Part shown: in pieces, positions 1-64,000 of the stretch | Layout of the letters: each line of letters begins with the position of its first letter | How positions within the stretch are numbered: the first letter of the stretch is position 1 | From: Candidatus Latescibacterota bacterium | Lineage (GTDB): Bacteria; Latescibacterota; UBA2968 | Direction: 5' to 3' | Length of the DNA stretch: 64,000 bases | NCBI GenBank assembly: GCA_965198115.1 | Contig: OZ240241.1 | Location: 7,520,001-7,584,000 of the forward strand | The notes under the pieces: model-generated | Seen by the model: only the letters and a program-made list of their open reading frames with translations | Database searches by the model: none | What the model was told of the DNA's origin: nothing | Translations under genes and position numbers: made by a program

Positions 1-355
1 TTCATTGTATTCTCGGGGGTCGATGTTGAGGCCCCCATTTGGATCCACCGAAGGGCACGTCGACGATGGCACACTTATAGGACATGAGTGCGGCGAGCGC
101 TTCGACGTCTTCCTGATCGACCGAGGGCGCAAACCGGATTCCTCCCTTGACCGGGAGACGGTGCTCGCTGTGGACGGCCCGCCAACCGGTGAAGATTCGG
201 TAGCGGTCGCGGAATTTGACGAAGAAGCGGACCTGGTAGACGTTGTTGTTCGCCTTGATCTGATCTCCCAACCCGGGCGGCAGATCGAGCGTTGCCGCCG
301 CCTGGTCGAACATGAGGTCGACACTTTCTTTGAAGCTGTGTTCTCTTTTTGCCAT
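1..355 (-). CDS. gdhA: Glu/Leu/Phe/Val (glutamate) dehydrogenase, 5' part; runs off window
   Basis: MAKREHSF start at 355; motifs GWRAVH, KGGIRF, MSYKCA, PFGGSK; removing one T near 38 restores GSKGGLNIDP. Confidence 0.85.
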
Positions 356-436
356 CGTCTCCTCGGTATAGTGTGTGAAGGGCCGATATGGGATAGCACA
401 GGCACCTTCGAATGTCAAGCTTGCGAATCGCTACGG

Positions 437-850
437 CTACAGTCTGTAGAGCATTAGATAGATGACAACGCCGCTCACGCACACGAAGATCCAGGAAGGC
501 CAGACCCATCTCGCGAGTGCCCGATGGCGTTCGAAATCGCCTCGCCACGCTCGTCGCACGATCACGAGGATAAACGGAACGTTGACGGCGGCGAGGATGA
601 CGTGGGGGATCAGGATGGCGAAGTAGACGGGCCGGGTCCAATCGTGATGGGGGTAGGGAACCGAGCCGACCTGCGAGTGGTAAATCAGGTAGGATATCAA
701 GAAAAGGATCGAAGCGGCAAGAGCCCCAATCATCCACTTTCGGTGACGTTCCCGATCGCCGCGTCGGATCTCCCGGTAGCCCATGATCAGAAGAAACGCG
801 CTCAGGGCGTTCAATGCCGCGTTCAGCGTGGGTAAGTTCGATGCGTTCAC
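437..850 (-). CDS. DUF420 family membrane protein
   Basis: LPTLNAALN...HRKWM...FLISYLIYH...HRALARW, four hydrophobic segments. Confidence 0.85.
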   Translation of the reverse strand: MNASNLPTLNAALNALSAFLLIMGYREIRRGDRERHRKWMIGALAASILFLISYLIYHSQVGSVPYPHHDWTRPVYFAILIPHVILAAVNVPFILVIVRRAWRGDFERHRALARWVWPSWIFVCVSGVVIYLMLYRL

Positions 851-1012
851 AGATTCAGGATCAGCAGGCCTTAAGGTTAGGTTATGTAAAAACAGGATGT
901 TATATGCGAGTTATCAGCAGACGATTTTGTTGCACCTCGGGTTGAGGAGGTTCTGTTCATCCGGTTTTCCTGAACACCGAACGCTGAACACCCGTCCTCA
1001 GGAGCTTCGACC

Positions 1013-1153
1013 TAGAGGATCCGACACGAACACACCAAACGACGGCCATCCCGCAAGAAGGGTGGATGGTAACCAAGATCCCTGTTCCGGGCAACGGAGT
1101 CGCGACAGAGACCGATCTCCTGTATCGACCGTGTTGGTGAACCGATCCTAACC
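1013..1153 (-). ncRNA. Candidate structured RNA, 6S-like rod
   Basis: Nested pairings AGGATC/GATCCT, CACCAA/TTGGTG, ACGG/CCGT; internal CCATCC/GGATGG hairpin; TATAAT on minus strand at 1165-1160. Confidence 0.45.
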
Positions 1154-1188
1154 TTCTATATTATAGGATGTTCAGTCGATTGGGTGCG

Positions 1189-1217
1189 TTGACATTGTAA
1201 CTGGTTTAGCCTAAAGT
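1189..1217 (+). promoter_or_regulatory. sigma70-type promoter
   Basis: TTGACA-17 nt-TAAAGT upstream of the 1232 ORF. Confidence 0.65.
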
Positions 1218-1231
1218 TCGGAGACAGAGGA

Positions 1232-1435
1232 ATGGCGGAAGAGTCTGGTGCCTGGATGACACCGAATGAGGTTGGCGAGCGTCTTGGACGACGGAAGGCC
1301 AAGGACGTTTTCGACGATCTGATTTACAACCGCAAGACCCATCGGGAACTGCTCGATTTTGTGATGGAGTCTTCAGGCTGTAACGAGTACTCGGCTGAGG
1401 ATTACTTGCGGGAAATCGTCAAGCCGGACGCGTAG
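1232..1435 (+). CDS. Small hypothetical protein (67 aa)
   Basis: Purine-rich RBS, own promoter and downstream terminator. Confidence 0.7.
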   Translation: MAEESGAWMTPNEVGERLGRRKAKDVFDDLIYNRKTHRELLDFVMESSGCNEYSAEDYLREIVKPDA

Positions 1436-1486
1436 TCGAGACCGGTATCCGGTCGAATGGACCGGCAAATCCTTCCTGAAAATAGG

Positions 1487-1529
1487 GTCGTGGGTCGTGA
1501 GGGCGCCGATGCCCATCGACCCCTTTTTA
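1487..1529 (+). terminator. Intrinsic terminator
   Basis: GGGTCG-TGGG...CCCA-TCGACCC followed by a T run. Confidence 0.6.
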
Positions 1530-1793
1530 TTTCGAAAGAATCGATACGAGACGCCCGCATCTTGGGGTGCCACGGGTATAGCCGCAATAAATGGTAGCGT
1601 TAGCCAACCTGTCGGTGAGTCGGGGTCGTGGCGGACGTGGAATCAGAGAATCGGGTCCTGGGCGTCGGAGGGACTGGCCTTCCCTTTGCTTCTTAGTGGC
1701 AGGAATCGCACGCCAGCGCTTTCCGGCGGCATCCCCCGACCGGGATCGCTGATTTGATACCTAGGTCTCTCTGACCTGAACTTCGGAGATGGC

Positions 1794-2875
1794 ATGAAGA
1801 CATTCATTCACACACTCTGCCTCGCTATGTGTCTGCTTTTGGCCAGTTCGACACTCGCTCTGGCCGGCCAGGCCAAGGTCCTTTCCTCGGATGACAGCAA
1901 CATCAAGATCGGCGCTGGCGTCGATCGTGGCGTTCGTGTCGGGATGCTGGCCGAAATCTATCGTCAGGCCGCGCCGTTGATCCATCCTGTGACGGGCGAA
2001 AATCTCGGCAGCCCGAAGGTCAAGATCGCCCGAATCGAGATCACGTCGGTCGGCGCTGTGTCGTCCGAAGGGCGGTTCGTCGAGAACTACGCCCCCGTCG
2101 AGGCTGGCGATGTCGTCGAATCGATCGAGGTGGCGCCGACGGAAGAGGATCAGATCCGTGCGTCGATCGCCGTGACGCAGGCTCGGTTCAAGGAAATCGC
2201 GGACGGGCTTGCCCAGGAGATCACGTCGAACAAGAAGGCCATCACCGATCTACGCGCGACCCTTCGACGGATCGGAAGCTCCGAGCACCGGCTCCGCGCA
2301 ATCGCGAACGACGTTGCCAACATGCGCGAGCGGATGGTGACGATCGAAAGCCGCATTGTCGAGCTCGAAGACAATCAGGTCGCTATGATCATGCAGGACT
2401 CCGCCGAAGCTACATCCATGGTGGAGGATATGACGGAACTACGAGTGTTGCGTCGCGACGAGACCGAGGAGATCCATCTTCTGATCGGAGACCGGACGTA
2501 TCGTCTGTCGTTCGAGGACAACGCGCTGACCGAATGCCCGGAGAGATGGGCGAAGGAATGGAAGGTGTGGACGATCTGTTGAGTCCCATGCCAGAGGAGG
2601 AGGAAGAGACACCCTGGTACATTGCTTACTGGTGGGTTGGACTCGTGATCGGTGTTCTTGGCGCCGCGGCTGTGATCGCGCTGCGGTTCTTCAAGCGGTC
2701 TGAGCCCGCTGCCGAGGAGGCCGGGGGCGAAGAAGACGAAGGTGAGGGTGCACTGGAGGCCGCCGACGGCGGATTCCCCGAAGCCGAGGTCGAGGTAGAT
2801 GAGGACGAAGTCGAAGACTTCAACGAGGAAATCCCCGAGCCCGAAGATCTGGAACCCGCGGAGACGGAAGAGTAA
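1794..2875 (+). CDS. Exported, membrane-anchored protein: FlgT-C-like domain, coiled coil, TM helix, acidic tail (frameshift near 2535)
   Basis: Signal peptide, IHPVTGENLG motif, heptad-like region; 2534..2875 ORF supplies TM and E/D-rich tail. Confidence 0.6.
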
Positions 2876-2877
2876 CC

Positions 2878-4224
2878 ATGACAAGGATACTACGTTTCGC
2901 CACGGTTGTCCTGACGTTGTGCATTCTGGTGAGCCTTCCAGCCAATGCACAAGATAGAAGGGGTTATGTCCTTCGCGCCGAAGGCCGGCTGGTCTTTATC
3001 GATCTGGGTGTTCAGGACGAGGTGATTCCGAACGACCTGTTCAGCATGGTTCGTCAGGAGTCGATCATCCATCCGGTGACCGGTGAGAATCTCGGAGGCG
3101 AAGTGCACATGGGCATGGTTCGCGTCGTCGAGATTTTCAACCGCTATTCGACGGCCGAGATCCTGAATCTTTCGCCCGGCATCGACCTGAGAGTTCTGGA
3201 CAGCGAAGCCAAGCAGGGTCTCATCCGCGTCAAATCGCTTTCCGCCGAGGAGGAGATGAATGCGCAGAAAGTGATGATGCGGCCGACGACGGAAAACCCC
3301 GATGGTCCCATCAAGGGAGTCATCCCCCAGATTCAGTTAGGTGGGGGGAGCAAGGTTCAGACGAACCTGCCCGAATCCGTGTTTGCTCTCGTCAACGATG
3401 CAAGTCTGCTGGCTCAGGCAGCCAGCCCCGACACGGTCCTGGAAAACCCCAATAGTTCGATCATCATTGCTCTGGGTGCGCACTATCCACTATCGAATCG
3501 CGCCTCGCTCATCGGTGACTTGTCGGTCGGGGCCCGATCGAAGCTCGCAATCGGCGCGAAAGTCTTCACGGGCTCGTGGTTCGGGTCCGGACGGCCGACA
3601 CCCGACGGGCGCATCGGCGAACCCGTCCTACGACTGACGGTCGGATTGGGGGGCAAGGGCAGCAGCAGCCTGCCGTTGAGCGCCACGAGTCGTCTGATTG
3701 CAGATCCTGCGCTCGTCGCGCCCGACACCTTCAGCATCGTGATCGGGGACTCCACGCTCATCAGGAGCAATCCCGATCTGACGCCGGAAGCCGTGGCGCA
3801 GGTCGATTCGACCTATCGGGCAGTGGTAACCGACAGCTTGAGGACGCTTGCCGCGGACTCGCTTTCGGCGATCGCCAAACGCGGTCTGGGAATCGGGATC
3901 GGCGTGGATCTGCCCGTAACGAGCAAAATCAAGGTGAACCTGGGTCTGGAGCGCTTTGGGAGTATCGAGGAGTACACCGTCGGTCTGACTTACTACGTGC
4001 GCCCGCTCTCGTCGAAGGCGATGACGAATCCCGACGGGGTGCTGCGATCGTTCATCTTCGGCGCGCAGGGGGTGTTCGACACGGAATACGACAAGACGTA
4101 TCTGGACCTGAACGTGACCTATCCGTTGACACCTATGTATACGGTTTCCGGGGGGTTTACGAGCAATTTTGGAGGATTCAGCCACTTCGGGCTGACGGTT
4201 CGGGGCTATATCGACCGAATGTGA
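2878..4224 (+). CDS. Exported protein, FlgT-C-like N-domain plus probable outer-membrane beta-strands
   Basis: Signal peptide (ANA-Q), IHPVTGENLG motif, amphipathic beta pattern at the C-terminus. Confidence 0.6.
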   Translation: MTRILRFATVVLTLCILVSLPANAQDRRGYVLRAEGRLVFIDLGVQDEVIPNDLFSMVRQESIIHPVTGENLGGEVHMGMVRVVEIFNRYSTAEILNLSPGIDLRVLDSEAKQGLIRVKSLSAEEEMNAQKVMMRPTTENPDGPIKGVIPQIQLGGGSKVQTNLPESVFALVNDASLLAQAASPDTVLENPNSSIIIALGAHYPLSNRASLIGDLSVGARSKLAIGAKVFTGSWFGSGRPTPDGRIGEPVLRLTVGLGGKGSSSLPLSATSRLIADPALVAPDTFSIVIGDSTLIRSNPDLTPEAVAQVDSTYRAVVTDSLRTLAADSLSAIAKRGLGIGIGVDLPVTSKIKVNLGLERFGSIEEYTVGLTYYVRPLSSKAMTNPDGVLRSFIFGAQGVFDTEYDKTYLDLNVTYPLTPMYTVSGGFTSNFGGFSHFGLTVRGYIDRM

Positions 4225-4316
4225 CCCTCCCTTTAGCAGACGACATTGCCGAATGCGGGATGCGGGCTTCCTGAGCCCGAGTCCCGCGTTTTGGCTTTTT
4301 GGGCTGGAGAGATGCC

Positions 4317-6134
4317 ATGCGTAAGGGTGTGGCGGTGCTGGACTTCGGTGGGCAATACGCTCATCTCATCGCGAATCGAATCAGGCGTCTGCAAGTTTAT
4401 TCTGAAATTTTCCCGCCGACAGCCGATCCATCAGAAATAGGGGGCGCTTGCGGCATCATCTATTCAGGGGGCCCGGGCAGCGTCTATGATGACGATCAGC
4501 CCGATTTCAACGAGGCTCTCCTGTCGCTCACGCTTCCGGTACTCGGGCTCTGTTACGGGCATCAGCTTATCTGTCAGCGGCTCGGCGGAAACGTCGTGGC
4601 CGGCTCGATCCGCGAATACGGCACGGCCTCCCTCGAGATCGAGCGTCGGGACCACGTGTTCTCGGGTCTGGACGTGATCGAGACCGTGTGGATGAGTCAC
4701 GGCGACACGGTGGAGCGTCTGCCGGGCGGCTTCGTGACGTATGGGCGCACGCCGGACTGTCCGGCCGCGGCGGTGGGTGACCCGGAGCGCCGGATCTTCG
4801 GATTCCAGTTCCACCCGGAGGTCGCGCACACTCCGTCGGGGATGACCATGTTGGATAATTTTCTGACGGTCTGCGACGCCCCCCGGAACTGGACGATGGA
4901 CAACTACGCGGAGGAAGTCGCGTCCGACATCCGCCGGACCGCAGGCGATCGCAACGCGTTTCTGCTCGTTTCGGGCGGTGTGGATTCGACGGTGGCCTTT
5001 GTTCTGTTCAACCGGGCGTTGGGGCCCGAGCGCGTGCTGGGACTTCACATCGACAACGGGTTCATGCGAAAGGGCGAGACGGCCGACGTGGCGTCTTACA
5101 TGAAAGCCCACGGGTTCGAAAATCTGACGATCGAGGATGCGAGCGAGGACTTTTTGCTGAACGTGGAGGGCATCGTCGAACCGGAAGCCAAGCGCAAGGC
5201 GATCGGCCAGACCTTTCTGGACGTGAAGGATCGCGTTCTGGACAGTCTGTCCCTGGATCCCGATGCGTGGGTGCTCGGACAGGGTACGCTCTACCCCGAT
5301 ACGATCGAATCGGGGGGGACCGAGAACGCGGCGCTGATCAAGACGCATCACAATCGGATCGACGTGATCGAAGAGATGATCGCAGAAGGGAAGGTCATCG
5401 AACCGCTCGCCCAGCTTTACAAGGACGAGGTGCGGGACCTGGGGACGACCCTGGGTCTGCCCGATTCGTTAGTCTGGCGGCAGCCGTTTCCAGGCCCCGG
5501 ACTGGCGGTGCGATGTCTGTGTTCGCAGGGTGAAGACGGCGAGGACCTTTCCGACGTTGATAGGACTGTGGCCGCCATCGTAGCCGAGGTTGGGCTCTCG
5601 TCGAAGGTGCTGCCGCTCCAGAGCGTCGGCGTGCAAGGCGATTTCCGGACTTACGCGCACCCGGCGATGGTGTGGGGAGACACCGATTGGGCAACGCTCG
5701 AAGTCGTTTCGACGCGTGTGACGAACGAAGTTCGTGGGGTGAATCGTGTGATCTACCTCATCGTCCCCGATACACCGCCCGACCTACGTTTGAAGCGGTC
5801 GTTTCTGTCCCGGGAGCGCTTGGACGTACTCCGCGAAGCCGACGCCATCGCGATGCAGGCCATCGCGGATGCCGGATTGGACGGTCGGGCGGACGATCAC
5901 CCTGGTGCTGTTTCGCAGATGCCGACGGTGTTGTTGCCCCTTACGGCGGACGGTCAGAGCGAGACCGTCGTACTGCGGCCAGTGACGACGCCGGATTTCA
6001 TGACGGCGCGTTTTGCAGAATTGCCGCGTGAGCTGCTACTAAAAATGGGTGAGAGTATCCTGTCGTTGCCCGGCATCGGTGCCGTGCTCTTCGACGTGAC
6101 ACACAAGCCACCCGGCACGGTCGAGTGGGAATGA
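4317..6134 (+). CDS. guaA: GMP synthase (glutamine-hydrolysing)
   Basis: LDFGGQY, GLCYGHQ, QFHPEV, SGGVDS, IKTHHN, PFPGPGL, KPPGTVEWE. Confidence 0.97.
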   Translation: MRKGVAVLDFGGQYAHLIANRIRRLQVYSEIFPPTADPSEIGGACGIIYSGGPGSVYDDDQPDFNEALLSLTLPVLGLCYGHQLICQRLGGNVVAGSIREYGTASLEIERRDHVFSGLDVIETVWMSHGDTVERLPGGFVTYGRTPDCPAAAVGDPERRIFGFQFHPEVAHTPSGMTMLDNFLTVCDAPRNWTMDNYAEEVASDIRRTAGDRNAFLLVSGGVDSTVAFVLFNRALGPERVLGLHIDNGFMRKGETADVASYMKAHGFENLTIEDASEDFLLNVEGIVEPEAKRKAIGQTFLDVKDRVLDSLSLDPDAWVLGQGTLYPDTIESGGTENAALIKTHHNRIDVIEEMIAEGKVIEPLAQLYKDEVRDLGTTLGLPDSLVWRQPFPGPGLAVRCLCSQGEDGEDLSDVDRTVAAIVAEVGLSSKVLPLQSVGVQGDFRTYAHPAMVWGDTDWATLEVVSTRVTNEVRGVNRVIYLIVPDTPPDLRLKRSFLSRERLDVLREADAIAMQAIADAGLDGRADDHPGAVSQMPTVLLPLTADGQSETVVLRPVTTPDFMTARFAELPRELLLKMGESILSLPGIGAVLFDVTHKPPGTVEWE

Positions 6135-6149
6135 GATGGGACCACGGTT

Positions 6150-8378
6150 GTGAGATTCCTGATGGTCGGGCTGTTCAGCCTCCTCGGGGCGCAGGATGCC
6201 CAGGGTGCCCCCCTCCTCACCTTTTCGGTGAGCCGGGCGTCGTTCGATACCGTGGCCGTCTTCGATTCGGCCGAGCAGGTCGTAGAAGTGGTCAACGCGG
6301 GTGATGAAACGCTGACGGTCACAGACATTCTGTCGGCCGATTCGGTGAGCGCCTTTAGCGCGACGCCGACGAGTTTTTCGGTCGGTGTCGGAGACAGCCA
6401 GTCTGTCACGCTGACGTTCGCCCCTGCGTGGGGCGGCTCACACGTGGATGCGTTGTTGTTCTCTACCGACGGGGAGGTGCCGGGTGGAGGGCTGAGCGCG
6501 CTCCTGGCAGAAGGGACGGCGCAGGGGCCGGGGCTGCAGGCGCAGACGGCCGAATTGTCGTTCGAGTCGCTCGAACTGGGTGTCGCCAAGGTGGCTTCCG
6601 TGATTTTGACGAACACGGGGAACGCGACGCTGACGGTCTCGGATGTGCTGGCGGACGATGCACGATTCAGCGTGGCGACGACCCAGCTGACCCTGGCGCC
6701 CTCGGCGGCATCGACGGTCGAGGTGACCTACACGCCGACGGGATCGTCTCCCGTTTCGGACAGTTTGAGAATCGAAAGTGACGATCCGGGCGCGCCGGTT
6801 GTTGCCCTGTCGCTCAAGACGGAGGAGACGCCCGTCAACGCGGCGAACGCCCGAGTCGCCCTGGCTTTGGTCGAGGGGTCGACGACACCGGTCGTCGGCG
6901 ATACGCTGAGCATCCATCTGACGCTGAGTGCGAATGGCGATACGCTTAGCGGGGCGGAGGTCTTTCTGCGTTACGATGCGACCGCGCTGGTGCCGGCGGA
7001 CCCCGTCGTGCCGGCGCAGGGTGCCGGTTTTACCCAGGGCCTCGAGTTTTTGATCAACCGGATCGAGGGGAGCGGGACCGAGGGCGTCGTTCACTTCTCG
7101 GCCGCTTTCAACAAGAGCAAGACGACGACGGACACGCTGGCGACGGTGACGTTCGTCGTAGAGAATCCGCTCGAGGACGTTCGCACGATAAGGTTGTTGA
7201 CGGATGCACCGTTGCTGAACTCGCAGTTCAGCCGACCCGACGGTCTTTCTCGCACGCTGCCGGGTGTGAATCGCATCCAGATCGGCAACGCACCGCCCCA
7301 GATTTCGCCGTTTCCGATCGTCGGGGCCGACGAGGACGATTCGGGTAGCATCGGTCTGAACGGGCTGGTCGTGGATCTGGAGACCTCCGACGCGGATCTG
7401 ACCTGGAGTTTCGATGACATCGATGGACTGGGTCTGGTGTCGTCGGTTTCGACGCCCAGTCCGCAGACCGGGCAGGTCGGGAGGATCTTTCCGCCAGCAG
7501 ATGGGTTCGGCGTTTTCCGCATCCAGGCGACGGTGGTCGATGCGTCAGGGGCTGCAGACTCAGTCGTGGCGCTGCTGGATGTGACACCGATGAACGATCC
7601 CCCGTCCGAGCTCGTCTATTCCGCACCGGCTGACAGCAGTCGTGACCTCGGCACGCCGATCGAGTTTCGATGGGTGGGGAGCGATCCGGAGGGTGATACG
7701 TTGACCTACGAGTTCCGGTTTGGACCGGATTCAGACAACCTGATCGTTTCGGGAGCGGGTCTGACGGCGCCGGAGTTCGTGGTGGTGCAGCCCTCGCCCG
7801 GGGCGACGCTATTCTGGCAGGTCGTCGCGCGAGATTCCGATGGCCTGACTCGCGACGGCCCGATCTACGAATTGACGTTTGCCGAAGACCAGACACCGCC
7901 CGCCTTCATGGCGGAGCCAGTCGTTGGGACGATCACGTCGATTTCGGTGAGAATCGTGTGGCAGACGACCGAAGTAGCCGATGCCCGTGTTCGATTGGGG
8001 ACGTTACCCGATCTTTCCGATTCCACGTCCTTCGAAGAGGTCGTGGATGACGGGCACGCGCTGACGCAAGATATCCTGATCGACGGACTGGACGCGACTT
8101 TCACCTACTACTATCGCGTCGTGATCGCCGATGTCTTCGGCAACAGGTACGCGGGCGACGTCGGCACGTTCACGACGGCAGATGTCAACGCAGGAGACCT
8201 CGACGGCGACGGCGAGGTGGGGTTTCAGGACACGCTGCAGTTTGCCGCGTCGTTCGGGCTGTCGGCTTCGGATGCGGACTTCGATCCCCGAGCGGATCTG
8301 ACTGGGGATGGCGTCGTCAACTTCACGGATTTCCTGAGCTTTGCGAACCTTTTTGGAACGGTCTATCCCTCGGATTAG
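6150..8378 (+). CDS. Secreted protein: two choice-of-anchor D Ig domains, cohesin, cadherin/FN3-like domains, C-terminal dockerin
   Basis: NAGDETLTV and NTGNATLTVS repeats; GAEVFLRYD; GDLDGDGEVGFQD...ADLTGDGVVNFTDF. Confidence 0.8.
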   Translation: MRFLMVGLFSLLGAQDAQGAPLLTFSVSRASFDTVAVFDSAEQVVEVVNAGDETLTVTDILSADSVSAFSATPTSFSVGVGDSQSVTLTFAPAWGGSHVDALLFSTDGEVPGGGLSALLAEGTAQGPGLQAQTAELSFESLELGVAKVASVILTNTGNATLTVSDVLADDARFSVATTQLTLAPSAASTVEVTYTPTGSSPVSDSLRIESDDPGAPVVALSLKTEETPVNAANARVALALVEGSTTPVVGDTLSIHLTLSANGDTLSGAEVFLRYDATALVPADPVVPAQGAGFTQGLEFLINRIEGSGTEGVVHFSAAFNKSKTTTDTLATVTFVVENPLEDVRTIRLLTDAPLLNSQFSRPDGLSRTLPGVNRIQIGNAPPQISPFPIVGADEDDSGSIGLNGLVVDLETSDADLTWSFDDIDGLGLVSSVSTPSPQTGQVGRIFPPADGFGVFRIQATVVDASGAADSVVALLDVTPMNDPPSELVYSAPADSSRDLGTPIEFRWVGSDPEGDTLTYEFRFGPDSDNLIVSGAGLTAPEFVVVQPSPGATLFWQVVARDSDGLTRDGPIYELTFAEDQTPPAFMAEPVVGTITSISVRIVWQTTEVADARVRLGTLPDLSDSTSFEEVVDDGHALTQDILIDGLDATFTYYYRVVIADVFGNRYAGDVGTFTTADVNAGDLDGDGEVGFQDTLQFAASFGLSASDADFDPRADLTGDGVVNFTDFLSFANLFGTVYPSD

Positions 8379-8384
8379 ATACGG

Positions 8385-11300
8385 ATGATGATGCGTCTCC
8401 TATACATCACCGCGATGGTCGGGTTGCTTTCGTCGCCCGCACGCGGCCAGATCGATTCAGCCAACGTCTGGGTGACTACGGCGCTGGCCGGCGGCCCCCA
8501 TACGGTGCAGACGATCGTGGTCGATCCCGAACGGACCGATACGGTCTACACGGGCACGCAGCCGGGGTCCATCTACCAGAGCTTGGATCGTAGCGCGACG
8601 TGGGCGGAGATGGCGGCTGCGGCCGGAACGATTGGCGAGGGGGTCCTCTCGATCGCGTTCAACCCGCTGAATTCACAGGTGCTCTACGCCGGCGGCGACA
8701 TGAGCGGGCTTTTCCGATCGACTGATCGAGGAGCGAGTTGGACGCTGACGTCCCTGGCGATTCCACCGCTCCCAACATTCCAGACGAACGAGATCGTCGT
8801 CGACGCTTCGGACACGAGCCGCATCTACGCGGGGACTTCGGCTGGTCTGTGGATTTCGGTTGACGACGGGGGAAACTGGGCGACGACGACCGCGATCGAT
8901 ACGATCAACGGCATCAGCATCGGAGCTCTGGCCGTAATCCCGCAGACGCCGGACACGATTCTGGTCGCGTCGACGGGGTCTGCGGGTGTTTTTCGGAGCC
9001 TCGACCAGTCCGGTTCCTGGGCGCCGGCCAACACGGGCATTACGGACACGGATGTGCGGGGAATGATCGTAAGCTCTGCGGTGACGGGTCTGGTGGTCGT
9101 CGCGACGGATGGCGGTGGAATCTTCCGATCGCTCGATGCAGGCGGCTCGTGGACGGCCGCCAACACGGGAATCGGGAATCTGAATCTCGCGTCCGTAGCG
9201 ATTTCGCCGTCCAATCCGACCGTTATGTATGCGGGCTCCCAGACGGGCGAGGTCTACGAATCGACCGACAGCGGGGTAACCTGGAACGACATCACCTTCG
9301 CTCTGGCAAACGCCAATCCCGTCAACACGATCGCGCGGTGCATCCCGACAGCGCGAACATCGTCTACATCGGTATCGACGACGTCTATCGTGTTCGCCAG
9401 GCAGGATTGGATTCGATCTCTTTCCTGACGACGAACACGCAGATTTCGGTTCTCCACGGCGCTGACCTCAACGCGGACGGCGAGGGCGACTTGATCGCGG
9501 GCAACGCGGGTACGCAGTCGGTGACGATCCTGATGAACGGATCGGCGGGGGCCACGTTCGTCCAGCAGCTCCTTTCGACCGGGTCCGAGCCGACGTCGAT
9601 CGCCACGGCGGATCTGGACGGCGACAGCGATCTCGACCTGGTCGTTGGCCACCGGATTCAGCAGACCGTCGCCGTACTATTCAACGATAGTACGGGTGTG
9701 TTTTCGGCTCCGACCGAGCTGTTCGTGGGTGCGGCGGTCACGCACGTGGCCCTCGGGGACTTCGACACGGACGGCGACATCGATCTCGCGGTGACGGACG
9801 ACGGGTCGAACGTCTTCGTCTACAAGAACGACGGGATTGGCAGTTTTGGGGCTCCACAGACGACCGTCGGCGTCGTGTCGCCGTCGGGCCTTCGTGCCGA
9901 CGACTTCAGCGGCGACGGGATCGACGATCTGTTGCTGATCAGCGGTTCCTCCAGTACGGCTCGGCTCCACCGCAACCAGGGCAACGCGAACTTCACATCC
10001 GACGCGGATGTCGATCTACCGTCCAACCCGCAGGCGCTGACGATCCATCGATGGCGACGTGGATTTCGCCGTCGCGCTCGGAGACGCGTCGATCCTCGTG
10101 TATGACAACCTGGGAACCGGTTCGTTCGGCGATTCTCTCGTTTACGCCAGAGCGGACACGATGACCTCGTTGCGGTCCGTGGACCTGGATCAGGATGGCT
10201 ATCTCGATCTGTTGGCTCCCTCGGGAAGCGGGAGCGTCGACGTGCTCGTGAACGATGCGAACGGTTCGTTCGACTCGGTGCGGGTGGTCGGAACCCAGAC
10301 CGGCATCGGTGTCGGTGTGGCGTCGGATCTGACGGGGAACGGTGTTCCTGACTTTGCGCTCGCGCAGCCGCCCGACAGCAGGGTGGTGATGTTCGCCAAC
10401 ACCTTCCCACAGGACATCAAAGACCCCGCGCCCCCGCGCGATCTCGCCGCGGCCGACACACAGGGCGACCTGGGTGGACGCCTGACGCTGACGTGGCACC
10501 GGCCGAACGTGGACGAGACGACCGGGCGCATCACGCGCTACCGCGTGTATCGGGCGACGGCCGAGGCGGGGCCCTACACGCTGTTCGCGACGCTCGACAC
10601 GACGGCCACGAACGAGCGGGACAGCACCTTCGTCAACCGGACGTTCGTCGACACGACGGCTACGGTGGGCACGGGCTTTTACTACTACGTGCTGTCGGAG
10701 AACGGGGCCGCCACGCTGTCCGCTTCGTCGGACACGGTGACGTCTATGTCCATGGCGTAGCCGTTCTTCGATTTCCAGTTCGAGGGAAACAGTCCCTTCC
10801 ACATTCAGGACACGGTGTCGGTGACGGTCAGACTGAATCCGATCGGGATGGACCTGTCGAGTCTCTCGCTGTTCATCGACTACGACACACGCGCGTTCCT
10901 GATGATCGATGGAGATACGACCGAAACGGGAATTCAACCGTTCACGGTCGACTCCCTTCTCGCAGCACAGGCGAGCATTCTACAGAACAAGGTCGATACG
11001 TCCTCAACGAGCGGCACGGGCAAGGCAGATCTCGGAATCGTCTTCCTGCCGACGCTGCCCGATGAGCCGGTCCCGGTTGGGACGCTCCGCGTGGTTGCGC
11101 TTCGGGATACGACGACCCGAATCCGCGTGGTCAACGACACGACGACGGTTCGCCAGTCGGCCTTCACGAGCAACCCGGACGGCGCCCTCGTGCTGCCCTT
11201 CATCGCGCCGGCGAGTTCGATTATTTTGCGAAACCACAAGGTCCGAGGCACGGTCAGCTTCCAGGGCCGAACGGAAGCGCTGAACATCGACGCCCGATTC

Positions 11301-12515
11301 GACCTGACGCAGCACGATTCGGCGGGGACGGGAACGGCGTTGCCCGATTCGGTCGCCTATCAGCCGCCGAACGACGCAGACCAAACACAAAGTGGCATCC
11401 AGGTGACCCTGAACGAAGATGGTTCATTCACCCTTCTACAGGTTCCGGGAGGGACCTACGGATTGTTCGCGAAGACATTCCATTACCTGCGTGGACGGAT
11501 TGCGCCCGACAGTCTGCTCGTGAACGACTCGACCGGTGTCGCCGGAAACACGACGTTCAGTTGGGTGGGGATCGATACCACCTTTACTTCAAGCGATCTG
11601 AGGGCGGGCGACGCGAACGACGACAACCAGGTCGACATTGCCGACTTCGGCCTGCTGGGCGCCAACTTCGGCGCTTCGGGTTTTGCGCAGGGAAGCGCCG
11701 CATGGTCGGCCGATTTCAACGGTGACGGTATCGTGAACCTCGCGGACTTCGCGTTGTTGCAGTCGAACTTTGGCGAAGTCGGTATGGGGCCGTCGGTGGC
11801 TACGAAGCCGGTCGTTTCGAGCGCCCGGGTTGCGTGGCTGCCAGCCGAAGAGCCCTCTGGGCCAGCCCGCCTGTGGGCCCGCGACGTGCCGCCTGCGGTT
11901 GGCTACGCGATCGATCTGGTCGTTGGCGACGATGATCAGGTCGTGGAGAGTGCCCTCACGCCGGGCGCCCTCTTCCATCCGTCGAACGCGATGACGCTGA
12001 CGCGCCAGATCCATCGGGGCGACGAGACGATCGTTCGACTGGCGGCCGTCCTTCGCGACCGGAGCGCATCAGTTGCTGGAGACGGCGTTCTGTTCATCGT
12101 CCAGGCGGATCGATTGCCGGACGACGTCCGTGTCGAGCGCGTTCGATTCCTCACACCCGATGGCATCGTGATCGTGGGCCAGGGCAGCGTGCCGATCGCA
12201 GACGGTTTTCCTGTGATTCGGAAGACGAGGTTGTATCAGAACCTGCCCAATCCATTCAATCCGGAGACGGTGATTCCCTTCGAGTTGGCCGATGCGGGTC
12301 ACGTCCGTTTGATGATCTACTCCACGCTCGGACAGGAGATCCGCACGCTCGTCGACGACGTCGTTTCGGTCGGTCGCCACCGCGTTCGATGGAACGGGCG
12401 TGACGAACGTGGGCGTCAGGTCGGCTCGGGCGTGTATCTCTACCGTTTGAGTGTGACCGGACTCGATGGGGTGAGTCGCTATCACGCGGTTAAGAAGGCC
12501 ATTCTGTTGAGATAA
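8385..12515 (+). CDS. Large secreted protein: BNR/Asp-box propeller, FG-GAP repeats, FN3, cohesin, dockerin, FlgD-Ig-like C-terminus (frameshifts ~9340 and ~10045; in-frame TAG at 10758)
   Basis: SxDxGxxW repeats; DLDGDSDLD-type repeats; GDANDDNQVDIADF...ADFNGDGIVNLADF; LYQNLPNPFNPET...WNGRDERGRQVGSGVYLYRL. Confidence 0.75.
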
Positions 12516-12576
12516 TCTCACCGCCTGTCGCGCCGGCAGGCTGATCCACCACATCCCACCCCCGTCAGGACACGTT

Positions 12577-13844
12577 GTGCACGCGTCTGTTAGCCGTTTG
12601 GTCTCCGTGATCGCGGTGTTGTGCGCGGCATCTTCGCTCCACGCGTTCGAGCTGTCCATTCAGACATCCGGCGGCGATACGTTGTTTTTCGCTCCGTCCG
12701 GAGACACGGTGACGGTCGAATTGCACGTCGATTCGAGCGGCGAGTCACTGATCGGCGTGGAAGTTTTCCTCTCTTTCGACAATCGACTCTTCGAACCTCT
12801 CGACGCCTCGCTCGATGCGGGTCTCCAGCCCGCGCTGTCGGCTGGCCGTCTGTCCGGTGTCTTCGCGGACTCGGTGATCGAGCTCGGTGACTCCGTGTCC
12901 GTCGTCCACTATGCCGAAGTCGATCTGTCCGGCGTCCAGGTGACCGGACTCTTCGCCTCGATCGATTTTGCCGTCATCGGGGCTCAATCAGGACGAACAC
13001 CCTTCTCCGTCTTGGTCGACTCCGTGAACGATCTGCGAAGCCAGTATGCGATACCCAATCAGGATGGGGCGTCGATCGACGTGCCCCTGCCCGCCGACCT
13101 GATTTTCGAAGACACACCACCCGGTTTACGGCCATCCCCGAGTATTTCATCGTCGAGGACAATCCGTTCACCCTGGAGCTGACGGCGTTGTCCGTCGACG
13201 ACCAGACGGGGGCCGGGTCACTCGTGTGGGAGGCAACGAGTGACGTGGAAGGTGTGGGGCTCGAGATTACGGGAAGTCTTCTGAGCCTGTCGACGCCGCT
13301 CCACTTCAACGGGCCCGTGTCGTTCACGCTCGTGGCGATCGATCCGTCAGGTGGTCGGGATGAGGTGACGACCGTTCTGACGGTCACGCCCGAAAACGAT
13401 CCGCCGATCATCGACCGGACCACGTTGCCGGACACGCTCGAGGTCGGAGCGGCGCCCATCGATCTTGCGATTTTGGTTGACGACGTGGAGGACCCGGCAC
13501 CGCAGCTGAACCTGGCCGTTCTGGCGGGAGACCCTGTGTCTGTCGTGATCACGGGAGACACGGTTACGGTGTCGGTGCCCAACGGATGGGACGGGACCGT
13601 GACCGTGACGGTCCAGGTGAGCGACACCGAAGGAGCGATCGACGAAGTCGTGATTCCGGTCGTAGGCCAGCCGATCCTGTTCGCGGCAGGGGATTTCGAC
13701 CGAAACGGCGCGGTCGACTTCGCCGATTTCCTGGAGTTTGCCGCCGCATTCAATCAGCCGAACCCGACATTCGATCTGGATGGGAGCGGGCTGGTCGACT
13801 TCGGCGATCTGGTCATTTTCGCATCCAGCTTCGGCAGCGGGTAG
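12577..13844 (+). CDS. Secreted cohesin + cadherin-like + dockerin protein (frameshift ~13120)
   Basis: Signal peptide, GVEVFLSFD, VTPENDPP, GDFDRNGAVDFADF...DLDGSGLVDFGD. Confidence 0.75.
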
Positions 13845-13855
13845 AAAAGAAGCGA

Positions 13856-13946
13856 AGCGTTCTCCTGGTGAGTACGAGGACGAGCGCTATGAATGTTCGA
13901 TAAGAAAGAGCGTTGCGCTCGTCCCAGTGCTATGCACAGGGACGCC
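13856..13946. repeat. REPIN-like inverted REP doublet
   Basis: GGACGAGCGC...GCGCTCGTCC; its reverse complement aligns by eye with 59530-59621. Confidence 0.55.
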
Positions 13947-13970
13947 ATCGAAACCTGGGAACAAAGAATA

Positions 13971-14001
13971 AAGGGGTGACCGCCATCGGCGATCGCCCCT
14001 T
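13971..14001. terminator. Probable bidirectional terminator
   Basis: AAGGGGTGACCGCC-ATC-GGCGATCGCCCCTT between convergent genes. Confidence 0.6.
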
Positions 14002-14032
14002 TGCATTTCGTCTTTCGTAGACCATTCAATAA

Positions 14033-15326
14033 GGGTTCGCGAATAAATAAACGGTCGATCTCAATGTTGAGCCATTGGCCGGATCGTGTAGTTCCAGTCG
14101 CCGTGGAAATCGTGCGGAGTGAGATCGATTTGGGTCATCTGTTCATCGGTCACCTTGACCCCGTTAGGGTAGGGTCGCTTGTCGATCTCGGAGCGTACTC
14201 GGAGACCGGCTTGAGTGGTCGTTCCGGCAATGAGATTCACGGTTGCAGCCAGGCTGACCAGGGGCTTGCCTCGCCAGTTCATAGCGATGAAGGAGAACAG
14301 GCGATGTTCGATCTTGTTCCACTTACTAGTGCCAGGAGGGTAGTGGCATACGGTGATCGTCAGGCCAGTGCGATTCGCAAAGCGCTGCAGCTCCCACTTC
14401 CACAGCCGCGTCTTGGCGCCGTTGCTGCCGCCTGCGTCCGCCGTGATTAGCAGATGCGTCGAAGTGCCGTAGGCGGGCCGTCCCATGTTCTTCCACCAAC
14501 TTCGGATCGCATTCACGGCGAAGCTGGCCGTGTCGTGATCGATACCGACACTTACCCAGCCTTCATCACGGCTCAGATCATACACTCCATAAGGGATCGC
14601 CTTGCCCTGAGCAGGCACTATGAAATCGTGTACCTTCACACGCTCCGGGTCTCCCTTGGGTCGCCATTCTCGGCCAGGATTCTTGAAGTCGCCGATCAAC
14701 TCTTTCTTCTTGGTGTCCACCGAGATAACGGGAAGGCCCTGCTGCTGCTGCTGGCTAATCCGATCATCGAGGTAAACGAACTGAGCGTCCCGATCCGGGT
14801 GTGCAGATCCCTCCCTTGTCTTCCGATTCGCCTGCAGCGTGTAATCGTGTTCGTGCAGGAGATTGGCAACGATCCTGGGGCTCACCGAATGCCCCATCGC
14901 TTGCAACTCGGCGGCCAGTTTGCGAGTGCTCTTCGATGTCCATCTCAGAGGATTGTCGTCAGGCGACCCCGCAGTCGTTGGCTCGACCAGATCATTCAGG
15001 TCCTGCCACAGCGTCGGGTCCGTGTCGGCCTTCCGCTTACGACCGCCGCCTGGACGCCGGATGCGAGCCGGGTCCAAAGGTTCGTCCGACCTCAACTCCT
15101 GAATGCCACGAAAGATCCGCTCTCTGGACATTCCTGTCGCCAGAGCCACAATCGCGATCCCACCGTGACCCAACGCTTCGGCTTCCGTGGCGGCCCACAG
15201 ACGACGCGTGCGTTCCGTCAGCACCGGAGCCAAGGCTTCATACTTCGTTCGGAGAGTTTCGACGTCCACACTCCGAGCGTAAGATCATTACCTTGAAAAG
15301 TGCAGCACTTATTTCGTGGCAAACCC
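14033..15326 (-). mobile_element. ISAzo13-family insertion sequence
   Basis: 18-bp imperfect TIRs GGGTTCGCGAATAAATAA and GGGTTTGCCACGAAATAA (14/18); TAA duplicated at 14030-32 and 15327-29. Confidence 0.9.
14061..15269 (-). CDS. ISAzo13 DDE transposase, intact
   Basis: ISVDTKKKELIG, ITADAGGSNG, HYPPGTSKWNKIEHRLFS, FHGDWNYTI. Confidence 0.95.
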   Translation of the reverse strand: MDVETLRTKYEALAPVLTERTRRLWAATEAEALGHGGIAIVALATGMSRERIFRGIQELRSDEPLDPARIRRPGGGRKRKADTDPTLWQDLNDLVEPTTAGSPDDNPLRWTSKSTRKLAAELQAMGHSVSPRIVANLLHEHDYTLQANRKTREGSAHPDRDAQFVYLDDRISQQQQQGLPVISVDTKKKELIGDFKNPGREWRPKGDPERVKVHDFIVPAQGKAIPYGVYDLSRDEGWVSVGIDHDTASFAVNAIRSWWKNMGRPAYGTSTHLLITADAGGSNGAKTRLWKWELQRFANRTGLTITVCHYPPGTSKWNKIEHRLFSFIAMNWRGKPLVSLAATVNLIAGTTTQAGLRVRSEIDKRPYPNGVKVTDEQMTQIDLTPHDFHGDWNYTIRPMAQH

Positions 15327-15994
15327 TAAGTCGAGACGAGCTCCTCCGCCGGCTGTTGTGTATCGAGCACGATTTCTGCCGGATTCTGCTGTGCACGGCT
15401 CTTCTTGGTGAGATGCTTGCTGACACGCCTGTAGAGCAGCGCGCACGTGACGACGATCAAGACCAGGGAGATGGCTAGGTTCGGCGTGTTGAGGGCGCTG
15501 CCCATGAGTGCGAACACGTAGTAGCGAGGGAGCCGACCCAGAAAGACAGCCAGCATGTAGCGTTTGAGTGAATAACCGGCCGTCGGGCTCAGGACGCGAA
15601 AGATGTAGAATGGGATGAATGGAGCTGCCGCTGCGACAAAGACGGATAGGAAGGGAGCCTTCAGAAAGTAATGAACCGCCCCCTTGTAAACTTCGCTGTT
15701 CCTGACCTTCTGCAGTTTTTCTAACTGGAAGGCTGCTGTAACAGCCTGGTAGTCGATGAAGCAAACTGCAACAGTGCCGCAAGCCGCAACAGCCGCGACG
15801 AGAGTCGGGTCGTAGTACTGCCCGAAGTAGATCATTCCGATCTCGTGAGGAATCGGAATGAAGGAGTTCGCGGGGATGGCGTAGAAGAACAGATACACGA
15901 GGCCCCGCCATTCGGGCAGGGCGACAGCCGCGCCGATCAGCACCGCACTGATCGGGAGCATGATCGATAAATATCGCTTCCAGGATTTGTTCAT
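15326..15994 (-). CDS. VTT/DedA (YqaA-like) membrane protein
   Basis: SFIPIPHE, PFIPFYIF, FLGRLPRYY motifs; hydrophobic. Confidence 0.7.
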   Translation of the reverse strand: MNKSWKRYLSIMLPISAVLIGAAVALPEWRGLVYLFFYAIPANSFIPIPHEIGMIYFGQYYDPTLVAAVAACGTVAVCFIDYQAVTAAFQLEKLQKVRNSEVYKGAVHYFLKAPFLSVFVAAAAPFIPFYIFRVLSPTAGYSLKRYMLAVFLGRLPRYYVFALMGSALNTPNLAISLVLIVVTCALLYRRVSKHLTKKSRAQQNPAEIVLDTQQPAEELVST

Positions 15995-16212
15995 AGATCG
16001 AAGGATGCTGCTCTCTCCACGTGTGATGAATTAGACGGCTAAATCTAAGGGAGTGGATTTCATAAGTCAATGTTTTAAAGGACTTTCCCCGTGCGCTTAG
16101 ACATTGCCCTGCCTCGTCACCGGGCGTATTTTGGCCTCTGGCGGGGCTTTTCGGGACCCTGTTGTGAGAAACAATCGAGTAAATCCAGATCTCACTTGGG
16201 GGTTGTAAGACG

Positions 16213-17368
16213 ATGAATCAACCAGATTCTGCGCGTGAGAGCCTTCGGGATCAGCTTCGACGAATACTCGACATCCCGGAGGTTCGCTGTGACCTGTCTC
16301 CGGAGTCCCGGGGGCGATTCGATCGTGACGGGCTGGTCGTCGAAAAGTGGATTTGGACGAGCGAGCTCGGATCGCGAGTGACCAGCGTGCTGTATCGTCC
16401 GGACCACCCGACCGGTCCGATGCCCGCGATCGTGATCACCTGCGGGCACGGCGGTAGCAAAAGCCATTGGTCCCTGACTTATATCGGTCAGCTCTACGCC
16501 AGCTTGGGTGTGGCGTGTCTCGTGCTCGACCCGATCGGAGAGGAGGAGCGACACCTGACGGGCGGTCTCGGAACGCGCGCCCACGACCCTGAACCGGTGC
16601 ATACGTGCGCTGATGAGGCCGGAAGGCTTATCATGGGCAAGCTTGTGTTCGACACCATGCGCGGGATCGATTTCCTGCTGACGAGGGCGGATATCGACTC
16701 CGAGCGGATCGGCGTTGCGGGTAACTCCCTTGGAGGCGCGAAGGCGACCTGGATGCTGGCGCTCGACACACGGTTGAAGCTCGGTCTGGTCTCGGGGTGG
16801 GGCTATAGCGATCATCTGACGTCCACGGCAAGTTCTGCACGCGGATTCCGAATCAGCGCATGCGGGTGGCGTGCGATTGGGTCGAATTCCTTGCGCTTGC
16901 CGCCCCCGAGTGTGCGGTGCTGGTTATGAACGGGGATGCGGACGAAATTATCGACGATCGGAAGGACGGGGTCGTGTGGGAGGAGACACGAACCAACCTG
17001 AGCGCCGCGGCCACACATTTCCCTCACGGAAACGTCGGCTGCTGGTTCGAACCGGGTGGCGGTCATCGTCCCTACCACGCTTATGGCGTTGCGCTCGAAT
17101 GGATCAACATTCATCTCGGTACTCCTTTTTGCGACGGCTGAAGAGATTCGAGCGCTCCCAACCATCAACTCGGGGACGTGGTGCGATCGGAACAACCTCG
17201 AGCTGGAAAAACTCTACGGGACTGCGCTTCATCAACGTGGAGCCACGCTTCCCGATCGGGGACTGACTTCGATCCGGCGTGAGGACCTCGCCTGTCTCCA
17301 CGCACACGAAATCGGCGATCCCAATACACGCTCGAGGGTTGGCTCGACCTCATCACATAGGATGCTTA
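16213..17368 (+). CDS. Alpha/beta hydrolase (acetyl xylan esterase / dienelactone hydrolase-like), frameshifted
   Basis: CGHGGSK, DPIGEEER, GNSLGG nucleophile elbow, NGDAD, GGGHRP across three overlapping ORFs. Confidence 0.7.
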
Positions 17369-18630
17369 GTGCATGGTTTCATAAACATTATTACGTATGT
17401 TCTGAACATTATTTGTAGCTTATGTTCTCCTTCAAAAGGAGGAGAACAATGCCAAGACGTTCGCCTTATGTGGTGCTACTGTCTGAGAAGGAACGGGTCG
17501 ACCTCGAGCGAATGGCTGGACAATATACGTTATCGTATTATCAAGTGATCCGATCGAAAATCGTGCTTCTCGCCGCCGAGGGATTATCCAACAAGATTAT
17601 CGCCCAACGGTTGGATGTCCCGCGTCCGATCGTAAGCAAATGGCGTAAGCGCTTTTTCGAAGAGCGTCTTTCGGGACTCGAAGATAGATCTCGTCCCGGG
17701 CGCCCGCCCGGTTTTCCCCCCTCAGGTGGTCGTTCAGATCAAGGCGCTGGCGTGTGAACTACCGAGCGAGAGCGGGATACCGCTCTCGCGGTTCAGCTGT
17801 TCCGAGATTGCCGCCGAGGCAGTGCAAAGGGGCTTCGTTGCCAAGATCAGCGGCGCCACTGTCTGGCGCTGGTTGAACGAGGACGCGATTCGTCCTTGGT
17901 ATCATCGCTCCTGGATTTTCCCACGGGACCCGGACTTCCAAACCAAAGCAGGTAGAGTCCTTGATCTGTATCACCGCCAATGGCAAGGAAAGCCTTTAGG
18001 GCCGAGGGAATATGTACTTTCTGCCGACGAAAAGACCAGTATTCAAGCACGAGCTCGCAAGCACGTTACCCTACCGCCAGCCTCGAACAGAGCGGCACGC
18101 GTTGAAACACGAATACGAGCGGAAAGGAGCCCTGGCCTATCTGGCTGCTCTCGACGTGCACAATGGTCGAATCTTCGGTCTCTGTGAGTCTTCTTCGGGT
18201 ATCGAGCCCTTCAACCGGCTCCTGAGCCTGATCATGAGCCGGAAACCCTATTGCTCGGCAAAGAAAGTCTACCTCATCGTGGATAATGGCTCCTCGCACC
18301 GAGGGCAAACATGCATCGACCGTATCCAGGGGAAGTGGCCAAACATCCACCCCGTTCACCTTCCGATCCACGCAAGCTGGCTCAATCAGATCGAGATCTA
18401 CTTCTCGATCCTCAAACGCAAGGCTCTGACACCTATCGAATTTGCATCGCTCGAAGAGCTTGAGGCAAGAATCCTCGGTTTTCAGGAACGCTACGGACGT
18501 ATCGCCACACCCTTCAAATGGAAGTTCACACGAACAGATCTCGCGGAGATGATCGACAAACTCAGGTTCTACGATACGCCCTTGGCAAAGTCTGCTTAGA
18601 ATACGTCACCGTATTTGCGAACAGGAGTAC
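17369..18630 (+). mobile_element. IS630-family insertion sequence
   Basis: TA at 17367-68 and 18631-32; imperfect 30-bp TIRs (17/30) ending ACGTAT; empty site reconstructs CTTAAG. Confidence 0.85.
17449..18599 (+). CDS. IS630 transposase (HTH ORF + DDE ORF; T4C6 shift site; extra A near 18107)
   Basis: HTH VSKWRKRF; SADEKT, IVDNGSSH, HASWLNQIEIYFS, PFKWKFT. Confidence 0.9.
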
Positions 18631-18649
18631 TAAGGCTTCGCGATCTGTC

Positions 18650-18713
18650 AGGAGCGGTCTCCTGGCCGCAACCTGCTATGATAGATGGGGTAGGAGCGGC
18701 CTCCCGGCCGCGA
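18650..18713 (+). repeat. Two direct GTAG-type REP-like palindromes
   Basis: AGGAGCGGTCTCCTGGCCGC and GTAGGAGCGGCCTCCCGGCCGCGA. Confidence 0.55.
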
Positions 18714-18746
18714 ACAAGACGATGGATTCAAAGGAGTTCTGTTTAA

Positions 18747-19553
18747 ATGGGTATGACCGAAGCTGAAAGATTCCATTTCGACTTGGCGGGATTCCTCGTG
18801 CGACCGGCTATCCTGACGCCCGATGAAGTCATAGAGATCCGCGAGCAGATCTACAAGATCAATCACGAACCGGAATCGCTGCCCCCCGAGCACCGAGAAG
18901 CGCCGGGCGGCCCTTCGAGCATCCTGATCGACCATCCGCAGGTGATCGATGTGCTGGAGGAAACCATCGGTCCCGAGGTTCGGCTCGAGAACGTCGGGAG
19001 TGTGTGGCGCAACAAGGGAGAAGCGCACGGAGGCCTGCACGGCGGAGGCCCTCAGCAAATCGATCCGATTTTCGGTTATCGGGTTCAGGACGGTCGGATT
19101 CACGCGGGGATGGTGCGGGTGATTTTCGAGTTCACCGATATTCGGATGGAAGATGCTTCGACGCACTTCATCGCGGGGAGCCATAAGGCGAACTTCAAGA
19201 TGCATCCCGATCACACGTCGTTGGAGGAGGGGAAGCGCAGTCCCTTCCTCCAGACCTACGAATGTCCAGCGGGGAGTGCTGTCTTCTTCACGGAGAACGT
19301 ATGCCACGCCGGGCCCGTTTGGGAACGCGACGATCCACGCGTGACAATCCTCCACGCCTACGCCCATCTGGCCACTCACTGGCACCGGTTGAAGATTGTG
19401 CCGGAGGTCCTGGCCGGACTCCCACGCGAAAAGCTGGCCTACTTCCGCGAGCCCTGGATCGCCGACTTCAGAACGAAGCCGGCCACGCACAACACGTTCG
19501 AACGATTCGTGGAGAACGACGAACCGCCTGTTAGAACGGATCATATGCCATAG
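18747..19553 (+). CDS. Phytanoyl-CoA dioxygenase (PhyH) family protein, HxG variant
   Basis: FHFDLAGFLV, FIAGSHK, PAGSAVFFTENVCHAG; LHGG in place of HxD. Confidence 0.8.
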   Translation: MGMTEAERFHFDLAGFLVRPAILTPDEVIEIREQIYKINHEPESLPPEHREAPGGPSSILIDHPQVIDVLEETIGPEVRLENVGSVWRNKGEAHGGLHGGGPQQIDPIFGYRVQDGRIHAGMVRVIFEFTDIRMEDASTHFIAGSHKANFKMHPDHTSLEEGKRSPFLQTYECPAGSAVFFTENVCHAGPVWERDDPRVTILHAYAHLATHWHRLKIVPEVLAGLPREKLAYFREPWIADFRTKPATHNTFERFVENDEPPVRTDHMP

Positions 19554-19598
19554 CACCCACCCCGAATCGGGGATCCGGGGCGTCGGAAAGGATGGAAC

Positions 19599-20352
19599 AT
19601 GAGAGTCGGGATGGTGGTCGCGCTACTGACCTCGGTGTCCTCCGTGTCAGCGCAGATACGGAACGGAAATTTCGAGGCGCGTCCCAACAGGGCCTGGATG
19701 ACCGATGGGATCCTTGTTCCAAGAGTGGCGAATGGCGACAAGCCGGTTATCAGGCCGGTGGCCCCGAACCGGTAGCCTTTACGGCTTCATCGGCGATCGC
19801 AACGGGCAGGGCCGCAATGGAGAGAGTCCATCGCGCATATTCCAGCGTTTCGACTGCCCAGATCCGTTTCCAGATACGCTTGCGATCGTCACTTGCGAAG
19901 TGAGACTCCGCTATAGCTCGACCCTGCGCCCTGGCGAATCCGCGGTATTAATCATCGATAACAAGGTCTACAGGATGCCGAACACCGGGGGACAGTGGCG
20001 GGGGCCGATCAGGGTCGACGGAGGTCAGTGCATCGGCAACAAGCTCATACAGTTCAATGTCACGGGTGTGAGGTTGGGCAACGTGGCGGGGGCCCTCTGT
20101 GTCGACGATGTCGAGGCGAAGTGCGTGCTCGGGTGGGTGAATTCCGGTCTGCCGCAAGTGAACGCTTCGATGTTGGATCGTCTTCCGTCGCCCCCAGACT
20201 CAGGCGAGTCGGAACCCGTGCCCTTCGATGAACACCCAATCGACGCACCTGGCGGCAATCGACAGCAGGGCTTGTTCTTCCTCGTGTTGGTTGGCGCACT
20301 CCTGTTTTACGCGATGCTTCGCGTTGTGTCGGGCAATCAATCGGTCCGATGA
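19599..20352 (+). CDS. Exported protein with C-terminal TM anchor (frameshift ~19765); paralog of next gene
   Basis: MRVGMVVALL...NGNFEARPN read in another frame joins the 19705 ORF; shares motifs with 20349. Confidence 0.6.
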
Positions 20353-21065
20353 CGAGCCTGCTGCTCGCCGTGGTGTTGATTGAAGGCTCGGTCTGTGCAT
20401 CTGTTCCGAATGGCGATTTCGAAACCAGACCGAACTCGGTCTGGTTGACGGACGATGGTGAATCGGTGTCTGGCGACGCGCCCGTCATCGGCCGTGGTCT
20501 TCAAAACAACCACTTCGGCCATTTGGGTGACAGGGATGGGCGTGGGGGAGAGGGTCGGACGCGGAGCCGGTTGTATCAGTCGTTCGATTGCGGTCCGGCC
20601 GAGGGCGATTGTGAAGTCTCCTTCCGATACAAGACGGGTCATGCGTCGGAGACAGTCTACGTGGCCCTGTCGGGGTCGCGGCCACGGAGATCCTGGAGGA
20701 TACCAAACACGGGTGGTCTGTGGTCGGGACCCGGTCGTGTTTTCTGTTCGTTCTCTGATTCGGTGACGCTCGAGTTCGGCCTCGTGGGGGCATCCGACCA
20801 CAAGGTTGCCGCTTATCTCAGCGTCGATGACGTGCGCGGCCGGTCCGTGAGCCGTGGAACGCAGACCCTCGTGCCCCTGAGCGCGGCGCTCACGGACAGT
20901 ATGCTCCGGGGATTCGGAGACGCAGGGTCAGTGGTGCCAGTCCCGTTCGATGTTCTGTCCGAACGACGACCGCGGCCTGTTTCGTTGGTGATCGCTTCCC
21001 TCGTCTTCCTGGGGCTTGTCATCCTGTTTTGGCGAATGTCACGCTCCTGGCGAAGCGGAAACTGA
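20349..21065 (+). CDS. Exported protein with NGDFE N-terminus and C-terminal TM anchor
   Basis: Signal peptide, NGDFETRPN, QSFDC, PNTGG, VDDV, PVPFD, TM helix, basic tail. Confidence 0.65.
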   Translation: MTSLLLAVVLIEGSVCASVPNGDFETRPNSVWLTDDGESVSGDAPVIGRGLQNNHFGHLGDRDGRGGEGRTRSRLYQSFDCGPAEGDCEVSFRYKTGHASETVYVALSGSRPRRSWRIPNTGGLWSGPGRVFCSFSDSVTLEFGLVGASDHKVAAYLSVDDVRGRSVSRGTQTLVPLSAALTDSMLRGFGDAGSVVPVPFDVLSERRPRPVSLVIASLVFLGLVILFWRMSRSWRSGN

Positions 21066-21120
21066 AGCCGGACGGAGCGGTTCTCTTCGCCGTTCTCATT
21101 CTTGGAAAGGCGTGGATCAC

Positions 21121-21857
21121 GTGACGTCGACCCGACTGACCGTTACACAGAGACAGAAGTATGAAGAGGACGGGTTTGTCGTTTTGCCCGGTGTCTTCCC
21201 GCTCGAGGAGTTGCGTCGTGTGGACCGAGAGTTGGACCGCCTCGTCGCGGACGCTGAAGCGAAGGGGCAAACAGGAACGAGTCACACCGGCCGCAATCGG
21301 AACCCGGGTTGGCTTTTGCAGCTGGGGCTTCGGTCAGAGCTCGCGAGGCGGTTCGTGCAGGATGATCGTGTTCTGGACCTGATTTCGGATATCGTGAGGC
21401 CGGGGATCGCGATTTACTCCGCCAAACTGACGGCGAAGATGCCGCGGTCCACGGATGTCTGTCACTGGCATCAGGACAACGCCTACTACAATCCCCACGC
21501 CGCGAGTGAAACGCGTATGTCGACGTGGATTCCGCTCGTGGATGCAGACGAGGAAAACGGATGCCTGTGGGTGGTGCCGGGTCCCATAAGGGCGGGGTCC
21601 GCGAACACGGCCAGTACGGCGGCCAATGTCCTCAGTCGATGGGGCCTGAGGACATGGTCGCCGAAGGCGCGATTCCGTGCCCAGTTGCGGCCGGCTCGAT
21701 CCTGCTGTTCAGCTCGGACCTGTGGCATCACTCCAAGGGAAACGCGACCGACCACGTGAGACGGGCATTCATCGTGTCGTATCAGGAGGCGACCGTGCCA
21801 CGCGGCAACGGAGACCAGTGGAAGATCCTGCGTCCTGCCAACCCGATACCAGCGTAG
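21121..21857 (+). CDS. PhyH family dioxygenase (frameshift ~21582)
   Basis: YEEDGFVV, WHQD, NGCLWVVPG(SH), LWHHSKGN...RRA. Confidence 0.8.
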
Positions 21858-21941
21858 GAGAGTAGGAGCGATCCTTCGACTTCGCTCAGGGCAGGGCTTT
21901 CCTGATTACGATCCTCGTCAATCGAACACAGTCATACAAAG

Positions 21942-21970
21942 AGGCCGTCCGAACTGCAATCGGGCGGCCT
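21942..21970. terminator. Hairpin between convergent genes
   Basis: AGGCCGTCCGA...TCGGGCGGCCT. Confidence 0.55.
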
Positions 21971-22005
21971 TCAATATTCGATTCTCGATGTTCGATCTTC
22001 AATAT

Positions 22006-23010
22006 CTAAGCCCATCGGATCACGGCCCCCAAAACCGTCTGCGCGCGCCCACGATTGACGGCATCGAACAGCTGAGGGGCATCCTCGAAGCTGCATCGAT
22101 GGGTGATCGTATGGTGCCAGGGCAGGACTCCGCTCCCCATGTTCTTGATCACGGCCCGACGGGAGGCCGCCAATCCGTCGTCGCACGGGTAGTGCATCGT
22201 GAGCCGGCGTCCGTGGGGCGGGGCGAAGTTGTAAGAGATCGGTCGCTGCCCATAGTGGCCCTGGAGGACGAAGGTGCCGTGCCGTCGGCAAAGAGCGATC
22301 GACGGGTCGATGCAATCGGGGATGCCCGTCGCTTCGAACACCACGTCGGCGCCTTCGGGAGACAGGTTTCGGACGGCTTCTTCCATATTCTCTTTGTCGG
22401 CTCGAACCACGTGATCGGCACCCAGCCGCTTCGCGATTTGCAACCGATCCCCTTCGACGTCGACCGCGACGACGACACACCCTCGGTGGGAACAGGCCGC
22501 GATCACACCCAGCCCGATCAGGCCTGCACCGTTGACCACGACAAGGTCGCCCATTCTGGGATTCGCCGTGTCCACACCGTTCAGTCCCACTGCCGGCATG
22601 ACGAACAGGCTCGACGCTTCCTCATCTGCACCGTCGGGGAGGTGAGCGCACGCGTGGTCGCCGTCCACATCGGTGATGGTGTGCGAGCAGTGGACGCCAG
22701 AGAGTCCCGTGATGCTGCTACCGTCGGTTGCCGTTATTTCGCGATTGGCCCTGTAGTAGACACGATCGTCCACAGCAAACTCGGACACGTCCGACCCGAC
22801 CGTCTCGATGATACCGACTCCCTGATACCCGGTGACCATCGGAAAGGGCCCCCGGTCGATCTTCCCTCTGATGAAGGCAAACTCCGTCCCGATGCTGACC
22901 CCTGAGTAGAGCGTTCGCACGCGCACCTGTCGTGGTCCCTCCTCGGGCAGCACCACATCATCGATCGAGAACCGCTGATTTTCAGTTGTTACGAGGGCAC
23001 GAGCATTCAT
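22006..23010 (-). CDS. MDR / zinc-binding alcohol dehydrogenase family protein
   Basis: SGVSIGTE, GAGLIG Rossmann motif, DVVFEATG. Confidence 0.85.
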   Translation of the reverse strand: MNARALVTTENQRFSIDDVVLPEEGPRQVRVRTLYSGVSIGTEFAFIRGKIDRGPFPMVTGYQGVGIIETVGSDVSEFAVDDRVYYRANREITATDGSSITGLSGVHCSHTITDVDGDHACAHLPDGADEEASSLFVMPAVGLNGVDTANPRMGDLVVVNGAGLIGLGVIAACSHRGCVVVAVDVEGDRLQIAKRLGADHVVRADKENMEEAVRNLSPEGADVVFEATGIPDCIDPSIALCRRHGTFVLQGHYGQRPISYNFAPPHGRRLTMHYPCDDGLAASRRAVIKNMGSGVLPWHHTITHRCSFEDAPQLFDAVNRGRAQTVLGAVIRWA

Positions 23011-23277
23011 AGGGCAATCGTGGTTGAGGCTTGCGTCGTGTCCTCGAGTATGCCTGCCCAGAGGGCAGGTCTGTAACGAGGGGCGCGACATGTTGCGCGG
23101 GGAAGATGGCCCTTTACCCCTCGCAAGCTCGGGGCACTCGGGCACACGGTATCGACGAAGCAAGGGTCCCTGCGTGACCCATTGCGATCTACACTCATGG
23201 ACGCCCGGGGACCGAAAAGCAGGTTGTGTCGCGGGGTGACTGGTATAGCGAAGCCCAATGCAAACATCTTCACTCTT

Positions 23278-24019
23278 CTATCTTAAATGACTGTCCGCTG
23301 CGTGTGGAGTCCCAAGCCCATTCCCCATCCGCATCAGCTGACGCTGACGGTCGGTCAGCTGATCGAACCAGGTGTCGGGAAACTCATCGTGAGGATCGAC
23401 CTGGAACACGAGCATCCGCTTGCGATAGTGCCCGAAGAGCGCGTGGCGGTTGATCGTTCCCGTGTTCTGTCCACCACCGTGCCACGTCTGTCCGTTGAAA
23501 ACGAGCACGCTTCCCGATAGGTGCGATCGCTTCGGCGACGTACTTGAGTTCGAGCGTTTACGGTGGTAAGGCGAGACCGCTTTTGTGCGATCCGGGGACG
23601 CATCGTGTCGCGCCAATCTCCGAAGTGAATTCGTCGAGCATCCAGACCGTGTTCATCATCACCGGAGATGCCATGTTCAGCATCTCCAGGGGGATATCGC
23701 TGTGAAGCTGCTGATATCCGTCTCCGGGCCGGACGATGCGGGAATTGAGACTTCCCAGTATGAGAGTTTCGCCGAGGAAATGTTCCAGGATGGGGAGAAC
23801 TCTCAGATGGTCGATGGTCTTGAAGAATGAAGGATCGAGCGTTGGGAGATTGGCGACGTGTCGCGCCGTTCCCCTGTGTGTGTGGTCGGTACCGACCTCC
23901 TGCTCACACCTGATGAGGGCTTCGCGCATCTCGACTGCTTCGTCTTCCGTGAGTACACGTTCGAGAATCGCGAACCCGTAGACCTCGATTTCCTGTATCG
24001 CAAGTTCCGTTTCGGTCAT
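23278..24019 (-). CDS. PhyH family dioxygenase (frameshifts ~23520-23570)
   Basis: LHSD, GATRCVPGSH, GSVLVFNGQTWHGGGQN. Confidence 0.8.
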
Positions 24020-24204
24020 AGGACAAGTATCTCTTCTGTAAGCAGTGTGAAGTATTTGAGGCACCGCTCATCCCGAGCCGTGTCCTGAGTGTCGACCGCT
24101 ATGGTCGCCGTACCGAAGGGTGACCTGATCCTGTGAATGAGTGTGCTACTGTCTGGAACCAAGATGGAGGTTGTATAAAGGGCGAGCGGTCCCCAACAGA
24201 TAGA

Positions 24205-25371
24205 TTACCCAATCCTCGATATTCGATCCTCGATATTCAATTCGTAAATCTGTCGCCCTGTCCCGCCGTGCGCCGAGTCGATGGTGACTCGTTTCCCGTC
24301 CCGACTCGATCGGGGATGAAGATCACAGCGCCATTCACCGGTATAGGGTTCGGGCGATGGAAACGTGCCCAACTCGCGGCGTTCACCCGTGGGCGTGTGA
24401 TAGAGATAGAGCTGCTGATCGCGGGAATCCCCCTGTGGATAGCAGTCGTTGAGAATCCAGTCGGTGTCGGGAAGGTAGGTGCAGTGACCGTTCAGCGTCA
24501 TGACGTCTTCACCGATGACGTCCACTCGATCGGTCTGATCCGTGTAGACGTAGAAAGCGGCCTCGTGGGAGGGTTGCCACGACCACGCGAGGATCGTTTC
24601 GGGGTCGCGCCAGATGAAGTGTGACATTCTCCCGTAGTCGTCGACGACGTGAAGACCCGATCCGTCGGCGTTGGCGGTGAGCATGCGGGTGTGAAAACCT
24701 CCCTCACCGAGCCGCCATCGATGGAGGAAAATGAAACGTGAGCCGTCCGTGTTGTAGAGCAAGTGGTTGAAGTAGTGCTTGGCTTCAGAAATGTCCCCGT
24801 GAGGGTAGGGGAGCGCCGCGATCTGCGCGATCGAGATGATCTGTCGCGAGTCACCGCTGGCCAGATCGACGGTGTAGATGCCGGCGGTATCCGGCGCGAG
24901 GACATCGCTGTTCGGGTCCGGAAGCCCCGCATAGCCATACCCAGGGCGCATGTCGTTGATCCGCCGGAAGTCGGCGCCGATTGCTGATTGGCCATCGGGG
25001 GCGATCGTGTAAACAGCCTCTGGCAGCGTCCGCTCAGACCCGTCGGTCGTGTCGTGGATGCGGGCGACGAACCGATCACCTTCCCGCTGATTCCATATGA
25101 TCTCGGTGTCCGATTGTGGAATCCACTGGAGCATGCAGCCCTGCTGCCAGCCCCAGGACTGTGTGGTGCCGATCTCGCGCCACCCATCGCCGTCCTGCGT
25201 GTCGATGAGGCCGATTCTGATCTCGTCGTCGGCCGTCGGTGACCGATGCTCGAAATCGACCTGCATTCCTAGGATGTAATGCCCCGGCGGGTCGAACTGA
25301 AGCTTATCGTAATACCCGAACCAATGATGCTTCGGCCCTGACGTGATCGCGCGAATCGGAACAGAATCCAT
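24205..25371 (-). CDS. Beta-propeller protein (TolB / oligogalacturonate-lyase-like)
   Basis: HHWFGYYDK, WGWQQGCMLQW, RCDLHPR...IDSAH. Confidence 0.65.
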   Translation of the reverse strand: MDSVPIRAITSGPKHHWFGYYDKLQFDPPGHYILGMQVDFEHRSPTADDEIRIGLIDTQDGDGWREIGTTQSWGWQQGCMLQWIPQSDTEIIWNQREGDRFVARIHDTTDGSERTLPEAVYTIAPDGQSAIGADFRRINDMRPGYGYAGLPDPNSDVLAPDTAGIYTVDLASGDSRQIISIAQIAALPYPHGDISEAKHYFNHLLYNTDGSRFIFLHRWRLGEGGFHTRMLTANADGSGLHVVDDYGRMSHFIWRDPETILAWSWQPSHEAAFYVYTDQTDRVDVIGEDVMTLNGHCTYLPDTDWILNDCYPQGDSRDQQLYLYHTPTGERRELGTFPSPEPYTGEWRCDLHPRSSRDGKRVTIDSAHGGTGRQIYELNIEDRISRIG

Positions 25372-25452
25372 GACGTAAGCTCGCTCAGAAGACGTTCGAT
25401 CGATTCCCGCATCGACGCCGTCTCTCTGGTCACTGGTCACTGAAGAAGCTGT

Positions 25453-26541
25453 CTACTCGAAGACGATCACCTGCCGCGCCACTTCGCCCACGAGCAATGC
25501 TTCGAACGCGTCGTTGATCTCATCGAGCGTAATGTTACGCGTGATCATCTCGTCCAGCTTGAGGAGGCCCTTGAAATACATCTCGACGTAGTTAGGCATG
25601 TCGACGCGGAACCGGTTCGATCCCATGCTGGACCCCTGGAGCTTCCTCTCGCCGAGGACGTCCTGCGGAGAGATCTCGATTTTCACCCCCTCGGGAACCA
25701 TTCCGATGAGTGTTGCCGTACCCCCGCGCTCGAGGACGCCGAACGCCTGCTCGGCCGTTTCTTTCAACCCGACGGCTTCGAACGAATAGGCGACGCCGTT
25801 TCCTTCCGTCAGATCCATGATCTGCTCGACCGGGTCGCCGTCTCGAGCGTTCACCAGGTCGGTCGCGCCGAGCTGTTTCGCGAGCTGAAGTTTCGAGCTG
25901 ATCGTGTCAACGGCGATGATGCGCCCGGCCGAGCCTATGCGCGCTCCCTGCACGGCGCTGAGTCCGATCCCTCCGCACCCGAACACGGCAACCGTGCTGC
26001 CCGGCGTCACCTTGGCCGTGTTGAGGGCCGCACCGACGCCCGTGGTCACACCGCAACCGATCAGGGCTGCTTTATCCAGAGGCATGTCTTCCCTGATTTT
26101 ACAAACTGCGTGCTCGTGGACGAGGAGCTGCTCGGCGTAAGAGGCCAGATTGGCGAACTGGAAGAGCTCGTCGCCGTCCTGGCTCAGTCGGGGTGTCTCC
26201 GCCTCCTTGCGTTGAGTCGACTCCTTGTCTTCGCACAGGTTGGGGCGTCCCGTCGTGCAGTAGCGACAGTGACCGCAGAAGACCGAGAGACACGTAATGA
26301 CGTGGTCGCCCGGCTTCACGTAGGTGACCTCCGAGCCGACCGCCTCGACGATGCCGGCTGACTCGTGACCCAGGACGGCCGGCATGGGGCACGTATACAG
26401 GCCTTGCTGGAAGTGGACGTCGCTGTGACAGACGCCGGCCGCGGCCGTACGGATGAGGACCTCGTGACCGATCGGATCCGCGATCGTGACATCGGCCACG
26501 TCGATCGGTTGATGGGCTTCGCGAAGAATCGCTGCTTTCAT
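25453..26541 (-). CDS. Zn-dependent alcohol dehydrogenase
   Basis: CHSD, GHE, structural-Zn CGHCRYC...C, GCGGIG. Confidence 0.92.
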   Translation of the reverse strand: MKAAILREAHQPIDVADVTIADPIGHEVLIRTAAAGVCHSDVHFQQGLYTCPMPAVLGHESAGIVEAVGSEVTYVKPGDHVITCLSVFCGHCRYCTTGRPNLCEDKESTQRKEAETPRLSQDGDELFQFANLASYAEQLLVHEHAVCKIREDMPLDKAALIGCGVTTGVGAALNTAKVTPGSTVAVFGCGGIGLSAVQGARIGSAGRIIAVDTISSKLQLAKQLGATDLVNARDGDPVEQIMDLTEGNGVAYSFEAVGLKETAEQAFGVLERGGTATLIGMVPEGVKIEISPQDVLGERKLQGSSMGSNRFRVDMPNYVEMYFKGLLKLDEMITRNITLDEINDAFEALLVGEVARQVIVFE

Positions 26542-26551
26542 TCAGACCCTC

Positions 26552-27981
26552 CTACTCTCCGTAGTAAGTGCGCTTGAAGTACTGCGTGAATCCTTCGACG
26601 CCCGGCCAGCGTACGTGTCGTGGGATGTCGGGCGACAACTCATCTCTTGCACCACCTTCCAGCCAGACGAGGATCTCGGGATGTGTATCGCGTCTTCCGA
26701 TCTCGGCGACCCCCAATTCGTGGAGACGCTGCAGCTCCTCGTCCAGACCCGCGATAGGATCCTCACTCCCGTAGTGTCGGAGGATCGACGCTTCGGGCGT
26801 CGGCTGCCATTCGAGCCAGGCATCCCGACCGAAGACCGAAAAGTAGTTTGGATCCCAGTTGAAGATCGTCGCTTCTTTCGTGGCCGATCCTGCGGCCGGT
26901 CCAGCCACGGCTACCTCACGATCCGTCCGTCCAGTTGGAAGATCGTGGCCTACGCAGTGCGGCATCGTCGCGTTCGCGAGACCCAGAATCGTCGCCGTCA
27001 AGTCCTGAGGCTGAACGATCGTGTCAGACCGCGAGGCGGCCCCGTGCGGAAGCCGGATGAACAGTGGGATGCGCGCCTCCGCATCTCTGACGGGAGACCC
27101 TTTCCCGAACGTCCCGTAGTGACCTGTCTTCGTTCCGTGATCCCCGACCAGAAGGATCGCCGTGTTCTTCGATAGACCGCTTTCGTAGAAGGCGTCGAGA
27201 AACCGGCCGAAGCAGTGATCCATCCAGCTGACTTTGGCCGCGTAGAGCGAAGCCATGACCGCTCGGGCCTCGGTCGACAGTGCGTCGTCATTTCGCCCTC
27301 CCCAGAAGTGACGTGGATCGACGGTTCCATCGTGGTCCGGGCGGGGATCGAATCGTCGGACGAACTGGGGAGGTGCATCCCAGGGCTCGTGGGGATCGAA
27401 GCAGTCGATCCAGAGGAACAGGTTCTCTCGCCTTCGATTGTCCTGCAGGAGGCGAGCGGCCGTATCGAAGAGTCGCGCGCAGTTCCAATCTTCCTCTGTC
27501 CGTCGATTCCGATTGGTGAGGTATAGGCTACGAAGTTCGCCGTGCCTTCATCGCAGACATCGAAAAGCGGGTCGCGGCGCCAGTTGGGTAGCCACACGGC
27601 TTCGTCTGTGAGCCAGGCACGATCCACCTCTGCCCCGCGCACGAAGGTCCACGTGTGAAACGGATAGTCGAAGTTGTGACCGCCGTTGACGAGGTGGGGA
27701 GTGTCGTGGATCAGCTGCGTGGCGTATCCGGTTTCCTTCAGTGCGTCGACAAACGTGATTGCAGCGTGGGGGAGAGGAAGCCACGCGTGAAACGGTCCCC
27801 CGTAGCGGCCGGTAATCAGGTCTGTGCGGAACGGTATCGTCGGAAAGCTCGAGCAGAAGGCACGATCATACGCCGTCGATTCGGCCGCCAACCGGTCGAT
27901 GTTTGGTGTGGGAATGGATCCACCATTTGCGGAGATCGCGTCATATCGCAGCGTATCGATGACGACCAGAATGATGTTCAT
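26552..27981 (-). CDS. Sulfatase-family hydrolase with Thr at the nucleophile position (frameshifts ~27520 and ~27260)
   Basis: NIILVVIDTLRYD, TPNIDRLA, SFPTIPFR, DPHEPWD in shifted frame, GDHG. Confidence 0.8.
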
Positions 27982-28067
27982 TCAGCAGTCCAGAATGGGG
28001 GTTGTGTCCGCGCGTGCATAAGAGTGCTCTCTCCCGTGCACCCCGTTCCCTTGTCCCTCTGCGGCCT

Positions 28068-29249
28068 CTACCAATTCGCCTTTCCTTCCCACGGATGCGC
28101 GAGAACAACCTCTTCGTTCAGATCGGTACCGAATCCGATGCCGGTCGGAATCTTGAGGTGGCCATCCGCAATCTCGGGCTGGATCGTTACGAGGTCGTCC
28201 TTCCAGGCGACATCGTCGATGTCGATTTCTTGGATTCGCACGTTGGGAAGTGTCGCGCACAGGCTCGCGCTGATGAATGTCGAGAGATGGCTGTAATAGT
28301 TGTGGGGCGCGACGTTGAGCTGATACACCTCCGCCAGATCGCCGATCTTTTTCGACTGTGCGAATCCGTTCCAGGGCACGTCGATCATGAAGACGTCCGC
28401 CGCGCGGCATTCGAAATAGGGGAGGAATTCTCTCATGTAGAAGAGATTCTCTCCCGTGCAGATCTTGGTCGACGTGGAATCTTTGATCTGACGGATGGCC
28501 CTATGCTCGTACATGTCGATTTCGAGCCACAGGAGGTCGAATTGTTCGAGGACCTGGGCGATTCGGATACAGGCTTCGGGCTTGAAGTTGAAATTGAGGT
28601 CGAGATTGATGTCGAAGTCGGGGCCGACGGCATCTCGGAAGGTGCCGATCAAGGTCTCGATGTGACGGAGCAGACCGCGGGAGACGTTTCCGTCAGTCGA
28701 TCCGGGTCGTCCGCCGAATCCACCGAAGTAGTTGCGGCTCTCGGCGGGCAGGAGAATGTTGGTCTTGAGAGCTGTGAATCCCTTCGCGACGACTTCCTTT
28801 CCCAGTGCGGAGACGTCGTCCATGGATCGAACGGGTTCGACGTCCAGATGGTCGGCGTGGGCGACCCGGGATGTGCCGCAATGGGACCAATAAAGACGTA
28901 TATCCTCGCGGGTCGGGCCACCGAAGAGCTCGGTGACCGAAATGCCGAGCGCTTTGGCCTTGATGTCGATGAGAGCGAGTTCGATGCCTGCGATGGCCTT
29001 GCACGCGATGCCGCTCGGACTCTGACGTGACCCCCTGACCATGTCCCAGAATCGCATTTCGTAGGGACGTGGGTCCTTCCCGATGATCAGGGGTTTGAGG
29101 TCCTCGATCGTGCCCACGACGCCTTTGGGGCTGCGGCCATCGCTGCATTCGCCGTAGCCGGTGATGCCTTCGTCCGTGGTGACCTTTGTGAAGATCCACG
29201 GTCGCCATCCTGCGTCGACGACGAATGTCTGAATGTCGGTGACTTTCAC
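28068..29249 (-). CDS. Mandelate racemase / muconate lactonizing (enolase superfamily) enzyme
   Basis: TDEGITGYGE, AGIELALIDIKAK, TGEN, APHN. Confidence 0.9.
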   Translation of the reverse strand: MKVTDIQTFVVDAGWRPWIFTKVTTDEGITGYGECSDGRSPKGVVGTIEDLKPLIIGKDPRPYEMRFWDMVRGSRQSPSGIACKAIAGIELALIDIKAKALGISVTELFGGPTREDIRLYWSHCGTSRVAHADHLDVEPVRSMDDVSALGKEVVAKGFTALKTNILLPAESRNYFGGFGGRPGSTDGNVSRGLLRHIETLIGTFRDAVGPDFDINLDLNFNFKPEACIRIAQVLEQFDLLWLEIDMYEHRAIRQIKDSTSTKICTGENLFYMREFLPYFECRAADVFMIDVPWNGFAQSKKIGDLAEVYQLNVAPHNYYSHLSTFISASLCATLPNVRIQEIDIDDVAWKDDLVTIQPEIADGHLKIPTGIGFGTDLNEEVVLAHPWEGKANW

Positions 29250-30010
29250 GAAAGCTCCTTCTTTTCTTCGTCGACAGGTGGATCGCACACCCGGTTGAAA
29301 CCCAGTCGGTTCTTTCCCCTGACGAGGTGCAGGGCGTGGTTCGGCGAATCCCATTTCAACACGGTCACGAAGGGGAGAATGACCCGGATCGCAAGACCGA
29401 TTCTCCGTCTGCTCGACGTGTTGGGGTGTGAGTGGTGGAGCGTGCGCTCGTTGAACAGAATGAATTCACCGGGCGCCATCTCCAGATCGACGGCTTCATC
29501 GGGATCGTAGTAGCTCTCGTCTCCCATTTCTCCGAAGATCGCATCTGGACCTGACTTCACGTGGGGGATGACCTTGCGGTGAGAACCCGGAATGACCTGT
29601 AGGCAACTGTTCTCGGTCGTGGCTTCGTCAACCGCGATCCAGGCCGAGACGATGACTGGGGGTTCGAGGGGCCAGTAGTTGAAGTCCTGATGCCACGGGA
29701 TGCGCCTGGCCCCGGGCTCTTTGATGAAAAAGTTGGTTCGCCAGAGAAGGAGATCCGGCCCGTAGAGAGAGGCCATGGGCGTGATGATCGCGGGATGCGT
29801 GGCCAGATCGTAAATCAGTCGATGATCGAGGTGTCTGTTGTGGATTCGGTTGGTGTGACCGGGTGGCGTCGAGGCGAGGGCGTTTTCGATGTGGGGCGTC
29901 AGTTCGGCCATCTTCGCGGGTGACATCAGCGGATAGGGACCCAGATAGCCCTGGTCCTTGAAGGCCCCGACTTCCTCAAGGCTCAATGTGTTCTCCGCGA
30001 TCGCTTCCAC
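29246..30010 (-). CDS. PhyH family dioxygenase
   Basis: FFIKEPG, WHQD, IPGSH, LHHSHPN...RRIG. Confidence 0.88.
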   Translation of the reverse strand: MEAIAENTLSLEEVGAFKDQGYLGPYPLMSPAKMAELTPHIENALASTPPGHTNRIHNRHLDHRLIYDLATHPAIITPMASLYGPDLLLWRTNFFIKEPGARRIPWHQDFNYWPLEPPVIVSAWIAVDEATTENSCLQVIPGSHRKVIPHVKSGPDAIFGEMGDESYYDPDEAVDLEMAPGEFILFNERTLHHSHPNTSSRRRIGLAIRVILPFVTVLKWDSPNHALHLVRGKNRLGFNRVCDPPVDEEKKELS

Positions 30011-30246
30011 TCGTTTTCTCCCGCAAAATGGAGGGCGAATATAGCGCTGGCACCCTCCCCGCGCAATCCGTCCTCCCCGTTCGACGGGCCGTGCTGAATG
30101 ACAACGTGTCTGTTGCCTCGAAGCTCTGCCAACGGAAATTCCTTCCTCAAACGGCCGTTCCGACAGGGCGAGGTTTCATCCAAAACACAAGATAAATTAA
30201 TTTAAAACAAGAAGTTATATATGAATTCCGAGATAGGGGTGGTCAG

Positions 30247-30262
30247 TGGCATATGGCTTGCA
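30247..30262 (+). promoter_or_regulatory. sigma54 (-24/-12) promoter of the flagellar operon
   Basis: TGGCAT-ATGGC-TTGCA (GG-N10-GC) preceded by an AT-rich tract. Confidence 0.75.
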
Positions 30263-30315
30263 ATCAGGATCGATGAACTCATACGTCTATCCACCCCGAA
30301 ACACGAGACGATACG

Positions 30316-31086
30316 ATGATTCAAGGTCTATATGAGTCCGGCACGAGCATGATGAACCGTGCAACGAGGCAGGATGTCATCGCGAACAACATCTCGAACT
30401 CCGAAGTACCTGGTTTCAAGCGCGATGGCGTGTTTTTGAGAGAATTGGGCGAAGCTCGCCGCAAAGGGTCGGGTGCCCATCCCGTCTGGAGAAATGACCG
30501 GCTGGCTGGCGCGTTCATCGATTTTGGTCAGGGCACGCTCCGGCAGACGGGGAGCAGCCGTCACGTGGCCATCCACGGAACCGGTTTCTTCCAGGTTCGA
30601 ACCCCTCAAGGCGATGTCTACACCCGAAACGGTGAGTTCTCGCTCACCAACCAGGGCGTGCTCGTCACGAACCTCGGTCATCCTGTGCTTGACGATAGGG
30701 GAGGCGAGATCGCGCTCGAAGGGCCCGATTTCACCGTGAACGATGGCGGAGAGATCATCCAGAACGGGGAGCCGAAGGCCACCCTCGGGATATTCGATTT
30801 CGAGAAGGACGCCGACGGGTTTTACCAGGATCCCGATGGCGTGACCCGTCTAGAGCGGAAACAGAACGGGTTCTTCTTTCCCAAACCGGGTGTCAATCGA
30901 TTGGCAAAGGATCCTCAGACGAAGCTCCTGCAGGGCTATCTGGAAGAGGCAAACATCGATCCCATCACGCAAATGGTCGATATGCTCGAGGTCGTTCGGT
31001 CGTATGAGGCCGATCAGCGCGCCATTCGGGCGCAGAACGAGACGCTCGGCCGTTCGGTCAATGACGTCGGGAGCATTCGTGTTTAG
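30316..31086 (+). CDS. flgF: Flagellar basal-body rod protein FlgF
   Basis: ANNISNSEVPGFK, YTRNGEF, QGYLEEAN. Confidence 0.85.
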   Translation: MIQGLYESGTSMMNRATRQDVIANNISNSEVPGFKRDGVFLRELGEARRKGSGAHPVWRNDRLAGAFIDFGQGTLRQTGSSRHVAIHGTGFFQVRTPQGDVYTRNGEFSLTNQGVLVTNLGHPVLDDRGGEIALEGPDFTVNDGGEIIQNGEPKATLGIFDFEKDADGFYQDPDGVTRLERKQNGFFFPKPGVNRLAKDPQTKLLQGYLEEANIDPITQMVDMLEVVRSYEADQRAIRAQNETLGRSVNDVGSIRV

Positions 31087-31139
31087 CAAGATTGAAAACC
31101 ATCCCATCCCCTGAAACACCCCATCTGAAGAGGTGAACC

Positions 31140-31943
31140 GTGTCACGAGCATTGAGAACAGCCGCATCAGGAATGGTTGCCCAGCAACTGAACATCGACA
31201 ACATCTCGAACAATCTTTCGAACGTAAACACGACGGGATTCAAGAAGAGCAAGGCGGAGTTTCAGGACCTGCTCTACCAGACGATCCGTACCGCAGGGAC
31301 ATCGGCGGCGCAGGGCGCGTTGGTACCCGTCGAGATTCAGATCGGATACGGATCTCGAGTCGTGGCGACGAACAAGATTTTCGAGCAGGGCCAGGTGACG
31401 GCCACGAACAACGCATTCGATCTCGCGATCGAAAACGAAGGGATCAACGGCGACGGATTCTTCCAGATCAGCCTCCCGGACGGCACGCTGGCCTACACAC
31501 GCGATGGCGCCTTCAAGCTGTCGCAAGACGGGCAAGTCGTCACATCGGACGGTTTCATTCTGGATCCTCCCATTTCGATCTCCCAAGACGCTGTGAGCGT
31601 GAACATCGTTAAAGACGGGACCGTCGAGGTGCTGCAGGCCGGTACGACGGCGGCTGCCAACGTGGGAACGATCGAACTGGCCAAGTTCATCAACCCCGCC
31701 GGGCTTCGCAGCATCGGACGAAATCTGTATTTGGAGACGGAGGCCTCGGGTCCCCCCCTTACGGGCCAGCCCAACACGCAGGGCTTCGGCCGTGTGTCGC
31801 AGGGCTTCCTGGAGCTGTCGAACGTGAGCGTCGTCGACGAGCTCGTGAACATGATCATGGCGCAGCGCACGTATGAAGTGAACGCGCGCGCGGTCCGAAC
31901 TTCCGATGAGATGATGCAGGCGACAACGAACATCGCCGGCTAA
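31140..31943 (+). CDS. flgG: Flagellar basal-body rod protein FlgG
   Basis: SNNLSNVNTTGFKKS...FQDLLYQ, YTRDGAF, QGFLELSNV. Confidence 0.95.
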   Translation: MSRALRTAASGMVAQQLNIDNISNNLSNVNTTGFKKSKAEFQDLLYQTIRTAGTSAAQGALVPVEIQIGYGSRVVATNKIFEQGQVTATNNAFDLAIENEGINGDGFFQISLPDGTLAYTRDGAFKLSQDGQVVTSDGFILDPPISISQDAVSVNIVKDGTVEVLQAGTTAAANVGTIELAKFINPAGLRSIGRNLYLETEASGPPLTGQPNTQGFGRVSQGFLELSNVSVVDELVNMIMAQRTYEVNARAVRTSDEMMQATTNIAG

Positions 31944-31969
31944 CCTGATTGAACACGAGGATGGGTTCC

Positions 31970-32683
31970 ATGCGTAAGTCATTCGTTTACTCGACGCTGG
32001 TTGCGATCTGGGTGGCTCTGCTCTGCCTGGGTGAGGGGATTGCGGACGTCGCGGTTTCGGAGAGCCAGGTGCAGGAAGCTGTCGAGTCCTACGTGAACGA
32101 TTTTCTAGATTTTAGCGGAGACTTGGAGATCACGGCTCGAAGAAGGGGTCCCGTGATGGTCAGTGGCACGGGCAGCGTGTCAGTCCAGGTCGTTCCTTCC
32201 TCCCGACGCGTGAGCGCACGGGCGATTCCCGTTCTTGTGGAGTTTGTGCGTGGTCCGGTCGTCGTCGAGACGATTCCGGTCGTGGCCACCGTGCGCTATT
32301 TCGAGCAGGTGCTCGTGGCGGCGCGACCGATTCAACGAGGAGAGAGGCTCGAATCCGAGGCAGTCAACCTGGAACGTCGCGAAGTGACCGCTCATCTGGA
32401 CCGCTACTTTACGAATACGGACGATCTGGAAGGCAAGCGGGTGAAGACGCGGATCGGGTTCGGACGAACGATCGAGCCCCGCTACATCGAAGCGATTCCT
32501 ACCGTGAGTAAAGGCGATCTGGTTCGAATCGAGGTGCGGCTCAGTGGGGTTACGGCGAGTGTGGAAGGCATTGCATCCGAGTCGGGTGTGACAGGCGACG
32601 TGATCGTCGTCAAGAACGCCGCTTCCAGACAGAAGTTGATGGCTGAGGTCATCGGTCCTGGTCGCGTTCGCGTGGCGCTATGA
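31970..32683 (+). CDS. flgA: P-ring formation chaperone FlgA
   Basis: SAF-like VLVAARPIQRG, VSKGDLV, GDVIVVKNAAS; operon position. Confidence 0.85.
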   Translation: MRKSFVYSTLVAIWVALLCLGEGIADVAVSESQVQEAVESYVNDFLDFSGDLEITARRRGPVMVSGTGSVSVQVVPSSRRVSARAIPVLVEFVRGPVVVETIPVVATVRYFEQVLVAARPIQRGERLESEAVNLERREVTAHLDRYFTNTDDLEGKRVKTRIGFGRTIEPRYIEAIPTVSKGDLVRIEVRLSGVTASVEGIASESGVTGDVIVVKNAASRQKLMAEVIGPGRVRVAL

Positions 32684-32709
32684 ACGTCGGGAGAAAAGGT
32701 GAACGAGCG

Positions 32710-33297
32710 ATGATACGATTGATTTTCACTCTTGCCCTAATGCTGGCCCCAGGGTTGGCCGATGGGCAAAGTTTATTCGGGTCACGGGGATCCGCACGGT
32801 CCGAGTCGATGTTCGAGGATCGACGCGCTCCGCGCGCTCAGCGCATCGGTGACATCCTGACGGTGCTGGTCATGGAAAGCACATCCGCCAGCAACACAGC
32901 AGTCGTCGACACGGAAAAGGACGCGACGCTGAACTGGACCAGCCCCGGAGGGTTGAAAATCCCGGGATTCGGCCTGACGGGCACGGCGACGAGCGAATTC
33001 GAAGGCGAAGGGACGACGACACGGGAGCAGACCATCACCGCCCGCGTAAGCGTGACGGTCGTCGATGTGCGTCCGAACGGCGATCTGGTCGTGGAAGGCA
33101 GCCGCGTGATCGACATCAATGGCGAAAGCGAGATCATCTACCTGACCGGCGCGATCAATCCGTTCATCATCCCGGCCACGAATACAGTCGAGTCCTATCG
33201 AATCGCCGATCTCCAGGTGTCTTACAAGGGCAAGGGCGTGATTTCGCAGGGTACACGACCCGGATTCTTCATCCGATTCCTGAACTGGGTGTTTTAG
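32710..33297 (+). CDS. flgH: Flagellar L-ring protein FlgH
   Basis: IGDILTVLVME, PNGDLVVEG, S-x-RIAD, YKGKG. Confidence 0.88.
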   Translation: MIRLIFTLALMLAPGLADGQSLFGSRGSARSESMFEDRRAPRAQRIGDILTVLVMESTSASNTAVVDTEKDATLNWTSPGGLKIPGFGLTGTATSEFEGEGTTTREQTITARVSVTVVDVRPNGDLVVEGSRVIDINGESEIIYLTGAINPFIIPATNTVESYRIADLQVSYKGKGVISQGTRPGFFIRFLNWVF

Positions 33298-33299
33298 TC

Positions 33300-34328
33300 A
33301 TGCGAACGATTTTGCTGATCCTCGGTCTACTGATTCTATCCGATGGTGCTGACGCTCAGTTCGAGGTGGAGTTCGACCCCCAGAGGGTTCGGCTCAAGGA
33401 CCTCGGTGAGATTCAGACGTTGCAGGAAGTTCAGCTGCTGGGCTATGGGCTGGTAGTCGGTCTCGAAGGTGTCGGCGACGGTCGTGGAGCTCCCTTTACG
33501 ATTCAGTCGTTGGCCAACCTGATGCGGAATATGGGTGTGGAGGTGGACGCCGCGCAGATTCGGGCGAACAACACGGCGGCCGCGATGGTGACTGCGACGA
33601 TCGGGCCGACAGCCCGCGTCGGGTCCCGGCTCGATGTGACCGTTTCGTCGATCGGCGATGCGGGAAGTCTGGAGGGCGGGGTTCTGTTGATGACGCCGCT
33701 TCAGGCGGATCCACCGAACGGGCCGATCGTGGCCATCGCCCAAGGTCCGCTATCGATCGGCGGATTCAACGCCGAAGGAGGCGGTGGTGCGGTGCGGAAG
33801 AATCATCCCGTCGTCGGACGGATTCCCAACGGCGCGATCTTTCTGGAACTCGTTGAAATCATTCAACTCGAGGTCGGCGCCTTCGAAGCGCTGCTCAAAA
33901 CGTTGACGCAGGAGCAGGTCGCTCTGGTCAAGCAGAACGTCCACGCCATCGAGGAAGCCGTCACGACGCAGCAGACGCTCGTCGAGCGTGCACGTGCCCT
34001 CGAAACGGCCCGGATTCAAGTGATCGAACGACTGGCCGGACCCACGGACACATCGCCCGAGTCGGTCACGCTCAGGCAGCTGATCGACCGGATCGAAGAC
34101 CCCCAGGCGCAGAAGCTGCGCGAGCTGCGCGAGCAACTGCTCACGCTTCAGGAAGACATCCGGCGGGTGAATCAGCACAATTCTGCGCTGGTCAAGCAGT
34201 CGATGAAATACGTGGACAAGACGCTGAATATCCTGACCGGTGAAGGACCGGCCACGGGCGTCTACGGACAGTCCGGCAAAGTGGCTTCGAAGTCCACTTC
34301 CAGAGCCGTCGTCAACCACGTCGCATAA
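33300..34328 (+). CDS. flgI: In-frame chimera: N-terminal half of P-ring FlgI fused to chaperone FlgN
   Basis: RLKDL, GYGLVVGLEGVGD, SLEGGVL, GRIPNGA, then a helical FlgN-like region (VNQHNSALVKQS, YGQSGK). Confidence 0.75.
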   Translation: MRTILLILGLLILSDGADAQFEVEFDPQRVRLKDLGEIQTLQEVQLLGYGLVVGLEGVGDGRGAPFTIQSLANLMRNMGVEVDAAQIRANNTAAAMVTATIGPTARVGSRLDVTVSSIGDAGSLEGGVLLMTPLQADPPNGPIVAIAQGPLSIGGFNAEGGGGAVRKNHPVVGRIPNGAIFLELVEIIQLEVGAFEALLKTLTQEQVALVKQNVHAIEEAVTTQQTLVERARALETARIQVIERLAGPTDTSPESVTLRQLIDRIEDPQAQKLRELREQLLTLQEDIRRVNQHNSALVKQSMKYVDKTLNILTGEGPATGVYGQSGKVASKSTSRAVVNHVA

Positions 34329-34438
34329 TGACCATCCCGAGCCCCAATCGGGACCGTTGGGCCTTTCGGAGCGAGGATTCCACCCACCCCTGGCCTCCTC
34401 CGAGGGCCCGACAATACACTATTCGTGTGAGGTAGTCG

Positions 34439-35784
34439 GTGTCGTCACTCGGTAGAATCATCCAGATCGGTGTCAGCGGCAACGGTCGATAACCTGGGAA
34501 CCGGTGTCGAATTCGCCACGCTGACCCGCGCTCGTGACATCATTCTCGATCGTCAGTCCCGGTTCGAGGCGGGAAACGTCGGGCGTCTGGATTTTCTGGA
34601 ATCCTCGTTCTCGACGCTGGAATCGATTTTTACGGAAGTGGCCGGCGGCGGTACGACGGAAACGGGGTCCATATTCGACATCGACGGTGGCGCAGCCCTG
34701 ACTGGCGCATTGAGTCGATTCTTCACGGCATTCCAGGATTTGGCGAACAACCCGGAGAGCCAGGCCACTCGCGCGGCTGTTCGCGAAGAAGCAACCCTCC
34801 TGACCGAGCAGTTTCACAGGATTGACAGCCAACTCGCAGTGATGAAGGATGATCTGGACCGGGAGCTGCAAAGCACGACGACCGCCGTGAACGCGCTGAC
34901 GCGGCAGATCGCGATCCTGAACGAAAAGATTCTGGCCACGAAAGAAAACGTGCTGGACGTAGCCGGTGACCTGGACGACGAACGAGATCGTTTGATCGAC
35001 GATCTCGCAGAGCTGATAGACGCGACGGCGATCGAGCAGACGGATGGCACGGTGACCGTGACAGGGTCGACGGGCGAGGGTGTGTTGCTCGTCGATCGGG
35101 ATCGGTCGTTCGATCTCGAAATTCGTCTCGTCGCCAGCGGCAGCACGGTTTCCGCGAATCTGGTCACGGTCAACGAGGCCAGCCCCGTGCCCGTGAGGAC
35201 GGGTAAGATTGCGGGGATTCTGGAGGCTCGGGACGAGCACCTCGTGCGATTCGAGGGTGAACTGAATCTGTTGGCCGCCACGCTCGTGGATGAACTCAAC
35301 GCCCAGCACGCGGCAGGATTCGGGCTCGACGGGTCTTCCGGGAACACCTTTTTTCGGTCCGCGGGGACGACGGCTCAGCTAATCGAAGTGTCGGACACGG
35401 TCCTGAATAACCTGGACAAGATGCGCGGCTGCCGGTCCGAGCCAGGGGAACCCCAACGTGACGGCGGGTCCGGGCGACGGCGGAAACGCGCTCGAGTTGT
35501 CGGATGTGAGACTGAAAAAGCTGTTCGGCGGGGGAACCCAGACGATCGAGGAATTTTACGCCGATGTGATCGGGCAGCTGGGAGCGGAGGCGAAACGGAT
35601 TTTCACGTCGGCCGAGAGTCAACGTCTCGTTCAGGCGCAGGTGGACGTGCGGCGGGAAAACGTCCGCGGTGTGTCGATCAACGAGGAGGCCAGTCAGCTG
35701 ATTCTGTTCCAGCGTGCCTACCAGGCGGCAGCTCGCGTCGTGACCGCCGTAGACCAGATGATGCAGACGGTTTTGGACATTTAG
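34439..35784 (+). CDS. flgK: Hook-associated protein FlgK (internal deletion ~34481, frameshift ~35422)
   Basis: GAGG RBS + GTG giving MSSLGRIIQIGVSG; LGTGV, LANNPES, DERDRL, GVSINEE...FQRAYQAAA. Confidence 0.8.
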
Positions 35785-35810
35785 ACAGGCACATAACCTA
35801 GTGTAAAATC

Positions 35811-35839
35811 TTGAATTAACGGCATATGTGTCCTATAAT
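35811..35839 (+). promoter_or_regulatory. sigma70-type promoter upstream of flgL
   Basis: TTGAAT-17 nt-TATAAT. Confidence 0.5.
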
Positions 35840-35865
35840 CAGCCAGATAAGGTCAGGTGATCGAG

Positions 35866-37063
35866 ATGCGGGTCGCTGATACCGTTTTATCGTCGACGGT
35901 GACGAATAACCTTCGTCAATCGCTCAGCCGTATCAATAGATTCCAAACTGATCTGTCGACGGGTGTCAAGATTCACGACGCGTCGGACAATCCTGCAGGC
36001 GCGGCGCGATCGCTGCTTCTGCGGTCGGACATTCGGAATAACCAACAGTTTCAGCGGAACATCGGCGAAGCCCTCGGACAAATGGACTTTGTCGATTCGA
36101 CCTCGACAGTCTGATGAACACGGTCATCGATCTTCAGGGGATCGCCATCGCCGGTGCGAGCGACACGGTCAATCCCGAGGATCGCGAGATCATGGCTCGT
36201 GAGGTCAACGAGCTGCTCGAGCTCGCGGTGAGCGTCGGTCAAACCAAGTTCCGAGGTCGGTTCGTCTTCGCCGGGACCGAGACGCTGGAAAAGCCCTATG
36301 AGGACATTCGCGATTCCGCCGGTCAGATCACCGACGTCGGAAACGCGCTTCGTGCGAGCGTTACCTTGAGCGACCGGGCCACTGCGGTAGGCACGCTGCT
36401 CGGTCTGGCGACGCCACCCGCAGGGACGGTCACGGTCGGAGACCAGACGGTTGCGATCGATCTGGCAACGGATTCGCTCGACGACATCAAAGCAAGCATC
36501 GACGCCGCGGCGCCCACGGGTGTCACGGTCACGATCGAAGAGTCAGTCCGCAACGGTCAGCCGTCGTTCAAGCTTCGGATCAGCGGGACCGCGACGGTCG
36601 CCGACAGCAACAACGTGCTCGGGACCCTGAACATCGGGAACGTCGACACGACGAAGGCGATGCTGCGTGAAGTGGGCGCGGGATCCACGTACAGGTGAAC
36701 ACGGCGGGGCAGGACCTGTTCGAAGGCGCCCAGAACGTGTTCACGTCGTTGATCAGCCTTCGGGACGCGCTGAACGGTAACAACATCGACGGAATCCGGT
36801 CTTCGATCACAGACATGCGAGTCGCCCGAGATAAGATTTCGGAAGTACGTGGCGTTCTTGGGTCTCGATCGGAGCGTGTTGAAGTTCAAAGGAGCCTGCT
36901 CGAACGGTTCGAGGTGAACCTGACGAGTTCGCTTTCGATTACCGAAGACGCGGACTTGTCGGAAACGGTCCTGAACCTGCAGCAGGCGCAGACGATCTTT
37001 CAATCCGCTCTCATAGCGGGGCAGTCGGTGTTCCAGCCCACCCTGCTCGATTTCCTGCGGTAG
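35866..37063 (+). CDS. flgL: Hook-associated protein FlgL (frameshifts ~36110 and ~36690)
   Basis: LSTGVKI..SDNP, RFVFAGT, EDADLSE, PTLLDFLR. Confidence 0.85.
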
Positions 37064-37131
37064 GGCGCGAGGAAACGATGCACGCCCTCGCAAGCCCACA
37101 ACGGCGCCATCCCATCCAGGGATACACGCTT

Positions 37132-37581
37132 ATGGCCGAAGACTCCATCCGGTTCAGCCACGTTCGATTCGGCGAGCAGGAGACCACGCGGGACAAGGTG
37201 ATCGAGTTCCCCGACGGTGTACCTGGATTCGAGCGCCACCGGGAGTTCGCGCTGTTCGAGGACCCCAACAGCGAGCCGTTCCAGTGGTTTCTCTCGATCG
37301 AAAACGAAGAGCTCGGGTTTGTCGTGATCAACCCGCTCTACCTCTGGCCTGATTACGATCCGAAGATTGGCAAAGCAGACCTCAAAAGTCTGGAGATCAC
37401 CGATACGAACGAGATTCTGATCTATTCGATCGTAACGCTTTCGGACAATCCGGAACTCGTTACGGCGAACCTCAGCGGTCCGATACTCATTAACACGTCG
37501 AACCGCAAAGCCAGGCAACTGGCGCTGCTTGACGATCGGTACACCACCAAACACAAGATCCTGGACGCTGAAACGGTGTAG
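37132..37581 (+). CDS. fliW: Flagellar assembly factor FliW
   Basis: FPDGVPGFE, FVVINP, TANLSGPILIN. Confidence 0.92.
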   Translation: MAEDSIRFSHVRFGEQETTRDKVIEFPDGVPGFERHREFALFEDPNSEPFQWFLSIENEELGFVVINPLYLWPDYDPKIGKADLKSLEITDTNEILIYSIVTLSDNPELVTANLSGPILINTSNRKARQLALLDDRYTTKHKILDAETV

Positions 37582-37602
37582 GGCGTCGGGAGGGCGACTG
37601 CT

Positions 37603-37845
37603 GTGCTCGTATTAACACGGAAGTTAGGCGAGAGCATCGTCATCGGTAACCACGTGAGGGTCACTGTCCTGGACATGCAGGGCAAGCAGATCCGGCTGGG
37701 TATCGATGCCCCTTCCGAAGTGTCTGTTCACCGTGGCGAGGTGTACGAGCGCATCGAAGAAGAGAATCGTCGAGCAGCGGAAACGGCCCACGCGGACATT
37801 TCCAAACTCACGCAGGTGGTCAAATCGAAGGGCACCCAGGGCTGA
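37603..37845 (+). CDS. csrA: Carbon storage regulator CsrA
   Basis: [15 protein letters not shown]...RLGIDAP..VHRGEVY. Confidence 0.97.
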
Positions 37846-37905
37846 CGCCCGTCAGCCGTCCGTTTCGATTCAGCGCCACCGCCTCCTTCGCTCAGACTTA
37901 AGTCC

Positions 37906-37932
37906 TCAAGGACTTCAGGGACCTGCCGATAT
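37906..37932 (+). promoter_or_regulatory. sigma28-type promoter
   Basis: TCAA-15 nt-GCCGATAT. Confidence 0.6.
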
Positions 37933-38108
37933 CGAGGATACAGGCCCGATCCTGCCGGATCGACACGATCTGGATCGGCCCTGACACCCCTCGTCAGCTT
38001 CCCGGCGGACCCATCCCAGCCGACCGGTTTCCAGAGATCATCACCGACCACGTTGCTTTTTGTCTCATCGGGTAACGCCTGAGAGACGCAACCGCTCTGG
38101 AGCGCCGA

Positions 38109-41100
38109 ATGCACCGGCTCAGAATCCTGACCTTCAACTGGCACGACCCCTACATCTACCTGTTTGCCCGAACCAGTCACGACATCCACGTCGGGGACTG
38201 GATGCAGCGCGCTGACGGCACCCGCGGCTGGGATCTCCGCAAGCGGCCCGTGCCCTCGAATGTGACGCTCATCGACGGCGAAGAGAAAGCCCGTGCCGCT
38301 ATCCAGAATGGCTCGCTGTCGCGCACACGCTGCAGGATATCGCTTTCCTGGAGCGTTTCGATATCGCGACGGTGTTCCTGACTCACAATGCCCTCCAGAA
38401 CGACGGCCACAACGACCCCCACGCCATGGGAGAGATTCGCCAGACCGTGCAATCCTTCCTCAGTCGTCGAAACGGCGTTTTCGCGGCGATTTCGGGAATG
38501 AAGCGCGACAGTTGGGGGCTCGACGGTCCGATCGTCAAGCCCGGCATCCCACTCGACGACTACGATGGTTTCGAGGGGTCGGTGGCTGAGGCCTTGTCGG
38601 TCGGAAACCTGTTCGTCGAACGCGACTTCATGCTCGGTTACAGCGCGATCGCCGAAGGTCTGGCCGACCTGCCGTATCGTCTGGTCGGCGTCAATCCAAG
38701 CCTGCCTGGCGTGCGTCAGGCCGAAGACTGGGACGAGCTCAGATCTTTTTACCGTACTCACCGCGTTTACGTGAACGCCACCGTCGAAGCGTTCGAGGAT
38801 GGCTACAACCTCGGTATGCTCGAAGCCATGGCGACGGGGATGCCCGTCGTGACGACGCGCAATGCGACGTCGCCGATCGTGGACGGCCAAAACGGGTTCG
38901 TTTGCGACACGCCAGATCAGATGCGTGAGTGTGTGCAGAAGCTCCTGGACGATCCAGAACTGGCGCGGGCGATGGGATCGTGTGCGCGGGAAACCGTCGG
39001 TCGAGCATTCGGACTCGACGCCTTTCGTCGAGGCGTGGAATGGGATCTTCGGGACCTGCCTGAAGGCTTCAACGAAGGCTCAGGCCGTTGGATCGGAAGA
39101 GCGGCTGTCGGGCGCGTGCCGGCTCGACGTGTCCAGAGACGATCTGTTCCCCTACACGGGGGATGACGTGTCCACGCTCCTGGCAACAGCCAACCTGGAA
39201 GCTGTTTCGATTCCGAGGATCAAGCTCGACCGGACCGGGAACGGCTACCTCGTCGACGTTTCTCTCTACGATGCCGAGACTCAAAAGACCTACGCGTGGC
39301 AGGGCATCGAGGTGCCTGCCGGGGGCACGATCGGGTGGCCTTCCTTCCTGGCGAACCTTCCAGCGGAGTTGAAATCGATGATCGCCGGAGCGATCGAGCA
39401 GACGGTCGATGCCGTCTCCCAGGATGCCCGAGCCTCACAGACACCCACGGTGGTGGTTACGCTGAACGCGTGCGAGGGAGCGGTGTATCGGGTGGGTGAT
39501 GACAGGGTCACACCCGGGGACGCGCGCTCCGATATCTACCTGCATCACGCCAAACGGTATGCGTTCGCGACGCAGTTCTGCGAAGGCAAGCGTGTGCTGG
39601 AGGTGGGTGGAGGAACGGGTTACGGTGCCCGCATTCTGGCGCGTCACGCCGACTCTGTGGTGTCGATGGATCTGTCGGCCGAGGCGATGGCGTTCGGGAA
39701 TCGGACGTTCGCGGCCGACAATGTCGTTCGGGTCACGTCCGATGCCAGAAACATTGCCCTGGGCGATGTCACGTTCGACACGGCCGTCTGCTTCGAGATG
39801 ATCGAACACATCGAAGAGCACGACGCGTTGCTGGACGAGGTCCGACGTCTACTCGCACCGGACGGCACGTTCCTGGTGAGCACACCCAACAAGATCATCT
39901 ACGACCTACCCGGAAACGAGAACGACTACCACGTCGGGATGCTGTCCCGCGATGATTTCGAGCTTCTGATGGGACGGCATTTCGAGGACGTATCGATCGT
40001 GGCCCAGCGCAGGGCGACGCCCAGCGAGCCCTTTTACGAGGCATTCGGTTTCGATGAGAAGGCGACCGACGACCACGAAGTCTTCATCGCGATCTGCAAG
40101 GGACCGCGAGGCCGTTCCTCGATCGCAGGCGCGCACGTGGAGGCGCCACGCGTCGAGGTCCGCGATGAGCGGGCGGAGCTCCAGGACGACGCTCCATCGG
40201 ACGATCGTCTTCGCGTTCTGTTCAGCCACGTGTCGAACCCGATTTCGGCCGGTCGATACTACGTCGACGCCTTCCGTCGTCACTGCGATGTGATCACGTG
40301 CGGGCCGATGATCGATGACAACGAGCTGGCAGCCTGGCGCGAGGCGGAGCACGAGCACGCCTTCAAGACTCTGGAAGATGCCGATCGGGACAAGCTGGAA
40401 CCGATCCGGCGGGCAGCTGAGCCGTGCGACATTCCCATGCCGAGTGGCCGTGTGAACGTGGACGAGGTGCTGAAAGCCCTCCCGGGCGGCTGGATGCCCG
40501 ATCTGTTCGTCTGGTCGGACAGCGCGACAGGGTTCCTGCCCGTCGGTCTGGAGCAGCTGGGTTGTCCCGCGGCTTGTCTGGTCGGGGATACCCATATCGG
40601 GCAGATGGATTGGCGCATCGATTACGCCCGTCTGTTTACGCACACGTTCGTGATGTTCAATCGGCAGCACATTCCACACTTCCAACGAGCGGGAATCCCG
40701 AACGTGACGTGGCTGCCGGGAGCGTGCGATCCGGTCTTCCATAGCGGAGAGCGTGCCGGAAAACGGTTCGATGTCGGGTTCGTGGGTCAGACCCATCGCA
40801 CCTGGCACCCGGATCGCGTCCGTTTGCTTCAGCGGCTGATGGATGCCGGGGTCGACGTGTCTGTCGAGAGCAAGATTCTGGAAGAGATGGGTCGCTTCAA
40901 CGGACAATGCCGGGTCGTGTTCAACCGCAGTCTGAACGGCGACCTGAACATGCGTGTGTTCGAAGCGCTCTGCTCGGGGAGTCTGCTGTTGACGGATCGT
41001 CTGGGTCCGGAGTCGGGTCTGGATGGTCTGTTCGAGGACCGAAAGCATCTGGTACTCTACGACGAACACAACCTCGAAGAGCTCGTGAGTCACTACTTGA

Positions 41101-41569
41101 AGCACGAGGCCGAACGCGAATCGATCGCCGCAGCTGGACGTCAGGCCGTCCTGAACGGCCACACCTACGACCATCGCGTCGCCCAGATTCTGGAAACGGT
41201 TGCCAGCAGTCCTGAACACCGAACACCGAACACTCCGTCCAAGTCGCTCCAACGATCGAACCTTGCCGTACTCAACCGGATGATCCCATCGAGGAACTCG
41301 CCACCTACACCGGCGAAACAGTCGACGCGGTCCGGGATCAGATGGAATCGGCCGGCAGCGACCTGGCCGAGGTCTGGCGCGAGCAGGATCGAGCGTCAGC
41401 ATCGGAGATCGACGCCTTTTACAAGGAAACCGACCGATATCTCTACGACCTGACGGCCTTCAACTACAGCCCGATGTACACGGGCTGGCGTGGTGCGATC
41501 TACAATCTATGCCAGCAGGTGAGCGAGCAAGTGGGTCCACGCGGTTTCGATGTGTTGGATTTCGGGGGT
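38109..41569 (+). CDS. Multidomain GT4 + SAM methyltransferase + CgeB-like GT + truncated second methyltransferase (frameshifted); probable flagellin glycosylation
   Basis: EDGYNLGMLEAMATG; VLEVGGGTGYG, FEMIEH; DLNMRVFEA, HTYDHRV; VLDFGG. Confidence 0.7.
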
Positions 41570-42130
41570 GAGGCCGAGGCCGAGGATCCCGAGCGTCTCG
41601 CACTCGAGCCGACCGGCGTCCGGCAACGGTTCCTGTCCACCTACATCCAGCAGGTGGAGCAGATGGCATCGGCGTCGCCGTCCGAACAGGCGCTTCTTTC
41701 GGCGGCGATCTACCTTTGGAACGACGACTTGACTCGATCTCACGAGATCTGTCAACGCTTCGAACGGTCGATTCCCGACGCCAGCTTCATACACGGGATC
41801 GTTCACCGCCGCGAGCCCGACTTCAACAACGCGCGAGTATGGTTTGGTCGTGCCGAGGGCATTCGCGGCGGCGAGGCTATTCGCGATGCCGTGTTGGCCT
41901 TGCTTCAGCGTGTCCTTCAGATGCCCGACTACGGGGCCGCCCGGGACACGGCCTTCGCGTTGATTCAGCATTTGCAGAAGGTGGGCACGTGGGACCCCGT
42001 GCGTCTGCTGGCGTTGTGCGAGGAGGGTGAGTGGAAGGAGGACGCGGTTCTCTGTCGGCTTCTCGAGGAGATTCAGGAAGCAGAGCTTCTGGCCGCGATT
42101 GAAGTCATCGGATCACGCTCCGCGGCCTGA
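41570..42130 (+). CDS. Conserved hypothetical domain (HRREPD motif) fused in frame to the methyltransferase stub
   Basis: YLWNDDLTRSHEICQ...HGIVHRREPDFNNARVWF. Confidence 0.55.
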   Translation, partial: EAEAEDPERLALEPTGVRQRFLSTYIQQVEQMASASPSEQALLSAAIYLWNDDLTRSHEICQRFERSIPDASFIHGIVHRREPDFNNARVWFGRAEGIRGGEAIRDAVLALLQRVLQMPDYGAARDTAFALIQHLQKVGTWDPVRLLALCEEGEWKEDAVLCRLLEEIQEAELLAAIEVIGSRSAA

Positions 42131-42640
42131 GCGAGCATCGGCGGCGGGTCCCCGTTTGAGCAGGAAGGGTAGAAGGACGGCGGAGAGGACGATTTCGGGG
42201 ATGAGATAGGACAGGTTGTAGAGAGCGGAGTAGACCCACACGGTCGTACCTTCGGGGGCGTAGCTGCCGAAGAAGACGATGCCCGACAGGAAGTGCGCGA
42301 TGAATCGAGCGCCTCCGCCCACGAGACAGGCCACGACGACCGTAGCGGGGAAAAATCCGCTGATCCCGAGGACCCCGAAGGCAAGGGGGTAATCGAGCAC
42401 GACCTGTATCGGGTGATAGATGTGGGCGCCGAGCAAGAGCTGGATGAGCCCGCACAGGATTCCAGCGCTGACGGCCGGGCGGACACCGCCCCAGATGGCG
42501 AGGTAGAGGATAGGGAGGGATTCGAGAGAAATCGAGCCGCCGTAGGGCAGGCGGGGGAGCGGGAGCGCCTTGAGAATCAGGCCGAGGACGACAGCGAGCG
42601 CTGCCGTGGTCGCGATGAGGGTCAGGTCTCGAACGCTCAC
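42113..42640 (-). CDS. thiT: ECF-type thiamine transporter S component
   Basis: PYGGSIS, HPIQVVLDYPLAF, HFLSGIVFFGSYAPEG, YSALYN. Confidence 0.9.
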   Translation of the reverse strand: MSVRDLTLIATTAALAVVLGLILKALPLPRLPYGGSISLESLPILYLAIWGGVRPAVSAGILCGLIQLLLGAHIYHPIQVVLDYPLAFGVLGISGFFPATVVVACLVGGGARFIAHFLSGIVFFGSYAPEGTTVWVYSALYNLSYLIPEIVLSAVLLPFLLKRGPAADARSGRGA

Positions 42641-43356
42641 GAGAGGCCGGCTTCTTCTTTCAGCCTGGCTTTTCGCTGTTCGAGCGTGTGTTCCTGATTC
42701 TTTTTTTGGTAGGCGAGGTTGACGTCCTGAAAGAAGCTTCTGAAGGGCACCAAGACGTCTTGCTGCAGGTCATCGCGCGCTTTGCGGATGGCCATCCGTC
42801 CGTTGGCGGTGTTGAGATCGCCGTATTGATTGACGTGGAGACTCGCCTGCTGCCCCTGGTCGCTCTGCCACCACTTCAGCAACGATTCGCAGGCATCCCG
42901 AAGGGTCTTTGTTGTGGCCAGGTCCAACTCTTCGAGTGTCGATGACACGATGTCAAGCGCCCGCTGCTCATCTTCGGGAGACGCCTCGATCTCCAGGTTG
43001 CCGAGGGGACTCCCGGCGATCACCTCACCGTCTTTCGTGTCTCCGTCTGGTGCTTCGGAGGGTTCGGCCTTTTGGAGGTTCGACACCGTGAGGTTACACT
43101 CTTTGACCAGGAGCGCATAGCCGGTCAGGGCGGAGTCGTAAATGCGGGTCATGAGCTTCCCCGCTTTGCTCGATGGGTTTAGTCTGTTGCGAGTCTCACG
43201 GACTTGCTCCAGGCTCGAGCGTGCCGACCCAGCCAGCTTTTCTATGTCTGGCACTTTATCTGGGCCGAGGAACTTCAACCGCCGACGTAGGAAATCTTCG
43301 GCAGCCTCCCGTTCCTCCTGGCTCAGAATGAGGAGCAGTTCTTGAGGGTTTTTCAT
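42637..43356 (-). CDS. Hypothetical helical protein
   Basis: MKNPQELL start; GTGA overlap with thiT. Confidence 0.6.
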   Translation of the reverse strand: MKNPQELLLILSQEEREAAEDFLRRRLKFLGPDKVPDIEKLAGSARSSLEQVRETRNRLNPSSKAGKLMTRIYDSALTGYALLVKECNLTVSNLQKAEPSEAPDGDTKDGEVIAGSPLGNLEIEASPEDEQRALDIVSSTLEELDLATTKTLRDACESLLKWWQSDQGQQASLHVNQYGDLNTANGRMAIRKARDDLQQDVLVPFRSFFQDVNLAYQKKNQEHTLEQRKARLKEEAGLS

Positions 43357-43434
43357 AGAAATGGACCTGGACGTGAGGTATAGGAATACAGCGTAAATAT
43401 ATGCAAATAAAGCGGATTTCCAACTGGGGATGCC

Positions 43435-44689
43435 GTGGCTGAAGAAAACGGATCGGAAACCAACGGCACCATTTTGGTCGCGCAATGTGAGCCACAGGAC
43501 CAGCATTTCGCGACGACGCTGCTCAGCACCGTCGGAAAATATTCGATCGTCGAGGCCAACTCTTCGACAGGGGTGATCCGGGGGCTGGTCGAGGGGCCGG
43601 ACCTGATCCTGGCCGATCCGCTCATCCCGGGAGACTTTCTTAGGATCGTCGAACTCATGCGACGCATGCCCAAGCTCAATCACGTGGCCATCGTGGCGTT
43701 GAGCGGCGGCCTGAGCCAGGTGGCCCGGTGTTCGGGGAAGGGTTTCAATGGTTTCATCGAGAAACCCTTCAAACCCGATACCTTCCTGTCGCAGATCTGG
43801 AGGATCCTCGACGCGCAGCCGCCCGCACCCGGCGACGGTAGTCCGGCTGAGCTGAACGTCGAGATCGACAAGATCGAGGGACTACCGACTCTTCCAACCG
43901 TCTACGCGCAGGTCGAGGAGCTGTGTGCCGATCCCGACGTCAATGCTGAAAAACTGGCGAAGGTGATCGAATCCGACCCGTCGATCACGATGACTTCTCA
44001 AGTTGTCCAACTCGGCGTTCTTCGGGTTCTCGCGAGAAATCAGGTCGATCGTGGATGCCGTTTCGCTGCTCGGGAACGAGACCGTAAAGAACGCCGTGCT
44101 GAGTATCTCCGTGTTCGAGGCTACGATGGATATGGAGACGTCGGCCGGTCTGGATATGAAGTCTTTCTGGCAGCATTCGACCGCGGTCGGCTCGGTCGTC
44201 CGGTTCGTGGCACATAAGATGAAGATTCAAAGGGAAGACAGCTTTACGGCGGGAATTCTACACGACATCGGTAAGGTCATTCTGGACTCCCTGTTCTCGG
44301 ACGTATATAAGAATGTGCTGGAGGCGGTAGAAGGACAGAAGATCTCGATTCTGGAGGCGGAAGAGCGGGGCATCGGACTCACGCACGCGAAACTGGGCCA
44401 GGAGTTGGCAGAGAATTGGGGGATCCCTGGGGGGCTGGCTCAGGCCATCCTGAGTCACCATCGACCCAAATCCGCCGACTCCGATGCCGAACTGGCCAGC
44501 CTCGTGCACATCGGCGACGCGTGTGCGCGCAATCTGGGATTCGGATCGGGTGGAGATCCCTACGTGCCATCGATCGACGCCTTCGCTTTCTCACACCTGG
44601 AGGTGAGTGGGAGCAACCTGATCGAATGGGAAGAAGAAATGAAGCAGGTCGTCGAGAAAGACATGGCATTCCTCTCCGCCATCGGGTAG
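43435..44689 (+). CDS. Receiver-like + HDOD domain protein (frameshift ~43995)
   Basis: FIEKPF, LPTLPTV, NSAFFG, FWQHS, GILHDIGK. Confidence 0.85.
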
Positions 44690-44694
44690 AACAG

Positions 44695-44729
44695 GAAAGG
44701 CCGTCATCCTTCAAGGACGACGGCCTTTC
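44695..44729. terminator. Bidirectional terminator
   Basis: GAAAGGCCGTC...GACGGCCTTTC. Confidence 0.7.
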
Positions 44730-44758
44730 ATTTCATACTCTCTGCTCTCTGTGCGACG

Positions 44759-45031
44759 CTATTTGTGCGCAGCCTCCCAAATCGGCTGGATTTTCTCGAT
44801 CAATTCTTCGTCGGTGGCCGACGATCGGACGATGTCAGTGAACTCATCGGCCGATATGCCCAGTTCCTCCAGGAACCTTTTGTCGGCTCCTCACGGATAA
44901 ATGTAATCACCGATCGTTCCCCGTAGAAACGCGCGTGCCTTGTCGGCGATTCTGGGTAACCAGGGAACACCGCCCATGATGAGTGGCCGACTGCGCGGTC
45001 GAAAGTCCACAGACTCACTCAAGCTGTCCAC
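44759..45031 (-). CDS. DUF5069-like protein, candidate selenoprotein (UGA at codon 47)
   Basis: Manual translation MDSLSESVDFRPRSRPLIMGGVPWLPRIADKARAFLRGTIGDYIYP-U-GADKRFLEELGISADEFTDIVRSSATDEELIEKIQPIWEAAHK; SD GGGGTG; SECIS-like hairpin. Confidence 0.75.
44858..44890 (-). promoter_or_regulatory. Candidate bacterial SECIS element
   Basis: GCC-GACAAAA-GGTTCC-TGGA-GGAACT-G-GGC directly 3' of the UGA; loop begins 19 nt after the UGA. Confidence 0.55.
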
Positions 45032-45076
45032 GTGTGCATCACCCCGCTTTCCTGTTAATTCGTCGATTCCCAGAAG

Positions 45077-45104
45077 AATCTAAGCCCTTTGTGGGGCGTG
45101 TCAA
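45077..45104 (-). promoter_or_regulatory. sigma70-type promoter for the DUF5069-like gene
   Basis: TTGACA-16 nt-TAGATT on the minus strand. Confidence 0.5.
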
Positions 45105-45178
45105 CCGCTCCCCCCGCTCTATCACGTTTACGTGTTGTGCCCCGTGTGTCTCCGCCCTGTGATGCGACCCTTCCGCGT

Positions 45179-45745
45179 TCATTCGGCGGTGAAGGTCGTC
45201 AGTGTCGTCTCCCCATAGGCTTTGCTGCGCGTCTGTGTGAATCCCTCGTGACTCGTGGGGAGAACCAACGAACCGTGGTGCTGGACGAGGATGCGTGTGT
45301 GCGAGACGCAAAGGGGAGAGGCAACGAGCGCTTCGAGTGCGGCCACGGCTAGGGGCACGCCCCGCGACTGCTCGTGGTAGGGCGGGTCGAGATAGGCGAC
45401 GTCTACGGCGCTCTCGAACGGGGGCGAGGAAAGGAACGCGAACCCGTTCTGACGGCTCAGCCGCACCCGCTCGGTGATGTTCCATTCATCGATCAAGTTT
45501 TTGACGAACGCGTAGCGCCGCCCGTCACGTTCGTTCATGACGACGTCGGCACCGCGGCTCCACGCCTCGAGCCCCATCTGACCTGACCCTGCGAACAGGT
45601 CGAGGAACAGCTTGCCCTCGAGGGCGGGCCCGAGCGTGGCGAAGGCCGCTTCCTTCACGAAGTCGGACGTGACCCGCGCGTTGCCGTATCGCTTGTTGTT
45701 GAAAGGGATTCTGCGACCCCGCAGACTGCCCGACACGATCCTCAA
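45179..45745 (-). CDS. rsmD: RsmD family rRNA methyltransferase
   Basis: LRIVSGSLRGR, FLDLFAGSG, YLDPPY, KAYGET. Confidence 0.88.
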   Translation of the reverse strand: MRIVSGSLRGRRIPFNNKRYGNARVTSDFVKEAAFATLGPALEGKLFLDLFAGSGQMGLEAWSRGADVVMNERDGRRYAFVKNLIDEWNITERVRLSRQNGFAFLSSPPFESAVDVAYLDPPYHEQSRGVPLAVAALEALVASPLCVSHTRILVQHHGSLVLPTSHEGFTQTRSKAYGETTLTTFTAE

Positions 45746-46041
45746 GGTTTCCTCGTCCGATCCAAGATTCTCCCTTTCCAACCTGTGGCCTGGGAATGGC
45801 TGCGGAGTATTGCCGAGTCACTTCCCCGACTAGGGCCACCATCCTCGGGCTGAGGCACATCTGTGTCCATCGGTGTTCATCTGCCTGCCCTGAGTAAGCG
45901 ACCGCTGTACCGAAGGGTGGTTCCTGCCTCTTCCGCTCTGATACGATATCCGCCCGACTCGCCGCCGTCAACGGGCGAGAACGTTGACTCCGGAGCGAAC
46001 ATTCGCCTACAATCGGACCGAACCCTTCACTCGAGGAATGC

Positions 46042-47337
46042 GTGCTTCGATTTCTTCTCCTGAGTCTTCTCCTGCTAACTCGCAATGCCGAAGCCGTCGA
46101 TCTGACGATGGACGGTCTCGTCGGTGCCGTGTCCGTCGACGAGGGCGTCTGGCAACGCATCGATCTGCGGCCGCGTTTACGCTACAAAGCACTCGAGGCG
46201 TCGATCGATCTGGAGCTGTTCATCGACGGGGAGGGCCGGATTCGGGATCGGGGTTGGGACTTCTCGAGCCGACGCAAAGGGCTCGAAAGCATCCTGCGAA
46301 AGATCCACTATGTGCGATACGGACGCCCCGAGGAGCGGGGGCGCCGGGTCTACTTCCGAGTAGGTGCTTTGGAGCGTCTGACGCTGGGGAACGGACTGAT
46401 CGTACGCGATTATCGAAATACGTTCGGTCGTCCCGGTCTCAAACGGACCGGGATCGACCTTCAGGTGCGCGGCTTTCTGTGGGAGTCACTGGCCATTCGG
46501 GGTTTCGTGAATGACGCGGTGGATCTGCTCGATCGTGGATCTCCTCTGGTCGGGGGAAGGGCCACGGCTGCTTCGTGGGGCGGACTGGAGGTCGGTGCGA
46601 CGCTGGCGATCGATCTGGACCAGCTGTCCGCGTTGCCCGATTCCGTGCGCGCGGGCAGGGGCGATGATGCTTACGGGGCCTACGGGATCGACGCGACCTA
46701 CCCCTTGCTGCAGAGACGGGGAATGTTCCTGAGCGTCTACGGGGGCGTGGCGAGGCCCGTCGCAACCGCCCGGAAGGGCACGGGTTTCCACGGGCCGGGA
46801 CTGCGACTCGTGGCCGGCCGCTTCTCCGCGCGAGCCGAGGCGAGATTCGTTCGCGGGGCGTTCGAGCCCGATCACTTCGATGGCCTGTATGAACAGAACC
46901 GGGTCCAGGTTTTCGACGACGGGACCCTGGTGACGCGTGAGGCGGGGGTTGCCGATGTCGACTTGAACGGGCTGCTGGGGCATATCCAGGTGAGGGAGGT
47001 GGGTATGTTCGGAGGTGAAGTGACGTACCAGCACCTACTCGGGAACGGTTCCGACGACCGGTTTTTGCGAGCCGTTCTGACGATCACGCCGGGATTTCTA
47101 GGCCCTTTGAAGCACGTCTCGCTGTCAGAAGCCTACCTCGAGAAACGGGATCGCGCCGGAACGGCGGCGGGCTTTTTCGAACTCAACGAAGACACGCGGT
47201 TCGGGTATCGCGTGGGTCTCCGTCCCGCGGGACGGGTGTCGGTCGTTTGGACCATGGAATTCTCCTACGACCCCGATGGCGCTGGGGGATTCGAGAGACG
47301 CAGAACGCTGAGTCTGCAGACCGTGTTCGGCCTCTAA
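46042..47337 (+). CDS. Probable outer-membrane beta-barrel protein
   Basis: Signal peptide (AEA), alternating hydrophobic strands, LTLGNGLIV..Y.N. Confidence 0.6.
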   Translation: MLRFLLLSLLLLTRNAEAVDLTMDGLVGAVSVDEGVWQRIDLRPRLRYKALEASIDLELFIDGEGRIRDRGWDFSSRRKGLESILRKIHYVRYGRPEERGRRVYFRVGALERLTLGNGLIVRDYRNTFGRPGLKRTGIDLQVRGFLWESLAIRGFVNDAVDLLDRGSPLVGGRATAASWGGLEVGATLAIDLDQLSALPDSVRAGRGDDAYGAYGIDATYPLLQRRGMFLSVYGGVARPVATARKGTGFHGPGLRLVAGRFSARAEARFVRGAFEPDHFDGLYEQNRVQVFDDGTLVTREAGVADVDLNGLLGHIQVREVGMFGGEVTYQHLLGNGSDDRFLRAVLTITPGFLGPLKHVSLSEAYLEKRDRAGTAAGFFELNEDTRFGYRVGLRPAGRVSVVWTMEFSYDPDGAGGFERRRTLSLQTVFGL

Positions 47338-47354
47338 CCGCGACACGACAAAAT

Positions 47355-47391
47355 GAAAGGGACCGCGCCCAACGGACGCGATCCCTTCGTT
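47355..47391. terminator. Hairpin between convergent genes
   Basis: GAAAGGGACCGCG...CGCGATCCCTTC. Confidence 0.45.
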
Positions 47392-47484
47392 TCTGTCAAC
47401 CCACGGTGCAAAAGCAGTCAGGGTTAGCTCCTGCAGACCCAATGAGTGACTATTTCTGAACCGTGAACACCGAACACCCGTAGT

Positions 47485-48618
47485 TCAAGTCGGCGGAGCC
47501 GTCTCCTCTGTGGCTTCGGCCGAAGCGGGTGTCTGCACGAGGGGCAAGATGAACGAGAACGTGCTCCCCCCACCCTCCTTGCTTTCGACCCAAATTCTGC
47601 CACCGTGCACTTCGACGGCCATCTTGCAGAACGTGAGACCCAGACCTGTTCCGCTCCGCCGCCTGCGGTCGACCTGGCCGAATTTTTCGAAGATCCGATC
47701 GAGATAGTCTTCGGGAATCCCATGGCCGTTGTCGATGACGTCGATCTGCAGCACCTCGTCGAGTCGACTGCACTTCAACGTGATCGTGCCGCCGCGTCCG
47801 GTGTGTTTGACCGCGTTGAGCATGAGATTGGAAATGACGCGATAGATGAGTTCGCGGTCGGCGGGCACGGGCGGCAAACCGTCTTCGAGATCGAGCCGGA
47901 CGTTCTTGCCTTCGGCCGCCGCCGGCGCATCGACTTCGTCCACGACCGTCTGTCCCAATTCGGAAAAATCCATCTCTTCCCGGTTCAGATTGAGCTTACC
48001 CTCTTCCATTCTGGAAATGTCGAGCAGGTCCTGAATCATGCTGTGGAGCAGGTCGGAACTCCGCTGTGCCGCTTCCAGACACTCTCTCGTGTCGGTCAAT
48101 GCGTCCATACCCACGATCTCGAGGTTGGCCTTGATCCCGGTCAGAGGGTTTTTGAGATCGTGTATGATCATCTGCGTCAGGTGCTCTTTCGTATCCTGGA
48201 GCTCCTGTAAGTCGCGATAACTTCGATCCAGGTCGTCGTGCAGTCGCTTGACTCTGACGAGAGATCTGATCCGTGTGAGCAACTCGAGTTTGACGATGGG
48301 CTTGGTGAGGAAGTCGTCGGCACCGGCTTCGATGCTCTTGATCTTGTCGTCGAGATCCTTCAGGGCCGTGACCATGACGATCGGGATGAAACGGGTCTCC
48401 TCGTCGCTCTTGAGCTTTTGGCAGACCTCGTAGCCATCCATCCTGGGCATCATCACGTCAAGCAGCACGATGTCCGGCGTGGATTCCTCCACCCGTTCCA
48501 GTGCTTCGACGCCGTCGAACGCGGTGGCTACCTCGTAGCCTTCGGGTAGCAGATAGGCCTCCAGCAGTTCGACATTCTGGGGGTGATCGTCAACGACGAG
48601 AATTTTGGCGGGTTCCAT
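47485..48618 (-). CDS. Hybrid receiver + histidine kinase
   Basis: ILVVDD, LLDVMMP, HDLKNPL, NLMLNAVKH, DNGHGI, GTGLGL. Confidence 0.93.
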   Translation of the reverse strand: MEPAKILVVDDHPQNVELLEAYLLPEGYEVATAFDGVEALERVEESTPDIVLLDVMMPRMDGYEVCQKLKSDEETRFIPIVMVTALKDLDDKIKSIEAGADDFLTKPIVKLELLTRIRSLVRVKRLHDDLDRSYRDLQELQDTKEHLTQMIIHDLKNPLTGIKANLEIVGMDALTDTRECLEAAQRSSDLLHSMIQDLLDISRMEEGKLNLNREEMDFSELGQTVVDEVDAPAAAEGKNVRLDLEDGLPPVPADRELIYRVISNLMLNAVKHTGRGGTITLKCSRLDEVLQIDVIDNGHGIPEDYLDRIFEKFGQVDRRRRSGTGLGLTFCKMAVEVHGGRIWVESKEGGGSTFSFILPLVQTPASAEATEETAPPT

Positions 48619-48619
48619 G

Positions 48620-49021
48620 GTCAGCTCGTTGCGTCAGCTCGTGGTGTTGGGCCGGGCGTCCAGGTATTCGCACGGTCTTCGGGACGGCGCGCGTGTCGAT
48701 GGGTTTTGAAATGTAGCCATCGCAGCCGGCCTCTTTGGCTTTTTCTTCGTCGCCCCTCATGGCGTGAGCCGTGAGCGCGATGATGGGCAGGTTCTCGAAT
48801 CCGGGTCTCTCTTTGATCATACCCGTGATCGTGAGTCCGTCGAGGCCCGGGAGCTGGATATCCATGAGGATAAGATCCGGTTTTTCCTCCTCCACCATCT
48901 TGAGGGCGTCGGACCCTGAAATCGCGGATTGAACACGGTAGCCGTGCGCTTCGAGGATGTCGCTGATCAGCTCCAGATTGAGCGGATTGTCCTCGACGAT
49001 CAGGACGGTTTCACCTGACAT
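48620..49021 (-). CDS. Single-domain response regulator (DivK-like; frameshift near 3' end, stop approximate)
   Basis: IVEDNPLN, LMDIQLPGLDG, ALTAHAMRGD, YISKPID. Confidence 0.88.
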
Positions 49022-51483
49022 CGCTGGCCACGATCGGAATAGGACACTGGTTTTTCATAGACTTAGCGAGCCCCCGTTCATCGAGGACGGCCGCGATATG
49101 GCGCTGGAGTCGCGTATGTTCGGGGTGGTCAGGGTCGATCGCGAGCGCCCGCTTGAGCGTCTCCCACGCTCTTTCGACGTTTCCTGTCCCCATCCAGGCG
49201 GCGGCCAGACCGAGCCAGATTTCTGGGTCCCCCGCGTTCAGACGTGCGGCTCGACCGAATGCCGCGGTTGAGCCACCGTAGTCCTTCTGTCTCAGGAGCA
49301 GCGCCCCGAGGTTTCGGTGGGCCATGTGCAGCTGCCCATCGAGCTGGATCGCTCGCACGTAGCGGGCGCGCGCACTGTCCGGCTTTCCGTGGTGTAAGGC
49401 TTCCAGCCCCAGTTCGAACAGTCGTCGGGCCGCAAACCCGCGCAGGAAGGTCTGTTCGCGGTCCGGGTCACGTCGTGTGAGCAGACGATAAAGGTAGTCT
49501 GTTCCGATGGTCTTGAGGCCCAGGTCGACGAGACCGACGGCGTCCCACCACGTAGGCCCCGCTGTGCCGACCTGCTCTCGCGAGGCGTCGTAGCGTCCGA
49601 GCTTGAGGTAGACTTCGGCGAGTAGCATTCGGGGAAGTGAGGCCCGGATGTCGGGCGATCACGTCCTCGAGGAGCTCGGCGGCTGCCGAGAGTCTTCCTC
49701 TCCGATAGTCCTTCGCGGCCTGGACGACCGCGCCATCGGGTCGAGTCGGGTCATCCAGGATCTCCGTTTTCCAGGCTTCGATCAACGACCGGTCGAACGT
49801 TGTCTTTCGGAAGAGGTCGACTGTCGGTCGGTCGAAGCCGGTGACGCTGGGTTCCGCATCCGATTCGTCGTAGTCGACTCCGAAGAATGTGGGCGCCCGT
49901 TCAACGCTGGCCAGATGGTCGAAACCCAGCTCCCCGGCATACAGCCGGTCGTAGAGTGAGGCGCCGAGTCTGTAGTGTGACCGGGCAGCCTGGTATTGAC
50001 GGGCCCGGTTTTCGCGAATCAGGATCCAGTGGTCGATGGGGTCGAGGGCCTCGCGAACGAGGTCGAGGACGTGAACGTCCAGGACGCCCCCGTGAGCACG
50101 TACGAACAGACTGCCCATGTCGGGTATGGCTCTCGATCCTTCCGGAACCATCCAGCGGGTCGGAAACCCTCCGGTCTCGGCGTAGACGACACTACCGTGA
50201 GGAATGCGCTTTTCGATCTCGCGACGGGCTTCGTAACGGACGTTCTCGGACGTGTAGATATCGGAGATGGCGAAGGCGGCCGGTGCAGTGAGGGCGAGGA
50301 GGAAGATGGCCGGAATCGCTCGGAGATGGACGTGCCAACCAGCCAGACGATGACCCAGCGCCGAGGCACACCACGCAGCGAAGAGAGAGAGTGCCGGAAG
50401 CATTGGCAGTGTGTATCGCACGGGTTTCGAGAACAGACCGCCGACGACGAGGAAGTAGGGCAAGACCCACGCGAGCAGGAACACGGCGTCCCACGTCCGC
50501 CGCCGAACCGCCCACATCAGACCGAGGATCGAGGCAGCAAAGACGGGAACCCCCTGAGCGGTCGGCAGAAGATCGGTCAGGTAGAACAGGTAGGGTGTGG
50601 TGCCGAAGTCGTAGAGCGTCCACATACGGATCTCTGTGCCGACGACGACATCGACGCTCGGTGCGAAGTCCCTCTGGTCGTCTCCCACGTAGAGCTCGCT
50701 CCTGTCGAGCAGGAGGAAGGGCGTCGAGGCGGTCGCGATGATCAACACGATGGCGGCGGTGAGGATCGACCGGGCACTGAAGAGCACGTTGACCCGGGTC
50801 AGGAACGACGAACAGGCCGAGCGAAGCGTGTCTGACGCAACGTAGAGATGCCTAACGACATAGGGAATGACGAGAAGCCCTGCGAGGAGACGATAGCCGG
50901 TCGCTGCGCCGACGGCCAGCCCACAGATGATGTAAGGTTGGATCGAGTCGCGTGGGAGTCTCAGAATGGCCAGCAGGCCGAGTGTCGTGAATAGCGTGAT
51001 CGAAACATCGACGGTGTAGTAATGGCACTGCTGAATGTGGCCGGGTGTCAGGGCCAGAATCGCCGCGGCTACCAGGCCCGTGCGTGTGTTGTCGAGTCGG
51101 GTAGCCAACAGGTAGACGGCCCAGATCGTGAGGACACCGGCCAGCCCCGAGACGGCCCTGGCTACGACGTGGGTCATTCGAAGATCGTCGTTCGCCGAAC
51201 CGTAGGGTGTATACTCCAGGACAGGCGACAGCGTCCTGTTGATCGACCAGAGGAGATAGGCGGGGAGGTGGCCGTAGGCGGTCGTGGTCTTGCGAACGTC
51301 CTCGCTCACCCATCTTGCGTTCGCGATCAGGGTGACTTCATCGGGGTGGAAGGGATGGAACTCGCCCGTTTCCGTCTCGGTTCCCCAATCGAGGCCGGTC
51401 AACCTCAGAACCCCACCCAGGAGCAGGATCGCTGCGAGCGCGATGTGGGTGCGACGCCAGTCTGCCGACGTGCGATCGGGCAT
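49011..51483 (-). CDS. GT39/ArnT-like membrane glycosyltransferase with C-terminal TPRs (frameshift ~49630)
   Basis: FHPDE, multiple TM helices, HYYTVD, RYTLP; TPR-like 49011..49628. Confidence 0.75.
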
Positions 51484-52207
51484 CAGGTGGACCGGAAGTA
51501 GCGGGCGTGGATCCGGAGCAGTTCGTAGGGGGCTCGCAACACGTCCGAAGGACGGATTTTGGAGCCACCCACGTCATGCCAGATTTGCAGGGGGAGTTCG
51601 TAGACCTGCTCGGCGCGGGAGACTCCGCCGGCCGGGAGTGTGAGCCAACGCGCGAGAAGCTCGACGTCGAAAATCCAGCGACTCGCGAACGGTTCGGCCA
51701 GGATGGTGCGCAGCTCGTCGGAGACACGGAACAGTTTTGCCCCGCATTGCGTGTCGTAGACGGCACCGAGAGAATGGCCGAAGCGGCCGTGGCGAAGATG
51801 CGGCCGAGATAGTGTCGGACGTTGCTGCGACGAATGTCTCGGCCGAGCAGGTTGATGCGGGCGCCGAGAACGAGGTCGGTGTTCGGGTTCTGCGCGAGGA
51901 CGTCGATGAACCTCGGGATCTCGTCGAGAGGGGTCGCGAGGTCGGCATCCCAGTATCCGACGCGGGTCGCACCCGCGTCGATGGCTTCCAGCAGACCGGT
52001 TCTGACCGCTTCGGCCTTTCCCATGTTGCGCGGGATGTGAAGCAGACGATGCGGCCCCCCCTCGCACAGGCCTTCGACGATCTTTCGGGTTTCGTCGGTA
52101 CTGCCATCGTCGACGAACAGGCAGGAGACAGAAGCGGGCACGTCCTGGAAGGCGTTCACATCGAGGCGGTGAGCCTCGTTGTAGCAAGGGACGACGATGA
52201 CGGTCAT
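51483..52207 (-). CDS. GT2 polyprenol-phosphate glycosyltransferase (frameshift ~51770)
   Basis: VPCYNEA, VDDGSTD, GKAEAVR, WDADLATP, DTQCGAK, WIFDVE. Confidence 0.85.
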
Positions 52208-52971
52208 CCGGTCTCCCGTGGGAACTGGAGAACGGCGAACAGACTGACGCCTGTCTTGAACGGCGGGGTGTTGTATCGACGGCCCGTCGCTCGAAGCAGA
52301 TGACGCCCCTCCCCCTCGAAGATTTTCTGTAGGAGACCGTTCACGGGCAACGGAGGCAGCCAGAGATCCGTATCGGCGCCGCCGAGGGTGATTCCACGCC
52401 AGGCGGTGTAGGCGCGAAGAAACCGAACGAGCGGAAAGAGTCTCGAGTTGAAGTGTGTGAGAACCAGTTCGACGACGTTCAGGGCTGCCCACCGTTTTCT
52501 GAGACTCTCGGGGGTGTAGCGCCGGCGATGTCCGTGGCCCGTGTCGTGGGGGCTCCACGCCACATCGGCCGCGGGTACGGTGATGAAGACGTGTCCACCG
52601 GGGGAGAGCACGGAGGCCCAGCTCTGGAGGAAGTCGATGTCGTCGTCGATGTGCTCCAGGACGTCGGCCAGAAGGATTGCGTCGGCCCGCAATCCGGGTG
52701 TCTGGCGTGGGTGAGAGGCTTCGATGAAGCGGATGTCGGGGTAGGCGGACCGAGCGTAGCAGAGCGCGGCTCCGGATGCGTCGATTCCGGTGCAGTCGAA
52801 GCGAGACCCGAAGCGGGCGATGTTGGCACCGGTGCCACATCCGACGTCGACGAGGCGACCGCCTCTCGGAACGTGTGCCTCGATGGTCTCGGCGAGGATC
52901 CGACGGCGGGCAACGAACCACCAGTGATCCCGTTCGATTCGGTCGTGCAGTTCGAATTGGTCGGTTCGCAA
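52204..52971 (-). CDS. Class I SAM-dependent methyltransferase
   Basis: HWWFVARR, DVGCGTG, DVLEH, WSPHD..GHRRRY. Confidence 0.88.
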   Translation of the reverse strand: MRTDQFELHDRIERDHWWFVARRRILAETIEAHVPRGGRLVDVGCGTGANIARFGSRFDCTGIDASGAALCYARSAYPDIRFIEASHPRQTPGLRADAILLADVLEHIDDDIDFLQSWASVLSPGGHVFITVPAADVAWSPHDTGHGHRRRYTPESLRKRWAALNVVELVLTHFNSRLFPLVRFLRAYTAWRGITLGGADTDLWLPPLPVNGLLQKIFEGEGRHLLRATGRRYNTPPFKTGVSLFAVLQFPRETG

Positions 52972-53000
52972 CCCTGGCTCGCGGCAGGTGTGAGAGGCGT

Positions 53001-55979
<2,979 letters not shown>

Positions 55980-55998
55980 GCTTCTGTATCCTTTGCGC

Positions 55999-57189
55999 TC
56001 AGACTTCGGAGAAGCCGCGGCCGGGTTCGTTCAGGATGAGGGGTTTTCTGGTGCCCTGAATGCGAGCGATTTCCTGCTCGATTTGGCGGACGCTCGATCT
56101 GCCTCGATGGGCGCCGACCGTGAGTGAGAAGGTGCGCGTCTCTCTCGCTCCGAGAGTGACGACACGACCGGCTTTGCGTTCGAATCGTTTTGCGTTCGGA
56201 AAATTCGTCGCGGGTTCGATGCCGGTCACGTAGCCGTCGTCGCGGGCGGCTGTGTTCTTCCAGAGCGTGAAGCAGGGAAGCTCGTCGAGGTTGTATCGAA
56301 GGGATGATCCGAACGTGCCGTTGCGGTTTCGGAGGAGGACGAGGGTTTCGCGAGACCTCCTCCGGGCAGCGAGTTCGAAAAAGTAGACTTGCTCGATGTA
56401 ACCCGGTGTGGGACCGGCGAATCGATCGAACGTGGGTATCCCTTTCACGGCCGTGGCGTCCCGTGGGGCGACTCGGCGGGTCGGAGCGAGGAGGCGGGCG
56501 CCCGCCTCGAGGAGAGGCTCGCCGTAGTTGCAGTGATACAGCAGCTGCAGTTCGGCTTTTTTTCGGTTGAGATTGGTCACGCGGTCCTCGATCCGAACCT
56601 CATTGGAGCCGATGCGGGTCGAGATTCGCGTCGTCATTCGAAGGGCGGGACCATACATCATGGTCTCGTCGACCTCGCCCGTGATGCTGATCGTGTCGTC
56701 TTCGATTTCGACCGACACATATCGTGCGGGGGTGTTTGCGATTTTTCCGTGCAGCGGCAAGGAGACTTCGGCTTCGTTGCCGTTGTTGTCGATCACGACG
56801 TCCGGACCGGGCGCGCCGTTGTTGTCGAGACCGCACCGAACGATCCACTCGTTGAAGCCTTTCAGCCACCCCAACCCGCCACGATCGTTCAGGTTGACGA
56901 ATGCGGGATGAACGGGATCTTTGACCGGCGAATCCCAGCCGAGCTCCATCTCTTTGTACCAGGCCCGGAGGATGCCCATGCCACGGGTCGGCAGGATTGC
57001 GAATCCGAGGATACCGTTGTGTATTTCTACGACATCCACACCTTCTTGCAGCCCACCGTGGAGACGATATTTTACGATGTTCCAGGGTTCGGACACGCCG
57101 AGATTCAACTCTTCGTGGTCGAGGGTGAAATGTGGTCGGTCGATCCCGGTTTCGGCGTCGGTCAGCACCGTTTTGAAGTGCGAGATCAC
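55999..57189 (-). CDS. Aldose 1-epimerase-like (DUF4432) protein; start approximate
   Basis: [36 protein letters not shown]. Confidence 0.85.
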
Positions 57190-57307
57190 AGCAGGGACTA
57201 CTCCGTGGAGGGCTCTACAGTCGCGAAAAAACAGCAGGTTACGGCTTCTTCTCGAGCCGGGTGAATATACCGGTCCGCCCATGGTGTGTCAAATCTGAGC
57301 CGTCGCG

Positions 57308-57336
57308 TTGACAGGGCGCGGCAGGACCCCTATCCT
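57308..57336 (+). promoter_or_regulatory. sigma70-type promoter for ppk1
   Basis: TTGACA-17 nt-TATCCT. Confidence 0.6.
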
Positions 57337-57383
57337 TCTCATCCAAGCCCGTTGACCCGCCCGATCGGCGCACGAGGAACGTC

Positions 57384-59486
57384 GTGGACCCAAAGTGCTT
57401 TACGAATCGTGAACTCTCCTGGCTGAGCTTCAATCAGCGTGTGCTGAACGAAGCCCACGATCCGGTAAACCCGCTCCTGGAACGCGTCAAGTTTTTGGCT
57501 ATCGTCGCGAACAACCTGGACGAGTTTTTCGAGATCCGAGTGAGCGGACTGTTACAGCGGCTCGAGGCGGAGATCGTGGAGTCGGCAGCGGACGGCATGC
57601 TTCCGGAGGAACAGCTCGACGCCATCCACGACGAGACGCAGCGGATGGTGAAGGAGCAGTACGACTGCTGGAACGAAGAACTGTTGCCTGCTTTGCGACA
57701 GGCCGATGTTCATCTCAGGTCGATCGACAGTCTGTCGGACTACGAGCTGGCCTTCGTTCGGGACTATTGCCACCGAGAGCTGCATCCTGTCGTCACGCCC
57801 ATTACCGTGAATCCCGCCCATCCGTTTCCCCGTGTCGTCAACAAAGCGCTGTGTATCGCGGCGTTGCTGGAGGATGAGCAGGGGGAAACGCTCTTCGGCA
57901 CGGTGCAGGTGCCGCGTCTTCTTCCGCGTCTTATTCGCCTTCCCAGGGACGACGAGGGTCAGCGCGTGGACTACGTGTTCCTGGCCGATCTGGTTCAGAT
58001 GCATTTGCCCGAGCTGTTTCGTGGCTATCGGATTCTGTCGACGGTGGCGTTCAGGCTTACTCGAAACAGCGATCTCTACCTGGACGAGGAGGAAGCCGAG
58101 GATCTCATCATCGCGATCGAGGATGAGTTAAAGCGCCGTCGAAAGGGGGATGCGGTTCGTCTGGAGATCGAAGCGGACGCCCCCAAGGAAATCGTCGATC
58201 GGCTGATTTCCCTGAACGACCTGGAACCGGAGCAGGTCTACCGTGTCGAGGGTCCGGTCAACCTGAATCGGCTGATGATGCTCTGGAGCGCCACGCCGCG
58301 TCCTGATTTGAAGGATACGCCCTTCCAGGCGAGAGAAGTGACGTTTGGCGAGGATCCGGCCAGTATGTTCATCGAACTCGGGCAACGCGACCACCTGCTT
58401 CATCATCCTTACGACTCGTTCAACCCCATCATCCACTTTGTGAGTAACGCCGCGAAGGATCCGGATGTCCTGGCCATGAAGCAGACGCTCTATCGGACGA
58501 GCGACGATTCTCCAATCATAGCCGCCCTCATCCACGCCGCGGAAGCTGGTAAGGAAGTGACGGTTGTGGTGGAGCTCAAAGCGCGCTTCGACGAGGAGAC
58601 GAACATTCGCTGGGCAAGACGGCTCCAGGATGCCGGTGTCTGCGTGATGTATGGCGTCGTCGGGTTGAAGACCCATTGCAAACTGTCTCTGGTCATTCGT
58701 CGAGAGGGCGGCGGCATTCGTCGGTATGCCCATCTTGGCACGGGAAATTACAATTCGACGACCGCCAGGATCTACACCGATCTGGGACTGTTCACCGCTC
58801 GGGAGGCAATCACGAGCGAGGTGGCAGAGGTGTTCAACCTGTTGACGACGCAGTCGACAAAACCGGTTGTGAAGAAGCTCCTCGTCGCCCCGTTCACGAT
58901 GCTTGATTCGCTGTCGGACAAGATCCAACGCGAGATCGGACACGCCCGCGCCGGACGCCCGGCACGAATCGTCGGCAAGATGAACGCCCTGGTGGATGCC
59001 AAAATCATTCGGAATCTATACGAGGCGTCGGAGGCGGGTGTCGAGATCGACCTGATCGTGCGGGGGATCTGTTGTCTGAGGCCCGGCATTCCGAATGTGA
59101 GCGAGCGCATTCGGGTACGAAGCATCGTCGGACGCTTTCTCGAGCACTCGAGAATCTATTCGTTCGAGAACGGGGGAGATCCGGAAGTCTATATCGGGAG
59201 CGCCGACTGGATGCCGAGAAACCTCAGACGGCGTGTGGAGGTGCTCGTGCCCGTCGAAGATCCTGCGGTAAAATCACGGATCCGGGGCGAGATTCTGAGT
59301 TGCTGCCTCTGGGACAATACCAAATCGTGGAAGTTGTTGCCCGATGGGTCGCACGAACGTATCGGCCCCGGGCAGGACGAACCGTTCTCGGCACAGGGAA
59401 CGCTGATGGATGTGGCACGAGACGCCGAGACCAGCTTTCACAACGCGTTCGACGCGGGAGAACAGGCCGTTCGCGCTCCGGCGTGA
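57384..59486 (+). CDS. ppk1: Polyphosphate kinase 1
   Basis: NRELSWLSFNQRVL, HHPYDSF, KTHCK, GRFLEHSR, GSADWMPRNL. Confidence 0.97.
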   Translation: MDPKCFTNRELSWLSFNQRVLNEAHDPVNPLLERVKFLAIVANNLDEFFEIRVSGLLQRLEAEIVESAADGMLPEEQLDAIHDETQRMVKEQYDCWNEELLPALRQADVHLRSIDSLSDYELAFVRDYCHRELHPVVTPITVNPAHPFPRVVNKALCIAALLEDEQGETLFGTVQVPRLLPRLIRLPRDDEGQRVDYVFLADLVQMHLPELFRGYRILSTVAFRLTRNSDLYLDEEEAEDLIIAIEDELKRRRKGDAVRLEIEADAPKEIVDRLISLNDLEPEQVYRVEGPVNLNRLMMLWSATPRPDLKDTPFQAREVTFGEDPASMFIELGQRDHLLHHPYDSFNPIIHFVSNAAKDPDVLAMKQTLYRTSDDSPIIAALIHAAEAGKEVTVVVELKARFDEETNIRWARRLQDAGVCVMYGVVGLKTHCKLSLVIRREGGGIRRYAHLGTGNYNSTTARIYTDLGLFTAREAITSEVAEVFNLLTTQSTKPVVKKLLVAPFTMLDSLSDKIQREIGHARAGRPARIVGKMNALVDAKIIRNLYEASEAGVEIDLIVRGICCLRPGIPNVSERIRVRSIVGRFLEHSRIYSFENGGDPEVYIGSADWMPRNLRRRVEVLVPVEDPAVKSRIRGEILSCCLWDNTKSWKLLPDGSHERIGPGQDEPFSAQGTLMDVARDAETSFHNAFDAGEQAVRAPA

Positions 59487-59529
59487 CCGGCTCTACTGCG
59501 TAAATTGCATCGATAGCCCTGTGGCAATG

Positions 59530-59621
59530 AGCCCCCGTGCGGAGCACGGGGACGAGCGTAGCGCTTTGTTTGTTGATTAAGCAATGCGTATCGCTCGCCC
59601 CTGGGCTCTGCCCGGGGGCGC
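59530..59621. repeat. REPIN-like inverted REP doublet
   Basis: CCCCGTGCGGAGCACGGGGACGAGCG...CGCTCGCCCCTGGGCTCTGCCCGGGGGCG. Confidence 0.6.
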
Positions 59622-59625
59622 TGTT

Positions 59626-60332
59626 TTACTCACCACACGGGTTGCAGGGGTTCTTGCCTCCACAGGGATTGCACGGGTTCTCGCCGCAGGGATTGCAGGG
59701 GTTCTTCTTCCCGCACGGGTTGCACGGGTTACAGGCGTTGCACGGGTTCCCCGAGTCGGCTCCGGCTTCGATGAGCAGAGTCACGCGCACTTCGTCACCC
59801 AGTATACCGGCGGCGTCGGTCCAGCTGTTGACACCGAAATCAGAGCGCATTAGCGTCAACTCGGCCTGGAATCCAGCCACTCCCGCCTTGGTCATGGGGT
59901 GGGTACCGACGCCCAGTACTTCGACTGGAAGGACGATCTGCTGCGTACCGTGCAGCGTGAGATCTCCCGTGACCATCAGAGTCTCGCCCTTTTTCTCGAC
60001 GGTTCGGCTCTCGAAGGTCATTTCGGGATACTTCTCGGCGTCGAAGAAATCCGCACTACGAAGATGATTGTCACGCCGTTCGTTGTCGGTGTCGATGCTG
60101 ACGATCTGAATGGATGCCAGGACGGACGATTCACTGGGGTTGGCTTCGTCGTAGACGATGTGCCCCTTGAAGTCGTTGAACCTGCCGGTCGTCCGGCTGA
60201 CGATATGGCGTATCGAGAAGCTGACGGAAGAGTGGGCGGCTCGATGCTGTAGGCCGCGCCGAACCCGGTGCCTGTGTTGGCGAGGAAGGCTAAAACACCG
60301 AGTGCGAATCCACGGGTCAGTCGAAACAACAT
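59626..60332 (-). CDS. YceI family protein with Cys-rich CNPC-repeat tail (frameshift ~60240)
   Basis: Signal peptide MLFRLTRG...; [31 protein letters not shown]; tail with 10 Cys. Confidence 0.85.
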
Positions 60333-60399
60333 GGATGATGCTCCTTTCGGTAAGGACGCCGATTTGGAGAGAACGCGACGCCATATAGGTCGGGCAAAC

Positions 60400-61602
60400 T
60401 CAGAAAACCGGTCTATTCACCTCTCTGGGGAATGCCGGTGAACGAGCCAACCGGTACATCGACCAGGCGCCGAGCGCCGGCCCCGGAAACAGAAACGCGA
60501 ATGTCCACTCCCACGTGGCCCATTCGACGAGCAACGGGATGAGACGGATGGAGAACAACGTGAGCAGAAAGCCGAGTGATGTCTGAATCGTGAGTGCGGT
60601 GCCCACATACTCTGGATCGGACAATTCGGTGACGCTGGCCGAGAACTGTGCCGAATCGGCGACCACGGCGAATCCCCAGACGAGGCAGAAGGGGAGCAGG
60701 TAGAGAGGGGATGCGCCGAAAAGAAATCCGACGGTCAGACAACAGACCCCACTGAGGACCATCGATCCGATCGTGATAGTGGTGCGGCCATACCGGTCGG
60801 CAAGCAGACCCGCCACCACGCAACCGATCGATCCGATCCCGATCACGCCGAACCCGCCCAGGGCCGCCCAGCCGGCCGCTGCTGCCACACCACGCTCGAT
60901 GAAGCTCTCCGCCAGGAAGATCGGAATCCACGTCCACACTGCATACAGTTCCCACATATGGCCGAGGTAACCGAAGTTGGCCAACCGTACTTCCCGGTTC
61001 GTGAAGGCCTTGATGACGAATCGCCAGTTGAAGCGGGCTCCGCTCGTGCCGTGAGGACCGTCTTTGACGAGGAGGAAACAGATGACCCCCGCCGCGACGG
61101 CGGCGAGGCTCGCCGTGAGCATCAGGTGACGCCACTCCGGGCTCCCGACGACTTTGAGCAGGTGGGGCGAAGCGGAGCCGAGCGTGAGGGCGCCCACGAG
61201 GACGCCAATCGCCGTGCCACGACCTTGTTTGAACCACGTAGCCATGATTTTCATACCCGGTGGATAGACGCCCGCAAGCGTCGCGCCGGTGAGGAACCTC
61301 AACCCGAGCGTGACTTCGATTCCGTCGGCGACGATCGCAATCAATCCGTTGAACATAGCACCGAGAAGCGCGCTGACCGCGAATAGATGCCGTGCGTTGA
61401 GAATGTTCGACAGGTTCAGGAGTGCACTTAGCAATGTGCCCGTGACGAAGCCAGCCTGGACGGACATCGTCAGCCAGGCTTTGCTCGATTCGGTGAGCCC
61501 CCATTCAGCAGAGAGGGGATCGACGATGGCCGAAGCCGAGAACCACAGTCCCATACCCAGGCATTCGGCGACGGAAAGCCAGACGAGCATTCGCCACTTC
61601 AC
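60400..61602 (-). CDS. MFS transporter
   Basis: LWFSASA, VYPPGMK, GYLGHMWELYA, DSAQFS. Confidence 0.9.
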   Translation of the reverse strand: MKWRMLVWLSVAECLGMGLWFSASAIVDPLSAEWGLTESSKAWLTMSVQAGFVTGTLLSALLNLSNILNARHLFAVSALLGAMFNGLIAIVADGIEVTLGLRFLTGATLAGVYPPGMKIMATWFKQGRGTAIGVLVGALTLGSASPHLLKVVGSPEWRHLMLTASLAAVAAGVICFLLVKDGPHGTSGARFNWRFVIKAFTNREVRLANFGYLGHMWELYAVWTWIPIFLAESFIERGVAAAAGWAALGGFGVIGIGSIGCVVAGLLADRYGRTTITIGSMVLSGVCCLTVGFLFGASPLYLLPFCLVWGFAVVADSAQFSASVTELSDPEYVGTALTIQTSLGFLLTLFSIRLIPLLVEWATWEWTFAFLFPGPALGAWSMYRLARSPAFPREVNRPVF

Positions 61603-61623
61603 GGACCGTTCCTTGTGACGGGG

Positions 61624-61638
61624 GCAAAACTTGTGCCA
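61624..61638 (-). promoter_or_regulatory. sigma54 promoter upstream of MFS-yceI
   Basis: Minus strand TGGCAC-AAGTT-TTGC. Confidence 0.6.
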
Positions 61639-61809
61639 GATCTCGATCTGCGTTCCTTCGTGCTGAAGAAGCCACGGGGACAGTGTGTTCTGGCCGTTGA
61701 CGGCTATGTTGGACGTGGTATTGGGTCTATCGAAACCATGATAGGCCGGCTGACACTGCTCGCGTCAACCCGTGCAGCAGGAGTGCGGTGTCCGATAGGA
61801 GGATGGTGG

Positions 61810-62582
61810 CTACGCGAGACCCCGTTCGATCAAGATTCGTTGGAGAATGTCCGGACAGTCGGTGGTCATGCCGTCGACGCCCAGATCGACCAGACGGGTC
61901 ATTTCCTCTCCCTGATCGCGTCCCAATCCCCAGGCACGTACGAGGAGGCCCGCGTCGTGTGCCCTGGCGACCAGATCGGCGTCGATCTCAGTGCAGCGCG
62001 GGCCGATCGTGTCTGCACCCAGGTCGAGCGTTTGGGCAACGAGTTCGTCGACGGTCTTTCCGCTGGCGTGGAGTAGAGCCGTGACGGCCGCATTGGGTGC
62101 GAGTGCCTTGACCCGTGGGAGTTTGGGAAGATCGAAATGACGGTAAGGTTCTGGAGGCCGGCTTCGGTGATGGCGTCGAGAACGGCTGGAATGACCTCCT
62201 GCCCTTCGAACTTGAGCTCGACCACGATGTGGGCCCGATGGCCAAGGGTTTCGAGCACGTGTGCGAACGTCGGAACTCCAGTGTCCCGGTAGGATTCGCC
62301 CCGAGAGATTCCAGCGTCGAGCGCCAGAATCTGGTCGAGGGTCAGGTCGGATACCGCGCCTTCGCCATCGGTGGTACGGTCGACGGTCGCGTCGTGCATG
62401 ACGACGAGGTGATCGTCGGCGGTGATCTGGAGGTCGAGTTCGAGCCAATCGACACCCAGCTCCAGGGCTTTTTCGAACGAGAGGAGCGTGTTCTCGGGGT
62501 AGACGGCCGAGAAGCCACGGTGGGCGATGTTCAGAACCACGATATCCTCCCGAAATGCGGGTTTTCTCGCGAAATAGGCCAT
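61810..62582 (-). CDS. Glycerophosphodiester phosphodiesterase (frameshift ~62135)
   Basis: AHRG, PENT, ELD, HDATVDRTT, ELK, GVDGMTTD. Confidence 0.88.
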
Positions 62583-62637
62583 CGAGCGACGGAATCCGGC
62601 ATCGGCCCAACGTCGGCGAGCAAGATAGAGAAATCGC

Positions 62638-62664
62638 TAAAGGTCCGAAAGGACCGGCCGATTA
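62638..62664 (+). promoter_or_regulatory. sigma28 promoter
   Basis: TAAA-15 nt-GCCGATTA. Confidence 0.75.
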
Positions 62665-62702
62665 TATGAGAGAGAGGGGACCGACACACATTCTAAAATG
62701 CC

Positions 62703-63323
62703 ATGGATTTTCTGTCATCGACATCGGTAGAAACCGAAGCGCTCATTGCTCGATTCCGCGCCCATCGCAGGGAGACCGAGGCCCGCGTGAGCCGGACCGA
62801 CGTGAGTGTGGACGCGCACGCTACGGCGACGGTTCAGGGCGACAAGGTCGAAATTTCGCTGTCAGCCAACATGACTGTCGAAACCGTGAACGGAATCCTG
62901 AACGACTCCGTCATCGAGCAGATCAACAAGGCGATTCAGGAGGCTGGGATCGACCTCCGGATCGAAGAAGAGCTCGAATCGGATCAATCCCCGGAGGCGA
63001 CAGCGCAGAGAATCGTCGAGTTTGCGGCAGGTTTCCTCGATGGTTTCGAAGCTCAGCACGCGGGTGACACGGCGCTTGCGCGGATTAGCGGGTTCATGAC
63101 CCTGATTCGGGACGCCATACGGGAAGGCTTCACGGACGCACGAGACTTTCTGGAAAGCATCACGAAGCTGAGTGACACGATCAACGAGAACATCGATTTA
63201 ACATTCGAACTGACGAGCAGCTTCCTGGATGAATTCCATCAGGCGCAGCTCGAGGCCCTCAATGCGGAGCCGGATGAATCGGGCGGCTCCGGTGAGGGTG
63301 AAACGAAAGCGGAGGTCGTATGA
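62703..63323 (+). CDS. DUF5610-like protein
   Basis: SPEATAQRIVEFA...IREGFTDARDFL. Confidence 0.75.
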   Translation: MDFLSSTSVETEALIARFRAHRRETEARVSRTDVSVDAHATATVQGDKVEISLSANMTVETVNGILNDSVIEQINKAIQEAGIDLRIEEELESDQSPEATAQRIVEFAAGFLDGFEAQHAGDTALARISGFMTLIRDAIREGFTDARDFLESITKLSDTINENIDLTFELTSSFLDEFHQAQLEALNAEPDESGGSGEGETKAEVV

Positions 63324-63502
63324 CGCTCGACGCTGCTTCACAGCAGAGCGCGCTGGCAGCGCAACTGATTGAATCGGTCCTGGGAGCCTCTCAGCAGGCT
63401 CAGACCGATCTGGCCATGAAAATGGCGAAGATCTCGCTGGCTTCACAAGTCAGCACCTCGGCGCTCACGGGATCCGGGGCTGCGATCGATCTTCTCGCAT
63501 AG
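63320..63502 (+). CDS. Small YjfB-like putative motility protein
   Basis: Ala/Ser/Gln-rich, ends GAAIDLLA; ATGA overlap; sigma28 operon. Confidence 0.55.
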   Translation: MTLDAASQQSALAAQLIESVLGASQQAQTDLAMKMAKISLASQVSTSALTGSGAAIDLLA

Positions 63503-63528
63503 CATTCACGATAGCTTGCGTAGAATGG

Positions 63529-63558
63529 AGGCCGTCTCTTTCACGAGACGGCCTTTTT
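63529..63558 (+). terminator. Intrinsic terminator
   Basis: AGGCCGTCTC-TTTCAC-GAGACGGCCT followed by TTTT. Confidence 0.8.
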
Positions 63559-63667
63559 GCGTTTGCCTGTGAATCACGGGCAGCTCTGGACAAGCGCCCA
63601 TCGGATCGTCGATGGAACGACCGGAGGAGCGGCTTGACCGTGTGATCGCTCACGTCTATGTTCGGCG

Positions 63668-64000
63668 ATGATGCGAACAGGACCCTACTTTTTCTGCGGC
63701 ATCGGCGGGAGCGGCATGAGCGCCATCGCTCAGGTGCTCGCTGCTCGTGGTTACCGCGTTCGTGGCTCGGATAGGAGTCGCGATCACGGCCAGAACCCGG
63801 AGACGTATGAGCGACTGGAGGCCCAGGGTATCGAGCTTGTCGCTCAGGATGGCAGCGGGATCGATGACGATGCGTGGACAGTCGTCGTTTCGTCCGCGGT
63901 CGAGTCCTCCATACCCGACGTCAAAGCCGCGATAGAGAAGGGACTGCCGATCCGGAAGCGGGCGGAGCTACTGGCCGACCTCTTGCACGAAGGGTTCGGG
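63668..64000 (+). CDS. murC: UDP-N-acetylmuramate--alanine ligase family protein, 5' partial
   Basis: Manual translation FFCGIGGSGMSAIA..GSD..VVSSAV..RAELLA; TTGACC-17 nt-TATGTT just upstream. Confidence 0.85.
   Translation, partial: MMRTGPYFFCGIGGSGMSAIAQVLAARGYRVRGSDRSRDHGQNPETYERLEAQGIELVAQDGSGIDDDAWTVVVSSAVESSIPDVKAAIEKGLPIRKRAELLADLLHEGFG

Follow-up and report, generated by a model that had tools for sequence, protein, structure and literature searches.

The gene and its surroundings

The window, i.e. the whole stretch of 64,000 nucleotides analysed here from a Candidatus Latescibacterota genome, carries on its minus strand a short stand-alone gene, flanked by an rsmD-like gene and by a receiver/HDOD gene that converges on it (Table 1). 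A run of 46 codons opens with GTG (45031-45029) and ends at an in-frame TGA, after which 43 further codons lead to a TAG stop (44761-44759). Both the coordinates and the translation agree with the original prediction of a hidden frame with an internal UGA, and the frame is indeed missing from the ORF list, which was compiled at 70 aa or more. The TTGACA promoter that had been proposed for it is found as a predicted sigma-70-like consensus and is the sole promoter-like site in 44600-45300 (10/12 matches; shuffles 0.1 +/- 0.4). The proposed Shine-Dalgarno sequence is present, but partial (AGGAAAGCGGGGTGAT), with fuller motifs at that place in relatives. As to the proposed terminator, a strong hairpin lies downstream of the gene, and similar hairpins occur downstream of most orthologues in the same order, but the terminator scan made no call because the T-run of the hairpin is short.

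Table 1. Features of the short DUF5069 locus and its neighbours (window positions).
Feature	Position	Strand	Basis
Short DUF5069 gene, predicted selenoprotein	44759..45031	-	90 codons + TAG, GTG start; PF16798 E 2.8e-18; orthologues begin at the same codon
In-frame TGA, codon 47, context Y-I-Y-P-U-G-A-D, inferred Sec	44891..44893	-	TGA 77/92, Cys 15/92 class loci
SECIS-like hairpin, 6-bp stem and UGGA loop (44871-44868), 19 nt past UGA	44862..44877	-	Sequence, folding, relatives
Purine-rich, partial Shine-Dalgarno-like stretch	45036..45052	-	Sequence; AAGGAG or GGAGG at the same place in relatives
Predicted sigma-70-like promoter consensus TTGACA-16-TAGATT	45077..45104	-	Motif scan
Strong inverted repeat, likely two-way terminator, between the selenoprotein gene and the convergent HDOD gene	44696..44731	.	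Fold z -4.7
rsmD-like 16S rRNA methyltransferase gene, upstream neighbour	45179..45781	-	Conserved neighbour in own order; gene order alone
Receiver + HDOD gene, convergent, broken over two frames	43435..44689	+	ORF list, profile match

Some observations concern the rest of the window. The frame of the receiver/HDOD gene breaks near 44000-44200; its orthologue in L189 is a single 483-codon ORF, and the public contigs X1 and X2 have an identical sequence. Glycosyltransferase-like reading frames at 38109-41453 and 51338-52921 likewise appear in the ORF list as broken over more than one frame, which suggests more frameshifts in the assembly. Near the thiamine transporter gene (Thia_YuaJ, 42113-42640, minus strand), no riboswitch match was obtained at gathering score.

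A short form of DUF5069

In the HMM search that had been suggested for the read-through protein, it is assigned to DUF5069 (PF16798) with 66.8 bits, above the Pfam gathering cut-off of 27 (E 2.8e-18), residues 12-82 aligning to model positions 4-74 of 133. The predicted fold resembles the N-terminal 86 residues of PDB 3omd, an uncharacterised protein of Leptospirillum rubarum with 145 aa, and the coverage of that structure ends at residue 86. The claimed likeness to DUF5069 thus stands as far as family membership is concerned, but not for a full-length domain, the C-terminal part of which is absent; judged from its sequence, the protein is a short subfamily of DUF5069. It further differs from 3omd in that Sec would replace Cys and an APH-like kinase co-occurs. 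The predicted model consists of four helices, with no strand of three or more residues and no central beta-sheet, and residue 47 sits immediately ahead of helix 48-57. The motif around it is YxYPU-x-x-D; none of the thioredoxin-like signatures CxxU, UxxC or UxxT/S is present, and there is no second conserved Cys in the short DUF5069 orthologues examined, given that just 49 of 205 TGA loci have a Cys at +24 and none of the 70 TGA loci of the GTDB set has a Cys anywhere else. As predicted, the UGA sits on the family Cys column and the similarity continues past it, but this Cys is common rather than invariant (Cys in 112 and Ser in 32 of 170 domains of the wider family).

Seven other DUF5069 matches are found in the same genome, none with an in-frame stop. 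The DUF5069 genes besides the short one, five in number and all free of in-frame stops, lie on G000:C1 (2939689-2940159, 7954559-7954969, 6470654-6471073, 6067092-6068372 and 638951-639340). One of the five comprises three tandem domains, and the gene just downstream of it is presumably sirtuin-like.

UGA and cysteine alternate at codon 47

When the proteins of 168 genomes of the phylum were searched, the short form was retrieved from 120 of the 132 genomes of the host's class, in one case as a fragment that lies at the end of a contig, and from none of the 36 others. Column 47 was read in 92 class loci, a count that omits three further loci with long DUF5069 forms, and is TGA in 77 and TGC or TGT in 15. 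Among metagenome loci, 58 TGA and 22 Cys forms were counted in the best 80 of 157; in the GTDB set, the best 80 of 413 loci, for the most part titled Ca. Poribacteria, comprise 70 and 10. In a Bacillota class, that of a Clostridia-titled genome, the gene occurs in 19 of 95 genomes; TGA was found at column 47 in two of the 14 loci read, whose genomes both have selA. The class, metagenome and GTDB collections overlap and were used without dereplication, and locus counts overstate independence because the genomes are related. The congener G001 has the same TGA, as do 204 further loci from three phyla; the frame continues for 39-53 codons past it in 204 of 205 TGA loci, and synonymous changes are common on both sides. 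The homologues with Cys/UGA pairs and conserved downstream coding for which the original prediction called are therefore at hand. As the in-frame UGA aligns with either UGA or a Cys codon in relatives, the gene very likely encodes a Sec protein. In 61 of 80 Poribacteria-titled loci (L250-L329), a gene for chorismate mutase/prephenate dehydratase is located closely 3' of the short DUF5069 gene.

The exchange between both codons appears to have recurred. A tree built on 89 rows, a selection from 209 distinct ones, with column 47 masked and the hairpin codons kept, requires six Sec/Cys changes, five of which are forced by well-supported branches; the tree is unrooted and leaves the direction of change unset. 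The Cys form of G004 groups with the TGA form of G021 (support 100/98) and its stem is already broken, so that it likely represents a recent reversion.

The hairpin behind the UGA

The original prediction had described a SECIS-like hairpin, GGTTCC-TGGA-GGAACT, and its sequence, loop distance and G at loop position 2 are all as claimed. Its geometry satisfies the bSECIS constraints given in the covered part of a 2026 review (PMC13188914), as in the SelB-dependent selenoprotein genes described there, whose SECIS lies within the gene. The hairpin forms in a 44-nt fold (-13.7 kcal/mol, z -2.1), while 54-nt and 101-nt folds favour a competing stem that shares its 5' arm. Genome-wide, 5751 of 251,906 TGA triplets (2.3%) precede a comparable hairpin, with UGGA at 19 nt in only two cases. 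Considering the z-score, the competing fold and this background, the window hairpin alone is marginal evidence.

Comparison of the relatives is more informative. Within the class, 76 of 77 TGA loci versus none of 15 Cys loci retain a 5-bp core whose loop has G at its second position, and the loop reads TGGA in all 77. The Phe-Leu-Glu-Glu codons of the hairpin are almost fixed in these TGA loci (TTC in 75, CTG in 77, GAG in 76, GAA in 71), in contrast to codon usage in the remainder of these genes. Stem positions change in a compensatory manner: at +15/+28, 39 of the class TGA loci have G-C and 38 have C-G, and at +14/+29, T-A is found in 60 of 70 TGA loci of the Poribacteria-dominated set. In a set of 26 diverse TGA loci, drawn from 112 distinct stretches, the pairing holds in 95.5% of cells, with 15 two-sided changes (0/500 shuffles), although this statistic is limited because it reflects about two clade-level changes. 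When the overlapping collections are pooled, the strict hairpin is found in 195 of 205 TGA loci versus 0 of 47 Cys loci, whereas a generic bSECIS rule at 4 bp passes 33 of the 47 Cys loci too.

Ten TGA loci fall outside the strict register. The two TGA forms of the Bacillota class have hairpins of other sequence with G-containing loops at 19-20 nt. In L258, L260 and L261, the hairpin is intact but, owing to a one-codon insertion past the UGA, lies at 22 instead of 19 nt, which makes these loci a natural test of spacing tolerance. The TGA loci L213 and L192 are devoid of the UGGA loop and may have another SECIS form or a decaying one.

Decoding of the UGA

In the host genome, selA, selB and the tRNA-Sec gene are all within 5 kb of one another, and selD itself contains one in-frame TGA followed by its own hairpin (GGUC loop, 17 nt); all four of selA, selB, selC and selD, which had been named as a check, are thus matched. 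Across the class, selB has a match in 122 of 132 genomes, and 74 of the 77 TGA loci are in selB-positive genomes. Of the TGA-bearing genomes lacking a selB match, G007 and G109 do have selA and tRNA-Sec, and G082 is 80% complete. Conversely, G092, G093 and G154 have Cys at the column and no selA or selB match (one of them with a marginal tRNA-Sec match), and 12 of the 15 class Cys loci sit in selB-positive genomes.

Two other explanations of the UGA have to be weighed. It could be a true stop that leaves a pseudogene or a 46-residue peptide, or an assembly error. At least one adjoining gene is split in the assembly, and 11 of 150 database representatives stop exactly ahead of the codon at column 47. 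We consider this explanation extremely improbable, as the TGA recurs over three phyla, length and protein are conserved downstream of it, and the hairpin is tied to it. The UGA could also be read as another residue, i.e. as Trp through a changed genetic code or as Cys through a suppressor tRNA, and W is indeed given at column 47 in three of 13 close homologues (P0004, P0005 and P0007). The chances of such a reading are very slim: TGA also serves as an ordinary stop, terminating the neighbouring rsmD and, in several TGA-bearing relatives, the short DUF5069 gene itself, and column 47 alternates with Cys codons only. The database forms that end before codon 47 or have W there are likely signs of misannotation, the W entries being likely gene-caller output.

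None of the outcomes named beforehand as speaking against the prediction was encountered: the Sec machinery is present, and homologues have the UGA with conserved coding behind it. We thus propose that the UGA is very likely decoded as Sec by means of SelB and the hairpin behind it, and, with nearly the same confidence, that the gene is intact and encodes a selenocysteine protein of 90 residues.

The original prediction considered the family not to be known for selenoproteins, which agrees with the selenoprotein lists checked. DUF5069 is absent from all 119 prokaryotic selenoprotein families that form the rows of Table 1 of the review (PMC13188914, of which part was covered). It does not occur in the covered text passages or the four supplements of the deep-Sep paper (PMC12013277), nor in the covered passages or the supplement of the BSepDB paper (PMC13326102), whose family table possibly lies outside the text covered. 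NCBIfam 20.0 has no DUF5069 model, and neither 'DUF5069' nor 'PF16798' gave a hit in the open full-text literature searched. In contrast to the families listed in the review, as far as covered, DUF5069 is predicted to be all-helical and lacks CxxU and UxxC. By its sequence features, the short form of DUF5069 is very likely a new selenoprotein family within a well-known decoding system.

A candidate kinase-like partner gene

An unnamed kinase-like gene of about 330 codons immediately precedes the short gene, frequently with an overlap at its start, in 45 of 51 f4 loci and in none of the 41 loci of the host's own order and f3. It has invariant K31, E50, D184 and N189 at kinase-like positions, its nearest Atlas clusters carry PF01636, and weak matches to the PDB structures of APH(3') and hygromycin kinase were obtained (E 0.03-0.07). 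It thereby shares Lys, Glu, Asp and Asn with the APH/choline-kinase-like phosphotransferases (PF01636) and differs from them in that a Pfam scan of three members gave no match; on these residues and similarities it is classified as APH-like. No test made marked it as a drug-resistance gene. Latescibacterota is the most frequent taxon in the Atlas cluster closest to the kinase of the class, which fits a host that is likely related to that phylum. In the host genome the kinase gene lies at 5644298-5645062, about 1.9 Mb from the short DUF5069 gene. An unnamed gene of about 125-197 codons precedes the kinase gene on the same strand in 36 loci (e.g. L154:3332-3922); it has no Pfam match above cut-off and one homologue at G000 929511-929885.

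Across genomes, both genes tend to be present or absent together. Of the 132 class genomes, 115 have both, five the short gene only, three the kinase only and nine neither (Fisher p 1.6e-8, a value that ignores kinship among the genomes and therefore overstates the association). The eight discordant genomes all consist of at least 150 contigs, and in G094 the kinase gene is cut by a contig end. Both genes are missing from four near-complete genomes, G026, G036, G077 and G101, the first two of which belong to an order where the genes are unlinked. In the Poribacteria phylum, 57 of 61 genomes have the kinase, unlinked to the short gene in 4/4 examined. In the Bacillota class, all ten kinase-positive genomes have the short gene, adjacent in nine, and the kinase is undetected in nine of the 19 genomes with the short gene, including the TGA-bearing G237. 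From these counts, the kinase seems to depend on the small protein to a greater degree than the small protein on the kinase. Taken together, gene order and co-occurrence make a functional link between the two proteins reasonably probable, and the kinase is the best lead to the function of the short protein.

Possible roles of Sec47

Sec47 is probably the working residue of the protein, even though the Ser found at this column in the wider family counts against it. Three roles can be envisaged for it. In the first, Sec47 belongs to a stand-alone one-Sec protein for peroxide, persulfide or disulfide chemistry that is recycled by cellular reductases, the link to the kinase being inherited gene order only. 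Most characterised selenoproteins are redox enzymes according to the covered part of the review (PMC13188914). Two types of FNR-like gene are found downstream, in 33 and 7 loci respectively, and Grx-TrxB upstream in five, the window locus has its own predicted promoter and terminator, and about half of the gene-positive Bacillota-class genomes have no detectable kinase. Yet the missing CxxU or UxxC motif and the scarcity of further Cys residues do not fit such chemistry well, and inherited gene order hardly accounts for the joint absence of both genes from the near-complete genomes, in particular G026 and G036, or for the short gene in every kinase-positive Bacillota-class genome. We regard this role as possible but doubtful.

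In the second, the protein would be a regulatory subunit that senses redox conditions or metals and, depending on the state of Sec47, switches the kinase on or off by binding, without catalytic turnover. This would suit its small size, the many f4 loci where the stop and start of the two genes overlap, and a kinase that is almost always accompanied by the short gene. In G264 (L338:496-1656), moreover, a kinase-like domain and a short DUF5069 domain share one open frame of 387 codons; in this single case, the two genes may have truly fused or a stop codon may have been lost. With only one conserved Cys/Sec ligand, a metal site would have to draw on Asp30, on Asp50 or on a dimer. Repeated exchange of Cys and Sec, of which the tree has at least five instances, is more typical of catalytic residues. 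A regulatory subunit therefore appears rather unlikely.

In the third, which we favour, Sec47 would act catalytically together with the kinase-like enzyme. SelB and the hairpin would insert Sec at the UGA to yield a helical one-Sec protein of 90 residues, the selenolate of which would likely serve as a reactive nucleophile. The kinase would phosphorylate a small molecule and thus activate a substrate hydroxyl; the conserved Arg/Lys/Asp set (R13, R15, R27, D30, K31, R33, D50) would hold the phosphorylated product, and the selenolate would attack it with displacement of phosphate. An FNR- or TrxB-type reductase would finally regenerate the selenol and release the product, an outside reductase being invoked because no second Cys is conserved. 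Attack on a kinase product held by these residues, with a reset of this type, is the least certain part of this role and is put forward tentatively. That the short DUF5069 protein and the APH-like kinase together constitute a hitherto undescribed two-step enzyme system of phosphorylation, Sec displacement and reductase release is more speculative still, and we deem it improbable as a whole. If true, such a system would be near-universal in the Latescibacterota-like class and in Poribacteria, Sec having been gained or lost at least five times.

Significance

With the short form of DUF5069, the bacterial selenoproteome would gain a non-thioredoxin, all-helical family that extends over three phyla of mostly uncultured bacteria. 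Reading the UGA as Sec also explains the half-length fragments under which the short gene is found in databases. DUF5069, for which a structure has been solved but no function assigned, obtains a likely working residue and a candidate partner and hence becomes directly testable. Finally, the hairpin is kept along with the UGA and decays in Cys revertants inside genomes that use Sec, and this very likely selenoprotein family thus offers a natural experiment on the gain and loss of selenocysteine.
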